DNA from: Aulosira sp. ZfuVER01
GTDB taxonomy: Bacteria; Cyanobacteriota; Cyanobacteriia; Cyanobacteriales; Nostocaceae
Length of the DNA: 64,000 nt
Direction of reading: 5' to 3'
Assembly (NCBI GenBank): GCA_034530615.2
Contig: JAVRCV020000007.1
Span: 64,001-128,000, forward strand
The position numbers and the translations under genes are program-made. Below are positions 1-64,000 of this stretch, in pieces; within the stretch, counting starts at the first letter, position 1; every line of letters begins with the position of its first letter. The notes under the pieces were generated by a model, which saw only the letters and a program-made list of their open reading frames with translations, had not been told where the DNA came from and did not search any database.

Positions 1-1473
1 TCTGATATCCAACCAAACGATTGGGCATTCCAAGCGCTGCAATCGCTAGTAGAACGCTACGGCTGTATTGCAGGTTATCCCAATGGAACCTATCGCGGCA
101 ATCGTGCCCTAACTCGCTATGAATTTGCGGCGGGTTTAAATGCTTGCTTGAACCGAATTGGTGAGCTAATTACTACCAGTACTAGCGAGTTAGTCAGTAA
201 GCAAGACTTAGCAACATTGCAAAAGTTGCAGGAGGAGTTTACAGCCGAATTAACAACTCTGCGTGGACGAGTAGATACATTGGAAGCGCGCACAGCCACA
301 CTTGAACAGCAACAGTTTTCCACTACCACTAAATTAAATGCACAAATTATCACAGCCGTTAGCGATACCTTTGGTAACAGAGTCGGAGGCGATCGCGATG
401 AATCCAACGTCTTCTTTGCAACTCGCGGTCGTCTCCAATTAGAGAGCAGCTTTACAGGCAAAGATATGTTGCGAGTCCGCCTGGAGTTTGGCAACTTTGC
501 CAATTCCGATGGCAGTAGCCAGATTGCCACAGCCAGCGGCACAGGAATGACACGCCTGAATTTTGATAGCGACAGCAACAATACACTGTTTGTGCCTCAC
601 ATTCGTTACTATTTTCCAGTTAGTGATTCCCTCTCCTTCGTCGTCGGCCCGGTAGGTATTGGCTATAACGACATCACAGACAATGTGACTCCTGCGACTA
701 TTGCCGATGATGGTAACGGGATTCCCTCACTTTTTGGCAAAAACAGTCTGCTCTTCGAGCGAGGTGGGGGCGGTGCAGCCGTTAACTGGAATATCAGCAA
801 AGATTTGGTTCTGACCTTAGGCTATTTAGCCAATAGTCCCAATAACCCAGCACAGAAAAGTGGCTTATTTGATGGTGGCTACAACGCTCTAGCCCATCTC
901 GTGTATTACGGCAACCAAGCAGCTATTGGGGTCGCCTACTCTCATGGATATAACCCTGCTGGCACGGTTGATATCACAGGTGGTAGAGGCAGTGCCTTGT
1001 CAATTGCTCCCTTTGGCAACAACATTGCTACTTCCAACGATATCGTCGGTATGCAAGGATACTATCGCTTTTCGCCTAACTTCCAAATCCACGGTTGGGG
1101 TGGATATATGTGGGCAACTGCCGAGAGTTCTGGTTTCAGTAATATTTCTAATGGCAGAGGTGGAACCGATTCTTTGTTCGTTAACAATGGTGACAATGCT
1201 AATGCCTGGTTTGGGGCAGTAGGTCTATCTTTTCCAGATGTTGGGGGTAGGGGCAACCTACCGGGAATTCTTTTTGGTATCCCACCCCACGTTACCAATA
1301 GTGATGTGCGTCAAGAGAACGACAATGCTTACCATATCGAAGCTTTTTATCGCTGGCGGCTCAACGATAACATTTCTATGACACCTGGTTTCTGGGTAAT
1401 TCTCAACCCAGAAAACAATAGCAACAACGATACACAGTATGTCGGTGTATTGCGTACCACTTTCGATTTCTAA
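1..1473 (+). CDS. oprB: Carbohydrate-selective porin, OprB family, with N-terminal SLH domain (5' end lies before the window)
   Basis: Frame 1 is open from base 1: SDIQPNDWAFQALQSLVERYGCIAGYPNGTYRGNRALTRYEFAAGLNACL is the cyanobacterial porin SLH signature. It is followed by a coiled coil, FSTTTKL, and a C-terminal RTTFDF beta-barrel signal. It sits upstream of a sugar porter. Confidence 0.88.
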   Translation, partial: SDIQPNDWAFQALQSLVERYGCIAGYPNGTYRGNRALTRYEFAAGLNACLNRIGELITTSTSELVSKQDLATLQKLQEEFTAELTTLRGRVDTLEARTATLEQQQFSTTTKLNAQIITAVSDTFGNRVGGDRDESNVFFATRGRLQLESSFTGKDMLRVRLEFGNFANSDGSSQIATASGTGMTRLNFDSDSNNTLFVPHIRYYFPVSDSLSFVVGPVGIGYNDITDNVTPATIADDGNGIPSLFGKNSLLFERGGGGAAVNWNISKDLVLTLGYLANSPNNPAQKSGLFDGGYNALAHLVYYGNQAAIGVAYSHGYNPAGTVDITGGRGSALSIAPFGNNIATSNDIVGMQGYYRFSPNFQIHGWGGYMWATAESSGFSNISNGRGGTDSLFVNNGDNANAWFGAVGLSFPDVGGRGNLPGILFGIPPHVTNSDVRQENDNAYHIEAFYRWRLNDNISMTPGFWVILNPENNSNNDTQYVGVLRTTFDF

Positions 1474-1562
1474 ATCTATTGAGTCAATTAATCGAGATGC
1501 TAGTGTCTACGCGAATCAACCTATTTAGCAAATACTCTCACTATGTCTACGACATATAAACT

Positions 1563-2966
1563 ATGACATCTACTACTCGTCCTCGTCGGCAAGCAAACAC
1601 CTATTATGTCATCTTGATTGCGGGTGCTGCTGCCCTTGGTGGCTTTTTATTTGGGTTTGACACAGCTGTAATTAACGGTGCAGTTGTAGCTTTATCCAAA
1701 GCTTTTAACACTAGCAGTTGGGTGACTGGTTTTGCGGTCTCCCTCGCATTGCTGGGGTCTGCGGTTGGAGCCTTCTTTGCCGGACAGATTGCAGACCGTT
1801 ATGGTCGTGTTAAAGCAATGGTTGTAGCTTCGGCGTTGTTTACTATTAGTGCTATTGGTTCTGGGATTGCCTTTACTATTTGGGATTTTATCTTTTGGCG
1901 TTTATTAGGCGGAATTGCAGTTGGCGCTGCTAGTGTCATTGCACCAGCTTACATTGCAGAATGTTCTCCCTCGCACTTACGGGGAAGGTTAGGTTCTCTC
2001 CAGCAATTAGCGATTGTGGTGGGAATTTTTATTGCCCTACTGAGTGACTACTTTATTGCTGTGTCAGCAGGTTCAGCAGAGTCGCCGTTTTTGTTTGGTG
2101 TTGCAGCTTGGCGTTGGATGTTTTGGTCAGCAGTCCCGCCAGCAGTATTCTACGGGATGGCTGCTTTAACAATTCCCGAATCTCCTCGTTACTTAGTTGC
2201 CCAAAATCGGGAGTCAGAAGCGGCTAATGTTCTGAGCAAGATTTTGGGAGGTAATGTACAAGAAAAAATTGACGAAATTCGCCAAACAGTCATGCGAGAA
2301 CGCCGTCCCAACTTGTCTGACCTTTTAAGCAGAAGTGGGGGACTCCTACCAATTGTTTGGGTGGGAATAGGCTTATCTGTATTCCAGCAATTGGTTGGTA
2401 TTAATGTCATCTTCTACTACAGCAGTGTTTTGTGGCGAGCAGTTGGGTTCTCAGAAAAAAATTCGCTAACAATCACAGTTATTACAGGAGCCGTCAACAT
2501 TATTACTACCCTAGTTGCGATCGCCTTCGTAGATAAATTTGGTCGCAAACCCCTACTCATCTTAGGGTCAATCGGCATGACTGTGACCTTGGGAACGATG
2601 GCTTATATTTTTGGTCACGCTGCAACCGATGCTGCTGGTAATCCTACATTGACTGGTTCAGCAGGTACTATAGCTCTGTTCGCAGCTAACCTCTATGTAT
2701 TTTGCTTTGGGTTCTCCTGGGGTCCAGTGGTTTGGGTACTGTTGGGAGAAATGTTTAATAACAAGATTCGTGGGGCTGCGCTTTCTGTCGCTGCGGCCAT
2801 GCAGTGGATAGCGAATTTCGTTGTTTCCACGACATTTCCACCTATATTGCAATATTTCGGACTCGGTGCTGCCTATGGGGTGTATACAACTGCTGCGGCG
2901 ATCTCGCTCTTTTTCGTTTGGTTCTTTATTAGAGAAACCAAAGGAATGGAGTTAGAAGAAATGTAA
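1563..2966 (+). CDS. glcP: MFS sugar porter (glucose:H+ symporter)
   Basis: GGFLFGFDTAVING, DRYGR, PESPRYL, QQLVGINVIFYY, DKFGRK and ETKGMELEEM motifs; 12-TM pattern. Confidence 0.9.
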   Translation: MTSTTRPRRQANTYYVILIAGAAALGGFLFGFDTAVINGAVVALSKAFNTSSWVTGFAVSLALLGSAVGAFFAGQIADRYGRVKAMVVASALFTISAIGSGIAFTIWDFIFWRLLGGIAVGAASVIAPAYIAECSPSHLRGRLGSLQQLAIVVGIFIALLSDYFIAVSAGSAESPFLFGVAAWRWMFWSAVPPAVFYGMAALTIPESPRYLVAQNRESEAANVLSKILGGNVQEKIDEIRQTVMRERRPNLSDLLSRSGGLLPIVWVGIGLSVFQQLVGINVIFYYSSVLWRAVGFSEKNSLTITVITGAVNIITTLVAIAFVDKFGRKPLLILGSIGMTVTLGTMAYIFGHAATDAAGNPTLTGSAGTIALFAANLYVFCFGFSWGPVVWVLLGEMFNNKIRGAALSVAAAMQWIANFVVSTTFPPILQYFGLGAAYGVYTTAAAISLFFVWFFIRETKGMELEEM

Positions 2967-3000
2967 TTGACCTTAAGAGGTAAATTGCAAAAATTTTCAG

Positions 3001-3060
3001 GCAGATGCAGATTGAAATTCCCGACTTTATCTTAGAGGAAATTACCTGCATCTGCTTTTC
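3001..3060 (+). terminator. Stem-loop between glcP and galM (terminator or processing/stability element)
   Basis: GCAGATGCAG...CTGCATCTGC 10-bp inverted repeat followed by TTTT. Confidence 0.5.
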
Positions 3061-3132
3061 TTTCAGCTACAGTAATCCGATTTGATTCCTGAAATTATAA
3101 TTTCCCTATTTCAGCAAAATCATGTGTAAAAA

Positions 3133-4221
3133 ATGTCTACATCAGAAAATATTTCATCCCCAAACCCATCGGGAAATGGCAATCAAGAATTAAGCCTAGT
3201 TAAAGAAAGTTTTGGTGAAGTTGACAATCAAAAAGTTTATCTGTTTACATTTACCAATAAAAAGAGCGATCGCTTAAAAATTACCAACTATGGGGGCATC
3301 GTTACCGCATGGATTTCGACTGATAAAAATGGCAATAAATCGAGCATAGTTATAGGTTATAACAATCTAGATAATTACTTAGCAGAACCACCATATTTTG
3401 GAGCTTTAATTGGTCGCTTTGCTAATCGAATTGCTAAAGGTAAATTCCAACTACAAGGACAAACTTACTCTTTACCTACAAATAATGGCGAAAATCATCT
3501 GCATGGCGGTAACAAAGGCTTTGATAAAGTAGTGTGGGATGCAGAAATCATCAATGGCGACCCACCGACATTATTATTAAGTTATCTCAGTCAAGATGGT
3601 GAAGAGGGTTATCCTGGAAATTTACAAGTCACAGTTCGTTATAAATTTACAGATGATAATGAACTAGAAATTGAATATAATGCCGAGACAGACAAAGCTA
3701 CCCCGATTAATTTAACCAATCATTCTTATTTCAACTTAACAAGTGATGTCAGTAATTCAATTTTAAATCATACGCTGATGATTGAGGCGGATAACTACAC
3801 ACCTGTTGATAGTAATCTTATTCCTACAGGTGAAATCAAATCAGTAATAGGTACTCCTTTTGATTTTAAAACGCCTGAGAAGATTGGCACAAGAATTAAA
3901 GAGGCTGGTGGATACGATCATAATTATGTATTAAATCAAAAAGATAATTATGACAGACCAATAGTAATATTAACTGACGATATAAGTGGCAGAAAGCTGG
4001 AAGTATTTACAGACCAGCCAGGGATGCAGTTTTATTCGGGTAATATGCTGAATGGCGCATTTAAAACAGATGAAGGAAAAGCAATTGAACAACATGCAGC
4101 ACTATGTTTAGAAACGCAGCATTTTCCCAATTCTCCCAATGAGCCACGATTCCCATCTGCAATCATCAATCCTGGAGAGAAATATCATACAATAACCAAA
4201 TATAAACTTTCGCTTCAGTAA
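3133..4221 (+). CDS. galM: Aldose 1-epimerase (mutarotase)
   Basis: GRFANRI, NHLHGG, NLTNHSYFNL, GYDHNY and CLETQHFP motifs. Confidence 0.92.
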   Translation: MSTSENISSPNPSGNGNQELSLVKESFGEVDNQKVYLFTFTNKKSDRLKITNYGGIVTAWISTDKNGNKSSIVIGYNNLDNYLAEPPYFGALIGRFANRIAKGKFQLQGQTYSLPTNNGENHLHGGNKGFDKVVWDAEIINGDPPTLLLSYLSQDGEEGYPGNLQVTVRYKFTDDNELEIEYNAETDKATPINLTNHSYFNLTSDVSNSILNHTLMIEADNYTPVDSNLIPTGEIKSVIGTPFDFKTPEKIGTRIKEAGGYDHNYVLNQKDNYDRPIVILTDDISGRKLEVFTDQPGMQFYSGNMLNGAFKTDEGKAIEQHAALCLETQHFPNSPNEPRFPSAIINPGEKYHTITKYKLSLQ

Positions 4222-4259
4222 ATTAGTAATCAGAATAAAAAATAAAACCGCTCAACAAA

Positions 4260-5282
4260 TTAAACCCAGAATGTTACCTTAACTGATTGATTCGGCAATA
4301 ATCTTGGATCTTCTCCACGAGAAATTGCGGCGTGAATTGACTCGACAAATATATGAATAGTATCCGCAGGTGTATTAGAAAATTGATTTCCGTATTTTGC
4401 GATCGCTTCACCCTGAATACCTAAAATTTCAATGTCCTGTCTGATAATATGTTGAGCAGTCCAGCGCACAAACGGACGTGCTAGCTTATTCCAGATGCCG
4501 TAGTTGTAGGTAACATCTGTGTAAACCAAAGTAGAATTCTCGGTTTCTGGGATAGATTGACTGGTAATGAACAAATGGCGATTGCGTCCCATTTGATATT
4601 CCACAGAGGTAATATTGGGCATATAAAAGCGATCCCTATGTTTAATTTCAGCACCTTGACGATTGAGAAACCGACTATACCATCCCAAATTACTAGTTTC
4701 GTTGCGATACTCCACCACAACAGCACCATTTTCTCGTTCTACAGTCATCTCTAACTTTTGTTGGCGGGAGTTACGGAACACACCAGGATGCACAAAAGCT
4801 GTGTGGGGAATATCAATAAAATTCTCTGCACAATTGGTAACGTTATTCGCAAAACGGTTAATTACCCGCACCGTCTCCCAGCCTGGTTTTCCATAATAAG
4901 GCATAGAAAAGGGTGCAAACTCTTCACTTGGCGTGTCAGCTAACCGCACATATATATAACCATCTTGTTCTTTGATAGCGTAACGCTTTGCTTGACGCTG
5001 CTGGGAAGGTTTGAAATCATCTCCCTCAGCCGGAACAGCAATTACTTTACCATCGCCATCGTATACCCAACCATGATAAGGACATTGCAAAGCACCCTTA
5101 CAGACTTTACCAGGTGACAGACGGCTATTGCGATGCAAACAGCGATCGCGCAACGCCACAGCTTGTCCATCTTCACCACGAAATATTGCTAACCACTCTC
5201 CTAAAACAGTTCTTGCTAGTAGAGTGTTAGGTCTCAGTTGTTCACTGAGTGCGACAATATACCAAAAATCTGCAAATTGCAT
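4260..5282 (-). CDS. Rieske non-heme iron oxygenase (VanA/KshA-like alpha subunit)
   Basis: Rieske motif DRCLHR...CPYHGW and mononuclear-iron motif ENFIDIPHTAFVH. Confidence 0.88.
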   Translation of the reverse strand: MQFADFWYIVALSEQLRPNTLLARTVLGEWLAIFRGEDGQAVALRDRCLHRNSRLSPGKVCKGALQCPYHGWVYDGDGKVIAVPAEGDDFKPSQQRQAKRYAIKEQDGYIYVRLADTPSEEFAPFSMPYYGKPGWETVRVINRFANNVTNCAENFIDIPHTAFVHPGVFRNSRQQKLEMTVERENGAVVVEYRNETSNLGWYSRFLNRQGAEIKHRDRFYMPNITSVEYQMGRNRHLFITSQSIPETENSTLVYTDVTYNYGIWNKLARPFVRWTAQHIIRQDIEILGIQGEAIAKYGNQFSNTPADTIHIFVESIHAAISRGEDPRLLPNQSVKVTFWV

Positions 5283-5453
5283 GGTGGGTAGTGGCGGAAG
5301 AGAGCGATCGTATTTAAATTATGACGACCTCTCAAGCATAATTGTTAGGTTGCAAATGTTTTTGAGTATTCTTGAAGCATGAAAAAAACTAACACACATT
5401 AAAATGCTTGTTCATTAGAGAATAACAACATTTAATCGCAACATTAACCAAAT

Positions 5454-5744
5454 TTATCGTTCCAATCTGCGAATTTCGACATTAGCTGTAAGGTCAAGCT
5501 GACAGGCTAATCGTGCATGGGGATAAGTAGGAGCTAATGTATCAAGCATTTCTCGTTCATCGGGTTGGGGGGGAGGAATTTCACCAATAACCTCAACTAA
5601 GCAAGTTCCACAAATACCAGTCCGACAACCAAACAATACAGGTGAATTCTGAATAGTAAGTTGTTCAGATAAATTTTGATGAGGTTGTAAACTTATTGGT
5701 AGATAATCAGTTTCGGGAAAAGATATATTACAAAATTCAGACAT
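5454..5744 (-). CDS. 2Fe-2S ferredoxin (plant/adrenodoxin type); start probably MSEF at 5744
   Basis: FGCRTGICGTC...RLACQ cysteine pattern. Confidence 0.85.
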   Translation of the reverse strand: MSEFCNISFPETDYLPISLQPHQNLSEQLTIQNSPVLFGCRTGICGTCLVEVIGEIPPPQPDEREMLDTLAPTYPHARLACQLDLTANVEIRRLER

Positions 5745-6042
5745 ATATAAACAATCAGTACGCAGTTTATGATGGCTACTTCTCATTTATTTTAAATATA
5801 AAAAATGCATGGTCAATCTAGCAGATGCGATCGCAATCCTTGACTTATCAAACCCAGAATAAAGTCTTTTGATTTGGTATAAATTTTTGAAAAGCGATCG
5901 CCTGACTGTCACATACCCTGCCTCAAAATAATAGCAAGAATTCAAGTTAAAATCTGCACAGCATTAATCATTAATACTCTACAAATTCAGCTTTAGCGCT
6001 CCCTGCTCTCCTATTTTTTCACTTACACGCTTGATTCTTTAA

Positions 6043-6237
6043 TCAAACATCAACATTTATCTGTTCTATCTGTCTAGCAGCTTTCTCCCAACGCTTTGCG
6101 GAAGTTTCATCCTGCCAATGAGTTCTCATATTTTCTGCTTTTTTGTGACATATTCGCTCTAACATTTCTAAGATTGCGGATAATGTCAATTTGTCAATTA
6201 ATTCTTCTAAAATTTCCATATATTCTTTGTGCATCAT
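6043..6237 (-). CDS. Small hypothetical cyanobacterial protein (~64 aa)
   Basis: LEELIDKLTLSAILEMLERICHKKAENMRTHWQD resembles a recurrent cyanobacterial small-protein family; start taken at MMHKE. Confidence 0.65.
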   Translation of the reverse strand: MMHKEYMEILEELIDKLTLSAILEMLERICHKKAENMRTHWQDETSAKRWEKAARQIEQINVDV

Positions 6238-6653
6238 ATTTCTATCCTTAAGTTTCGTTGATAGATTCTGCCAAATGTGATGTAAATAAATGGCTGGTAG
6301 ATTCTCCAATAATTGATTAAGATTTGTTGCCCATACTTACCAATATTCTATACTTCTTATACATACAGTTTAGCCTATTTTGAATACTCAAATTTGAAAA
6401 TTTATTTTTAATAGATGGAAAAGCAAAAATACCACTTCCAACTATTAGAATATCTCAATCTACTTATCTTGACAAAAAGATAAGAATTCAGCACCCAAGA
6501 GTCAGCAGCCAGAATTTAAAGCTAATCTAGAAGATAGTAAATTGATTCATCAAATATTTCTCCTCATTCTTGAACCCTGCTGCCTTCTTAAAAGGCTTGC
6601 AGGCTGTGGGTGCTTAATAAATATTGACACAGGTATTACTTGGACAATGTCTT

Positions 6654-7769
6654 TCAGGCAATTGCTAAGTAATTTTTCACAATTTCCAAGATGTGCTCGG
6701 CTGCTTTACCATCGCCAAAAGGATTAATTGCGTTTGCCATAGTTTCATAGGCTACTGGGTTACTTAGCAACTCAGCCGCAGCCGCAACAATATTTTCACT
6801 TTGAGTTCCTACAAGTTTAGCTGTACCCGCAGCCACGGCTTCTGGCCTTTCTGTAGTTTCTCTAAGAACTAGTACAGGCTTACCAAGGCTGGGTGCTTCT
6901 TCTTGCAATCCACCAGAGTCAGTTAGTAAAAAGTGCGATCGCCCAATTGCACCTACCAATTCAGCATAATCTAAAGGTTCTGTCAAAAAAACGCGGGGAT
7001 GATCTCCCAAAAGTGCTTGCAATGGTTCTCTTACCGTAGGATTGCGGTGTAATGGTAGTAGCAAAGCTGTATCAGGAAACTTATCTAATATCTGTAAAAA
7101 CCCTTCGGCAATTCCTTGCAGTGGTTCTCCCCAATTCTCCCGCCGATGCACTGTTGCCAGCAGCGTGCGGTATGATGACCAGTCTAAACCTGGTATATTG
7201 CAAGCTGGTTGAGTCGCAGCTACATTTAACAGCGCATCAATTACAGTGTTACCCGTTAAATGAATTTCACCCAAAACGCCAGAATGCTGTAAGTTTTCTA
7301 CCGCCAGAGGAGTTGGTGCAAAGTGCAATTGAGTAAGTTGCGAAATCAGCCGTCGGTTAGCTTCTTCAGGATAAGGATTAAATAAATCATCAGTTCTTAA
7401 TCCAGCTTCCACATGACCTACAGGAATTTTTTGATAAAACGCCGCTAAAGCTGCGGCAAAAGCTGTAGTAGTATCTCCCTGGACTATGACTAAATCTGGT
7501 TTACTCTGATTAAATAAAGCTTCTAAACCTCGTAGACTGCGACAGGTAATGTCACTCAAAGATTGCTGAGGTTGCATAATCTCCAAGTTACCATCTGCTT
7601 TCAGGTTGAACAGCTGCATTACTTGCTCAACCATTTCCCGATGCTGTCCAGTCAGAATTACTTGCGACTCAAAATCTGGGGACCTTTGAAAGACTTGAAT
7701 TACCGGAGCTAGTTTAATCGCCTCCGGACGAGTACCTAAGATTATATAAACTCGTTTTTGATTAGTCAT
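6654..7769 (-). CDS. wecB: UDP-N-acetylglucosamine 2-epimerase (non-hydrolysing)
   Basis: GTRPEAIKLAP, VQGDTTT, HVEAGLRT, PEEANRR, DSGGLQEEAP and NPFGDG motifs. Confidence 0.95.
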   Translation of the reverse strand: MTNQKRVYIILGTRPEAIKLAPVIQVFQRSPDFESQVILTGQHREMVEQVMQLFNLKADGNLEIMQPQQSLSDITCRSLRGLEALFNQSKPDLVIVQGDTTTAFAAALAAFYQKIPVGHVEAGLRTDDLFNPYPEEANRRLISQLTQLHFAPTPLAVENLQHSGVLGEIHLTGNTVIDALLNVAATQPACNIPGLDWSSYRTLLATVHRRENWGEPLQGIAEGFLQILDKFPDTALLLPLHRNPTVREPLQALLGDHPRVFLTEPLDYAELVGAIGRSHFLLTDSGGLQEEAPSLGKPVLVLRETTERPEAVAAGTAKLVGTQSENIVAAAAELLSNPVAYETMANAINPFGDGKAAEHILEIVKNYLAIA

Positions 7770-7962
7770 TAGTCATTGGTCATGGGTCATTGGTCAATAG
7801 TCAATAGTGATGAAGAATTTCTCATCCGTCAATCCCTAAAATTTGGAGATGAAGGGTATTAAGAGAGAGAAAGCAGGGGGACAGGGGGAGCAGGAGAGGA
7901 TGAGGAAGATGAGGGGGAGCAGAACTAATGACCATTGCCCCATGCCCAATGCCCAATGACCA
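7762..7962. repeat. STRR-type short tandem repeats ((T[AG]GTCA[TA])n, purine-rich GGGAGCA, (ATGCCCA)n)
   Basis: Heptamer arrays read directly in the wecB upstream region. Confidence 0.8.
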
Positions 7963-7976
7963 AATTTATAAACATG

Positions 7977-7998
7977 AAAAAACCCGGCTTAACCGGGC
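7977..7998 (-). terminator. Rho-independent terminator of the 8026..8400 gene
   Basis: Minus strand reads GCCCGGTTAAGCCGGGTTTTTT. Confidence 0.75.
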
Positions 7999-8025
7999 AG
8001 ATGTACTGTTTGTCGAATTCAGCAA

Positions 8026-8400
8026 TTACATTTTGAGATCGCAAGTTAATGGGCAAGCAGCGTAGACAGTAGTCTGCATTTCTTCTGCTTCACCATGTAG
8101 CCAACTCAACCATTTGATTTGTTTTGGATGTACTCCCTTAGCAGTTAGTACTCCAGCAGCAAATAAAACTGCCAAAACATTAAACATAATCAAACCGCCT
8201 GCTACAAGCAAAACAGCACTAACAGGCATCACAGATTGCAGAACAATCGACAACAGACACCCGACCGTAGCCATCAAAACAACTAACGGAAATCCGACAA
8301 CCAACAAACAAACTGCCAATGTGAAAGTCCAGATCAAAAAACTCTTGATCATTAACAAGGAGTAGGTCTTTCCGAGATTAGAGCTTTCAGCCGAAACCAT
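8026..8400 (-). CDS. Hypothetical membrane protein
   Basis: Two to three long hydrophobic segments, C-terminal YAACPLTC, and its own terminator. Confidence 0.7.
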   Translation of the reverse strand: MVSAESSNLGKTYSLLMIKSFLIWTFTLAVCLLVVGFPLVVLMATVGCLLSIVLQSVMPVSAVLLVAGGLIMFNVLAVLFAAGVLTAKGVHPKQIKWLSWLHGEAEEMQTTVYAACPLTCDLKM

Positions 8401-9118
8401 GACTTTTCCTCCCAAAATACACAGCAAAAATTTAACTTCAGATATCTCGCTTTCACGAGTAAACTGAACTATTTAATTAGAAGTTAAGTATATAAAAACC
8501 TACTCCTAAGATGAGCATTTATTTACTAAAGTTTACAGTTAATTTTTTATAATTATGAATGTAAACTCCAGTTCACATATAGGTAAAAAGCTGGGGATCA
8601 GCATCTATCTGGAGGTATATAAGCTAAAATTTGTCTGCTTGACAGATATGTTGTAGACGCCTTACTTCGACTTTGCTTAACATTTCTTATAATAATAGAC
8701 TTTTGTTCTCATAATTCTGAGATGGGGCTGAATAAAATATCTGCTACTGTTTTTGCTGTTAATTGCTAACAAGTTTTGTCTGTGCCTAGATGAAATTTCT
8801 CATCTAAACACGGAAAAGTATTTACTATTAAAGCAAATGTTACTTTAAATACTTATTTAAAACAGAATATTTACTGATACTCACAAAGGTAGTGAGTATG
8901 TTAAACAGGATTATATTGAGCTTTAAAAAAACATTGAAATAATAGGTGAAAACAAGCTAGTAAAAAAAAATACTAAAAGTATTCATGAACATAAACTGAC
9001 TGTTGCTTTCACGTACTGAGCCAACAGACGCCGACTGCTATACCTTTAAGCCTCTTTAAGGCATCCACAAGTGACTTGTTTCTAATTTAATTTTTTGTTC
9101 GCCTCATTGTAAACATTT

Positions 9119-10441
9119 ATGACAGACTTACAGCGTCCACCAAGTTCCAACTCCGCTGCTACACGTCCTGCACCACCGCCACCACCAGCACCACCATTAC
9201 CACCGCCAGCGCCACCACCACCAACGTTAAGTACACAACGTCAGGCTACACAAACGCTTGATATGTCAAACTATCCTGGGGTTCCCCCAGCACCACCATC
9301 TACTTCTACACCTGTTGCGGCTCATCGTCCTGGTACTCCACCGCCAATTCCTAATGTTGCAGCTAACCAAAGCAACAGTTCGGGACTAAAATTAGAACAC
9401 CTGATTCAGGAAGCTTACGATAAAGGCTTTTCTGACGTTCACCTTGGTGTAGGTGAAATACCCCGCTTTCGCAACCGTGGCGAAATTGAGATAACGAATT
9501 ATCCACAAACAGACAAAGAAACTTTTGTGAGTTGGATGCGGGAGGTATTAACAGAAGGGGAAATTCAACGCTTTGAAGAACATTTAGAATTTGACGGTGC
9601 AACCCAGTACGACTTTGCTCGCGTGCGGATCAATATCTTCGACTCTTTAAGGGGCTATGCAATGGTACTGCGGTTAATTCCGCTAAAAATCTTAACAATG
9701 GAGCAATTGCGATTACCCGCTGTTTTTCGGGAGATCTGTCATGTTCATAAGGGTTTAATTTTGGTAACTGGGCCCACTGGTTCTGGTAAATCTACAACGA
9801 TGGCGGCAATGATTGACTACATCAATAAAGAAATGCCGAAGCACATCATTACCATCGAAGACCCAATCGAATTTGTCCACAAAAGCCAAAAATCGTTGAT
9901 TAAACAACGGGAAGTGGGAATGCACACCCGTAAATTTGATAACGCCTTAAAAGCAGCGTTACGGGAAGACCCAGATTTGATTCTAGTGGGTGAAATGCGG
10001 GACAAGGAAACAGTCAACACAGCGTTAAAAGCTGCTCAGACTGGTCACTTGGTAATGGGAACCCTGCACACGAATAGTGCGGTAAAAACCATTGAACGGA
10101 TATTAAATCTCTACTCTGGCGAAGAACAAGATGCTATGCGAGTGGCAATTTCTGAGTCTCTTGTTTCAGTCATTGCCCAAGGTTTGTGTCGCACGACTGA
10201 TGGTAAGCGTGCTGCATTCCACGATATCCTAATTAATACTGAGGCAGTTAAGGAATGGATCAAAGACGGTAAATATGATGAAATTACCGAACTGATGAAG
10301 CAAGCCAGTTTTGATGGGATGGTTACTATGAATCAGTCGTTGTATAACCTCTATCAAGACGGACGCATCACTGAAGAAACAGCCTTGGAAATGTCACCAA
10401 CTCCTAACGAAATGGCACAATTTCTCCGAGGACGAGTTTAA
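9119..10441 (+). CDS. pilT: Type IV pilus retraction ATPase PilT (PilT2-type with Pro-rich N-terminal extension)
   Basis: GPTGSGKSTT, TIEDPIE, ALREDPDLILVGEMRD and TGHLVMGTLHT motifs. Confidence 0.93.
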   Translation: MTDLQRPPSSNSAATRPAPPPPPAPPLPPPAPPPPTLSTQRQATQTLDMSNYPGVPPAPPSTSTPVAAHRPGTPPPIPNVAANQSNSSGLKLEHLIQEAYDKGFSDVHLGVGEIPRFRNRGEIEITNYPQTDKETFVSWMREVLTEGEIQRFEEHLEFDGATQYDFARVRINIFDSLRGYAMVLRLIPLKILTMEQLRLPAVFREICHVHKGLILVTGPTGSGKSTTMAAMIDYINKEMPKHIITIEDPIEFVHKSQKSLIKQREVGMHTRKFDNALKAALREDPDLILVGEMRDKETVNTALKAAQTGHLVMGTLHTNSAVKTIERILNLYSGEEQDAMRVAISESLVSVIAQGLCRTTDGKRAAFHDILINTEAVKEWIKDGKYDEITELMKQASFDGMVTMNQSLYNLYQDGRITEETALEMSPTPNEMAQFLRGRV

Positions 10442-10447
10442 CCAACA

Positions 10448-10603
10448 AAGGCAGAGGGCAGAAGGCAGAAGGCAGAAGGGAGCAGGGGGACAAGGAGGAC
10501 AAGGAGGACAAGGGAGTGTGGGGAGTTTTCTTCCCTATCTCCTCATCTTCCCCCAATACCCAAAGGGAACCCCAATGCCCAATGCCCCATACCCAATGCC
10601 CAT
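10448..10603. repeat. STRR cluster ((GGCAGAA)n, GGACAAGGA, (CCCAATG)n)
   Basis: Tandem 7-9-mers directly after the pilT stop codon. Confidence 0.8.
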
Positions 10604-10635
10604 AAGTGTTAAGTTCCCAATTTCCCTGAACTGAC

Positions 10636-11397
10636 TTGAATACAGGCAAAATATCTCAACCCCAGCTATTTAAAGGTATTGCCCTATTTACACCGGGAGG
10701 AGATTTGATTTACAGCATCGACCCCAGTAAACAGGGTCGATGGCATTTGCATTTGTGTGCCGCTTTACAAGAGATATTAGACTTAGCAGAACCGCCTCAT
10801 TTTTTAGTTCCTTGTTACACTGCGACTGTCGATCATTGGTTAGATCCGCGTACACAACAAGTGCGAACCTTTGCTGAAGCCTATCCAGCAGTTTTGAGGC
10901 ATCAGGCTGTACTGAATGCTATTTTTGGCACAGGGGATTTAGTATGGCAAGCAGCACCCTGGCCGGACGGATTGTGCGATCGCATGGTCTTGGCAACTTA
11001 CCGCTCCTCATTTCCCCAACTTTGGGAAGACCATGACTTAATTGTGCAATTAGATGTTGCCGAACCGGCGTTTAAGTACGATCGCATTCCCAAAAAGGCG
11101 CAAAATTTACCTTTAACAACCCAAGCCTATGTTTTGCGGTTGTTTGTAGCAGGACATAGTGCAGCCACCGAACGCATCCTGCATAATTTACACGAACTAT
11201 TAGAGCGATCGCTTGCACAACCCTATACTTTAAAAGTTATTGATGTTTTAACTAATCCAGAACAAGCAGAAATCGATCAGGTAAGTGCTACCCCCACTCT
11301 CGTGAAAGTCTGGCCGCAACCAATTCGCCGCTTGGTTGGAGATTTGGATCGTGTAGAAAAAATCTTACAAATGTTAGGCACTCAAGAAAAGTTTTAA
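10636..11397 (+). CDS. KaiB-domain protein (uncharacterised N-terminal domain + C-terminal KaiB-like domain)
   Basis: C-terminal YVLRLFVAGHS...YTLKVIDVLTNPEQAE...ATPTLVKVWPQPIRRLVGDL resembles KaiB; TTG start uncertain. Confidence 0.85.
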   Translation: MNTGKISQPQLFKGIALFTPGGDLIYSIDPSKQGRWHLHLCAALQEILDLAEPPHFLVPCYTATVDHWLDPRTQQVRTFAEAYPAVLRHQAVLNAIFGTGDLVWQAAPWPDGLCDRMVLATYRSSFPQLWEDHDLIVQLDVAEPAFKYDRIPKKAQNLPLTTQAYVLRLFVAGHSAATERILHNLHELLERSLAQPYTLKVIDVLTNPEQAEIDQVSATPTLVKVWPQPIRRLVGDLDRVEKILQMLGTQEKF

Positions 11398-11647
11398 AGT
11401 GTAAAAATTTAGGATGACAATCGCTCTAAATTACAAAAGTCAATAACAGATATATTAGTGTCTTTCGTGTGACTATGCCTTTCAATATAGTCACATATAA
11501 GTATGCTTTACACTCTCATTTCAGCAATTAGATAGTTGGAAAGAGACTTACAAGAATGTTTTAATCTTATTCAAGGATTTGCAATTAAATCTCAACATCT
11601 TCTCAATATAACGCCAGTAATTTTTAGTTCAGGAGTAATTCCAAACT

Positions 11648-11920
11648 ATGGAAAATACACTAGTTGATAAAACCTTCCGTGACAGCGAAGGAAAAATTGT
11701 TATAGCTCAGATGCCAAACCCACCACTTATTGTTTGGATAGTGACTAGTTTACTAGCTCTGATTTTTACAGGTGGCAAAATAAATACAGTGTTAGACGTA
11801 CTAGCAAATGGTTCTTTGTTTACTTGGGCGTGGTTGGAATTATTTGAAGGTGTTAATTATTTTCGCAGAGCGCTAGGTCTTGTCGTATTAATTGGTATTG
11901 TTGCATTAAAAATTCAGTAG
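11648..11920 (+). CDS. Small hypothetical membrane protein
   Basis: SD AGGAG upstream; FRDSEGKIVIAQMPN...WAWLELFEGVNYFRRALG; about three TM segments. Confidence 0.75.
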   Translation: MENTLVDKTFRDSEGKIVIAQMPNPPLIVWIVTSLLALIFTGGKINTVLDVLANGSLFTWAWLELFEGVNYFRRALGLVVLIGIVALKIQ

Positions 11921-11945
11921 TCATAACAGACTAGGTAACAGCATT

Positions 11946-14849
11946 TTAGATTTTGGATTTTGCATGGGAAATGGCTTGTGGCGGATACTGCTGCAACACC
12001 TGACGCAAATATTCGCCAGTGTAAGACCTGGAATTATTTGCCACTTCTTCTGGTGTTCCCGCCGCAATCACCTCTCCTCCTTTGTCGCCACCATCTGGGC
12101 CTAAATCTATCACCCAATCAGCACAACGAATTACATCTAAATTATGTTCAATTACTAAAATTGAATTGCCCTTATCCACTAAACGTTGTACTACATCTAG
12201 CAGCTTGTGAACATCATAAAAAGATAATCCTGTTGTTGGTTCATCTATTAAATAAAGTGTCTTACCTGTAGCGCGGCGAGATAATTCTGTTGCTAATTTT
12301 ACGCGCTGTGCTTCACCACCAGATAAGGTAGTTGCAGGTTGACCAAGTTGAATATAACCCAACCCAACATCAAGTAAAGTTTGTAAGCGATTGACAGCTT
12401 TGGGAATGTTTTGGAAAAAGTCTAAACTTTCTTCCACTGTCATGTTGAGAACGTCAGAAATACTCTTATCTTTGTATTTCACTTGCAAAGTTTCGCGATT
12501 ATATCTCGCACCTTTACAAATTTCACATTGCACGTAAACGTCGGGTAAAAAGTTCATTTCAATGACATTTACACCTTGTCCGCTACAGGCTTCGCAACGT
12601 CCACCTTTAACGTTAAAAGAGAATTGTCCAGGTTTATAACCTCTAGCTTTAGCTTCTACTGTTTGGGAAAATACATCCCGAATAACATCAAAAACACCTG
12701 TGTAAGTTGCAGGGTTAGAACGTGGTGTTCTTCCAATGGGAGATTGATCGATAACTATCGCTTTATCAACAGCATTTAAACCTTTAATTTCCTGCAACTC
12801 TTTTGGTAAAGGAACTCTTTTAGTTAAATGGTGTTGCAATGCTGGATAGAGTAATTCGTTAATTAAGGTAGATTTCCCAGAACCAGAAACACCAGTGACG
12901 GCGACAAGTTTACCTAAGGGAATTTCTACATCGATATTTTTGAGATTGTTGCGATAAGCATTATGAATTACTAAACTTCGTCCATTCCCTTCTCGGCGTT
13001 CTGCTGATGTGGTAATTACTCTTCTTCCTGATAAGTAAGCACCTGTTAAAGAGTCTTCTGCTGTTAGCAATGCCTGCAAATCGCCTTGGGCGACAATATT
13101 TCCGCCATGAATTCCCGCACCAGGGCCAATATCAACAATGTGGTTTGCTGCACGAATAGTTTCTTCATCATGCTCAACCACAATTAATGTATTACCTAAA
13201 TCACGTAATTTAGTTAAAGTTTTGAGTAATCTGCCATTATCTCGTTGATGCAAACCAATACTTGGTTCATCTAAAACGTAAAGAACTCCTGTTAAACCCG
13301 AACCAATTTGTGTGGCGAGGCGAATGCGTTGGGCTTCGCCACCAGAAAGAGTCATTGCAGGACGGTCAAGGGTGAGGTAATCTAAACCTACATCTAACAA
13401 AAATTGCAATCTAGCTTTAATTTCTCTCAGGACTAAATCAGCTATCTGAAATTGGCGATCGCTCAATTTCAACTCATCGATTTTCTGGCGAGAATCCCGA
13501 ATTGAAACACCAGTTAAATCTAAAATTTGGTACTGCCCTAATCTCACAGCCAAGGCTTCTGGTTTTAATCTTTTACCACTACAAACTTCGCAGGGCTGAT
13601 CGATTAAATAATCTTCTAATTTTTGCTTAATTAGCTCCGAACCGCCTTCATATTGCCTTTGGAGTATGGGAATTACACCTTTAAAACTCTGCTTTTTCTC
13701 GGCTGCTGTAGTGGTTTTCTCTCCATGCAATATAATCTGCTGCTGTTCTGCTGTTAATTTACCCCACTGCACTTGTAACTCAAACCCGTAAGCTTGCCCC
13801 AAACTATAGAGCAATTCTAGATAGTAAGAATTATCTTTTTCTGACCAAGGTGCAATTGCTGCATAAACTGGTGCTTCACTATCAGGTATTATTAAATCTG
13901 GGGAAAATCGCTTTAAACTTCCTAGTCCATGACAGTTAGAGCAAGCACCATAAGGAGAATTAAAGGAGAATAATCGCGGTGATAATTCTTCCATTACTGC
14001 CCCATGTTCTGGGCAAGCAAAGTTTTCTGAAAATACTAATTCTTCTTCACTATCATTTGTCGTTTGTTCTTTGTCATGACTAATAACTATAGTGGCAATT
14101 CCATCTGATAGTTTGAGACAAGTAGATAGGGAATCTACCAAACGTTCCTGAATACCATCTTTTTTGATTAAGCGGTCAATTACTACTTCAATGGTGTGAT
14201 TGAAATTTTTATCTAACTCAATTGAATCAGATAGTTCTCTAACCTCGCCATCAACGCGCACCCGCACAAAACCTTGGGAAGCTAGACTTGATAATAGTTT
14301 GCGGTGTGTGCCTTTTTTACCTCGAACTACGGGGGCGAGGATTTGGAAGCGGGTGCGATCGCTTAATTCCATAATCCGATCTACCATCTCATCAATGGTT
14401 TGCGGTGAAATACAGCGATCGCATATCGGACAATGGGGTTCACCCGCCCTACCAAATAACAGTCGTAGATAATCGTAAATTTCTGTTACAGTGCCGACAG
14501 TAGAACGGGGGTTATGAGAAGTAGACTTTTGATCGATGGAAATTGCTGGACTTAAGCCTTCAATCGCTTCTACATCTGGCTTATCCAACTGTCCCAAGAA
14601 TTGCCGTGCATAGGCGCTGAGGGATTCCACATAGCGGCGTTGTCCTTCAGCAAAAATGGTATCAAATGCCAAAGACGATTTACCCGAACCGGAAACGCCA
14701 GTAAAAACAATCAGGCGATCGCGTGGTAATTCTAAATCAATATTTTTCAGATTATGCTGCCTAGCACCCCGAATACGAATCGTATTCTGGTTGTTGCTGG
14801 AGTGCGGAAGATGTCCATTTAAGGATACGGCTAGCTTTTGATCTGACAT
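11946..14849 (-). CDS. uvrA: Excinuclease ABC subunit A
   Basis: [10 protein letters not shown], two GVSGSGKS Walker A motifs, LSGGEAQR twice, zinc fingers. Confidence 0.98.
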
Positions 14850-14919
14850 ATCGGCAAGCTGATTGTGAGGGCAGGCATGAAACAGTCCTTAATAATACTA
14901 TCTTGACCGCGCTTATAGT

Positions 14920-14933
14920 AGAACGTCCGTACT
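14920..14933 (-). promoter_or_regulatory. Probable LexA (SOS) box upstream of uvrA
   Basis: Minus strand AGTAC-GGAC-GTTCT is close to the cyanobacterial RGTAC-N4-GTWC box. It lies ~20 bp upstream of a TAGTAT -10-like hexamer (14895-14900). Confidence 0.65.
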
Positions 14934-14971
14934 GTTTTATTTTGGTAGTGATTTTACGACCTTGGGGGAAT

Positions 14972-17900
14972 TTATTTGAATTTTGAATTTTGAATTTTGA
15001 ATTCGGAGCGAAGCGACGTGACTTCTTGCTCGATCGCTATTGCTAATTCATCTGGATCGACAGGTTTACTAATGTGCTTTTGGAAACCTGATGCGAGAAT
15101 TTTTTGATTGTTAGCCTCTCCTGCAAATGCTGTCAGCGCGATCGCGGGTAGTCTGTCACCGCTTGATGCTTCCAATTCTCTCACTTGACGAATGAGTGTA
15201 TAACCGTCGATGTCTGGCATGGCGATATCACTAATTAATAAATCTGGTTGAATTTTGGCGATCGCATCCAGTGCTTCACCAGCTGAAGCAACGGCTGTGA
15301 CTTCAACGCCATATTGCTCCAAGATAAAGGTGATTAAATCCAGGCTATCAACATCATCATCCACAGCTACTATCCGCAAACCTTGAAGATGTGGGGAATC
15401 ATTCGGCAACTCTTTATCCTCATTTTGGGGAGAGACAACCTTCATCGTAGGTAGCGTGACTGTAAATGTTGCACCTAAACCATCTCCGGGACTGGCAACT
15501 TGCACAGAACCATCGTGGAGTTCGACAATATGACGGACAATTGCTAACCCTAACCCTAAACCACCAAATTTTCTGGTTGTTACATCGTCTGCTTGGCGAA
15601 AGCGTTCAAATACGTATGGCAGAAAGCCAAGGCTAATTCCTTTGCCTGTATCAGTGACTTGGATGTGGGCATCAGAGCCAAATTGTTGCAGTTGGATTTC
15701 TACTCTACCGCCTGCTGGGGTAAATTTGACAGCATTGGTCAGTAGATTCCCTATAACCTGCTGTAAGCGATTGGGATCGCCTTTTACTTTGCCTACAGTG
15801 GGGTCAAGCTGGGTGTGAATTTGAATCGATTTAGCTTCAGCTGCTAACCGCACAGTTTCCAGTGCTGCTTCAATAGTTGCAACCAGGTCAACTATACAAA
15901 TATTTAGGCTGAGTTTGCCACGAAGAATGCGGGAAACATCCAACAAATCGTCAATTAATTGTGTTTGCAATTTGGCATTGCGCTCGATAATTTCTAATGC
16001 TTGAGTTGTTTTTTCCGCAGTCAATTGACTATTGAGCAGAAGTGTTGACCAACCTAAAATCGGATTGAGTGGAGAGCGCAGTTCATGGGAGACAATTGCC
16101 AGAAAATCATCTTTCATACGGCTGGCTTTTTCTAACTCTATTCGGGCGGCGCGTTCCCGTTCTAAAGCCTGGGCACGTTCTTCAATCGCCAATTTTTGAT
16201 CGTGAATATCTGTGCAGGAGCCAAACCAGTTGATGATTTGACCTTGTTGATTTCGCAATGGAAATGCTCGTCCTAAATGCCAGCGGTATTCGCCATCAGC
16301 ACGCAGAAAACGGTACTCAATATCATAAGTTTTGCCAGTACGCAGACAATTTTGCCATATTTCAATTGTGCGTTGCACATCATCGGGATGGACAATGTTT
16401 TGCCATCCTTCACCTTGTGTTTCTTCTAAACTTTTTCCAGTGTATTCATACCAGCGTTGATTGAAATATTCATGATAGCCATCTGGTTGGGTAATCCAAA
16501 ATATTTGCGGCATTGTATCCGCTAACGTGCGAAACATTAATTCTCTTTGACGAATTGCGGCTTCGGCTTGCTTGCGATCGGTAATCTCAAACAGCATTCC
16601 CAACATCCGCACAGGCTGGCCTTGCTGATTGTACTGAAAGCGTCCAAAAGCTGACACCCAATGTAGGCTACCATCTGCCCAGATTACTCGGTATTCGTCT
16701 TCGTAATTTTGCTGCTTGGCCATCGCCGTTTGAACCTTTTTCTCAACGCGAGGCAGATCCTCAGGATGAACGCCGTTAACCCAATCCTGATAAGTTCTTT
16801 GTGGGTTTTCAGGCTCAAATCCAAAAATCATTTCATGGTAAGGAGTCCACACAACCCGATTAGTCTGGAGATCCCAATCCCACGATCCCATGCTGGCAGC
16901 ATCAAGTGCTAAAGTTAGACGTTCTTGGTTTTCCCGCAGTGCATTTTCTATCTGTTTACGTTCTGTTACATCCAAAAATGCCCCAATTACGCCGCGTACA
17001 GCACCATGTTCATCCCGCAAGGGCACAGCTTTGCCGTAGATCGATCGCACATCTTGGTCGCTAAAGACAAATTCACATTCCACTTCAACAGGTTCCCCAG
17101 TGCTACCTGCTAGTTGCATTGGTAATTCTTGCGGTGGAATATCTTGACCATTTTTTTGAATTTTAAATTTAAATGGATACTGTCCATCAGCAGGAGTAGC
17201 TGTTAACACTGATCCCGGTTTTAGCCGCATCAATTCATAAGCAGCTCGGTTTACGGTCATCTGATGGCAGTACGGATCGTGAGCAATCCAAACAGCAGCG
17301 GGAACCGTTTCCATGAAAGTTTCTAGTTCTTGGGCGCGTGCTTTAGCGATCGCTTCACTTTGTTGGAGAGCGAATTCTACTTGCTTATGATCGCTAATAT
17401 CAACATTGATTCCCACCATGCGTAAAGGTTTGCCCGCATCATCATAAAATACTTTTGCTCTGGCGTGCATCCAATGAATACTGCCATCTGGCCAAACCAC
17501 TCGCCAATCGGTGAACAATTCCCCTGTTGTTAGTGAAGCCATTACGTCTGCTTCTGCCTTCGCTAAATCATCGGGATGAACCCATCTCGCCCACTCTTCA
17601 TAACTTCCGCCAAACTCACCAGGCTTTAGACCATAGAGAGCTTCTAACTCTTTAGACCAAATATTAATATTAGTTTGAATATTCCACTCAAAGCTGCCAA
17701 TTTTTGCTGCCGCTTGTGCTAAATCTAACCTTTCTTGCTTTTGACGCAGCGTATCTTGGATTTGCTTTTTATTAGTAATATCAGTACAAACACCTACCCA
17801 CTCCCGAATGCTACCGGATTCTGTGACAACTGGTACACCACGCGCAGCAAAATCACGATAAATTCCATCTGCACCAAGTATCCGATATTCAGTCTCATAG

Positions 17901-18859
17901 ATGCTTCTTTGCTGAACGGCTTGCATCCAAGTTTGGGCAGTTCGTTGCCGATCTTCAGGGTGCAATGCGGCTAACCAACCCCAACCTCTCACTTCTTCTG
18001 GACTTTGCCCTGTGTAAGCTCTCCAGTCTGGCATATCAACTATCTGTCCATCAGGAGCAGTTGTCCAAACCATTTGGGAGGTGGCGACTACCAAAGAACG
18101 ATACCGTTCCTCGCTTTCTCTCAGGGCTGCTTCCGTCTGTTTGCGTTCAGTAATATCAGTGAGCATAGCGATCGCACTCGAAAATTCACCTTGGTTATCC
18201 AAGATGGGACTGGTGGAGACAATTGCCCAGATATCTGCTCCATCTTTGCGGCGTAAACGCAAGTCAAACTGCTGGTTGATCTCTTGAATGCTCTGCCTAT
18301 GTTGCTTAAATAATTGCTCTACTTCAATTTGAGCTTGACTTTCCATAAAGTCAAAAATTGAGCGGCCAATTATCTCTTCTATACTGTAGCCAAGCATTTG
18401 GGCTAAACGCTGATTGACATATTCCGTCTGTCCCTGGCTGTCAAATATCCAGATACCCTCATTGGCTGTTTCTAGTAAACGACGATAGCTTACCTGTAGT
18501 TTTGCTAGTTTTGCCTCCGATACTTGTTTGGAATTACGTAGTTCTGCATTTAACGAACTAATTAATAGTGCTATCGAGCTAAATATCACTAGCTCTAGAG
18601 CATCCGAGCCATTCCTCAGTGTAAAAACGTATATAGGTTGTGTAAAAAAATAATTATTAGCTAAGATTGATAAGAATGTAGCCACCAAGCCTGCGGGGAA
18701 TCCACTGTACCAACTACTAAAGACTACAGCAGCAAAAAAAAGTGAAGAAATGTTTATTTGTAGCAAACGTTCCAGCAATAGACCTACTAGGAGTGCCAGT
18801 AGGACTGACAACATAGAAATACCGTAGCGTTGCATCTGTGAACGCTGGACTCTTAACAT
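14972..18859 (-). CDS. Hybrid sensor histidine kinase (membrane DUF4118-like domain, multiple PAS domains, HisKA, HATPase, REC)
   Basis: Repeated PAS/PAC ends (DITERK), SHELRSPLN, NLLTNAVKFT, GGLGLGL, and C-terminal DDDVDS...DIAMPDIDG receiver. Confidence 0.93.
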   Translation of the reverse strand: MLRVQRSQMQRYGISMLSVLLALLVGLLLERLLQINISSLFFAAVVFSSWYSGFPAGLVATFLSILANNYFFTQPIYVFTLRNGSDALELVIFSSIALLISSLNAELRNSKQVSEAKLAKLQVSYRRLLETANEGIWIFDSQGQTEYVNQRLAQMLGYSIEEIIGRSIFDFMESQAQIEVEQLFKQHRQSIQEINQQFDLRLRRKDGADIWAIVSTSPILDNQGEFSSAIAMLTDITERKQTEAALRESEERYRSLVVATSQMVWTTAPDGQIVDMPDWRAYTGQSPEEVRGWGWLAALHPEDRQRTAQTWMQAVQQRSIYETEYRILGADGIYRDFAARGVPVVTESGSIREWVGVCTDITNKKQIQDTLRQKQERLDLAQAAAKIGSFEWNIQTNINIWSKELEALYGLKPGEFGGSYEEWARWVHPDDLAKAEADVMASLTTGELFTDWRVVWPDGSIHWMHARAKVFYDDAGKPLRMVGINVDISDHKQVEFALQQSEAIAKARAQELETFMETVPAAVWIAHDPYCHQMTVNRAAYELMRLKPGSVLTATPADGQYPFKFKIQKNGQDIPPQELPMQLAGSTGEPVEVECEFVFSDQDVRSIYGKAVPLRDEHGAVRGVIGAFLDVTERKQIENALRENQERLTLALDAASMGSWDWDLQTNRVVWTPYHEMIFGFEPENPQRTYQDWVNGVHPEDLPRVEKKVQTAMAKQQNYEDEYRVIWADGSLHWVSAFGRFQYNQQGQPVRMLGMLFEITDRKQAEAAIRQRELMFRTLADTMPQIFWITQPDGYHEYFNQRWYEYTGKSLEETQGEGWQNIVHPDDVQRTIEIWQNCLRTGKTYDIEYRFLRADGEYRWHLGRAFPLRNQQGQIINWFGSCTDIHDQKLAIEERAQALERERAARIELEKASRMKDDFLAIVSHELRSPLNPILGWSTLLLNSQLTAEKTTQALEIIERNAKLQTQLIDDLLDVSRILRGKLSLNICIVDLVATIEAALETVRLAAEAKSIQIHTQLDPTVGKVKGDPNRLQQVIGNLLTNAVKFTPAGGRVEIQLQQFGSDAHIQVTDTGKGISLGFLPYVFERFRQADDVTTRKFGGLGLGLAIVRHIVELHDGSVQVASPGDGLGATFTVTLPTMKVVSPQNEDKELPNDSPHLQGLRIVAVDDDVDSLDLITFILEQYGVEVTAVASAGEALDAIAKIQPDLLISDIAMPDIDGYTLIRQVRELEASSGDRLPAIALTAFAGEANNQKILASGFQKHISKPVDPDELAIAIEQEVTSLRSEFKIQNSKFK

Positions 18860-19042
18860 ACCGCTTTTAGATGAGATAGACTCCTATTTTACCGTGAGCA
18901 ACTTGCCTGAGTAATATAGCTTTGGTTGGGGTATGAACAACTGAAGTCAACTACTGATATGTAGTGCGATCGCTTTCTAATTTCCACAAGTGTAACGATA
19001 CTATAGACTTAAACTTGATTGCGCTAACGAGGCAGTCTCACC

Positions 19043-19792
19043 ATGCTAGCCAATGCCGCCACCTGTGATATTACCTGGGAAAAATTACCAGATGATTATG
19101 TTTTAGACGATGAGCCAGTGGATAACATTAATCAGCCTCCCCTTGCTGCTGCTCTCACCGAAAGCTTGGAACTGGCTCTGAGATTGCCAGCCAACGCTTT
19201 AACCATCACTAACTATGACATCTGTGCCACTTTAAACCGTCAGTTCGTCATTAAAGCCCCAGATTGGGGATATGTGCCATCTATTCGAGTACCACGAGCC
19301 GAAGTGAAGCGCAGTTATACCCCACGCCTACAAGGGGATATACCAGTAATTGTGATGGAGTTTATCTCGGATACCGAAGGTGGAGAGTATTCGAGTAAAC
19401 CAACCTATCCGCCTGGTAAATGGTTTTATTATGAGCAAGTTTTACAAATACCAAACTATGCCATTTTTGAACCAGATGAGGGAATTTTAGAAGTTTATCA
19501 GCGAGATAACTCAGGACGTTACCAACTGCAATCACCAGATGCAAATCACCGTTACTGGATTGCAGAAATGAACTTGTTTTTAGGTGTCTGGCAAGGAATT
19601 CGAGAAAATCGCACAGGTTATTGGCTGCGTTGGTGGGATGAACAAGGCGAATTATTACTATGGGGAGGAGAGTTAGCGGCTAAAGAAAGACAACAAGCTG
19701 AACAGGAACGCCAACGTGCTGAACAGGAACGTCAGCGTGCCGAAAGGTTGGCAGAGCAGTTAAGAGCTTTGGGAATCGAACCAGAAACTTAA
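19043..19792 (+). CDS. Uma2 (DUF820) family putative endonuclease
   Basis: WEKLPDD, KAPDWGYVP, PVIVMEFIS and GKWFYYEQVLQIP motifs, with a C-terminal AEQERQR repeat tail ending LRALGIEP. Confidence 0.88.
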   Translation: MLANAATCDITWEKLPDDYVLDDEPVDNINQPPLAAALTESLELALRLPANALTITNYDICATLNRQFVIKAPDWGYVPSIRVPRAEVKRSYTPRLQGDIPVIVMEFISDTEGGEYSSKPTYPPGKWFYYEQVLQIPNYAIFEPDEGILEVYQRDNSGRYQLQSPDANHRYWIAEMNLFLGVWQGIRENRTGYWLRWWDEQGELLLWGGELAAKERQQAEQERQRAEQERQRAERLAEQLRALGIEPET

Positions 19793-19973
19793 GCTTGATG
19801 TAATGCGATCGCTAGCTTAATTTGTTATTTGAACAAAGAAGCGATCGCACAAGTAAAATCAGCCAATATTCGTTGAGAATTGGTCAAGAGTCAAGGGTCA
19901 GTATGCAAGGTCATTAATTTCTCCTTGTCCCCTTTGTCCCCCTTCCCTTGCCTTCCTACCCTAATCTCCAGCC

Positions 19974-21473
19974 CTACACCACTACCTTTTCTAAGATCAA
20001 CTTAGCACGCCTCACCTGCTCAGGGATGGGAACAGGGTAATCTCCAGTAAAGCAGGCGGAACAGAAATTATTAGTATCTTCTCCTGTAGCTTCTAACATT
20101 CCCTCCCAACTTAGATAAGCGAGGGTGTCTACTTCCAACTGCTTGGCAATTTCTTCCACTGACTTGGTAGCAGCAATTAGCTGATCTTGGGTATCGGTAT
20201 CAATGCCATAAAAGCAAGGATGAGTAACTGGTGGAGAGGAAATTCGCATATGTACTTCCACTGCACCCGCCTCACGCAAGGTTTTGACTAGTTTCCGGCT
20301 GGTAGTTCCCCGTACAATCGAATCATCTACAATGATCACTCGCTTGCCTGCTAGTACATCTTTCAGGGGGTTGAGTTTCATGCGGATACCTGATTCGCGC
20401 ATCATTTGGGTGGGCTGAATAAAAGTACGCCCAACGTAGCGATTTTTAATCAGTCCTTCACCATAAGAGATACCGGAAGCTTGAGAAAATCCAATGGCGG
20501 CGGGTATACCAGAATCAGGAACACCAAAGACAATATCAGCATCAACCGCAGATTCAGCCGCTAGTTGCCGTCCTAAACGCATCCGGTAACTGTACAAACT
20601 CTCATCATGCATGAGGCTATCAGGACGGGCGAAGTAAATCATCTCGAAGATACACAACTTCTTCTGCGGCTGTTGATGCCAGCGAACGGAAGTTAGACCC
20701 TCTTCGTCAATCCACACCAATTCTCCCGGTTCTACGTCCCGCACGTAATCTGCACCAATGATGTCTAAGCCGCAGGTTTCAGAAGCTAGAACATAACGGT
20801 CTGGATCGCCAGCCAAACTACCAATTACTAATGGACGAATACCATTCGGATCGCGCACACCCATAATGCCAACAGGAGTCCCTATTACTAAACTAAAGGC
20901 TCCTTGGCAGCGATTAAATGCTCGAATGCAACCATCTAGCCAATTTGCACCGGCATTCACTTCTTCTGCGATCGCAAAGGCAATCATTTCTGAGTCTGTC
21001 GTTGTGACTAAGTTGCATTTACTCTTGAGCAACTCTTCACGCAACTGTACTGTATTGACTAAATTGCCATTATGTGCTAAAGCTAATGAACCTAAGCGGC
21101 TTTCAACTACAGCAGGCTGGGCATTAACTTTGCGGCTGGAACCTGTAGTTGAGTAACGAGTATGCCCAATGGCAAGGCTACCTGGTAACTCGGTCAATGT
21201 CGATTCATGAAAGACTTGAGACACCAAGCCCATATCTTTGTGTAGGTGTACTTTTGTACCCTCAAAGGTAGCAATACCAGCTGATTCTTGACCCCGGTGT
21301 TGGAGTGCATACAATCCAAAGTAGGTTAGTTTAGCAACATCTTCTCCGGGCGCATAAACGCCAAAAACACCACAAGCTTCTTCTGGCTTGTCGGGACGAT
21401 TTTCATGACTATTGATTAGGTTGTTTGACTTTTGCGGGTGGTCATCCGGGGTGACGGAATCGTGGGGAATCAT
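19974..21473 (-). CDS. purF: Amidophosphoribosyltransferase
   Basis: EEACGVFG propeptide/catalytic Cys, LQHRGQESAG, VDDSIVRGTT, CFYGID. Confidence 0.97.
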   Translation of the reverse strand: MIPHDSVTPDDHPQKSNNLINSHENRPDKPEEACGVFGVYAPGEDVAKLTYFGLYALQHRGQESAGIATFEGTKVHLHKDMGLVSQVFHESTLTELPGSLAIGHTRYSTTGSSRKVNAQPAVVESRLGSLALAHNGNLVNTVQLREELLKSKCNLVTTTDSEMIAFAIAEEVNAGANWLDGCIRAFNRCQGAFSLVIGTPVGIMGVRDPNGIRPLVIGSLAGDPDRYVLASETCGLDIIGADYVRDVEPGELVWIDEEGLTSVRWHQQPQKKLCIFEMIYFARPDSLMHDESLYSYRMRLGRQLAAESAVDADIVFGVPDSGIPAAIGFSQASGISYGEGLIKNRYVGRTFIQPTQMMRESGIRMKLNPLKDVLAGKRVIIVDDSIVRGTTSRKLVKTLREAGAVEVHMRISSPPVTHPCFYGIDTDTQDQLIAATKSVEEIAKQLEVDTLAYLSWEGMLEATGEDTNNFCSACFTGDYPVPIPEQVRRAKLILEKVVV

Positions 21474-21727
21474 GCTGGCTTTGCTCCTGGTGGTGGTGTC
21501 AAGTCACTGGGATTAGGCGATATCAAATTTGGATTGCTCCTACTGATTAAGATTTCTGGAGAATAATTACAGATTGTAAAGACATAGAACGTTTTTACAA
21601 CCTAAAATCCAAAATTGATATGAGTGGATAGTTACAGTTTTCTTAATAAAACTTTAACCGTCCATTAAAACAGTACCGTAATTATGCTAATTGACGTTAG
21701 CGATTCGCATAGGGGGGATTTTACGAA

Positions 21728-24091
21728 TTAACTGGGGGTAGTAATGTGGATTGCTAAACGTCTAGCGATCGCGTGGGAATAGCGATCCATCATATCGTTG
21801 ATACTAGCGTTTATTAAGATTTGGTTATCAGAGGTTAAGACCCCCAAACCAATCTCTGAATTAGCCACTATACCTAGTTTTTGCCATTTTTGACTGAGAT
21901 GTTCCTGTAAGTAGGATTCCCATATTTCTTGTTTATCCGATCGCACAGACACTAAAATTTGTCCACCACCTTCGCCAAACAGCACTGTATCTAAGCGTGT
22001 TGCTGGTTTTTCCAATGTAATTTGGGCACCAAGATTACCCGCAATGCAAGATTCTGCTACAGCAATAGCTAATCCACCCTCAGCACAATCATGGGCTGAA
22101 CGTATCCAGCCTGAACGAATCCCCTCACGACAAACTTGCTGTACGCGACGTTCCCAGTCAAAATCGACTTTTGGTGGTCTGCCAGCAACAGTACTGTGAA
22201 TTGTCGCCAAATATTCGGATGCGCCCAAACTTCCGTCAGATGTGGGCAGTAAACCCAAAAGATAAATAACATCACCAGCAGCTTGCCAACCTTGACCACA
22301 AATTTTGCTGATATCTGGAATTAATCCCACCATACCGACCACAGGAGTAGGATAGATGGGTTGGGGATTACCTTGAGAATCAAGGGTTTCATTATAAAGA
22401 GAAACATTGCCACCAGTTACAGGCGTAGCTAATTCCTGACAACCTTCTGCCAAACCGCGGCAAGCTTCTGCTAATTGCCAGTAACCAATTGGTTTTTCGG
22501 GACTGCCAAAATTTAAGTTATCTGTCACCGCCAGAGGTTCAGCACCCACACAACTGAGATTGCGTGCTGCTTCTGCCACCACTGCCTTAGCTCCCTCATA
22601 AGGGTCAAGATAGACATAGCGAGGATTGCAATCTACCGTCGCCGCCACTGCCGATTTTAGATTTTGGACTTTGGATTTTAGATTTTGAATTTCTTCCAGT
22701 GGGCGTAAGCGCACTACAGCCGCATCAGCACCACCAGGAAACATGACAGTATTATTTTGCACCTGATGATCGTACTGGCGATATACCCAGCTTTTAGAAG
22801 CAATGGTGGGGGTATCAAGCAAAGTTAACAGAATATCGTTCCAACTTTGCAAACTGCCTTGAATTTCAATACCATCAGTAGTGCAGGCAGGTAAAGAATC
22901 AGCCGTCCATTCCCAAGCTTGGCGAGCATATTCTGGAGGTTCCGCCAACAATTCCCGATGATATAGGGGGGTGTTTTCTGCCAAAGCATCCGCCGGAATT
23001 TCTGCTGCTATTCCACCCTCAAACAGAATCCGCACAATGGGTTCGGAAATTACTGTACCAGCGACAACAGCTTGGAGTCCCCAACGGTGAAAAATATCGA
23101 TTAACTCCTGTTCCCGTCCCTTGTGGGCAACAAACAGCATTCGTTCTTGAGATTCCGAAAGCAGGTATTCATAGGGAACCATGCCCAATTCCCGCACCGG
23201 AATTTTATCTAAATCTAGTTCAATGCCAACACCGCCTTTAGCTGCCATCTCCGATGTCGAACAGGTGATACCGGCAGCACCCATATCTTGGGCGGCGACA
23301 ACTGCGCCTGTTTTAAATGCTTCCAGACACGCTTCAATTAACGATTTTTCTAAAAAAGGATCGCCAACTTGCACAGCGGGACGGTCATCTATAGATTCAT
23401 CACTTAATTCTGCACTAGCAAAACTTGCGCCTCCCATACCATCGCGTCCCGTGGTAGAACCAACATACAACACGGGATTTCCTATCCCCGATGCGCCAGA
23501 TTTAACGATTTCTGGGGTTTCCATCAATCCCAAAGCCATGACATTCACTAAGGGATTTCCAGAATAGGCGGGGTCAAAGTAAACTTCACCACCTACGGTA
23601 GGTACACCAACGCAATTACCATAGTGACTAATACCAGCTACAACGCCTTGGAACAGCCTTTGGGTTTTGGCATCTTCTAGAGAACCAAAACGCAGGGAAT
23701 TTAATAAGGCTATGGGACGCGCACCCATTGTAAAGATATCTCTCAGGATACCTCCTACTCCTGTTGCGGCACCTTGGAAAGGTTCAACTGCTGAGGGGTG
23801 GTTATGGGATTCAATCTTAAAGGCTAGTTGCAGCCCATCGCCTAAATCTACAACACCAGCATTTTCACCAGGCCCAACCAAAATGCGAGGACCTGTCGTG
23901 GGAAACTGTTTGAGTAAAGGGCGAGAATTTTTATAACAACAATGCTCTGACCACATCACCCCAAACATTCCTAGTTCAGCTTTGTTGGGATGTCGCCCTA
24001 ACCGTCGGACAATTTCTTCATATTCTTCTGGCTTCAAACCTTCAGCGGCGATTTCTTTAGGTGAAAAGGGAGAAGAGGATTTGGCGGTCAT
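21728..24091 (-). CDS. purL: Phosphoribosylformylglycinamidine synthase subunit PurL
   Basis: [34 protein letters not shown] and GGNVSLYNE motifs. Confidence 0.97.
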
Positions 24092-24237
24092 GGAAATAAT
24101 GCACCAAAAGGACAGAGCATTATTCTATCGGTTTCTTACCTATTCGGGTTACTGTCCAGTAGCATCAATAATACTGACGCAATACTGGCACAAGCCCCAA
24201 TGCTACATTGATAGCATCTCCAAACCCAGACCATACT

Positions 24238-24435
24238 ATGAATACCATTACAATTAAAATTCCGGATGAGCATTTGCTCAAGTTGCAGCAAAAAGCTAGT
24301 CTTCTTGGTATATCAATAGAAGAATTAGTGTTAATGGGTGTTGAAGAATTGCTCAATCAGCCAGAAACATCGTTTCAAGATGCGATGGACTACGTACTCA
24401 AGAAAAATGCTGAACTTTACAAGCGGCTAGCATAA
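24238..24435 (+). CDS. Putative RHH-type antitoxin / DNA-binding partner of Doc
   Basis: MNTITIKIPDE...YVLKKNAELYKRLA; its stop overlaps the next ATG (TAATG). Confidence 0.75.
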   Translation: MNTITIKIPDEHLLKLQQKASLLGISIEELVLMGVEELLNQPETSFQDAMDYVLKKNAELYKRLA

Positions 24436-24840
24436 TGCGCTATCTGACTTTAATAGAGGTGTTAGAACTATAATAATCGCATCATTAAGCAGTCAGGTGG
24501 CTCTGCGGGTATTTGCAATCTCGGCGGATTAGAGTCAGCTTTAGCTCAACCAACTATGACCTTTGGTGGAGAAGAACTTTATCCAACTATAGTTGAAAAG
24601 GCTTCAGCTCTGAGTTTTTCATTAATGAAAAATCATCCTTTCATAGATGGCAACAAACGCATTGGACATGTCGCAATGGAAGTTTTATTGGTTTTGAATG
24701 GTTTTGAGATTAACGCCACAGTGGATCAACAAGAACGGGTAATTTTGCAAGTAGCAGCTGGTAAGTTAGGACGAGATGAATTTACTGAGTGGCTTCGCAG
24801 TCATATCACTCCTAGCCCAGGTTTTGCTGATTCTGCATAA
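24435..24840 (+). pseudogene. Doc/Fic family (death-on-curing) toxin, +1 frameshift
   Basis: ATG 24435 gives MRYLTLIEVLEL then TAA at 24471. The +1 frame continues NRIIKQSGGSAGICNLGGLESALAQPTMTFGG...HPFIDGNKRIGH (Doc motif). Confidence 0.85.
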
Positions 24841-24944
24841 TTACAGTCAAAGCTAGCTATTTTTCTTCAGTTTTTATAGATAGGATATGCACAACTAAAG
24901 TCTGTAAGTATCTCTTTGCAATCTTAAGACCACAGTATCCACCT

Positions 24945-25682
24945 TCATGGCTGCTTCCTGTTAGTTGATTTTAGCAAAACTCTCGCTTGCTTTCTCCGCC
25001 GCAGAAATACCAAGCCAGCACCCGCGATCGCTAATCCAGCTAAAGGCGAAGACTCAGGAACTGTTTCTATCCGCTGAAACTGAACGGGGGTATTAACCAG
25101 CAATTGACCACTGCTACTAAAAATTTGGTCTAATGATTCGATAGTGTTGGCTTCAATTGAGACATTAGATACCACCTTACCGCCAGTACTTGTAGGACAA
25201 CCTATAGGTGCATTATTACCAACATAGCGATTCTGCTCATAGGTCAGATCGAGACTACAAACAGCAGCCGCAAGATTATTCTGGCTAATAATTCTCTCTG
25301 ATACAGGGCGATCGCAAAGTCCTATTAAACTGCTTGAGTTGATAAAGCTACGAATGCCCAAGTTTACAGCACCACTACCTAATCCGAATGAATAAAAGCG
25401 TACTCGGCCAAAACCTGCGCTATTCTGTTCTAAATAAACATTTTGGGTTGTATCTGTTCCCGTAGCACCATCTAGCTGCACCTGACAATTATTCATAGTA
25501 ATGAATGGCACTGAAGGATTGCTGGCTACTTGGGTAACATTATTAAATCTGCCTGTAAACCACTGTACTACTTCTTGAATCTGTGCTGAGAGAGGCTGTA
25601 CTTCAGCAGCACGACTCTGTTGGGGAAAAACAAAGCCAGCCACTAAAAAGGTTAATGTGTAGGCTTTTACTCGATTCATCAT
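24945..25682 (-). CDS. Secreted CpcT/CpeT-like protein with PEP-CTERM sorting signal
   Basis: N-terminal signal peptide; WFTGRFNN..Q...NP and VYLEQ resemble T-type bilin lyases; C-terminal VPESS-PLAGLAIAGAGLVFL-RRRK. Confidence 0.65.
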   Translation of the reverse strand: MMNRVKAYTLTFLVAGFVFPQQSRAAEVQPLSAQIQEVVQWFTGRFNNVTQVASNPSVPFITMNNCQVQLDGATGTDTTQNVYLEQNSAGFGRVRFYSFGLGSGAVNLGIRSFINSSSLIGLCDRPVSERIISQNNLAAAVCSLDLTYEQNRYVGNNAPIGCPTSTGGKVVSNVSIEANTIESLDQIFSSSGQLLVNTPVQFQRIETVPESSPLAGLAIAGAGLVFLRRRKQARVLLKSTNRKQP

Positions 25683-26012
25683 CGATTTAGAACTTCATTA
25701 ACATTACTAATGTTTAAATGAAGAAGATATTAAAGGTATCTAAAATCAAAATCTACTGCTCAACGTTAGATGTATCCATCAGCAAACTCTCCTATAATTA
25801 ACTCTAAGTCTGCTTTTGCTCTTGGGCAAATCAAATTTTTTAGTCACTAACTCTGCTAATTTTCAAATCCCATTAGCGGAAAGTTGAGAGAAATTAATGT
25901 GCGATCGCTGTGGAAACACTACCAATCGCACTTAAATTCTATATTTAATTCTACTTTATGAGTATATGCCTCTTAATGCACTCTTTCTCGGTAAAGCAAT
26001 TGTGTTGCTTTA

Positions 26013-26669
26013 TTAACCACCAACTTGTAGATTCTTGAGGATCAAATCGGCTCTGGGTGGAAATCCGTCCCCGTATTCTACTGGGTAATGTGTAATTACA
26101 TAGAAAACTTTGCCTTTTTGTTGACCAATGTAAACATTTCCTACTATGTTTTTGCTTTGACTGAAAACAATCTTTTCTTTTGCCCAAGCATAGGGAACTT
26201 TTTTAGTCCGGTCAACAACCCGCCATTTATTGGATGCAATTAAACCATTCTTACCATTTACAAAGCTTTTTAACTGGTCTAAAGTTTTGATACTATTCAG
26301 GAAGGCAACGTGAACGTAAGCATTTTCATTTTTGTTGCCTCCGAAATTAGCAATAAACCTCACTCCTGTTCCTTCTCCAGAACTACCTCCTTCAGCAAGA
26401 AAGTCCTTTTCAGGAAAGTAAGTAGTAAATAAATTGCTGTATTGGTCATAGAGTCTGAGAGTAACCGGAACTTTTTCCCCTTCCACACTAATAGTGGCAG
26501 TTTTGGTAGCTGGTCTATTGGTTGTTGAGTTATAACTGGTTTGGATGGCTGTAGGTGTAGCTGTAGCACTATTACTTTGAGACAGTTGAGAATGGACTGC
26601 TGGGGCGCAACCCAAGGATGTGGTCAATAGAATTGCCCCAGTCATGAGATTTACAGGATGAAGATGCAT
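26013..26669 (-). CDS. Hypothetical lipoprotein
   Basis: Hydrophobic signal with lipobox SLGC, S/T-rich linker, then a globular domain. Confidence 0.75.
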   Translation of the reverse strand: MHLHPVNLMTGAILLTTSLGCAPAVHSQLSQSNSATATPTAIQTSYNSTTNRPATKTATISVEGEKVPVTLRLYDQYSNLFTTYFPEKDFLAEGGSSGEGTGVRFIANFGGNKNENAYVHVAFLNSIKTLDQLKSFVNGKNGLIASNKWRVVDRTKKVPYAWAKEKIVFSQSKNIVGNVYIGQQKGKVFYVITHYPVEYGDGFPPRADLILKNLQVGG

Positions 26670-26709
26670 GTCACCGAAGACAGATTGGTATTAACAGATA
26701 ATTAGACTT

Positions 26710-26725
26710 TGTAGCTTAAGTTACA
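26710..26725. promoter_or_regulatory. NtcA-type binding site
   Basis: TGTA-GCTTAAGT-TACA is a perfect GTA-N8-TAC match with flanking T/A. Confidence 0.55.
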
Positions 26726-26918
26726 GTTCCACCATTTATGATGTAGTTTTTTCTCCTAATAGCAAGAAATTCCTTTGGTAGATACAGTTGGGCTGTGACC
26801 ATCCAGTGATAACAATCACAGATGCTCATGATTAAGATCGTCTCTGTACAAGTGCCAACCTGCCATAATGCCTCATAACTGAACTCTAGCCGAGTCATTA
26901 ATAGGGAACACAATAATT

Positions 26919-26953
26919 GCCGACAGTCTTTTATCAAGGGCTGTCGGCTTTTT
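26919..26953 (+). terminator. Plus-strand rho-independent terminator with no annotated plus-strand gene upstream
   Basis: GCCGACAGTC-TTTTATCAA-GGGCTGTCGGC followed by TTTTT. Confidence 0.65.
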
Positions 26954-27175
26954 GTTTTTAGTCCAGAGTCAATAGACCAATAGCTTTTGACCAATGACCA
27001 ACCATAAAATTTCCCCACACATGGTTGATAACTTGACATGGAGTTGCCAGAGCCACAACCAGTTGTGGGGAGAGTTATGATCAAATTAGAAATGTTATGG
27101 ATTTTGAGTGCTGAAATTTAGCACTCACTACTAGTGAACCAAAAGTCCACTACTCAAACCAGTACACACTTTGTA

Positions 27176-27661
27176 TCAAGACATTGCCTGAATAATGTAA
27201 TCAAAGTATGGTGCTGTCTCAGCAGCGTCTTCTGCACTAAGTAAGTCAAGGGAGGCTTTTTTCAGGGAATTGATAGCTTCTACCATTCCAGGTACGGGAA
27301 CGCCTAGTGAATTGTACATTTCCCGCACACCAATCAAACCAATTTTTTCAATTGGCTCTTTGTCGCCAGCAAGTACGCCATAGGTAATCAGGCGCAAATA
27401 CCAGCCAAAGTCACGAATACAGAGAGCACGCTGACGTTCGCCGTAAGCGTTTCCACCAGGGGAGATGAAGTCAGGGCGCTTCTGCCACAATTGTTTGGTT
27501 GCTTCCTGAACAATCTTTTTTTCGTTCTCAGCTAGGGTGCTAGCAATCCGTGTCCGCTTTGCACCGGTTTGCAAAAAAGCTTGGATGCTTTTTAGTTCAC
27601 CACTGCTGGGATAACGCAGTTCATCGTCGGCTTTGAGAATAACTTGGCTAATTACAGTCAT
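27176..27661 (-). CDS. apcD: Allophycocyanin subunit alpha-B
   Basis: [23 protein letters not shown]...[24 protein letters not shown]; 161 aa from the MTV start. Confidence 0.96.
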
Positions 27662-27759
27662 GATTATGGCAATCACGCGAAATATTATTTGCTAGTTTAA
27701 CGAGTCTGAGGTACACAAGTGAAGGGCTAGAAGTTGGGATGTATTGAAATGACACTTTT

Positions 27760-27895
27760 GGGGAGTGGAGATGAGGGGGATGAGGAGACAAGGGAGTGTG
27801 GGGAGTGTGGGAGTGTGGGGCGAAAGGGGACAAGGGAGAAACAAATTATAACTTTTGACTCTTGACTAATGACCAATGACTAATGACAAATGACT
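27760..27895. repeat. STRR cluster (GGGAGTGTG, TTTTGAC, (AATGACT/C)n)
   Basis: Tandem repeats in the divergent apcD/rlmD intergenic region. Confidence 0.75.
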
Positions 27896-29296
27896 AATAT
27901 TATTTGGCAACAGGGTGAATTAATTGAAGTTGCGATCGCGGATTTGAGTGATACGGGCGATGGTGTGGGACGTTATAACGATCGCGTAGTTTTTGTACCC
28001 GATACTGTACCAGGCGATCGCGTTGTTGTGCGTTTGGTACACGTGAAACCTAAATACGCCCACGGTAAGCTTCAGCAATTATTGCAACCATCGCCCCATA
28101 GGCAAAGGCCGAGTTGCATTGTGGCTGATAAGTGTGGTGGTTGCCAATGGCAGCATATTAACTATGAGTTCCAGCTACAAGCTAAACGCAATCAAGTTAT
28201 TCAAGCTTTGGAACGGATTGGCGGTTTTATGCAACCACCAGTAGATCCCGTACTCGCGGCGGCGGCGTCTTTGAGCTATCGTAACAAAGCTACATATCCC
28301 CTGAGCAAATCTTCAACAGGGCAAGTACAAATTGGTTACTACCAAAAAGCCAGCCATCAATTAATTAATCTCAATCAATGCCCAGTACAAGATTCTCGAT
28401 TAAATCCAATACTTGCTGAGGTGAAGCAGGATATTCAAAAGCGAGGATGGCAAATTTATGAGGAACGCCGTCACCAAGGGCAAATTCGTCATCTTGGTTT
28501 ACGCATTGGACGGCGTACTGGCGAAATATTGCTGACTTTGGTTGTCAAGGACTGGAACTTACCAGGAGTTGAAACCCAAGCGCAGGAGTGGTTACAACGC
28601 TATCCCCAGTTGGTAGGAGTGTCGTTAAATCGCAATAGCGATCGCACAAATGCGATTTTTGGTAGCGAAACTCGTTGTATTGCTGGTATGCCATACCTGC
28701 GAGAAAAATTTGCAGGATTGGAATTTCAGGTACTTCCGGATACGTTTTTTCAGGTTTATACTGAAACAGCAGAGGCACTTTTAGCAGAGATTCAGTCAGA
28801 ATTGAATCTCCAAGGGTATGAGGTATTGGTGGACGCCTACTGCGGAATTGGGACTTTAACTTTGCCTTTGGCGAAACAAGTACGACTGGCTACTGGGCTA
28901 GAAGTACAAGCCGAAGCAGTAAAACAAGCAATTTTGAATGCCCAACGCAATGGAATTAATAATGTTAGCTTTCAAACTGGGGCTGTAGAAAAATTGCTGC
29001 CACAGATGGAAAATGCACCAGATGTGGTATTACTCGATCCGCCGCGTAAGGGGTGCGATCGCTCTGTTATGGAAACTTTACGGCAAGTGAAACCATCTCG
29101 GATTGTTTACGTCAGCTGTAAAGTAGCCACCCTCGCTCGTGATTTGAAATTGCTTTGCCAAGATGGGCTATATACTCTCAAACGAGTACAACCAGCGGAT
29201 TTTTTCCCCCAAACTGCTCATGTGGAAGCAGCCGCATTTCTTGTTTTATCACACCTAGACGGGGGTTCTGCCACCTTGACAAAAACTCAAATTTGA
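27890..29296 (+). CDS. rlmD: 23S rRNA (uracil-1939-C5)-methyltransferase
   Basis: TRAM domain, CGGCQWQH Fe-S motif, DAYCGIG, DPPRKG, YVSC, DFFPQTAHVE. Confidence 0.93.
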   Translation: MTNIIWQQGELIEVAIADLSDTGDGVGRYNDRVVFVPDTVPGDRVVVRLVHVKPKYAHGKLQQLLQPSPHRQRPSCIVADKCGGCQWQHINYEFQLQAKRNQVIQALERIGGFMQPPVDPVLAAAASLSYRNKATYPLSKSSTGQVQIGYYQKASHQLINLNQCPVQDSRLNPILAEVKQDIQKRGWQIYEERRHQGQIRHLGLRIGRRTGEILLTLVVKDWNLPGVETQAQEWLQRYPQLVGVSLNRNSDRTNAIFGSETRCIAGMPYLREKFAGLEFQVLPDTFFQVYTETAEALLAEIQSELNLQGYEVLVDAYCGIGTLTLPLAKQVRLATGLEVQAEAVKQAILNAQRNGINNVSFQTGAVEKLLPQMENAPDVVLLDPPRKGCDRSVMETLRQVKPSRIVYVSCKVATLARDLKLLCQDGLYTLKRVQPADFFPQTAHVEAAAFLVLSHLDGGSATLTKTQI

Positions 29297-29682
29297 AATT
29301 TGTAGTCTAGTGCATAGTAAAAATGCTAAAATTGAATTAAGCTAAAAATAGGTTTGATTTTGTTTAAAAAACTGAAGTTGCATAGGCTCTGAAAATCATG
29401 AATTAGATTGTTTAAAAGGCAACCCGGTCAAGAGACATAACACAAAAATGCTATTTCTAAATCCCAGCATTTTTTAGTTACTCACTACCTTTGGAGTTTA
29501 CTCCTAGCCATTTTAAATATTAAGCAATCTTAAATCATTAGCAGAGTCAATGCTCCCTAGCATTTTCAATATTTAGTTTTAAAGACGCAAGTTTGAAGGC
29601 AACATGACCACCTCAATATTTATCAGGGTGCCTGTAATAGCAAACTGATGTCTAGCTAACTGAAAGCTATGGGGTTTCTCTT

Positions 29683-30144
29683 GTGATTACCATCTCGCTC
29701 CGTCCAGTTGGACGTTATTGGGGCACTATTAGTTTTGCCTCAACTCTTTATCTATGTCCAATCTTAGATTTACTCTTGGCAGAGATTCCACCAACTTTAC
29801 AAGCCGAGCTGCGCCTGGGGCTTCAGGAAGCTTTAGTTAATGCAGCCAAACATGGCAATAATCTCGATCCCAGTAAAACGGTAGTAGTTCGTTTTTCGTT
29901 AATAGACAATCAATATTGGTGGGTCATATCAGACCAAGGTAGCGGCTTTGCTCCCGTATCTGACTCTGACTCTGATTGCGATCCCGATCCCATAGACTAT
30001 CTCCCACCAGATGAAGCAGAAAGCGGTCGAGGTCTTTGCCTGCTCCACCAGATTTTCGATCAGGTAGAGTGGAATCGCAAAGGTACAGAATTAAGACTTT
30101 GCAAACAGCTAGAACATCGACCACGACTAGCTCTGAGACGATGA
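29683..30144 (+). CDS. pmgA: Anti-sigma factor-like ATP-binding protein (RsbW/SpoIIAB type)
   Basis: SFASTLYLCPILDLLL, QEALVNAAKHGN, DQGSGF and SGRGL motifs. Confidence 0.85.
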   Translation: MITISLRPVGRYWGTISFASTLYLCPILDLLLAEIPPTLQAELRLGLQEALVNAAKHGNNLDPSKTVVVRFSLIDNQYWWVISDQGSGFAPVSDSDSDCDPDPIDYLPPDEAESGRGLCLLHQIFDQVEWNRKGTELRLCKQLEHRPRLALRR

Positions 30145-30186
30145 CAAAAGGATTGGGGATCGGGCATTTTCCCTTTCCCCTAAACC

Positions 30187-30480
30187 TTATTCCTTATTTG
30201 CCGATCCCTGATGACCATGACTGGGACAAGGGGGAGCAGAAATAGACTTATCTAACCAACCAGTAGCCTGTTCTAATCTAGCGAGGGCTTCTTGTGGCTG
30301 ATCTTTGAGGAGAAACACAAGAGCAGCGGCGGCTTGTTCACGAGCGCGAAAATTGCGGTTAGACTTGAGGCGATGCCAATCGTCAGGAGTAATACTTAGC
30401 CTTTCCATGAGGGCTTGGGCTAATTCCAAATTGCTAAATTCATTCAGTTGACTGGTTTTAGGCAGCTGGGTTTGAGACAT
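30187..30480 (-). CDS. Conserved cyanobacterial protein (DUF6439-like)
   Basis: DWHRLKSN and APPCPSHG motifs. Confidence 0.75.
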   Translation of the reverse strand: MSQTQLPKTSQLNEFSNLELAQALMERLSITPDDWHRLKSNRNFRAREQAAAALVFLLKDQPQEALARLEQATGWLDKSISAPPCPSHGHQGSANKE

Positions 30481-30582
30481 GACTCTGAGTGCTGAGTGTT
30501 AAGTGCGGAGTTGGTCTATAGTCGGAATTTTAGCTATTGACTATTGGCAGACTCACATTTAATCATAGTTTACTGTTGGAAA

Positions 30583-30951
30583 ATGAAGCCGCCTAAACAA
30601 TCGTCCCAGCATTCTCCCCAAGAAAATCCCGAACCAGAATTTGCACAAGAACTTGAAGAAGTAGAGCGATCGCTTTCATCTTTAAAAGAACGCTACACCC
30701 AAGTAGAAAGCGATCGCGACCAAAAAGCACAATTGCAACAGCGTCGTCAAGACTTACAGCACAATAAAAAACCAACGCCAGAAATCAAAGCAGAGTTAAA
30801 GCAGATTAAACAGCAGTTGGAAGTGCTAGAACTCAACTTAGAAAGCCAGTTATTTTCTTGGCGTAGCTTCAAAAAACCTTTCTGGCAAGCCGTCCGCTTT
30901 GGTGGAATGGGCGTTATCATAGGCTGGATATTAAAGTCCTGTGCTGGGTAA
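30583..30951 (+). CDS. Coiled-coil protein with C-terminal membrane anchor
   Basis: Heptad-rich; ends FWQAVRFGGMGVIIGWILKSCAG; start taken at MKPP. Confidence 0.75.
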   Translation: MKPPKQSSQHSPQENPEPEFAQELEEVERSLSSLKERYTQVESDRDQKAQLQQRRQDLQHNKKPTPEIKAELKQIKQQLEVLELNLESQLFSWRSFKKPFWQAVRFGGMGVIIGWILKSCAG

Positions 30952-30954
30952 ATT

Positions 30955-32346
30955 ATGGTAAATCGACGGATTGCAGAAATATTGCGAAGTGGTCAACCTG
31001 ATGAGTCCCTCTTGGTTCAAGGCTGGGTGCGGACAAAACGCGAGTCTAAAGGTTTTGCTTTTATTGAAGTCAATGACGGCTCATCACTAGCTAATTTGCA
31101 AATCGTGATTAATCAGGATTTGCCAGATTACGAAGCTATTTTAAAAAGTTTTAATACAGGTGCGGCAGTAGAAGTTACAGGAGTTTTGGTAGCATCTCTT
31201 GGTAAAGGACAGCGGATTGAACTCAAAGCCGAAACCGTGAAAGTTTACGGGGAAGCCGATCCCGAAACATATCCACTGCAAAAGAAACGCCATTCCTTTG
31301 AATTTTTACGCACCATTGGACATTTGCGATCGCGTACTAATTCCTTTGGAGCAGTTTTCCGTGTGCGAAATGCTTGTTCTACCGCAATTCACCAATTTTT
31401 CCAAGAAAGAGGTTTTTTGTGGGTACACACACCCATCATCACTGCAAGCGATTGCGAAGGCGCAGGGGAATTATTTAGCGTCACCAGCTTGGATCTGAAA
31501 AATATTCCCCGCACAGAAAATCAAGGAATAGATTACAGCCAAGACTTTTTTGGGAAACCGACATATTTAACAGTTAGCGGTCAGTTAGAAGCCGAAGTCA
31601 TGGCGATGGCGTTTAGTAACGTCTACACCTTTGGCCCTACCTTCCGCGCGGAAAATTCCAACACTTCGCGCCACCTAGCAGAATTTTGGATGGTCGAGCC
31701 GGAAATGGCTTTTTGCGATCTAGAAGGTGATATGGATTTAGCTGAGGCGTTTCTCAAATACATTTTTCAATATGTGTTGGAAAAATGCCCCGAAGATATG
31801 GAATTTTTTAATCAGCGCATTGATAACTCTGTATTAGCCACAGCCGAAAATATTATTAATAATCAATTTGAGCGCCTAACTTATACAGATGCGATCGCAC
31901 TTTTAGAAAAAGCTGATGTCAAGTTTGATTATCCTGTGAGTTGGGGCTTAGATTTACAATCGGAACACGAACGCTATTTGGCAGAGCAACTGTTCAAAAA
32001 ACCTGTAATCGTCACAGATTATCCAGCGCAAATCAAAGCTTTTTATATGCGCTTAAGCGATGATGAAAAGACTGTGCGGGCGATGGATATTCTTGCACCT
32101 AAAATTGGTGAGATCATTGGCGGTTCTCAACGGGAAGAACGTTTAGATGTCCTAGAACGCCGCGTATTAGCCCAAGGGATGAAGCCAGAAGATTTGTGGT
32201 GGTATCTAGATTTGCGCCGCTTTGGTACTGTACCTCACGCTGGTTTTGGACTGGGTTTTGAACGACTTGTGCAATTTATGACAGGGATGGGAAATATTAG
32301 GGATGTAATACCCTTCCCACGCACCCCGCAAAGTGCTGAGTTTTAA
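30955..32346 (+). CDS. asnS: Asparagine--tRNA ligase
   Basis: GWVRTKR OB fold, [26 protein letters not shown] and [11 protein letters not shown] motifs. Confidence 0.97.
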
Positions 32347-32404
32347 CCCAGTTAGTAGCAAATGATTGTGGGGGAAGGGCTAGCGTTGTGGGTGAGCTAA
32401 ATCG

Positions 32405-32890
32405 ATGTTAATGTTGCTGTTCTGTATCGAGAATGAACGTTACGCCTTAGCAAGTGAACAAATCGTAGAAGTAGTACCGCTTGTCAACCTTAAGACCCTT
32501 CCCCATAAACCTGATTATTTTGCTGGTGTGTTTAATTATCGGGGGCAAATTGTACCTGTAATTGACTTGTGCCAGTTATTGCATGGTAAACGTAGCCGCG
32601 ATTATTTGAGTACTAGGATCGTTCTCGTCAATTATCAAAAAAATCGCTCTGATTCTGGTTTGAAATCTGAAACTCCCTATATTCTGGGTTTGATGGCAGA
32701 ACGGGTTGTAGAAACCCTGCACAAATCCGATTTGGATTTAGTTGATATCAACTTGCAAATAGGTACAGCGCCTTACTTGGGTAAGATGATCGTAGATGAC
32801 CAAGGCATGATTCAATGTCTTCGGATTGAGGGCTTGTTGTCAGAGTCGGAACAAGTTTATCTACTACCAGAAAACGCTCTAAACAAATGA
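32405..32890 (+). CDS. CheW-like coupling protein (WspB-like)
   Basis: GVFNYRGQIVPVIDL and LGLMAERV motifs; first gene of the chemosensory cluster. Confidence 0.85.
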   Translation: MLMLLFCIENERYALASEQIVEVVPLVNLKTLPHKPDYFAGVFNYRGQIVPVIDLCQLLHGKRSRDYLSTRIVLVNYQKNRSDSGLKSETPYILGLMAERVVETLHKSDLDLVDINLQIGTAPYLGKMIVDDQGMIQCLRIEGLLSESEQVYLLPENALNK

Positions 32891-34098
32891 CATATTCTGA
32901 GGGCGAAGCCTTACTGAGACGGAAGATTGGGTTAGATGCAAACTCAATTGGTTCTGGTGCGATCGCCAATGTCATTACTCAACGCATGGCAGCTTGTAAA
33001 ATTACAGATATATCTGGCTATTGGGAGTATTTGCAAGCATCTCCTCAAGAATGGGAAGCATTGATTGACAGTGTAATTGTCCCAGAAACTTGGTTTTTTC
33101 GAGAGCCAGAATCTTTCGCATTATTGAAGCATTACATAGTATCGCAATGGCTACTAACTAAACCGCAGCGGGCATTGCGGGTGTTGAGTGTACCCTGTGC
33201 TACAGGCGAAGAACCATATTCTATTGCGATCGCTTTATTAGAAGCAGGATTGACGACAACCCAAGTTCACATTGATGCAGTTGATATTAGCAAACGATGC
33301 TTACTGAAGGCTCAACAGGCAATATACAATCAGTACTCGTTTCGCGGTAATAGCCTTTCTTTTCGAGGGCTATATTTTCAGCCCACTGAGTCAGGATATC
33401 GCCTAGCGGATCGGGTGAGAAGTATGGTTAATTTTATTAATGCTAATTTAGCCGATCCTGATTTTTTAATCGGTACACAGCCTTATGATGTAATTTTTTG
33501 CCGTAACTTGTTAATTTACTTCGATCCTGCAATTAAAGAACAAACTATTCAAGTCTTAGAAAGGTTACTCGCCATTGGCGGTTTGCTGTTTGTCGCCCAT
33601 GCTGAAGCTGGATTATTACTTAAAAGTAGATTTATTTCAGTGCGTCAATCTTCAGCATTTGCTTATCAAAAGGTGAGCAATCATCAAAGCTTTCCAAATA
33701 GAAATCCATCTGTTGTTAAAAGTCACTTACCTATAAAAAGTAGCTTAGAAGTTTCTCTCCAAAAACCGATAATTGTCAACGAACTAAAGCCTAACTTATT
33801 AGAAATAGTGAAAACTGCCGCAGATCGAGGACAGTTGGATGAGGCGGTACAACTATGTAAAAACTACCTCAATCAAAATCAAATGAGTGTTGAGGGTTAT
33901 GTACTTCTGGGTCAGGTACAGCAAGCAATGGAACAAAATGAGCAAGCAGTCCAATCTTTTCATAAAGCTATCTACCTGCAACCGACTCACAAAGAAGCAC
34001 TAACCCACCTAGCATTACTTAAAGAACATCAGGGAGATGTTGCTAGCGCCAGTCTCCTCTGGCAACGTATTCAACGATTAGACGAAAGAAGGGATTAG
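32887..34098 (+). CDS. CheR methyltransferase with C-terminal TPR (WspC-like)
   Basis: VPETWFFRE, SVPCATGEEPYS, DVIFCRNLLIYF, and TPR KAIYLQPTHKEAL. Confidence 0.9.
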   Translation: MTYSEGEALLRRKIGLDANSIGSGAIANVITQRMAACKITDISGYWEYLQASPQEWEALIDSVIVPETWFFREPESFALLKHYIVSQWLLTKPQRALRVLSVPCATGEEPYSIAIALLEAGLTTTQVHIDAVDISKRCLLKAQQAIYNQYSFRGNSLSFRGLYFQPTESGYRLADRVRSMVNFINANLADPDFLIGTQPYDVIFCRNLLIYFDPAIKEQTIQVLERLLAIGGLLFVAHAEAGLLLKSRFISVRQSSAFAYQKVSNHQSFPNRNPSVVKSHLPIKSSLEVSLQKPIIVNELKPNLLEIVKTAADRGQLDEAVQLCKNYLNQNQMSVEGYVLLGQVQQAMEQNEQAVQSFHKAIYLQPTHKEALTHLALLKEHQGDVASASLLWQRIQRLDERRD

Positions 34099-34416
34099 GA
34101 ATCAAATTGCTAAAATAATTGCATCCATAGTAGGCGATCGCATCCCTTGGATGCTTTTGTCACTCTGAGAATAGCAACAAATATTATTACTATTTAGATA
34201 AAAATTTTTTAAAATCTTAATATATGTTCTTATTTATTGACATTGAAAATCGTTAATTTCTTGTATTTTTTGGGAATTTTATAAACTAAAGACGTTCTTG
34301 CTTTTTCTTGCAGTCAGCACAATAAATCTAAAGTTTAAGTAAAAACTGTTAGGAAAATTTTTGTAGGTTCAATGTCAATAGGCAAGAAGGCAATAGGGAA
34401 ATCCTCATAATTAAAG

Positions 34417-34634
34417 CTTCGACTACGCTCAGATTTAACAGTGAGCGAAGCTGAACTGTTAAAGTTAGGGGATTTTGATCGCACTACGTGTCTCTTAAAC
34501 GCAAAGCCGCTTCTCTTACTCCTACGGAGAACCCGAAGGTTAGAGTAAAAACATTTTTATTTCTGTTCAGAAATAAATTTAGGGTCTTCCGATCCAAGAT
34601 TTGGGCAGAATTTCATCACTGAGCGTAGTCGAAG
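34417..34634. repeat. Inverted pair of REP/SDR-like short dispersed repeats
   Basis: CTTCGACTACGCTCAG (34417-34432) and its exact reverse complement CTGAGCGTAGTCGAAG (34619-34634). Confidence 0.7.
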
Positions 34635-34738
34635 TGTTGCCTATTATCTATTGTCTGCTCATTGGCGGAGCGTTCTCGTAGGGTAGAGCTTGGCAATTTA
34701 AATTCACATTTTTAGCAATAATTAAGAGTAAAAAACTA

Positions 34739-36412
34739 ATGTTTGAAAACTGGAAACTTAAAGATAGAACTTTACTTGGATTTTCTATTCCTACCGTTTT
34801 AATTTTTATTTTTAGTATCATCGTTTATATTGCTTCTAATCAGGCAGGAAGAACATATAGGCAAGTAGGAATATCAAATGATGCCATTATAGGTACGGAT
34901 GATATGGCATTAGGTATTGCGAATATGGATCGGTCAATTCGCAGATATGTAACTGATACACAACAAAATAAAGATGCTCTTGCAAGGTACGCTAAATCTC
35001 AGCAGGATTTTCAAGCTGGCTTCAAAGTGTCAAATGATGTTGTTGAGGATGCAGTACAAAAGAAAAGATTGCAAACTATGTTGAGTTTGATGGAAGAATT
35101 AGATGATTATGTCAAACAATTAATTAAAACTTCAAATTTAGATCAAAACAAGACAGCAATATCAGAATACATGGCATATTCTAGAAAAATCACTGATGAG
35201 TTTTATCAAATTAATGATGATTTTAATAATAGAGAAAAAGAAATCATGGGACAAAGTATTGTAGGTACGAAAGCAATGCTTAACTTAATGAGTTTTTTGG
35301 CTGTGTTGGTTTCAATATCAACTTTAGCGATCGCAGTTTTTGTCACTTTGTTAATTGCTAAATCTTTAGGGACTAGAGTCACCACAGCTGTAAAAGTGGC
35401 AGAACAAATTTCTCTTGGTGATTTGACCTCATCTATTGGAGAAAAGGAATCAACTATCAAAGACGAGATTGGACAAATACTAGAAGCATTTAAAAATATG
35501 ATGCAAAAATTGAGTAGTCTAATCCGTCAGGTACAAAATTCAGGGATTCAAGTAACAACTTCAGCCACTCAAATAGCTGCATCTGGGAAACAATTAGAAG
35601 CAACTCTAGCTGAACAAGTAGCCTCAACCAATCAAGTCACAGCAACAGCCAAAGAAATCGCCGCCACCTCTAAAGAACTGGTAAATACGATGGAACAAGT
35701 GGTAGCAATGTCGCAAATTACCACACAAGCTGCCAGTATCAGTCAAACAGATTTGGTGAGGATGGAAGGCAGTATGCGACAGTTAGCAGAAGCCACCAAT
35801 AGCATCGCCTCACGATTGGGAGTAATTAGCGAAAAAGCCAACAACATCAACAATATCGTTCTGACAATTACCAAGGTGGCAGATCAAACCAATCTCCTAT
35901 CACTGAATGCAGCTATCGAAGCCGAAAAAGCTGGAGAGTATGGCTTGGGATTTGCGGTAGTTGCTAGAGAAATCCGCCGATTAGCAGACCAAACCGCAGT
36001 AGCTACCCTCGATATTGAACAGATGGTTAAGCAAATGCAATCTTCGGTATCTACAGGAGTGATGGAAATGGACAAATTTGCGGCGGAAGTCGGGCGGAGT
36101 GTGGCCGATGTGGGGAATATCAGCACGCAGATTGGACAAATCATCACAAAAGTGCAAGATTTGAACCCTCGTTTTGAGTTGGTAAATAAAGGGATGGAAA
36201 CCCAATCAATAGGGGCGCAACAAATAAGTGATGCGATGCTGCAACTAAGTAGTACTTCCTTACAAACCGCAGATTCGTTAAGGGAAATTAACAGTGCGAT
36301 CGCCCAACTCAATCAAGTCTCACAGGGATTGCGTCAAGAAATTTCCCGCTTCAAAGTAAAAGTAGAAGATGACTCATCGATTTCTAATGCAGTTGCATCT
36401 TGGGCAACTTAA
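34739..36412 (+). CDS. Methyl-accepting chemotaxis protein (WspA-like), receptor 1
   Basis: TM-periplasmic-TM-HAMP layout; [43 protein letters not shown] hairpin tip. Confidence 0.92.
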
Positions 36413-36699
36413 TTGTGGATTGGAGTAAAGAGCCGTAAAAAATCGAAGTATTTAACGAGAGGAAAATTTAGCTAACTTGAAAATGGGCATAGGAAAGACA
36501 GATTTTCATACCAAGGTTTGTGCCAAAACTTGGTCTGAGTGGTTTTTTAAATTTTGAATTCTGTATTTTCTGTAGAAGTAGAGGTAATAGCTCAATTTTT
36601 TGACTCAGGACTCAGTAAATTTCCTTATTCTTTGGGAACTATAGGTGTAAAAGGTTATGGAAATTTTCTATCAAGCATTTTAGAGGGGCAATAAATTTA

Positions 36700-38478
36700 A
36701 TGTTCAAGAACGTGACTTTGAAAACGCGAATGCTCAGTTCATTTTTATTCATCGGGCTGATCGTACTGACTGTTGCCTTGCTGGGGTGGTTTACAACTAG
36801 TCAGTCAAATCGGTATATTGAGAACTTTAGTAAAAATCACATACCCACTGTGAACGGGATATGGAAAATTAACGAAGGGCAGACACAAATTCAATCGGCA
36901 GAACGCTTACTCTTCGATCCGGAGATCGCTATTACTGAAAGACAGAATGCATTAACTCAGATCCAACTTGCTTGGAAACAAATTCAAGAAGGTACTAAGG
37001 AGTACGAAGCAACACCATTTACCGAACAAGAGAAGAAAGAGTATGAAGCATTCCGGCAAAATCTGGCTCTCTGGAAGCAAGCCTATGAGAAATTTTTACA
37101 GCTTGAGCAACAGTACGATCAAATTGGTATTCGCAATCCCTGGAAAAAATCCTTGGAATTAATTCGTCAGAAGCAAGAAAATTCATCAGAGTTTACTACC
37201 ATTCAAGCTGCATTGAATTTACGCCAGCAGATGGATTCTCAGGGAGCGAACAACGAAGAACCCTTATTTCTAACAACCAATGAGCAAGCAAAAAATCTGT
37301 TGGAACTTACTCAAAGCTACATATTAAAGACACAAGAGGGAGCTGAGAAGAACGTGGCTCACAGTATCTTCTGGGTTTCTTTAGGGATCGTTATTGGCCC
37401 TATTACTGCGATCGTTTTGGGATTTGCGATCGCCCGACAAATTTCTGGTCAAATTATTGGTGTTGTTGGGGTTGCAGAACAGATTTCTCAAGGGAACTTG
37501 ACCAACCAAATCAGTGCTGATTCTAGCAGTAAGGATGAGATGGTTAAGCTATTAAGTGCTTTCTCAACAATGACCCAAAACCTGAATACCTTGATTAGTC
37601 GGGTACAAAAATCAGGAATACAGGTGACTACCTCTGCTACCCAAATTGCTGCTTCCGGTAAGCAATTAGAAGCAACAATAACGGAGCACATAGCCTCTAC
37701 CAATCAGGTAACTGTTGCTAGCAAAGAAATAGCTGCTACCTCCAAAGAGTTGGTAAACACAATGGAACAAATTGCCACCATGTCACAACTCACAACCACC
37801 GCCGCCACTGTTAGTCAAAAAGACTTACAGCGGATGGAAACCACTATGAAGCAGCTCGCAGAAGCTACTAATAGCATTGCCTCAAGATTGGGAGTCATTA
37901 GCGAAAAGGCTAATAATATCAATAATATTGTTGTGACAATTACCAAAGTGGCAGACCAAACAAATTTACTATCGTTAAATGCTGCCATTGAAGCAGAAAA
38001 AGCTGGAGAATCTGGTTTAGGCTTTGCCGTCGTTGCTCGTGAAATCCGCCGACTGGCAGACCAAACCGCAGTTGCTAGCCTCGACATCGAGCAAATGGTG
38101 AAGCAGATGCAATCATCAGTCTCTACAGGCGTGATGGAAATGGATAAGTTTGCCACAGAAGTAGGAAGAAGTATGGCAGATGTTGCCAGCATCAGTACAC
38201 AAATTGGGCAAATCATCCAGCAAGTACAAGACCTGAACCCGCGCTTTGAGTTGGTAAATCAAGGGATGGAAATTCAATCTGTGGGAGCGCAACAAATTAG
38301 TGAAACAATGATGCAGTTGAGTAGTACCTCAATGCAAACTGCCGATTCTTTGCGAGAGATTAATGGTGCGATCGCCCAACTCAATCAAATCTCACAGGGA
38401 TTGCGTCAAGAAATTTCCCGCTTTAAGGTCAAAACCGAAGATTTTTCATCCTTAACCCCAATAGATGTACCTACCTAA
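36700..38478 (+). CDS. Methyl-accepting chemotaxis protein (WspA-like), receptor 2, with 4-helix-bundle-like sensor
   Basis: Same signalling tip as receptor 1, different periplasmic domain. Confidence 0.92.
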
Positions 38479-39179
38479 TGAACGCTGTTACTTTGTCATC
38501 CAATATAGAAAGTTGTTGGAATTTCATTGGCATTGAAGGCGATCGCTCTTGTCCTCAACTCTCTACCTACGCTCATTGTCGCAATTGCCCCGTGTACTCG
38601 GCTGCGGGACGACATCTGCTAGAACGTCCCACCTTAGAAAACTACCGCCAAGAGTGGACGCAATTACTAGCAGAATCAAGAGGTGTTAAAAATCCCCAAA
38701 TGCCATCCTCTGCTTTAGTCACCACTGACACTCTGACAGTGGTGATTTTTCGTTTGCAACAGGAATGGCTGGCACTTCCTGCCCAAGTCTTCAAAGAAAC
38801 AACCTCACCAAGCGCAATCCATACCCTACCGCATCGCAGTAACCAGTTTCTCCGGGGATTGATCAATATCCGTGGCGAGATGTTATTGTGTGTGACTTTG
38901 AATTATTTATTACATATTGAAACTGTTGATACACCACTGCCAGCCTTAAGTCCAATAGTGCATTCACGCATGGTAGTTGTGGAAAAAACAGGTAATGCTT
39001 GGGTGTTTGCTGTCGATGAACTCTATGGCATACATCGCTTACATCGACAAGAATTGCGAGATACACCGCAAAACCAAACTCAAACTTATACTCAAGGATT
39101 ATTCTCCTGGCAAGGGCACACCGTCAGCTACTTAGATGATGAATTGTTATTCACCACCTTGGCACGGAAGGTGCAGTAA
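38478..39179 (+). CDS. CheW-like protein (WspD-like)
   Basis: N-terminal CWNFIGIEGDRSCPQL...HCRNCPVY Cys-rich motif typical of WspD; IHTLPHR and NIRGE. Confidence 0.88.
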   Translation: MNAVTLSSNIESCWNFIGIEGDRSCPQLSTYAHCRNCPVYSAAGRHLLERPTLENYRQEWTQLLAESRGVKNPQMPSSALVTTDTLTVVIFRLQQEWLALPAQVFKETTSPSAIHTLPHRSNQFLRGLINIRGEMLLCVTLNYLLHIETVDTPLPALSPIVHSRMVVVEKTGNAWVFAVDELYGIHRLHRQELRDTPQNQTQTYTQGLFSWQGHTVSYLDDELLFTTLARKVQ

Positions 39180-39277
39180 GGGAAGCAAGGGGGATGAGGA
39201 AGTGTGGGGAGTGTGGGGAGTGTGGGGAGTGTGGGAAAGAGAACAAACTGTATTGTGAATTGATAGCCTTTTGAGGT

Positions 39278-39361
39278 TTTTAGCTCCGTTAATGAGGCTT
39301 TGAACTCCGTTAACGAGTCTTTTAGCTCCGTTAATGAGGCTTTTAGCTCCGTCAACGAGTC
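39278..39361. repeat. 4 x 21-bp tandem repeat with 42-bp higher-order period, flanked by STRRs
   Basis: TTTTAGCTCCGTTAATGAGGC / TTTGAACTCCGTTAACGAGTC / TTTTAGCTCCGTTAATGAGGC / TTTTAGCTCCGTCAACGAGTC. Confidence 0.9.
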
Positions 39362-39435
39362 TTAATGCCCAATGCCCAATGCCCAATGCCCCATGCCCAA
39401 TGCCCTTTTTATGCAATTTATATTTGGAAAGTTAA

Positions 39436-41742
39436 ATGTTAGAAGGATCTGATATTAGCCAGCTTTCTTTGCTGGATTTATTCAATATGGAAGTGAAAGC
39501 TCAGGTTGTGGTGCTAAATGACAATCTGCTGGCTTTAGAAAAGAACATTAATCCTAAACAAGAATTAGCAGCTTTGATGCGGGCTGCCCACTGTATTAAG
39601 GGAGCAGCAAGGATTGTGCAAATCGCACCCGCAGTTACCCTTTCTCATGTAATGGAAGACTGTTTTGCTGCTGCTCAGGCGGGAACAGTTACATTAACTG
39701 CTGATGCTGTTGATGTATTACTGCAAGGGGTAGATATGCTTTTATATCTCGCTGAAACTGCTGTGGCTAACCCCAACTCGCAGTTAGTGGAAGATGCAAG
39801 CATCCAATCTCTAGTGACAGCGATCGCAAATATTTCTGTAGCCACCACACCAGTTATTGTCACGACAGCGAATTTGGTAGAGAAAACACCACCACTGTTG
39901 AAAAATCAGGCGCAGACCAATATTCAAACAGAAATTGCTCTAGCTTCCCCGTCTCCCCCTGTTTACGTCCCTACACTTACAGAAGAAACCAGTATTACTA
40001 ACAACCGGGCAGTACGGGTAAGTACAGATAATCTCAACCGATTGATGGGTTTAGCGGGAGAGTCGATAGTGGCGACCAAGTGGTTGGAACCATTTGCCAA
40101 CTCTTTACTCAAAGTCAGAACCAATCAGGTTGAGTTGTCAAACTTATTGGAGAAGTTACAAGAACTATTGAGCGATCGCTCTTTGAGTCGGCAAATCAAA
40201 GAACATTTGAGTGCAGCCTATCAAAAAGCCAGTGAATGTAGCAAACTAATTAGCGATCGCCAAAACGAAATCGAACTATTTTCTCAACGTTCTGGAAATC
40301 TCGCCCATCGCCTGTATCAAGAAGTGATTGCTACGCGGATGTGTTCTTTTGCTGAGGGTGGACAAGGATTTCCGCGCATGGTAAGGGACTTGGCAAGGCA
40401 GTTAGGTAAACAGGTACAGTTAGAAATTACGGGCAAATATACGCTGGTAGACCGAGATATTCTCGAACGTTTGGAAGCTCCTCTCACCCAAATTCTGCGA
40501 AATGCCATAGATCATGGGATTGAATCTCCCCAAGAGCGTCTAGGGTTGGGTAAGCCAGAAGTAGGAACAATTCGGATAGAAGTTGTTCACCGGGCTGGAA
40601 TGCTATTTATTACCGTTTCCGATGATGGGAGGGGCATATATCCAGAGTTTTTGCGCCAAGAGGTTGTCAAGAAGCAACTGACAAATGCAGAAATGGCGGC
40701 CCAGCTGAGTGAAGCTGAGTTAATGGAATTTTTGTTTTTACCAGGATTTTCCACGTCCCAGATGGTGACAGAAATTTCTGGACGGGGTGTGGGATTGGAT
40801 ATCGCCTACAGTACTGTACGAGAAGTTGGCGGTACGCTGCGGGCAGTTTCTACACCAACAAAAGGCATGACCTTTTACTTGCAATTACCGCTGACTTTAT
40901 CTGTAGTTCGGACTCTGGTGGTAGAAATTGCTGGTGAACCTTATGCTTTTGGACTAACACGCATTGAGCAGGTAGTGATGTTATCTCGTTCGGAAATTGC
41001 CACATCAGAAAATCGACCATTTTTCCTGATGAATAATCAACCTGTGGAATTGATTTCTGCACGGCAAGTGTTAGATTTACCGCCAGCTTTAGTCAATCCT
41101 GAAATATTGCCAGTGATTGTAATTAGCGATCGCCTCAATCATTATGGATTAGTTGTAGACCGATTTATTGGCGAACACAGTTTAGTTGTCCGACCTTTAG
41201 ATTCTCGCCTCGGCAAAGTTCCTAATATTAGCGCCGCCGCTATGATGGATGATGGCTCTCCAGTGTTAATTGTCGATGTCGAAGATTTAGTCCGTTCCAT
41301 TGCCAAAGTATTCTCCAGTGGACAAGCCAGCCAAGTAAATCAATCTGCGCGTAAAGCACTCAGCAAAACCTACAAGCGGGTGTTGGTTGTCGATGATTCG
41401 ATTACCGTCCGGGAAATGGAACGCAAACTTTTAGAAAACAATGGTTACAAAGTTGAGGTTGCAGTCAATGGTATGGATGGCTGGAACGCAGTCCGCAGTG
41501 GTGATTACGATTTGGTGATTACAGATATTGATATGCCACGCATGAATGGTTTTGAACTCACCAACGAAATCAAAACTCATGCCAAGTTGAAACAATTACC
41601 TGTAATTATCGTTTCTTACAAAGACCGAGAAGAAGATAGAATTCAAGGCTTAGAAGCAGGTGCAGACTATTACCTGACTAAAAGCAGTTTTCACGATGAC
41701 ACACTGTTACGAGCAGTAATTGATTTAATTGGAGAAAGTTAA
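39436..41742 (+). CDS. Hybrid CheA-REC kinase (WspE-like)
   Basis: Hpt MRAAHCIKGAARIV, RNAIDHGIE, SGRGVGLD, CheW domain, and C-terminal REC VDDSITVRE. Confidence 0.93.
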   Translation: MLEGSDISQLSLLDLFNMEVKAQVVVLNDNLLALEKNINPKQELAALMRAAHCIKGAARIVQIAPAVTLSHVMEDCFAAAQAGTVTLTADAVDVLLQGVDMLLYLAETAVANPNSQLVEDASIQSLVTAIANISVATTPVIVTTANLVEKTPPLLKNQAQTNIQTEIALASPSPPVYVPTLTEETSITNNRAVRVSTDNLNRLMGLAGESIVATKWLEPFANSLLKVRTNQVELSNLLEKLQELLSDRSLSRQIKEHLSAAYQKASECSKLISDRQNEIELFSQRSGNLAHRLYQEVIATRMCSFAEGGQGFPRMVRDLARQLGKQVQLEITGKYTLVDRDILERLEAPLTQILRNAIDHGIESPQERLGLGKPEVGTIRIEVVHRAGMLFITVSDDGRGIYPEFLRQEVVKKQLTNAEMAAQLSEAELMEFLFLPGFSTSQMVTEISGRGVGLDIAYSTVREVGGTLRAVSTPTKGMTFYLQLPLTLSVVRTLVVEIAGEPYAFGLTRIEQVVMLSRSEIATSENRPFFLMNNQPVELISARQVLDLPPALVNPEILPVIVISDRLNHYGLVVDRFIGEHSLVVRPLDSRLGKVPNISAAAMMDDGSPVLIVDVEDLVRSIAKVFSSGQASQVNQSARKALSKTYKRVLVVDDSITVREMERKLLENNGYKVEVAVNGMDGWNAVRSGDYDLVITDIDMPRMNGFELTNEIKTHAKLKQLPVIIVSYKDREEDRIQGLEAGADYYLTKSSFHDDTLLRAVIDLIGES

Positions 41743-41745
41743 GCC

Positions 41746-42753
41746 ATGAGAATTGCCATTGTTAACGATATGCTCATGGCAGTAGAAGTACTGCGACGAA
41801 TTCTGAGCAACATCCCAGAGTATGACTTGGCCTGGGTTGCCTACGATGGTATGGAAGCGGTGCGTAAATGTGCAGTCGATACTCCCGATTTAATTTTGAT
41901 GGATGTACTGATGCCAACAATGGATGGTGTAGAAGCCACAAAGCACATCATGAACCAATCGCCTTGTGCAATTATGATGGTCACAGCCAGCGTGAATCGC
42001 TACGCTGGTAAGGTTTTGGAAGCAATGGGCTATGGTGCTTTGGATGCGATCAATACGCCTACTGAAGGTAGCTTAGGTTTACTGAAGAAAATTGGCACGA
42101 TCGCTAGTTTAATCGGTAAATCTTCTCGGCAGCGAGTATCAGGTGTAGTAGCCAAATCGCCGTCTTGGCAAAAATCACTACCACCACTAATTGTCATCGG
42201 CGCTTCCACTGGTGGCCCCAAAGCTTTGGCAAAGATTTTCTCCCAATTTCCCCAGGATTTTGCAGCTGCGGTGATTGTCGTTCAGCATTTGGATGCTCAA
42301 TTTGCTCCTAGTTTTGCTAGTTGGTTGGACGAACAAACTCCCATGTCTGTGGAAATTGCGATCGCTGATTCTGCACCACAGCCAGGAAAGATTTTGCTTG
42401 CTGGTACAAATCAGCATTTAATTATGCGTCCCGACCTCACCCTTGGCTATAATCCAGAACCTGCTGATTGTTTCTACCGCCCATCGGTCGATGTCTTATT
42501 TAGAAGTGTGGTGAATCATTGGCCAGCAAAAGGAATTGGAGTACTACTCACAGGTATGGGTCGAGATGGTGCTCAAGGCTTAAAACTCATGCGGGAAGAA
42601 GGTTGGCACACTATTGCTCAAGACAGGAACACTTGCGTTGTTTATGGTATGCCCAAAGCAGCGGTGGAATTAAATGCAGCAGTGCAGGTTTTACCTGTGG
42701 AAGCGATCGCATCAGCTTCAAATTCTTACTTATTTCATAAAAACACAATTTAA
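41746..42753 (+). CDS. CheB methylesterase response regulator (WspF-like)
   Basis: MRIAIVND start typical of WspF; GASTGGP, VQHLD, RPSVDVLF, LTGMGRDGA and YGMPKAA. Confidence 0.93.
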   Translation: MRIAIVNDMLMAVEVLRRILSNIPEYDLAWVAYDGMEAVRKCAVDTPDLILMDVLMPTMDGVEATKHIMNQSPCAIMMVTASVNRYAGKVLEAMGYGALDAINTPTEGSLGLLKKIGTIASLIGKSSRQRVSGVVAKSPSWQKSLPPLIVIGASTGGPKALAKIFSQFPQDFAAAVIVVQHLDAQFAPSFASWLDEQTPMSVEIAIADSAPQPGKILLAGTNQHLIMRPDLTLGYNPEPADCFYRPSVDVLFRSVVNHWPAKGIGVLLTGMGRDGAQGLKLMREEGWHTIAQDRNTCVVYGMPKAAVELNAAVQVLPVEAIASASNSYLFHKNTI

Positions 42754-43015
42754 AATCAATTTTTCTCAAGTAAATCCACTTAAATATTTTAATAAACGGT
42801 AATTACTTAAGTTTTTTCATGAGAGTATCTGCATATTTTAATGTTTATTATTGTGTATACTTTCTAAGTTAATCACGATTACTGAAACAACTGAGTTATA
42901 ATCAACCTAAATTAATTGGCTAGTTTATTATTTAGTCTGCAAATTAATTAAAAAAATTCAGTATAAATATATAATAACGCCAAAAAAACAATTTTTAACA
43001 TATCCTAAAAACGTT

Positions 43016-44344
43016 ATGCTATTACATAGCTTGATTACGCCATTAGCATTACCAAATGACATATCTGAGTTGGAATTAAAAACAGATATAGCAAAAGTTA
43101 TGCTGATTGATGACCAATTAATTATTGGTGAAGCGATCGCGCGCATTCTCTCTAATGAAGCAGATATTTCTTTCTACTATATCAGTGACTCCACTCAAGC
43201 CATGCAAAAGGCGATCGCCATTGCACCAACGGTGATTCTTTTAGATATGGTGATGCCAGATATGGATGGATTAATGCTGCTACGCTGGTTGCGTTCTCAT
43301 CCAGCAACTCGTGACATTCCGATTGTTATGCTATCCAGCAAAGAAGAAGCAAAACTAAAAGCAGAAGCCTTTGCTGAGGGTGCAAATGACTATCTGATCA
43401 AGTTACCTGATGCAGTTGAACTAACTGCCCGAATTAGATATCATTCCAAAGCTTACAACAACCTCAAAGCACTGACTACAGCAACCGCAACGGCTCAATT
43501 ACAAGCACAGCAACTAGAGCAAACTATCAAAGAATTGCAAACAGCCCAAGTGCAATTAATTCAAACTGAAAAAATGTCTAGTTTGGGTAGAATGGTTGCA
43601 GGTTTAGCTCACGAAATTAATAATCCTGTTAATTTTATTCATGGAAATTTTTGTCATTTAAATAGCCATATTCAATGTCTATTAGATGTGATGAGATTTT
43701 ACCAGCAAGAAGATCCTGATTTATATAATAAAGCTCAAGACCAAATAGGTGATATAAATCTTGATTTTGTTATAGAAGACTTGCAGAAAATAATTTTATC
43801 TATGAAAATTGGCACCGATCGGATTCGAGAAATCGTGCTATCAATGCGCAACTTTTCTCGGCTCGATCAAGCTGAAAAAAAAGCTGTAAATCTTCATGAA
43901 GGTATTGACAGTACATTATTACTATTAAATCATCGCCTCAAGCAAGAAATTCAAGTTATTAAACAATATGGAAATTTGCCCTTAGTTGAATGTTATCCAG
44001 CACAACTTAACCAAGTATTTATGAATATTCTTAGTAATGGCATAGATGCCTTACTAGAACAAGAGGCACATCAAGATTTAAAGCAAATTATCATTAAAAC
44101 TGAAGTAACTGATATAAAAACAATTCGGGTAAAAATTATAGATAACGGTTCTGGAATTTCAACAGAAATATACAATAAGATATTCGACCCTTTTTTTACA
44201 ACTAAACCTGTAAATCAAGGAACTGGGCTAGGATTAGCAATTAGCTATCAAATTATCGAGAGACATAAAGGCACTATCAAAGTCAAATCTGAAGCAGGTT
44301 ATGGAACAGAGTTTGCGATTGAAATTCCCATAGCACTAGCTTAG
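43016..44344 (+). CDS. Hybrid REC-HisKA-HATPase with WspR-like receiver
   Basis: DDQLIIGEA...GANDYLIKLPDAVELTARIRYHS, then QTEKMSSLGRMVAGLAHEINNP and FDPFFTTKPVNQGTGLGL. Confidence 0.9.
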   Translation: MLLHSLITPLALPNDISELELKTDIAKVMLIDDQLIIGEAIARILSNEADISFYYISDSTQAMQKAIAIAPTVILLDMVMPDMDGLMLLRWLRSHPATRDIPIVMLSSKEEAKLKAEAFAEGANDYLIKLPDAVELTARIRYHSKAYNNLKALTTATATAQLQAQQLEQTIKELQTAQVQLIQTEKMSSLGRMVAGLAHEINNPVNFIHGNFCHLNSHIQCLLDVMRFYQQEDPDLYNKAQDQIGDINLDFVIEDLQKIILSMKIGTDRIREIVLSMRNFSRLDQAEKKAVNLHEGIDSTLLLLNHRLKQEIQVIKQYGNLPLVECYPAQLNQVFMNILSNGIDALLEQEAHQDLKQIIIKTEVTDIKTIRVKIIDNGSGISTEIYNKIFDPFFTTKPVNQGTGLGLAISYQIIERHKGTIKVKSEAGYGTEFAIEIPIALA

Positions 44345-45013
44345 TAGCGGCGTGACACAGTTCACTGAGTGCATGAGAGTCGGATCAAATTTGGTAAATT
44401 TTTTTCTTAATCAAAGTAAATGGGATAAAGAAACACTCGCTTGCTTAATTTCATCACGCAACTGAATAAAGAGATGCGTACCTTGATAAAGTATGAACAA
44501 GCGAGTGGTACTGATGATAGTGATGCCTCTCAATGCTAATCTTATGTCGGGATGTTGAATTCAAGACTAACTACTAGGGCAAATTAACATCATCTGTGAA
44601 GCAGAGTATGAAGCTAGTGCTGATGCCCTAGACAAAGACCCTGTATGCTTTAACAACATCCAGAAGTTTTTTTAGAGAACAGACAATCACCTAACAATCA
44701 GCAATAGAATAGCGATGATAGTCCAAGAGGAAACTCACCAAGTTTACCCAGAATACGCAAAATTGTAGAGTTGGCAGAATCAGGGAGCAACGATTCTTCA
44801 GTTATGAATCATGAAGTACAAACTAGGAAATTTAATCTTGAGCTTCACAATTCATAATTCCTTGGACTTTAAATTTGGATGTCAGGATTATCTGAATTGG
44901 ATTGAGTAATTATGTGCCAATTCATCTTGAGAAAAGACACATACCCACCAACCTATCAGCTATCAGCAGCCAATTAAACAGTTAAAAGCTGACGGCTGAA
45001 TGCTGATAGCTAT

Positions 45014-45694
45014 TTAAGCCATTTGATTTTCAATCGCCCACCGCGCTAGTTCAGTGCGGTTGTGGAGATTGGTTTTGCCCAACATATTGGACACGTGGCT
45101 TTCAACGGTACGTTGACTAACATTCAATTCTTCAGCAATTTCCCGGTTGGCTAAACCCCTGGCTACAAACTGTACTACTTTCAGTTCGGTGGGAGTTAAC
45201 TGCACATCGAAGGGAACCTGGATACGAGACCCATTTTCTCCTCCTTTTGCTTGGTGTTCTTTCCAACGGATAGTTTGCTTCAGCGAAGATTCTACTTGCG
45301 CTACGAGTTCTTCTGGTTCAAAGGGCTTGACCATATAAACGTCAGCACCTTTATTCAGACCCTTAACTCGGTCTGCACTTTGTCCTTTAGCTGAAAGGAA
45401 TAGAACGGGAATCCAGCTAGTACGTTCATTTTGCCGGACTTGTTCTACAAAAGTGTATCCGTCCATTTCCGGCATCATCACGTCGCAGATAATCATATCT
45501 GGAACATCATGCTCTAAAATTTCCAGAGCTTCTCTTCCATTTTCGGCGGTGATGACTTCATATCCCCGGAATTCCAAGTAATCCTTCACCAGCAAGATGA
45601 GGTTAGGGTCATCATCAATCAGTAGAAGTCGTTTGTGATCTTTCATGCTGGGCTCTTTCATAGCAGTGGCACTTGTCGCGCTTCGGTCCATCAA
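45014..45694 (-). CDS. NarL/LuxR family two-component response regulator
   Basis: REC (DDDPNL, DVMMPEMDG, KPF) plus LuxR HTH LTPTELKV...NREIAEELNVSQRTVESHVSN. Confidence 0.92.
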   Translation of the reverse strand: MMDRSATSATAMKEPSMKDHKRLLLIDDDPNLILLVKDYLEFRGYEVITAENGREALEILEHDVPDMIICDVMMPEMDGYTFVEQVRQNERTSWIPVLFLSAKGQSADRVKGLNKGADVYMVKPFEPEELVAQVESSLKQTIRWKEHQAKGGENGSRIQVPFDVQLTPTELKVVQFVARGLANREIAEELNVSQRTVESHVSNMLGKTNLHNRTELARWAIENQMA

Positions 45695-46023
45695 GGTCTT
45701 GTATATTTATCCTCTATGGTGGATTATTTGAGATGTTGTCTTTTTTTCCACTTAACTTGCCTTTGCTTGTTGAAATTCTTATCAGTGATAACCACAGTTT
45801 AGAATACTACTAGCATATAGGCAATAGTCCAGTAAGGATACGTAGAGCAGTAGTAATTATAATGCGTTATTATATATCGCTTTGAAAGTGGCGGGTGAAA
45901 AAATGCTGATTAAATAATAATCCTTCCGATTCACAGGTTCAGTATTGGCTGAAGATGACCCTAGCTCAAAACCAACCACCGCTTCAGAGCGCTTACTACC
46001 TAAATACGATATCCCTCCAGATG

Positions 46024-46497
46024 TTAAGCCTCTATCAGATTTTCACAAGCAACCAGAGAAGTTTTTGGCAAAGGATGGGTTAAAAATGCATATTCTTCAA
46101 CCACCATTATGCCTATCAAGTGTTCTTGGACGATCCGCTCAATCACTTCCGGGTTTGCTTGACAATACCAGACACCATCCGGGTAAACCACCATTATCGG
46201 TCTAGAACAACAAACTCGCAAGCAATTGGCTTTAGTTCTCAAGACGCAGACGGGACTACTTTTTGGCGGTTGGTTGAGCTTGATCTGCCTCAATCGCCTT
46301 TTTAAGTATTCCCAGGATTCCAGACTAACTTGTTTTGAGCAGCAGTTGGCAACTGTCCGATCGCCACAAAGAAAATTATGTCTTTGAATCTTTGCAAGTC
46401 CTAAAGTTTCTACACAATTACGCAGGGCTTTATTGTCTAGAGATTTAGTGGTTTTGGGGATTTTACGGCTGCACTGGATCACTGTATTGTTACTCAT
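46024..46497 (-). CDS. Thioredoxin-like (2Fe-2S) ferredoxin
   Basis: RHNFLC..CCS..RTKANCLRVC..PIMVVYPDGVWY..IVQEHLIG. Confidence 0.8.
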   Translation of the reverse strand: MSNNTVIQCSRKIPKTTKSLDNKALRNCVETLGLAKIQRHNFLCGDRTVANCCSKQVSLESWEYLKRRLRQIKLNQPPKSSPVCVLRTKANCLRVCCSRPIMVVYPDGVWYCQANPEVIERIVQEHLIGIMVVEEYAFLTHPLPKTSLVACENLIEA

Positions 46498-46739
46498 CGA
46501 GCTGCTCCCTGATTACAGTTCTATAACAATTTCCCCGCTTTGCAAATAAATTTGTTCATATAAAAATATTCGTAACTTAAACAACATAACCTGAAGATTT
46601 ACAATAAATAAGTATTTATACTTAAGTATATGCTTGAACGGCGTGCAGAAATAATCGATGAAAAAGGTCATTTGTTAGTGGGCATTGGGTATGGGGCAAT
46701 AGTTATTTCTCCCTCATCTCCCTCATCCCTCATCCCCCA

Positions 46740-46755
46740 GTTCGGGAACCCGTAC
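46740..46755 (+). promoter_or_regulatory. K-box upstream of groES
   Basis: GTTCGG-GAAC-CCGTAC matches GTTCGG-NNAN-CCNNAC. Confidence 0.8.
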
Positions 46756-46794
46756 ACCAAGAATTGTTGCCATTGTATGCTGGTCTTCGGTAAA

Positions 46795-46821
46795 TTAGCA
46801 CTCAGGAGTTGAGAGTGCTAA
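46795..46821 (+). promoter_or_regulatory. CIRCE element (HrcA operator)
   Basis: TTAGCACTC-AGGAGTTGA-GAGTGCTAA, perfect consensus. Confidence 0.97.
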
Positions 46822-46837
46822 CTCTGGAGAAATTAAT

Positions 46838-47149
46838 ATGGCAGCTGTATCTTTAAGCGTTTCTACAGTTAAACCTTTAGGCGATCGCGTTTTCGTGAAA
46901 GTGAGCGCCTCTGAGGAAAAGACCGCAGGTGGTCTGTATTTACCCGACACCGCCAAGGAAAAGCCCCAGGTTGGGGAAGTGGTCGCTCTAGGCCCTGGTA
47001 AGCGGAATGATGACGGTTCTCGTCAAGATCCCGAAATCAAAATCGGAGACAAAGTACTGTACTCCAAGTATGCTGGCACCGATATCAAGCTCGGCACCGA
47101 AGAGTACGTCCTGCTTTCTGAAAAAGATATTTTAGCAATTGTGGCGTAA
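46838..47149 (+). CDS. groES: Co-chaperonin GroES
   Basis: [24 protein letters not shown] and SKYAGT. Confidence 0.98.
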
Positions 47150-47242
47150 TGGGTCTTGGTGATTGTGGCATAGTGATGCCCAATACGAGAGCGATCTATT
47201 ACCAAAATTTAAAGACAAACTTGACTTAACTCCCTCAATTAG

Positions 47243-48886
<1,644 letters not shown>

Positions 48887-48910
48887 TACTTTATAGCCCC
48901 CTATTTGTCA

Positions 48911-48947
48911 AAACAGCTGCTTCCCTTGTGGAGGCGGCTGTTTTTTT
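48911..48947 (+). terminator. groESL terminator
   Basis: AAACAGCTGCTTCC-CTTGT-GGAGGCGGCTG followed by TTTTTTT. Confidence 0.85.
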
Positions 48948-49008
48948 GTCTTATTAAATCGCAGAATTATAGTAATAAATTAATATCGCATAAAAATCTG
49001 AAAATCAC

Positions 49009-49815
49009 TTGAGTTACGACAACGCTTGTAAATATTTAGCTGAACAGTACCCAGCAGATTTTGTGCGCTGGTTACTAGGAGTAGACGCGCCACAAATTGA
49101 AATCTTAAAAACTGAACTGACACTAGAACAAATTCGTGCAGATTCTGTGACATTTCTGCAAGCAGCTAACAAAATTTTACATATCGAATTTCAAACATTA
49201 ACGATATCCGATCCGCCACTTAACTTCCGAATGCTCGATTATTCGGTGAGGTTAAAGCGTCAATATCGATGTCCTGTAACCCAAGTAATCATCTTTTTAC
49301 AGGAAACTACTAACGAAATGGCTTTTGCTGAAGAATATCGAGACGACACAACAATTCATCAATATCGGGTAGTTAGATTATGGGAGCAAGATTCAGCAGC
49401 GTTTTTGGCAAATCCTGCACTGTTACCTCTAGCAACATTAACCAGAACTGAATCACCTCAAGGACTGCTTGCACAAGTTGCCGAACGAGTCGCTACAATT
49501 CCAAATAGAGAGCAGCGACAAAATATAGCTGGTTGTATAGAGATTTTGGCTGGATTGCGGTTTGAGAAGGATTTAGTTCAGCAATTTTTACGGGAGGATA
49601 TTATGAAAGAATCTGTAATTTATCAAGATATCGTTCAAAAAGAAGCATTGAAATTGATTAGCCGTATGCTTAAACGGCGTTTTGGCGATATTGATGCATC
49701 ATTATTTGAACAAGTTCGGAATTTATCTGCTGAACATTTAGAAGATTTAGGAGAAGCGTTGTTTGATTTCTCTGAATTTGCTGATTTGGTAGCTTGGTTA
49801 GAAGAGCATAATTAA
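49009..49815 (+). CDS. Rpn-like PD-(D/E)XK protein with C-terminal DUF4351
   Basis: YDNACKYLAE, IRADSV, ILHIEFQT and RMLDY; C-terminal LKRRFG...LEDLGEALFDF...LVAWL; TTG start. Confidence 0.85.
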   Translation: MSYDNACKYLAEQYPADFVRWLLGVDAPQIEILKTELTLEQIRADSVTFLQAANKILHIEFQTLTISDPPLNFRMLDYSVRLKRQYRCPVTQVIIFLQETTNEMAFAEEYRDDTTIHQYRVVRLWEQDSAAFLANPALLPLATLTRTESPQGLLAQVAERVATIPNREQRQNIAGCIEILAGLRFEKDLVQQFLREDIMKESVIYQDIVQKEALKLISRMLKRRFGDIDASLFEQVRNLSAEHLEDLGEALFDFSEFADLVAWLEEHN

Positions 49816-49847
49816 AATGCTCATTTAAATACAAGTATTTGCGTATT

Positions 49848-50513
49848 ATGTCAAAGTTAACAGAAACTTTAGATAAAATTCTGAATTGGTTAGAAGAACA
49901 TGAAGATTTAGACTTTGCTCGGTTTGAATCATTACAACCTGGACTTACATATAAAGAAATTGAACAAAAATTAACTGATTTATTACCTTTGCGGTTACCC
50001 AAAGAAGTTTATGAACTTTATCAATGGGGTAATGGTGCTTGGTACGACGAGGAAGATTGGGCACGATTTTTTGATAATCGGACTTTTCTTTCTTTAGAAT
50101 CTGCGCTGGATATGTATTTTGGTTTAACAAAATTAGATAAAGAAGCAGATAAATTGGAATTTCCATCTATGTGGAGTGATACTTGGAATACTCGATGGTT
50201 TCCGATTTTCCAAGAACAATATAATACAGGTTTTTATGCAGTTGTTCTTGATGAAGCACAAAAAGAAACAACGCCAGTATTAGATATATTTTTGGAAGAT
50301 TGTGATGATGAGCCTTTTATCATCTATCCAAGCATAACTAAAATGATACTTGCAGAAGCAGAGCTTTATGAATCCGGTTATTACTTGCAGAAAGCTGAAC
50401 TCAAACAGTTAAGCTATGACTTGCAATCAAGATATAGATCAGCTTTAGATGAAGAGGCAAAATATATTCGCCAAAAATATCAAGATATGCACATCAAGGT
50501 TTGGCGACAATAA
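49848..50513 (+). CDS. SMI1/KNR4 (SUKH) family protein
   Basis: LTETLDKILNWL...LQPGLTYKEIE...LPKEVYELYQWGNG...FLSLE...WFPIF. Confidence 0.75.
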   Translation: MSKLTETLDKILNWLEEHEDLDFARFESLQPGLTYKEIEQKLTDLLPLRLPKEVYELYQWGNGAWYDEEDWARFFDNRTFLSLESALDMYFGLTKLDKEADKLEFPSMWSDTWNTRWFPIFQEQYNTGFYAVVLDEAQKETTPVLDIFLEDCDDEPFIIYPSITKMILAEAELYESGYYLQKAELKQLSYDLQSRYRSALDEEAKYIRQKYQDMHIKVWRQ

Positions 50514-50602
50514 AAACTAACAAGCACAGTATTTTTACAAAAAAATCAATAGCTGGTTAACATACTTAATCTTTCACTTCGTGCAAAAACACTCAGAAAA
50601 AA

Positions 50603-50626
50603 CTTTGCGCCTCTGCGCCTTTGCGT
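50603..50626. repeat. Solo (CT[TC]TGCG[CT])x3 array, same unit as the GxxExxY flanking repeats
   Basis: CTTTGCGC CTCTGCGC CTTTGCGT. Confidence 0.75.
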
Positions 50627-50657
50627 GAGATTATTATCCCTGCTGCTACACAAGATA

Positions 50658-51503
50658 ATGAGTGAAATTCTAGAAAAAGAAGTTTCTAATACTTGGCATG
50701 GCAAACTTAATTTAGTCTACGCCGATCGCCTAAATACCACCCAGCTAATTTACAATCACCAGCAAGCACCGCTAAAGGTACAGCGTCCGTTTTATCCCGA
50801 AGGCGAAAAAGTCTGTCACAGCGTCATTTTACATACGGCTGGGGGAGTCGTGGGAGGCGATCGCCTTTCTCTCAATTTCCACCTCCAACCCCACGCACAA
50901 GCATTAATCACTACAGCTGCCGCTAGTAAGATATACCGCAGCAATGGACTGCAAGCGAGACAAACCATTGAGATTCAAGTTGATGCTGGCGCTTGTTTGG
51001 AATGGCTACCCCAAGAAACAATTTTGTTTAACAGTGCGATTTATCGGCAAGATTTACGGGTAGAATTAGCAACCGGAGCTAGTTGGTTAGGCTGGGAAAT
51101 TACGCGATTAGGGCGCAGTGCGAGAGGAGAAAAGTTTTTGCAAGGAGAATGGCGATCGCATACCGAAATTTGGCAGCAAGGTGTTCCCTTGTGGATCGAT
51201 CGGCAATATTTACCGGGTAGTGAAGAAGTTTTCCACAGTCCTCACGGCTTGGCTGGACAACCAATAGTAGGTAGTCTGGTTTGGGTTGGTAATCCAGTTG
51301 AATCGGAAATAGTGAAAAAAGCACGCAGTTTATGGCATGGTGCAGGAGAGGTGGGAGTGTCGCGACTACAACATGGACTTTTATGTAGATATCGCGGTGC
51401 TTCCACATCTGAGGTGAGAAACTGGTTTACGGCTGTTTGGCAAATGCTACGAGTTGAGTTTTTGAGTCGTGGTAGCTGTATACCAAGAGTTTGGCAGGTT
51501 TGA
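50658..51503 (+). CDS. ureD: Urease accessory protein UreD
   Basis: [42 protein letters not shown] and PRVWQ. Confidence 0.93.
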
Positions 51504-51525
51504 ACGAACCGCAGAGGAGGACGAA

Positions 51526-51828
51526 ATGCAACTTACGCCGCAGGAAAAAGATAAGTTGTTAATTTTTACTGCTGCTTTATTGGCAGAAAGACGTAAGGAA
51601 AGAGGTTTGAAGTTAAATTATCCTGAAGCAGTTGCTTATATTTCTGCTGCGATTTTAGAAGGTGCGAGAGATGGGCAAACTGTTGCAGAATTGATGAGTT
51701 ATGGCACAACTTTGTTAACGCGAGATGATGTCATGGAAGGTGTGCCGGAAATGGTGCATGAAGTGCAGGTGGAAGCAACTTTTCCTGATGGCACAAAGTT
51801 GGTAACTGTACATAATCCGATTCGTTAA
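51526..51828 (+). CDS. ureA: Urease gamma subunit
   Basis: [11 protein letters not shown]...LNYPEA...[26 protein letters not shown] upstream. Confidence 0.97.
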
Positions 51829-51846
51829 TATGCAAAGGAGTAAAAT

Positions 51847-52152
51847 ATGATTCCAGGGGAAATTATTACGCAAGATGGAGAAATTGAATTAAATGCTGGT
51901 CGTGAAACTATTAAACTACTAGTAGCAAATACAGGCGATCGCCCAATTCAAGTCGGTTCGCATTTTCACTTTTTTGAAGTTAACTCCGCCTTAAACTTTG
52001 AGCGAGAACAAGCGCGAGGAATGCGCCTCGATATTCCCGCCGGGACAGCTGTCCGTTTTGAACCAGGCGATGAAAAGGAAATTAATCTCGTCCCGCTTGT
52101 TGGGAGTCGTCAGGTTTATGGGTTTAATGGCAGAGTTAATGGAGGACTGTAA
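51847..52152 (+). CDS. ureB: Urease beta subunit
   Basis: [22 protein letters not shown] and GTAVRFEPG. Confidence 0.97.
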
Positions 52153-52161
52153 GGAAGAGAT

Positions 52162-52630
52162 TTTTAACGCAGAGGGGCGCAAAGGGAAACGCAAAGGTAC
52201 GCGGAGTTAGAGTTTGTTTGCTACACGCTTGATGCCTTGTTTGAGGTGGAGAACGTTAAAGTTGAGAATCAGACCGAGTTTACAATTTGTGAGTTTCAGA
52301 TAAGTTAAAAGTTGTACGGAGTGAATTGGGTGAATAGATTCTACAGATTTAACTTCAATAATTACTTTATTTTCTACTATTAAATCTAATCGATATACAC
52401 AATCTAATTCAACTTTTTCATACACAAGCGGTATTGGAACTTGTTTACTAACATGAAATCCCCTCTTCTTCAATTCGTAATACAAACACTCCTCATAAGC
52501 TGACTCCAACAACCCTGGCCCCAACGCCGTATGCACTCTCATCCCACAACCAATTATCGCCCCACTTAAATCATTCTCATCCATCCTCCGCGAACCTTTG
52601 CGCCTACCTTCGCGCTCCTTTGCGTTTAAA
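52162..52630. mobile_element. Candidate small mobile cassette: GxxExxY gene bounded by 45-bp imperfect inverted repeats
   Basis: Left arm 52162-52206 vs the reverse complement of right arm 52586-52630: 37/45 identical, ungapped, by manual alignment. The arms abut the stop codon and lie 1 bp from the start codon. Confidence 0.6.
52207..52584 (-). CDS. GxxExxY protein (PD-(D/E)XK nuclease-like family)
   Basis: [36 protein letters not shown] and QLLTYLKL...GLILNF; start MDEND at 52584. Confidence 0.92.
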
Positions 52631-52663
52631 CTCGATTCTAACCTCACTTACAAGGAATGTAAT

Positions 52664-54379
52664 ATGCCTTACAAAATGTCTCGCCGTGCCTACGCAGAAA
52701 CTTATGGGCCAACAGTAGGCGATCGCGTCCGGCTTGCTGATACAGAATTATTTATCGAAGTAGAACAAGATTTCACCACCTACGGCGATGAGGTGAAATT
52801 TGGTGGCGGTAAAGTAATCCGTGATGGGATGGGACAATCCCCGATTTCTAACGCTGATGGTGCTGTAGATTTAGTAATTACAAATGCTTTAATTCTTGAT
52901 TGGTGGGGTGTAGTTAAAGCCGATATTGGTATTAAAGACGGCAAGATTTTTAAAATTGGTAAAGCGGGAAATCCTTATATTCAAAATAATGTAGATATTA
53001 TTATTGGCCCGGGAACCGAAGCCTTAGCAGGGGAAGGTATGATTCTCACGGCTGGCGGAATTGATAGCCATATTCATTTTATTTGTCCGCAGCAGATAGA
53101 AGTTGCGATCGCCTCCGGTATTACGACGATGATTGGCGGTGGTACTGGCCCAGCTACAGGTACGAACGCCACTACCTGCACCCCCGGCCCTTGGAATATG
53201 TACCGGATGTTGCAAGCTGCTGATGCTTTTCCTGTGAACTTGGGATTTTTAGGTAAAGGTAACGCCAGCCAACCCCAAGGACTTATTGAACAAGTAGCGG
53301 CTGGTGCAATCGGGTTAAAGCTGCATGAAGACTGGGGAACTACACCCGCAACCATTGACACTTGTCTCAGCATAGCTGATGAATATGATGTCCAGGTGGC
53401 AATTCACACCGACACCCTCAACGAAGCCGGATTTGTCGAAGATACGATCGCAGCTTTTAAAAATCGTGCCATCCACACCTACCATACTGAAGGTGCAGGC
53501 GGTGGACACGCGCCAGATATTATCAAAGTTTGTGGCGAGGCGAATGTTCTCCCATCTTCCACCAACCCCACACGCCCTTACACCCTCAACACTTTAGACG
53601 AACACCTGGATATGTTGATGGTATGCCATCACCTCGATCCAGCGATCGCGGAAGATGTGGCCTTTGCCGAATCCCGTATCCGTAGAGAAACAATCGCCGC
53701 CGAAGATATTTTGCACGACTTAGGTGCATTTAGCATGATTTCTTCTGATTCTCAAGCGATGGGAAGAGTAGGGGAAGTAATAATTCGCACCTGGCAGACA
53801 TCTCATAAAATGAAGGTGCAACGGGGAATCCTTAACCCACAAACAGAAGAACAAAGGGCTGATAATTTTCGAGCAAAAAGGTATGTTGCTAAGTACACCA
53901 TAAACCCAGCCATTACCCACGGAATTGCTCAGTATGTGGGGTCAGTAGAAGAAGGGAAACTTGCAGATTTATGTTTATGGCAACCAGCGTTTTTTGGCGT
54001 GAAGCCAGAGATAGTTATTAAAGGTGGAATGATTGCATGGTCGCAAATGGGCGACGCTAACGCCAGCATTCCCACACCGCAACCAGTACACATGCGACCG
54101 ATGTTTGGTAGCTTTGCTGGAGCGCGTCATGCTACATCATTAACTTTTGTTTCTCAAGCGGCGTTAGAAAAGGATATTCCCAGTCAGTTAGGTTTGCAAA
54201 AATCGGCCGTTGCAGTTTCCGGGACACGCCAATTAAGTAAACGGGATTTAAAGCTGAATGATGCGCTACCTCAGATTGAAGTAGATCCAGAAACCTATGA
54301 AGTCAGGGCCGATGGCGAATTGTTGATTTGTGAACCTGCGACAGTTTTACCAATGGCCCAAAGATACTTTTTGTTCTAG
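52664..54379 (+). CDS. ureC: Urease alpha subunit
   Basis: [45 protein letters not shown] and [10 protein letters not shown]. Confidence 0.98.
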
Positions 54380-54421
54380 TTCATGACCAAATAATAACTA
54401 ATTCGGAATTTTGAATTGGTG

Positions 54422-55474
54422 TTACTCGTTGCTTAAAGCTTCACTCAACAAATCACGATGCATTAAGGCTCGATCCACTAAAGATTGAATTTGCTTCGGC
54501 GACAGGGGATCGCCATTAGCATAATGCTCCATCCAAGTTGTACTAATTAAATTGGCGTCCTCTGGTATATCCGCCAAATCCCACCCAGGCATAGATAAGT
54601 CTTCCATGAGACGATTTACCTTGGGATCGTAACTGAGAGCAAAACAGCGACATCCTTCAGCTGCTGCCATAATCAAGCTGTGTAGGCGCATACCAATGAC
54701 CATTTCCACACCGCGATACACACCTTTTAAAAGTTGTGGATCTTCCAGACACATAATCTGGCTCACATCTTTGAGTTGAGGTTGAATTTCCTCAGCAATT
54801 TCTAAATCTTCACTTTTTTGAAATGGCAATAGTAGAATAAACGTTTGCGTGGCTTTTTGAAAATCAGCCAAAGCACGAGTTAAATTTGCCAAGCGCGTTT
54901 CTGTAAGTTGGGGATGCGATCGCAAAGTCACCGCAACTCTGGGCGCAGGTAAATCCCAAAGTCCGGGTACTGGCTTAGATTCCAAAGCCCAAACTGGGTC
55001 AGGTGCAAGGATACAAGGAATTTGCCAATCAGCTAATAAATTCGCACTAGCGCGATCGCGTACACTGACCTTGGTACAACCAGCAAAAGTCTGTCTTGCT
55101 AACCAACGAGTTTGCGGACGCTTCAAGGGGCCAATTCCCTGGGCCCAAGCAACGGTTTTTAAACCCATTTTCTGTGCCAAAGTCATCAATCCCCCATAAT
55201 AAAATGGGTTGATGGCACTAGTAACATCTTGGATTAAACTACCACCGCCCCATATAAAAGCATCACAAGAGCGCAAAGCTTGCAGTACAGATGAAACAGC
55301 CATGCGATTGTGAGATTCCACACCATAGCGATCGCGGGTTTCCTCAGGATTACCAGAAAGCACCACAGGTGTGACATGAGGTGGTAGCATTTGCAAAAGC
55401 GTTGCCAATAGAGCTTCGTCACCACCATTACCTTTTCCGTAATACCCAGATAATAACGCCCGCATCGGTTTCAT
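54422..55474 (-). CDS. csaB: Polysaccharide pyruvyl transferase CsaB
   Basis: SGYYGKGNGGDEA, GGGSLIQDVTS, AQGIGPL, GMRLHSLI and SYDPKV. Confidence 0.9.
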   Translation of the reverse strand: MKPMRALLSGYYGKGNGGDEALLATLLQMLPPHVTPVVLSGNPEETRDRYGVESHNRMAVSSVLQALRSCDAFIWGGGSLIQDVTSAINPFYYGGLMTLAQKMGLKTVAWAQGIGPLKRPQTRWLARQTFAGCTKVSVRDRASANLLADWQIPCILAPDPVWALESKPVPGLWDLPAPRVAVTLRSHPQLTETRLANLTRALADFQKATQTFILLLPFQKSEDLEIAEEIQPQLKDVSQIMCLEDPQLLKGVYRGVEMVIGMRLHSLIMAAAEGCRCFALSYDPKVNRLMEDLSMPGWDLADIPEDANLISTTWMEHYANGDPLSPKQIQSLVDRALMHRDLLSEALSNE

Positions 55475-55599
55475 TTTTAATTTTGGATTTTAGCTAATAG
55501 AGTTTGTTTGCACCTGATTATCTATCACTTATACAGATGTTAGGTGCGATGGCTGGCATACTTTCCAAAAAATCGGATTTTTCTTGTGGGAAGATGGGG

Positions 55600-55700
55600 A
55601 GAGGAGAAGCAGGGGAGCAGGGAGCAAGGGGAGAAATGAAAAATGTCCTTGACTCTTGCCTATTGACCCTTGACTTTTGACTTTTGACTTTTGACTTTTA
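55600..55700. repeat. STRR cluster (GGGAGCA, (CTTTTGA)n)
   Basis: Tandem heptamers in the divergent csaB / DUF2499 region. Confidence 0.75.
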
Positions 55701-55708
55701 ACTTACTT

Positions 55709-56056
55709 ATGCACGCCCTTTCGATTCCCACCTGGATTATTCACGTTTCTAGCGTCATTGAGTGGATTGCCGCTATATGGTTAATCTGGACTTACGGCGA
55801 ACTTACTGGTAATCGGACTTGGTGGGGATTATCCTTCGCCATGTTACCGGCTTTGGTCAGCGCTATGTGTGCTTGCACCTGGCACTATTTTGACAATCCA
55901 GAATCTTTAGAATGGCTGGTAACACTTCAAGCTACCATGACCTTAGTTGGTAATTTTACTCTTTGGGCAGCGGCGGTGTGGATTTGGCGTTCCAGCAAAT
56001 CTGCCCAGAAGGGAATTAATTCTGTTGCAGCCCAACCTATCAAATCAGAGCGATGA
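55709..56056 (+). CDS. DUF2499 (Ycf49-like) membrane protein
   Basis: MHALSIPTWIIHVSSVIEW and AMCACTWHYFDN. Confidence 0.85.
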   Translation: MHALSIPTWIIHVSSVIEWIAAIWLIWTYGELTGNRTWWGLSFAMLPALVSAMCACTWHYFDNPESLEWLVTLQATMTLVGNFTLWAAAVWIWRSSKSAQKGINSVAAQPIKSER

Positions 56057-56367
56057 TATCTAAAGACGCCCTTTTTGCCCTTTCACTGTTTCCTTATTTG
56101 GGTTTCTTGTGGTTTATCAGCCGCAGTAAGCAAATGCCACGTTTGGCTTTGTATGGATTTTATGGCACTTTAGTGTTTGTGGGTGTCACCATCCCAGCAG
56201 GAATTTATGCCAAGGTCCATTATGGTAAGGCTTTGGCAAATGTCGATTGGCTGCACGGTGGTGCAGAAGTTTTTTTAACCCTGACTAACATCTTGATTGT
56301 GATGGGTTTTTGGCAAGCTGTAAGGCAATTAAAACTGAAAACTTCAACAGAAAAACCCAACGTATAG
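56053..56367 (+). CDS. DUF3593 membrane protein
   Basis: LFALSLFPYLGFL, LANVDWLHGGAE. Confidence 0.85.
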   Translation: MISKDALFALSLFPYLGFLWFISRSKQMPRLALYGFYGTLVFVGVTIPAGIYAKVHYGKALANVDWLHGGAEVFLTLTNILIVMGFWQAVRQLKLKTSTEKPNV

Positions 56368-56398
56368 CTAGCTTTGTGACTGCATTGAGGATGAGGTA

Positions 56399-57172
56399 AT
56401 GGATGTAATTCCAGCAATTGATTTACTAGAAGGCCGCTGTGTGCGACTTTATCAGGGTGACTACGATCGCTCGCAAGTTTTTAGCGAAAACCCTGCTGAT
56501 GTTGCTAAACAGTGGGTCGAACAGGGTGCTGCTAGGCTACACGTGGTCGATCTAGATGGTGCAAAAGCCGGTAAAGTAGTAAACTTGGGGGCAATTGAAG
56601 CGATCGCTCAAGCGGTATCAGTACCCATTCAAGTCGGCGGAGGAATGCGCGATCGCGCTAGCGTACAGCAAGTATTAAATCTAGGCATACAGCGAGCCAT
56701 TCTCGGAACCATTGCGGTAGAACAACCCCAGCTAGTACAGCAACTCTGCCAAGAATTTCCCGGACAGATTGTCATCGGTATTGATGCTCGCAACGGATTT
56801 GTAGCAACTCGCGGTTGGCTAGAAACTTCTGAAGTGTTAGCCACCCAACTAGCTGTACAAATGCAAGAATTGGGTGCAGCGGCGATTATTTACACCGATA
56901 TTCACCGCGATGGTACTCTCTCTGGCCCCAATTTAGATGCTTTGCGAGAGCTAGCTACCACAATTTCTATACCAGTAATTGCCTCTGGTGGAGTGAGTTC
57001 TGTCACCGATTTATTGAGCTTGTTGGCATTAGAAGCACAAGGCGTAACTAGTGTAATTGTCGGTCGTGCCTTATATACAGGCGATATTGACCTTAAAGAA
57101 GCACTGCGTGCGATCGGGCCAGGGCGCATTCAAGATATTCCACCCAATCTAGATTTTTCCACCTTTGCTTAA
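56399..57172 (+). CDS. hisA: ProFAR isomerase
   Basis: [40 protein letters not shown] and ASGGVSS. Confidence 0.96.
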
Positions 57173-57414
57173 CATTACCTCTCTTCTTTGACAAGATTAC
57201 AAAGTTAATCTAGCTACAAGGTGGAAATGGTCACTATATGGGGATATGGGACTTTTTCCCTCCCCATCCTTTTACAAGAAGTAAATAGCGAACATCTACG
57301 AACAGCAAGATATATTAGGCTACACCTTGGTTCTTTTCCTAAATTTTCCGGATTAATAATTTATACTCCTGTAGTTCAAGTTGTAGAGAGTTAACAATCC
57401 AAGATTGTCTTCTT

Positions 57415-57540
57415 ATGGCTCGTCGAAAACCTCCCAACAATGGCAAGCCAGCCAAAACTGAGCCTGGTGCTATCAGGATCAACAGCAACCCAAAAACTGA
57501 AAATCAAGAACAGCCTAAAAAACTTGATGAAACAAATTAA
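57415..57540 (+). CDS. Putative 41-aa small protein MARRKPPNNGKPAKTEPGAIRINSNPKTENQEQPKKLDETN
   Basis: Translated by hand; shares a 12-aa motif with 57791..57907; followed by a terminator-like hairpin. Confidence 0.5.
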   Translation: MARRKPPNNGKPAKTEPGAIRINSNPKTENQEQPKKLDETN

Positions 57541-57623
57541 GTTTCTGGTTGTCAATTTTTTGAAAATTTAATTTTTATACTTTGTAATTTGAATTTTTTA
57601 ACGATAATGGGTTTCCTCTGTAT

Positions 57624-57657
57624 TAGAGACGTAAAATCATAACGTCTCTATTTTTTT
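57624..57657 (+). terminator. Terminator-like hairpin after the 57415 small ORF
   Basis: TAGAGACGT...ACGTCTCTA followed by TTTTTTT. Confidence 0.65.
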
Positions 57658-57790
57658 GCTATTTCTTAGCAGTTTTAAATTTTGAATTATCTGAAATATA
57701 AAGACTTAGAATAGTTTTCGGAAATGACCTGGCACATCATGTAGATTAAAAACATAGATAAATTTTGCATGATTTAAGAGGTTTAGGCTT

Positions 57791-57907
57791 ATGTCCAATC
57801 AACAAGGTAATTCCCAACAACCATCTAACCAAAAAGATATAAAAAATCAAGCAACAAGCAGGAAGAAACCCCTAAATAATGGAATTCCCCCTAAAAGAGA
57901 TCACTAA
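57791..57907 (+). CDS. Putative 38-aa small protein MSNQQGNSQQPSNQKDIKNQATSRKKPLNNGIPPKRDH
   Basis: Translated by hand; SD-like AAGAGG ~10 nt upstream; shares a motif with 57415..57540. Confidence 0.5.
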   Translation: MSNQQGNSQQPSNQKDIKNQATSRKKPLNNGIPPKRDH

Positions 57908-57962
57908 TTATGAATTAATAGATATGAAAATGCTGCTTTGTAGAAAAAAATTAGTAAGTAAT

Positions 57963-57994
57963 TTCGTAGCCAGGACTAAATTCCTGACTACGAA
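57963..57994. terminator. Hairpin between the convergent small ORF and the coiled-coil operon
   Basis: TTCGTAGCCAGGA...TCCTGACTACGAA (the one mismatch is a G-U pair on the minus strand). Confidence 0.55.
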
Positions 57995-58040
57995 TCACTA
58001 AACTTACATCCCTACATTTATTTTCAGAGTAGAATCGGTT

Positions 58041-59120
58041 TTATTTATTCTTCACCTGACTCTTCGCCTGCTCTAATGCTATTTCTTTGATTGCTTGGTA
58101 CGAATTCACATTAGCAGTACCTTCAATTGCTTTTACTGCTAAATCCTGAACTTGTTTGAGAGCAGATTCAAGTTGCTTAGAAAGGTTTTGAATGCGAGTA
58201 TCTTGATTAGTAATTGTCTGTTCTAGAGATTGCAATCTCTGTTCATAAAAACGCTTCTGTCCTTCTACTTCTTTGCTATATAAATCTGATTTAATTTTAG
58301 CTTGATAGTAGGCAATACCTTTACCTTCTTCTGTTGCTTTTTTGAGAGCAGCTTCTTTCTCTTTAGGAAATGCTTCTACCTTAGCTTTATATTCTTCAAA
58401 TTGTTTTTCTCGTTCAGCAATTGCTTTCTCTCGTTCAGTCCACTCTTTCTCCGTTTCTTGTTGAAATTCTTCTAACTGCTTATTTAATTCTTTTTGCTGC
58501 TGTTCGTATTCATCTTTTGCTAATTTACGTTGCAGTTCCAAATTATACTTATACTCAGCCTCATCTCTTTGCCGAGTTCTTTTAAGATTTTCATCTCGTT
58601 CTTTAATTAATCTGTTATTTTCTTCTTGTTCTTTTATCCAAGTTTTTCTTTGCTCATCTATTTCTTGTAATAATAGTTCCTTTTGCTCGCTAAACTCTTC
58701 TTGATAGTTTTTAGAATTCTCTTCATAGTTGGCAATTAGAGTATCTAAAATATCTTCAGATATTTCTAAATTATGTAGTTGCTTTAGCTGTTGGACTTCT
58801 TGCCCTACATTTTCTCCAATTTCTGCTAATTTAGAGGCTTGCGTAGTTAGCTGTTCTGATAATTCATTTGCCGCGCTACCAAAGCCTAACTGAATTTTAG
58901 CCAAGCTTTCAATTGTATAATTCATCTTTTGCTGAACAGTAGATTGCGGATTCATAGTAGTTTTTGGCTCTAGTTTGGGTTTTTCTTTCGCGACAGATTG
59001 GTTTTCTTTTAGTGCTTGATTCAGTTGTGTTTTAACGGCTGCTGTCTCTTTGGCTAACTCTTCATAAGCTTGAAGTATTTCAGCTTTAGTACTCTTATCA
59101 GTTGGTTTTTTAACTACCAC
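58041..59120 (-). CDS. Coiled-coil-rich protein, probable ZacK/LfiB (Alr4505) orthologue
   Basis: E/K/Q-rich heptads; paralogous to the upstream gene (QVQDLAVKA vs QAQDLAMRA); position beside sphR matches the Anabaena PCC 7120 arrangement as I recall it. Confidence 0.7.
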   Translation of the reverse strand: MVVKKPTDKSTKAEILQAYEELAKETAAVKTQLNQALKENQSVAKEKPKLEPKTTMNPQSTVQQKMNYTIESLAKIQLGFGSAANELSEQLTTQASKLAEIGENVGQEVQQLKQLHNLEISEDILDTLIANYEENSKNYQEEFSEQKELLLQEIDEQRKTWIKEQEENNRLIKERDENLKRTRQRDEAEYKYNLELQRKLAKDEYEQQQKELNKQLEEFQQETEKEWTEREKAIAEREKQFEEYKAKVEAFPKEKEAALKKATEEGKGIAYYQAKIKSDLYSKEVEGQKRFYEQRLQSLEQTITNQDTRIQNLSKQLESALKQVQDLAVKAIEGTANVNSYQAIKEIALEQAKSQVKNK

Positions 59121-59169
59121 AATTAACCTCTATAATTTCAAAAAAACTTGCTAAAACGATTAAGATAGC

Positions 59170-60147
59170 CTATTTAGAACTATCAAAAGCTCTCATTGCT
59201 AAGTCTTGTGCCTGTTTCAATGCAGTTTGTAGTTGAGCAGAAATTCCTTCAATTTGCTCTGTTTGTTTGTTAATAGTTTCTTCTAAAGACTGAATTTTTA
59301 ATTCGTAACTCTGTTTGCTAGATTCCCACTCTTTTTCAAATAAATCAGCTTCGACTTTGGCCTTTTGGCTTGTTTCTTTAATTGCTTCTTCTCTAGCCTT
59401 TTTAACTGCTTCTTCCAATTCAGTAGGAAATGCTGCTATTTTTTGCTGATATTCTGTAAACAGAGGTTTATTTTGAGTGAGAATTTTTTCACGTTCTGCC
59501 CAGTTTTTCTGTTTTTCTTGGGTACTTTCTTGTATTTCCCTTTCTAAATTGCGTTTCCGTGCTTCATAAGCATCTGTAGTTAATTTTCGTGTAGTTTCTA
59601 ACTTATATTGATATTCTTCTGCTTCAGAAGAGCGTTGTTTAACTAATACATCGTTGTAAGCTTGTAGCGCTTCTTCGTATTCTGCTTGCTCTTTCTGCCA
59701 CTCTTTACGCCTAGTTGTAATTTCTTTTTCCAGAGCTTCTCGCTTACTATAAATTTCTTGTTCTAGAGTTTTTAATTTTTCTTGATGTTCTTGATTTAAA
59801 ATGTCTAAAGCATCTGCTACAATTCTGATTTGTTGAAGCTCTTGTAACTGCTGAGTTTCAATTTCTATAGCCCGATTTAATTCATCTAATTTGGAGTTTT
59901 CTTTAGCTAATTTTTCTGATAGGGAATTGACAATACTACCAAATTCCAATTGTAAATCAGCTAAACCTTTAACAATACTATCAACAGTATATGTAGAAGC
60001 AGCTACCAAAATCTCTTGGCTTTTTGCCTTTTCTGCTTCCTCTTGTTTAGTAGCTATTTTTGAGTCTAATTTTTTTCTTTCTGCAAGAATTTGTTGAAAT
60101 GCTTGTACTATTTGTTGTTTGCTGTCTTTGATTGCAATTGTCGTCAT
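59170..60147 (-). CDS. Coiled-coil-rich protein, probable ZicK/LfiA (Alr4504) orthologue
   Basis: SD AAGGAG upstream; continuous coiled coil; divergent from sphR. Confidence 0.7.
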   Translation of the reverse strand: MTTIAIKDSKQQIVQAFQQILAERKKLDSKIATKQEEAEKAKSQEILVAASTYTVDSIVKGLADLQLEFGSIVNSLSEKLAKENSKLDELNRAIEIETQQLQELQQIRIVADALDILNQEHQEKLKTLEQEIYSKREALEKEITTRRKEWQKEQAEYEEALQAYNDVLVKQRSSEAEEYQYKLETTRKLTTDAYEARKRNLEREIQESTQEKQKNWAEREKILTQNKPLFTEYQQKIAAFPTELEEAVKKAREEAIKETSQKAKVEADLFEKEWESSKQSYELKIQSLEETINKQTEQIEGISAQLQTALKQAQDLAMRAFDSSK

Positions 60148-60619
60148 ATTCTAACTCCTTTAAACACGCAACAATGTAGTGAGTAGCAAGCCATACCAAG
60201 GCTTACCTATGCAGACATCAGGCTAGCCTGGAAATGTGCATTTTTCACGCAGTGCAAATACTGAAACCGAGACTCAACAAACACTCAAAATTATCCATAA
60301 CTATCTACACAAGTGTCTGCTGGTTTCAATGGAAAAGCTTGATTAATTTTATAGTACTTTTGTACTATAAAAAATATACTCAATTACTTCCGTTATTGTC
60401 AAGAAGGAATTGCAGTTATACAGAAATTAAAGATCTTAAGTTATCGAAAACACTCTTACCTGCTTGTAGCCGCAGTGATTTATAATATGTAACATTCTGT
60501 GATGTATGTTACGTTTTATCAATTAGAGCATCACGCCAGAGGCGTAAATGCACTGAGGCTCGATAATTGATTCAGTCATCGTCTTAATAGCAGCAAAGAC
60601 TCAAACTTTTGTAATCTCA

Positions 60620-61372
60620 ATGTATACCAGCGAATCAACCAAGTTTTCTGCCAAAGCGGACATAGGGCAAACAAGCCGCATTCTAGTAGTAGAAGATGAA
60701 GAACTAATCCGGGAAATGCTAGTGGTAGCGTTGGAGGAAGAAGGCTATGGAGTAGTAACGGCTACTGATGGGCGATCGGCTGTAGAATATCTCAAAAATT
60801 TTGAACCCAACTCAGGAGAAGTGGCCTTTGATTTGGTAATCCTTGATTTAATGCTGCCGCAGATCAATGGATTAGATATTTGTCGCTTACTGCGTCATCA
60901 AGGAAACCCAGTACCGATTTTGATGCTGAGTGCCAAAGGTAGCGAAACTGACCGGGTTCTGGGTTTAGAAGTAGGAGCAGATGACTATCTCACCAAACCC
61001 TTTAGTATGCGGGAGTTAGTTGCTCGCTGTCGTGCTTTACTTCGCCGCCAGCGTTTCAGCACTTTACCTCAACTACCCGTATTAAAGTACAAGGATGTGA
61101 GCTTGAATCCCCAAGAGTGTCGCGTGCTAGTTCGCGGTCAAGAGGTAAGTTTGTCGCCTAAAGAGTTTCGGCTTCTAGAACTGTTTATGAGCTATGCTCG
61201 TCGGGTTTGGTCGCGGGAACAATTGCTGGATCAAGTTTGGGGGCCTGATTTTGTCGGAGATAGTAAAACTGTGGATGTTCACATCCGTTGGTTGCGGGAA
61301 AAATTAGAGATAGACCCTAGTCGTCCAGAGTACATTGTGACTGTCAGAGGATTTGGCTATCGATTTGGATAA
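60620..61372 (+). CDS. sphR: Pho regulon response regulator (PhoB/SphR, OmpR family)
   Basis: REC plus winged helix (SREQLLDQVWG, KTVDVHIRWLREK, TVRGFGYRF); upstream of a kinase and phoU. Confidence 0.88.
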   Translation: MYTSESTKFSAKADIGQTSRILVVEDEELIREMLVVALEEEGYGVVTATDGRSAVEYLKNFEPNSGEVAFDLVILDLMLPQINGLDICRLLRHQGNPVPILMLSAKGSETDRVLGLEVGADDYLTKPFSMRELVARCRALLRRQRFSTLPQLPVLKYKDVSLNPQECRVLVRGQEVSLSPKEFRLLELFMSYARRVWSREQLLDQVWGPDFVGDSKTVDVHIRWLREKLEIDPSRPEYIVTVRGFGYRFG

Positions 61373-61425
61373 TTGCCTAGGATAGTTGTTAGTTTTTAGT
61401 AGTTATCAAAAAACTAATGACTTAA

Positions 61426-62739
61426 ATGCTTTTATTGGGATTTTGTTTGGGTTTAGCGGTAGGCATTGGGTTTTGGATTTGGCAACAGGTCCAACTAGAG
61501 CGCTATTTGGAGCGAGTACTCAAACCTTTAAATTCTCACTCTTCTAAAGTAATACTGCCGCTAATTCCTCATTTACGGCAGGAAATTGCAATGGTAAAGC
61601 AGCAGCGACAGGATCTACAGCAGTCGCTGGAGACGTACCAAGAACTGTTGGATGTTGCACCATTGGGATATTTGCAGGTGGATGAAGAAAATCAACTGCT
61701 GTGGTGCAATCAGCAAGCTAGGGAGATATTGTATCTGGAGCGCTGGCAACCAGGTCAAGTGCGATTGTTACTGGAATTAGTGCGTTCTTATGAACTTGAC
61801 CGCTTAATTGAACAAACTCGCGATCGCCAACAACCACTGGTGAAAGAGTGGGTATTTCACCCTTCTTGTGAGGATGCAACAGCAATGTTAGAAATAAAAT
61901 CGCTGGCTATACGGGCATCCAGCTTTCCCTTACCGCAAGGACAAGTAGGAGTATTTTTAGAAAATCGCCAACCCCTGCTAGATATGAATCAAGTAAGAGA
62001 TCGTTCTTTTTCGGATCTAGCTCACGAACTCAGAACACCACTGACTTCGATTCGTCTGGTTGTGGAAACTTTACAAAATCGTTTAGAACCACCTTTAAAT
62101 CGTTGGGTTAACCGTCTGATGCTAGAAGTCGATCGCTTGATCAACTTGGTACAAGGTTGGTTAGATCTAACTCAAATGGAAACAGATCCCAGCATTCAAT
62201 TGCATCCAGAAGCAGTAGAAGTGCGATCGCTAATTGCATCCGTTTGGGAAACTTTAGAACCATTAGCACAAAGGCAGCATCTCAATCTTAACTATTCGGG
62301 AGCAGAATCTCTCTGGATTAAAGCCGATCGCTCCCGAATGTACCAAGTGTTTCTCAACTTGCTCGACAACAGCATCAAATACAGCCCTCCTTGTACAACC
62401 ATTCAAATCCAAGCCAAAATTTTAGCGGCAAAAGATGCTCATCAGGGCAATATTACTTTTTCTACCTTGGAAATCAATATCATTGATTCGGGAGTTGGAT
62501 TTTCCGAAACAGATTTACCCCATGTTTTTGAACGTTTTTACCGAGGAGATAAAGCACGAACGCGGGATTCAGTACAAGATACTAATTCTACTACTACAAT
62601 TGTTGGTAGTGGTTTAGGTTTGGCAATAGTCAGGCAAATTGTTCTCGCTCACGGTGGTTTAATCAAAGCCATGAATCACCCCGAAACTGGTGGCGCATGG
62701 ATACAAGTTCAACTCCCGGAAGTTATGGCAAATACTTGA
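61426..62739 (+). CDS. sphS: Pho regulon sensor kinase (PhoR/SphS)
   Basis: N-terminal TM, PAS-like LLELVRSYELD, AHELRTPLT, FERFYRGDKAR and GSGLGL. Confidence 0.88.
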   Translation: MLLLGFCLGLAVGIGFWIWQQVQLERYLERVLKPLNSHSSKVILPLIPHLRQEIAMVKQQRQDLQQSLETYQELLDVAPLGYLQVDEENQLLWCNQQAREILYLERWQPGQVRLLLELVRSYELDRLIEQTRDRQQPLVKEWVFHPSCEDATAMLEIKSLAIRASSFPLPQGQVGVFLENRQPLLDMNQVRDRSFSDLAHELRTPLTSIRLVVETLQNRLEPPLNRWVNRLMLEVDRLINLVQGWLDLTQMETDPSIQLHPEAVEVRSLIASVWETLEPLAQRQHLNLNYSGAESLWIKADRSRMYQVFLNLLDNSIKYSPPCTTIQIQAKILAAKDAHQGNITFSTLEINIIDSGVGFSETDLPHVFERFYRGDKARTRDSVQDTNSTTTIVGSGLGLAIVRQIVLAHGGLIKAMNHPETGGAWIQVQLPEVMANT

Positions 62740-62788
62740 AGCCAAGACTATATTAAAAAAAAATAACTTCACGTTTGAGAATACAAGT

Positions 62789-63457
62789 GTGAAAGCAGCC
62801 TTTTATAGCCCCAATCCCGATGGAAACCAGCTGGCGCGCGCTATTAGGCGCTTAGAGCGAGATGTATTACGCATGGGAGCTTTGGTGGAACAATCGTTTC
62901 GTCTCAGCCACCAAGCCTTATTTTCCCGCAATCTCACAGCAGCTGAGGAGCTTCCGCAATTAGATAAAAAAATCGATCGCTTTTATAGACAAATCGAGTC
63001 AGACTGTACAACAATCATGACACTGCAAGCAACTACGCCACAAGATTTGCGTTGCTTGAGTGCATTTATGCAGCTAGTGCGAGATTTAGAACGGATTGGG
63101 GATTACGCCGAAGATCTTGCTGAAATTGCCATTAAAATCTTTCCTTACCCGCCTCATGCATCGTTACCAGAGATTGCAGTGATGTCTCATCATGCTCAAG
63201 CTATGTTAGCTACTAGCTTGGTGGCTTTAGCTGATTTGGATGAAGCTAGTGGGCGCAGTGTTAAACACTTAGATGATGCTGTCGATAATGCCTATGAGCG
63301 TCTCTATCAGACTTTAGCTTTTCAAAGGGATGTTCCCGGCGTAGTGGAACCCATTGTTCTGTTGGCATTGGCCATTCGCTGTTTAGAACGCATGGCAGAC
63401 CATGCTACTAATATTGGTCAACGAGTAGCATACATTGTTACTGGTCAACGTTCCTGA
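62789..63457 (+). CDS. phoU: Phosphate signalling complex protein PhoU
   Basis: Two PhoU repeats (DLERIGDYA, LERMADHATNI); GTG start inferred. Confidence 0.93.
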   Translation: MKAAFYSPNPDGNQLARAIRRLERDVLRMGALVEQSFRLSHQALFSRNLTAAEELPQLDKKIDRFYRQIESDCTTIMTLQATTPQDLRCLSAFMQLVRDLERIGDYAEDLAEIAIKIFPYPPHASLPEIAVMSHHAQAMLATSLVALADLDEASGRSVKHLDDAVDNAYERLYQTLAFQRDVPGVVEPIVLLALAIRCLERMADHATNIGQRVAYIVTGQRS

Positions 63458-64000
63458 TTTAGGCTACTAAACCCTAAAAACAAGAAATTGGGACTAACAG
63501 AAGAGGCTGGGGAGCAGGGATCAAGGGGGAAGATTTAGGATTTCCTCTGGCAAAAGTGTTTCAAGCCCACGCCACTTCTATTTTTTGGATAAAAAATTAG
63601 TGAAATGTATGATATTTCACTAAAAGCTTACCTGTTCTTAAACTTTCAACTTTAAAGTTAGGCCAAAATAACACAGTAATACTTGTAGCCCAGTCAGACT
63701 GATAAGTATCACTTGTTTGGATTTCTTGATGTTTAGGGGAAAAAGTTCAGGGGGATCAATAATTGGTTTTTCCAAATATTGTATAAAATAACACAGTCTA
63801 TTCAGATCTATCAAAGCAAGATAGCAAGCTGGTAAATTTTGAGTAATTAAAGGCAAGGAAGAACAAGAGATTTTATTTAATCAATACTTGGTAGCATTTG
63901 TTGCATATTTTTGGATTCTTGTTTCAGCAGAAAAATGTATGGAGCATCACAGATTTGTATTCTAGAAAGCTTAACAATATTGTCAAAAGTAATACTTAAC

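Follow-up and report, generated by a model that had tools for sequence, protein, structure and literature searches.

A GxxExxY gene framed by inverted copies of a dispersed repeat in the urease operon of a nostocacean cyanobacterium

The cassette between ureB and ureC and its protein

The window, i.e., the whole stretch of 64,000 nucleotides that was analysed, belongs to an 8.0-Mb genome whose closest named relatives are Nostocales, and carries a small gene of the GxxExxY family, framed by inverted arms, between the urease genes ureB and ureC. The junction comprises the following features:

51847..52152, plus strand: ureB, the left-hand host gene
52162..52206, plus strand: left arm (3' arm of the GxxExxY gene), a T-run and four CRCNRAG units with 10-12-10 nt spacing; a type-A dispersed repeat
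52207..52584, minus strand: GxxExxY gene, 125 aa, PF13366/TIGR04256, predicted PD-(D/E)XK nuclease with residues E27, D67, E77, K79, Q91 and Y95
52586..52630, minus strand: right arm (5' arm of the GxxExxY gene), an inverted type-A copy that ends 1 bp from the ATG
52635..52663, minus strand: likely promoter of the GxxExxY gene, outside the arm (ATTACA, 17 nt, TAGAAT); a putative assignment from the consensus match
52664..54379, plus strand: ureC, the right-hand host gene

The GxxExxY gene runs antisense to both neighbours, its stop codon abuts the left arm, and gene plus arms make up 469 bp. The arms are identical at 37 of 45 positions in an ungapped alignment, which extends to 53 nt at 79%, and form the longest inverted repeat of window positions 50000-56000. 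This anatomy had been set out in a preliminary description made from the letters alone, and on recheck it proved exact: the arm sequences, coordinates and 37/45 match, the one arm at the stop codon and the other 1 bp off the ATG, the 469-bp unit and the four units per arm, whose spacing, given there as 10-12 nt, is 10-12-10. The antisense 125-aa gene between ureB and ureC was likewise confirmed as GxxExxY by its PF13366 and TIGR04256 profile matches.

Outside the right arm lies the sigma-70-like site, from which an antisense transcript would be predicted to start near 52628, and a TAnnAT hexamer, whose middle letters vary among the rows of this gene lineage, stands 2-16 nt before the arm in all 30 rows examined, two of which are duplicates, and 7 nt before it in 20. 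Together, the site and the conserved hexamer argue that the arm-to-arm unit likely lacks a promoter of its own. At the Flavobacterium-like loci L131, L132, L133, L146 and L151, a TAnnTTTG motif, presumably the Bacteroidota promoter consensus, is found just outside the 5' arm, in parallel to the cyanobacterial TAnnAT.

Upstream of the urease genes, window positions 46838-50513 hold what we take from the translation to be groES-groEL, then a DUF4351 gene and an SMI1/KNR4 gene, and then ureD; the DUF4351 and SMI1/KNR4 genes resemble additional cargo, lodged where the junction is conserved. On the other side of the cassette, two adjoining charged, coiled-coil-like ORFs of 359 and 325 aa (58041-60147, minus strand) have no Pfam match.

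The encoded protein is a full member of the GxxExxY/PDDEXK_3 family by both curated cut-offs: it matches TIGR04256 with E 1e-44 (151 bits vs a cut-off of 35) and PF13366 with E 8e-44 (149 bits vs 22), and PF13366 is the only match of the protein in a Pfam search. A single-sequence fold (pLDDT 39.8) was replaced by an alignment-based model from 74 sequences, with pLDDT 94.8. Structure searches with modest scores return Cas4 proteins as the best Foldseek rows (E 0.003) and, in a wide search, a restriction-endonuclease-like protein (Z 8.1, rmsd 3.3 A over 99 residues). The modelled fold is PD-(D/E)XK, Cas4/RecB-like, and the protein is a predicted nuclease; the preliminary description had named this fold, and both the model and the invariance of E27, D67, E77 and K79 bear it out. 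Residues E27, D67, E77, K79, Q91 and Y95, which we take to be a RecB/Cas4-type E...D...ExK...QxxxY site, are invariant in 74/74 aligned sequences and kept in 142-150 of 150 library representatives. A sequence search of solved structures gave no match up to E 10.

The gene is under purifying selection (dN/dS 0.06-0.16 in 28 comparisons) and belongs to a very large family, with 7,478 clusters at 50% identity among matches with E up to 1e-10. Eleven of the 12 best family rows (P0001-P0009, P0011 and P0012) are proteins of 268-295 aa with two GxxExxY domains in tandem; such relatives hint that the 125-aa protein may act as a dimer. In the accessible parts of two reports, the function of PF13366 is listed as 'Unknown' with multiple transfers (PMC3424549), a GxxExxY gene is labelled cas4 by another tool (10.1101/2021.01.26.428298), and neither gives a flanking repeat or a repeat-linked role for GxxExxY/PF13366. 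The literature searched, which took in a minority of subscription papers, yielded no paper that links GxxExxY/PF13366 to repeats.

Arm types and the genes they follow

Inverted arms accompany GxxExxY genes well beyond this junction. When 100 nt on either side of a gene were scored and a score of at least 14 was taken as inverted arms, such arms were found at 93 of 114 GxxExxY loci, a set that includes many orthologous cyanobacterial rows and a few duplicates, vs 7 of 600 control ORFs of this genome; the enrichment that the preliminary description had proposed to look for is thus present. In a phylum-wide GxxExxY sample the figure is 24/30 loci, and outside cyanobacteria it is 23/34. Within this genome there are four GxxExxY genes, the paralogues being 32-54% identical to the ureB-ureC copy: three have clear arms, each of another type, whereas at the fourth CACGGAT-like repeats narrowly miss the cut-off.

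The design of the arms maps onto the phylogeny of the protein. In a tree of 80 GxxExxY proteins, kept after 34 near-redundant rows were dropped, arm spacing class follows the protein clades. A (starred) clade of 51 rows, with members in cyanobacteria, Bacteroidota, Calditrichia and Melioribacter, is characterized by the four-unit design and occupies sites as unrelated as ureC, a GH15 gene, flavodiiron genes, a HemN-like gene and atpD-atpC; the 8-8, 8-9 and AT-ending designs mark other clades. At an FrhB-like/methionine gamma-lyase-like junction, a clade-B cassette is found in both orientations, and its arm variants differ between the two (L055, L058, L061 and L226 vs L056, L059 and L060).

The arms are at the same time members of a repeat family dispersed through the genome, which holds 72 arrays of at least three CGC/CAC-purine-purine-AG units vs 0 in an 8-Mb order-3 Markov simulation; the arrays are therefore not due to chance. 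Type A, with four units at 10-12-10 spacing, is present in 27 copies, the cassette arms included, and type B, with three units of the 8-8 design, in 19; CRC and AG are fixed and the spacers are free to vary. The two arms of the cassette are alike at 34 of 41 positions vs a mean of 31.3 for type-A pairs, and 19% of all pairs score as high: these arms are ordinary members of the dispersed family, not specially alike. Most arms are singlets, with an inverted partner within 150 nt at 9/27 type-A arms (downstream; 1 upstream) and at 3/19 type-B arms. By crude ORF calls, 14/27 type-A and 9/19 type-B arms lie at most 30 nt after a stop codon vs about 12-13% of random intergenic spots. In the urease operon itself, arm-family sequence is found at three junctions: in addition to the cassette, there is a solo type-B arm directly before ureD (window 50603-50628, minus strand) and one AACGAACCGCAGAG unit between ureD and ureA (51503-51516, plus strand).

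Other repeats share this space. In one genus, many identical type-A arms are carried by an unrelated MITE, about 100 bp long and flanked by TA, which has separate terminal inverted repeats and is present at many sites (L254-L266; G247, G214 and G272), so some arm counts are inflated by another mover. An apparent recent burst of identical arm copies in genera g130 and g108 was discarded because the copies lie within larger repeats. A comparison of four solo-arm sites in five congeners gave no fresh filled/empty pair: one site was without a match, and the three that aligned had a retained repeat, a different repeat or a different neighbour in the congeners. Other palindromic elements are inserted within arms at ten loci (L077, L098, L102, L103, L115, L197, L200, L202, L245 and L246), at L245 in both arms of one cassette. 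Heptamer tandem runs hold post-stop positions that are occupied by arms elsewhere (L221 vs L242/L243; L247), and one such run is present in the window at 55647-55702.

Linked arms would be co-inherited with their gene in any case and prove little, so unlinked arms were counted genome-wide. Exact type-A and type-B patterns were counted in 131 genomes of the family, and the same genomes were searched for genes of clade A, to which the ureB-ureC copy belongs, and of a sister clade, B, which includes the C80 paralogue; reversed-pattern controls gave 0 in every genome. At least five type-A arms are present in 33/33 genomes with a clade-A gene (median 27) vs 23/98 without one (median 0), and at least five type-B arms in 37/37 genomes with a clade-B gene (median 45) vs 32/94 without (median 1); where clade B occurs by itself, the median number of type-A arms is 0. 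With kinship controlled to genus level and the cassette's own two arms removed beforehand, more arms accompany the matching gene in 15/17 within-genus contrasts for type A (p 0.002) and 15/16 for type B (p 0.0005), whereas cross pairings, i.e., the gene of one clade with the arms of the other, split 7:7 and 6:7. When each genus is represented by a single genome (65 in all), the matched tests give p 9e-10 and 3e-7 and the crossed ones 0.10 and 0.58; in a regression over all 131 genomes the matched terms are 2.3-2.4, and clade A has a small crossed term for type-B arms (0.59 +/- 0.24). Ten arm-rich genomes that had been scored as lacking clade A were searched again: five have no clade-A trace, and five hold remnants or copies, in which the gene is split between contigs, is complete but had escaped the protein search, or survives as a fragment; one of these five traces is weak.

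Each arm type, then, follows the gene of its own clade, a double dissociation, and this co-occurrence fits a gene that spreads its arms or arms that keep their gene. The preliminary description had likened protein and arms to RAYT/REP pairs. The specific link between gene and arms holds, by enrichment, clade concordance and double dissociation; the further notion of an autonomous 469-bp mobile element fares poorly, as detailed below.

History of the junction and proposed mode of action

Within the genus, the cassette stands before ureC in 5 of 15 genomes, and the other ten have 730-1910 nt of unrelated genes at this position. Of about 118 genomes that have ureB, sixty ureB-ureC junctions were selected according to the size of the gap. 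The gene is present at 15 of them, once inverted (G192) and once broken (G180); at four others (G219, G220, G253 and G237) a deletion has left one or both arms and, mostly, the ends of the gene, and in G220 and G253 the deleted remnant at ureC coexists with an intact gene copy elsewhere. Among the 28 junctions shorter than 250 nt, 15 have a solo arm, reversed in every case and belonging to one of several types, and 8 are without any unit. The ureB-ureC junction is a cargo-swap site.

Unrelated membrane proteins, small gene pairs and genes of 180-309 aa replace each other between ureB and ureC (L031-L044, L156-L215). A duplicated ureC 5' stub is retained in G005, G006 and G013, at 9/60 junctions (L156-L169, L182) it is the outer TTAA end of an arm that provides the stop codon of ureB, and ureB dS within the genus (0.44-0.93) exceeds that of ureD/ureA (0.16-0.37).

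The reading that we favour, at a probability of roughly 0.55, is that the protein binds DNA at the spaced heptamers of its own arms, with a nick close to the AT-rich outer end, and that repair spreads or renews the arms. A predicted Cas4/RecB-type nuclease, probably a dimer or oligomer, would read spaced CRCNRAG units on DNA and would introduce a nick near the AT-rich outer end of the arm; host repair would then copy arms into intergenic sites just past stop codons and shuffle units between arms. One gene copy would serve all arms in trans and would itself move rarely, and spare gene copies would decay.

Alternatively, the protein could be a domesticated arm reader with a host job, e.g., at transcript ends or in recombination and cargo exchange at gene junctions, with arms that multiply via host recombination or other elements and are kept for the protein's use. 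The same double dissociation would be expected, and the housekeeping-like inheritance of the gene, its purifying selection and the clustering of arms after stop codons all agree with such a role, as does the cargo-swap site between ureB and ureC with its solo arms in a single orientation. A gene with a host job should not, however, be lost as often as this one, which is kept here in 5/15 congeners and whose clade is present in 33/131 family genomes; arms after stops have no clear strand bias genome-wide (25 forward, 18 reverse), and a host job leaves unexplained why arms frame nearly every copy of the gene. We regard this alternative as unlikely.

Considerably less probable is an action at the RNA level, in which pairing of the arms within the ureBC mRNA, or within the transcript of the gene itself, would loop the insert out or lead to its excision. 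In 23S rRNA intervening sequences, an ORF can lie in the loop between complementary flanks in just this manner, and the preliminary description had suggested that the arms loop the insert out of the ureBC mRNA. The plus-strand RNA of 52140-52680 does fold such that the arms pair (z = -3.04), which is to be expected of any inverted repeat, and in other phyla the cassette sits within operons such as atpD-atpC. Yet the suggestion finds no sign of selection for pairing. The two cassette arms resemble each other no better than arbitrary members of the family do; over 33 cassettes, the agreement between cognate arms (35.1 of 41) is only slightly above that between non-cognate arms (33.4), and the arm differences comprise 80 true mismatches, with 64 and 50 G-U-compatible differences on the two strands and no strand preference. 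Most arms have no partner, and Rfam gives one chance-level match and no fitting family. The urease operon, moreover, tolerates large foreign inserts, as the 730-1910 nt of unrelated genes in 10/15 congeners attest. In one RNA run (word share 0.05; contigs only, from mixed related strains), one contig spans the ureB end, the insert and the ureC start; the run bears on neither transcription nor processing. A 'skips 378' RNA joint that had been a candidate for insert excision was rejected: its contig has other flanks and represents a gene-less arm pair elsewhere.

An autonomous minimal transposon of 469 bp that has the arms as its terminal inverted repeats and inserted here recently, a stronger form of the preliminary description's candidate minimal mobile element, is hardly tenable. 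The preliminary description had proposed to search for empty sites and for breakpoints at the arm ends, and both exist: apart from the arm-retaining deletions in G219, G220, G253 and G237, the filled, inverted G192 and the near-clean empty G235, which are congeners, differ in the unit from arm to arm, at a TTTAA end that lacks one base of an exact repeat. A second site is empty in G004 and G014, the site of the second paralogue (C80) is filled in three and gene-less in three of the six congeners compared, and the clade occupies many unrelated sites across phyla. However, the gene in G192 nests inside the starred ureC-site clade, so that G192 has been inverted in place, and G235 is most simply explained by loss of the unit at its arm ends; host recombination could produce either.

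Copy number, inheritance and distribution point the same way. The clade-A gene is present in one copy per genome in 33/33, 19 of these copies adjoining ureC and 14 lying elsewhere, and the Nostocales loci that were retrieved have only two main sites. At four-fold sites, the gene has diverged within the genus (0.26-0.31) to the same extent as its flank ureC (0.28-0.34), and the gene tree mostly follows the ureC tree, recovering its Rivularia and Nodularia/Anabaena groups; the copy between ureB and ureC is thus an old resident, mostly vertically inherited. In the one conflict between the trees, three Nostoc rows join Tolypothrix/Scytonema (AU p 0.034, in a test devised after both trees had been seen), which suggests an allele replacement in place and counts in favour of a transposon. 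An apparent excess of cross-genus transfer on codon dS shrank on four-fold sites, where 1/20 comparisons had p<0.05, uncorrected. The likely promoter lies outside the unit. The family is near absent from plasmids (8/72,556, mostly large and all non-mobilizable) and phages (0/50,697), and IMG/VR has one weak GxxExxY locus.

Least credible is the lack of any functional link, with the arms as host repeats that gather at AT-rich gene ends and the gene as passive, co-inherited cargo: heptamer runs, palindromes and MITEs do share post-stop positions or nest in arms, and a linked cis sequence is co-inherited without any recognition, but unlinked solo arms follow the matching clade only, just 7/600 other ORFs have arms, and the four-unit design is kept at unrelated sites from cyanobacteria to Bacteroidota, Calditrichia and Melioribacter.

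Relation to known systems

Under the favoured reading, in which the protein nicks its own arms and repair spreads them, the closest parallel is with RAYT/REP systems, described in the accessible parts of PMC3116915 and PMC5581495 as single-copy, vertically inherited enzyme genes with their own dispersed repeats. Like RAYT (TnpA-REP) with its REPs and REPINs, the GxxExxY gene encodes an enzyme in single copy, and the repeats at its flanks recur in scattered intergenic positions; a genome may hold several distinct enzyme-repeat pairs, in which the flanking repeats are abundant, extragenic and enzyme-specific, and inheritance is mostly vertical, with rare occurrence on plasmids. By contrast, the GxxExxY enzyme has a PD-(D/E)XK fold and RAYT is an HUH/Y1 tyrosine transposase, the GxxExxY arm is a direct array of spaced 7-mers and REP is a palindrome, and GxxExxY arms are mostly singlets whereas REPs are mostly inverted doublets. 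The comparison supports the interpretation that the GxxExxY gene and its arms would work like RAYT/REP but are not a member of that class.

Other systems share single features with the cassette. Cas4/RecB-type nucleases have the same fold and E...D...ExK...QxxxY arrangement, and weak Cas4 profile matches are obtained (E 6e-4), but the GxxExxY protein is only 125 aa long and is without an invariant Cys or a four-cysteine Fe-S cluster, and its gene adjoins ure genes instead of cas genes. Insertion sequences and MITEs likewise place a gene between inverted ends, and the arm-retaining internal deletion in G220 resembles a MITE derivative; unlike insertion sequences, the cassette has no transposase of a known class, its gene is not multi-copy, near-identical young copies are absent and its sites are old and fixed. 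The 23S rRNA intervening sequences with an ORF differ in that the cassette is not in rRNA and has no sign of selection for arm pairing.

The type-specific tie to dispersed repeats gives a very large, function-unassigned family a defined candidate substrate, and clade A vs type-B arms make a built-in specificity control; together, these render GxxExxY function directly testable. If the favoured reading is true, the origin of abundant intergenic repeats in Nostocales would be explained, the RAYT/REP arrangement would have arisen twice, with unrelated enzymes, and a family of 125-aa sequence-specific nucleases would, given the natural diversity of its targets, be useful in practice. A bolder generalization, which we put forward tentatively and hold to be more doubtful than probable, is that prokaryotic GxxExxY genes and their arms form a second, independently evolved class of enzyme-plus-repeat replicators, with thousands of clusters that each read their own unit and spacing code; a Cas4-like nuclease of 125 aa would cut and propagate the arms by a chemistry unlike that of known transposases and would seed recombination sites at gene junctions.

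The small dispersed repeats (SDR) of Nostocaceae, reportedly treated by Elhai and colleagues in 2008 in a study cited in PMC5861425, are said to be short, intergenic and nested in each other, and we know of no protein partner for them. The GxxExxY arms may be catalogued already among those SDR families.
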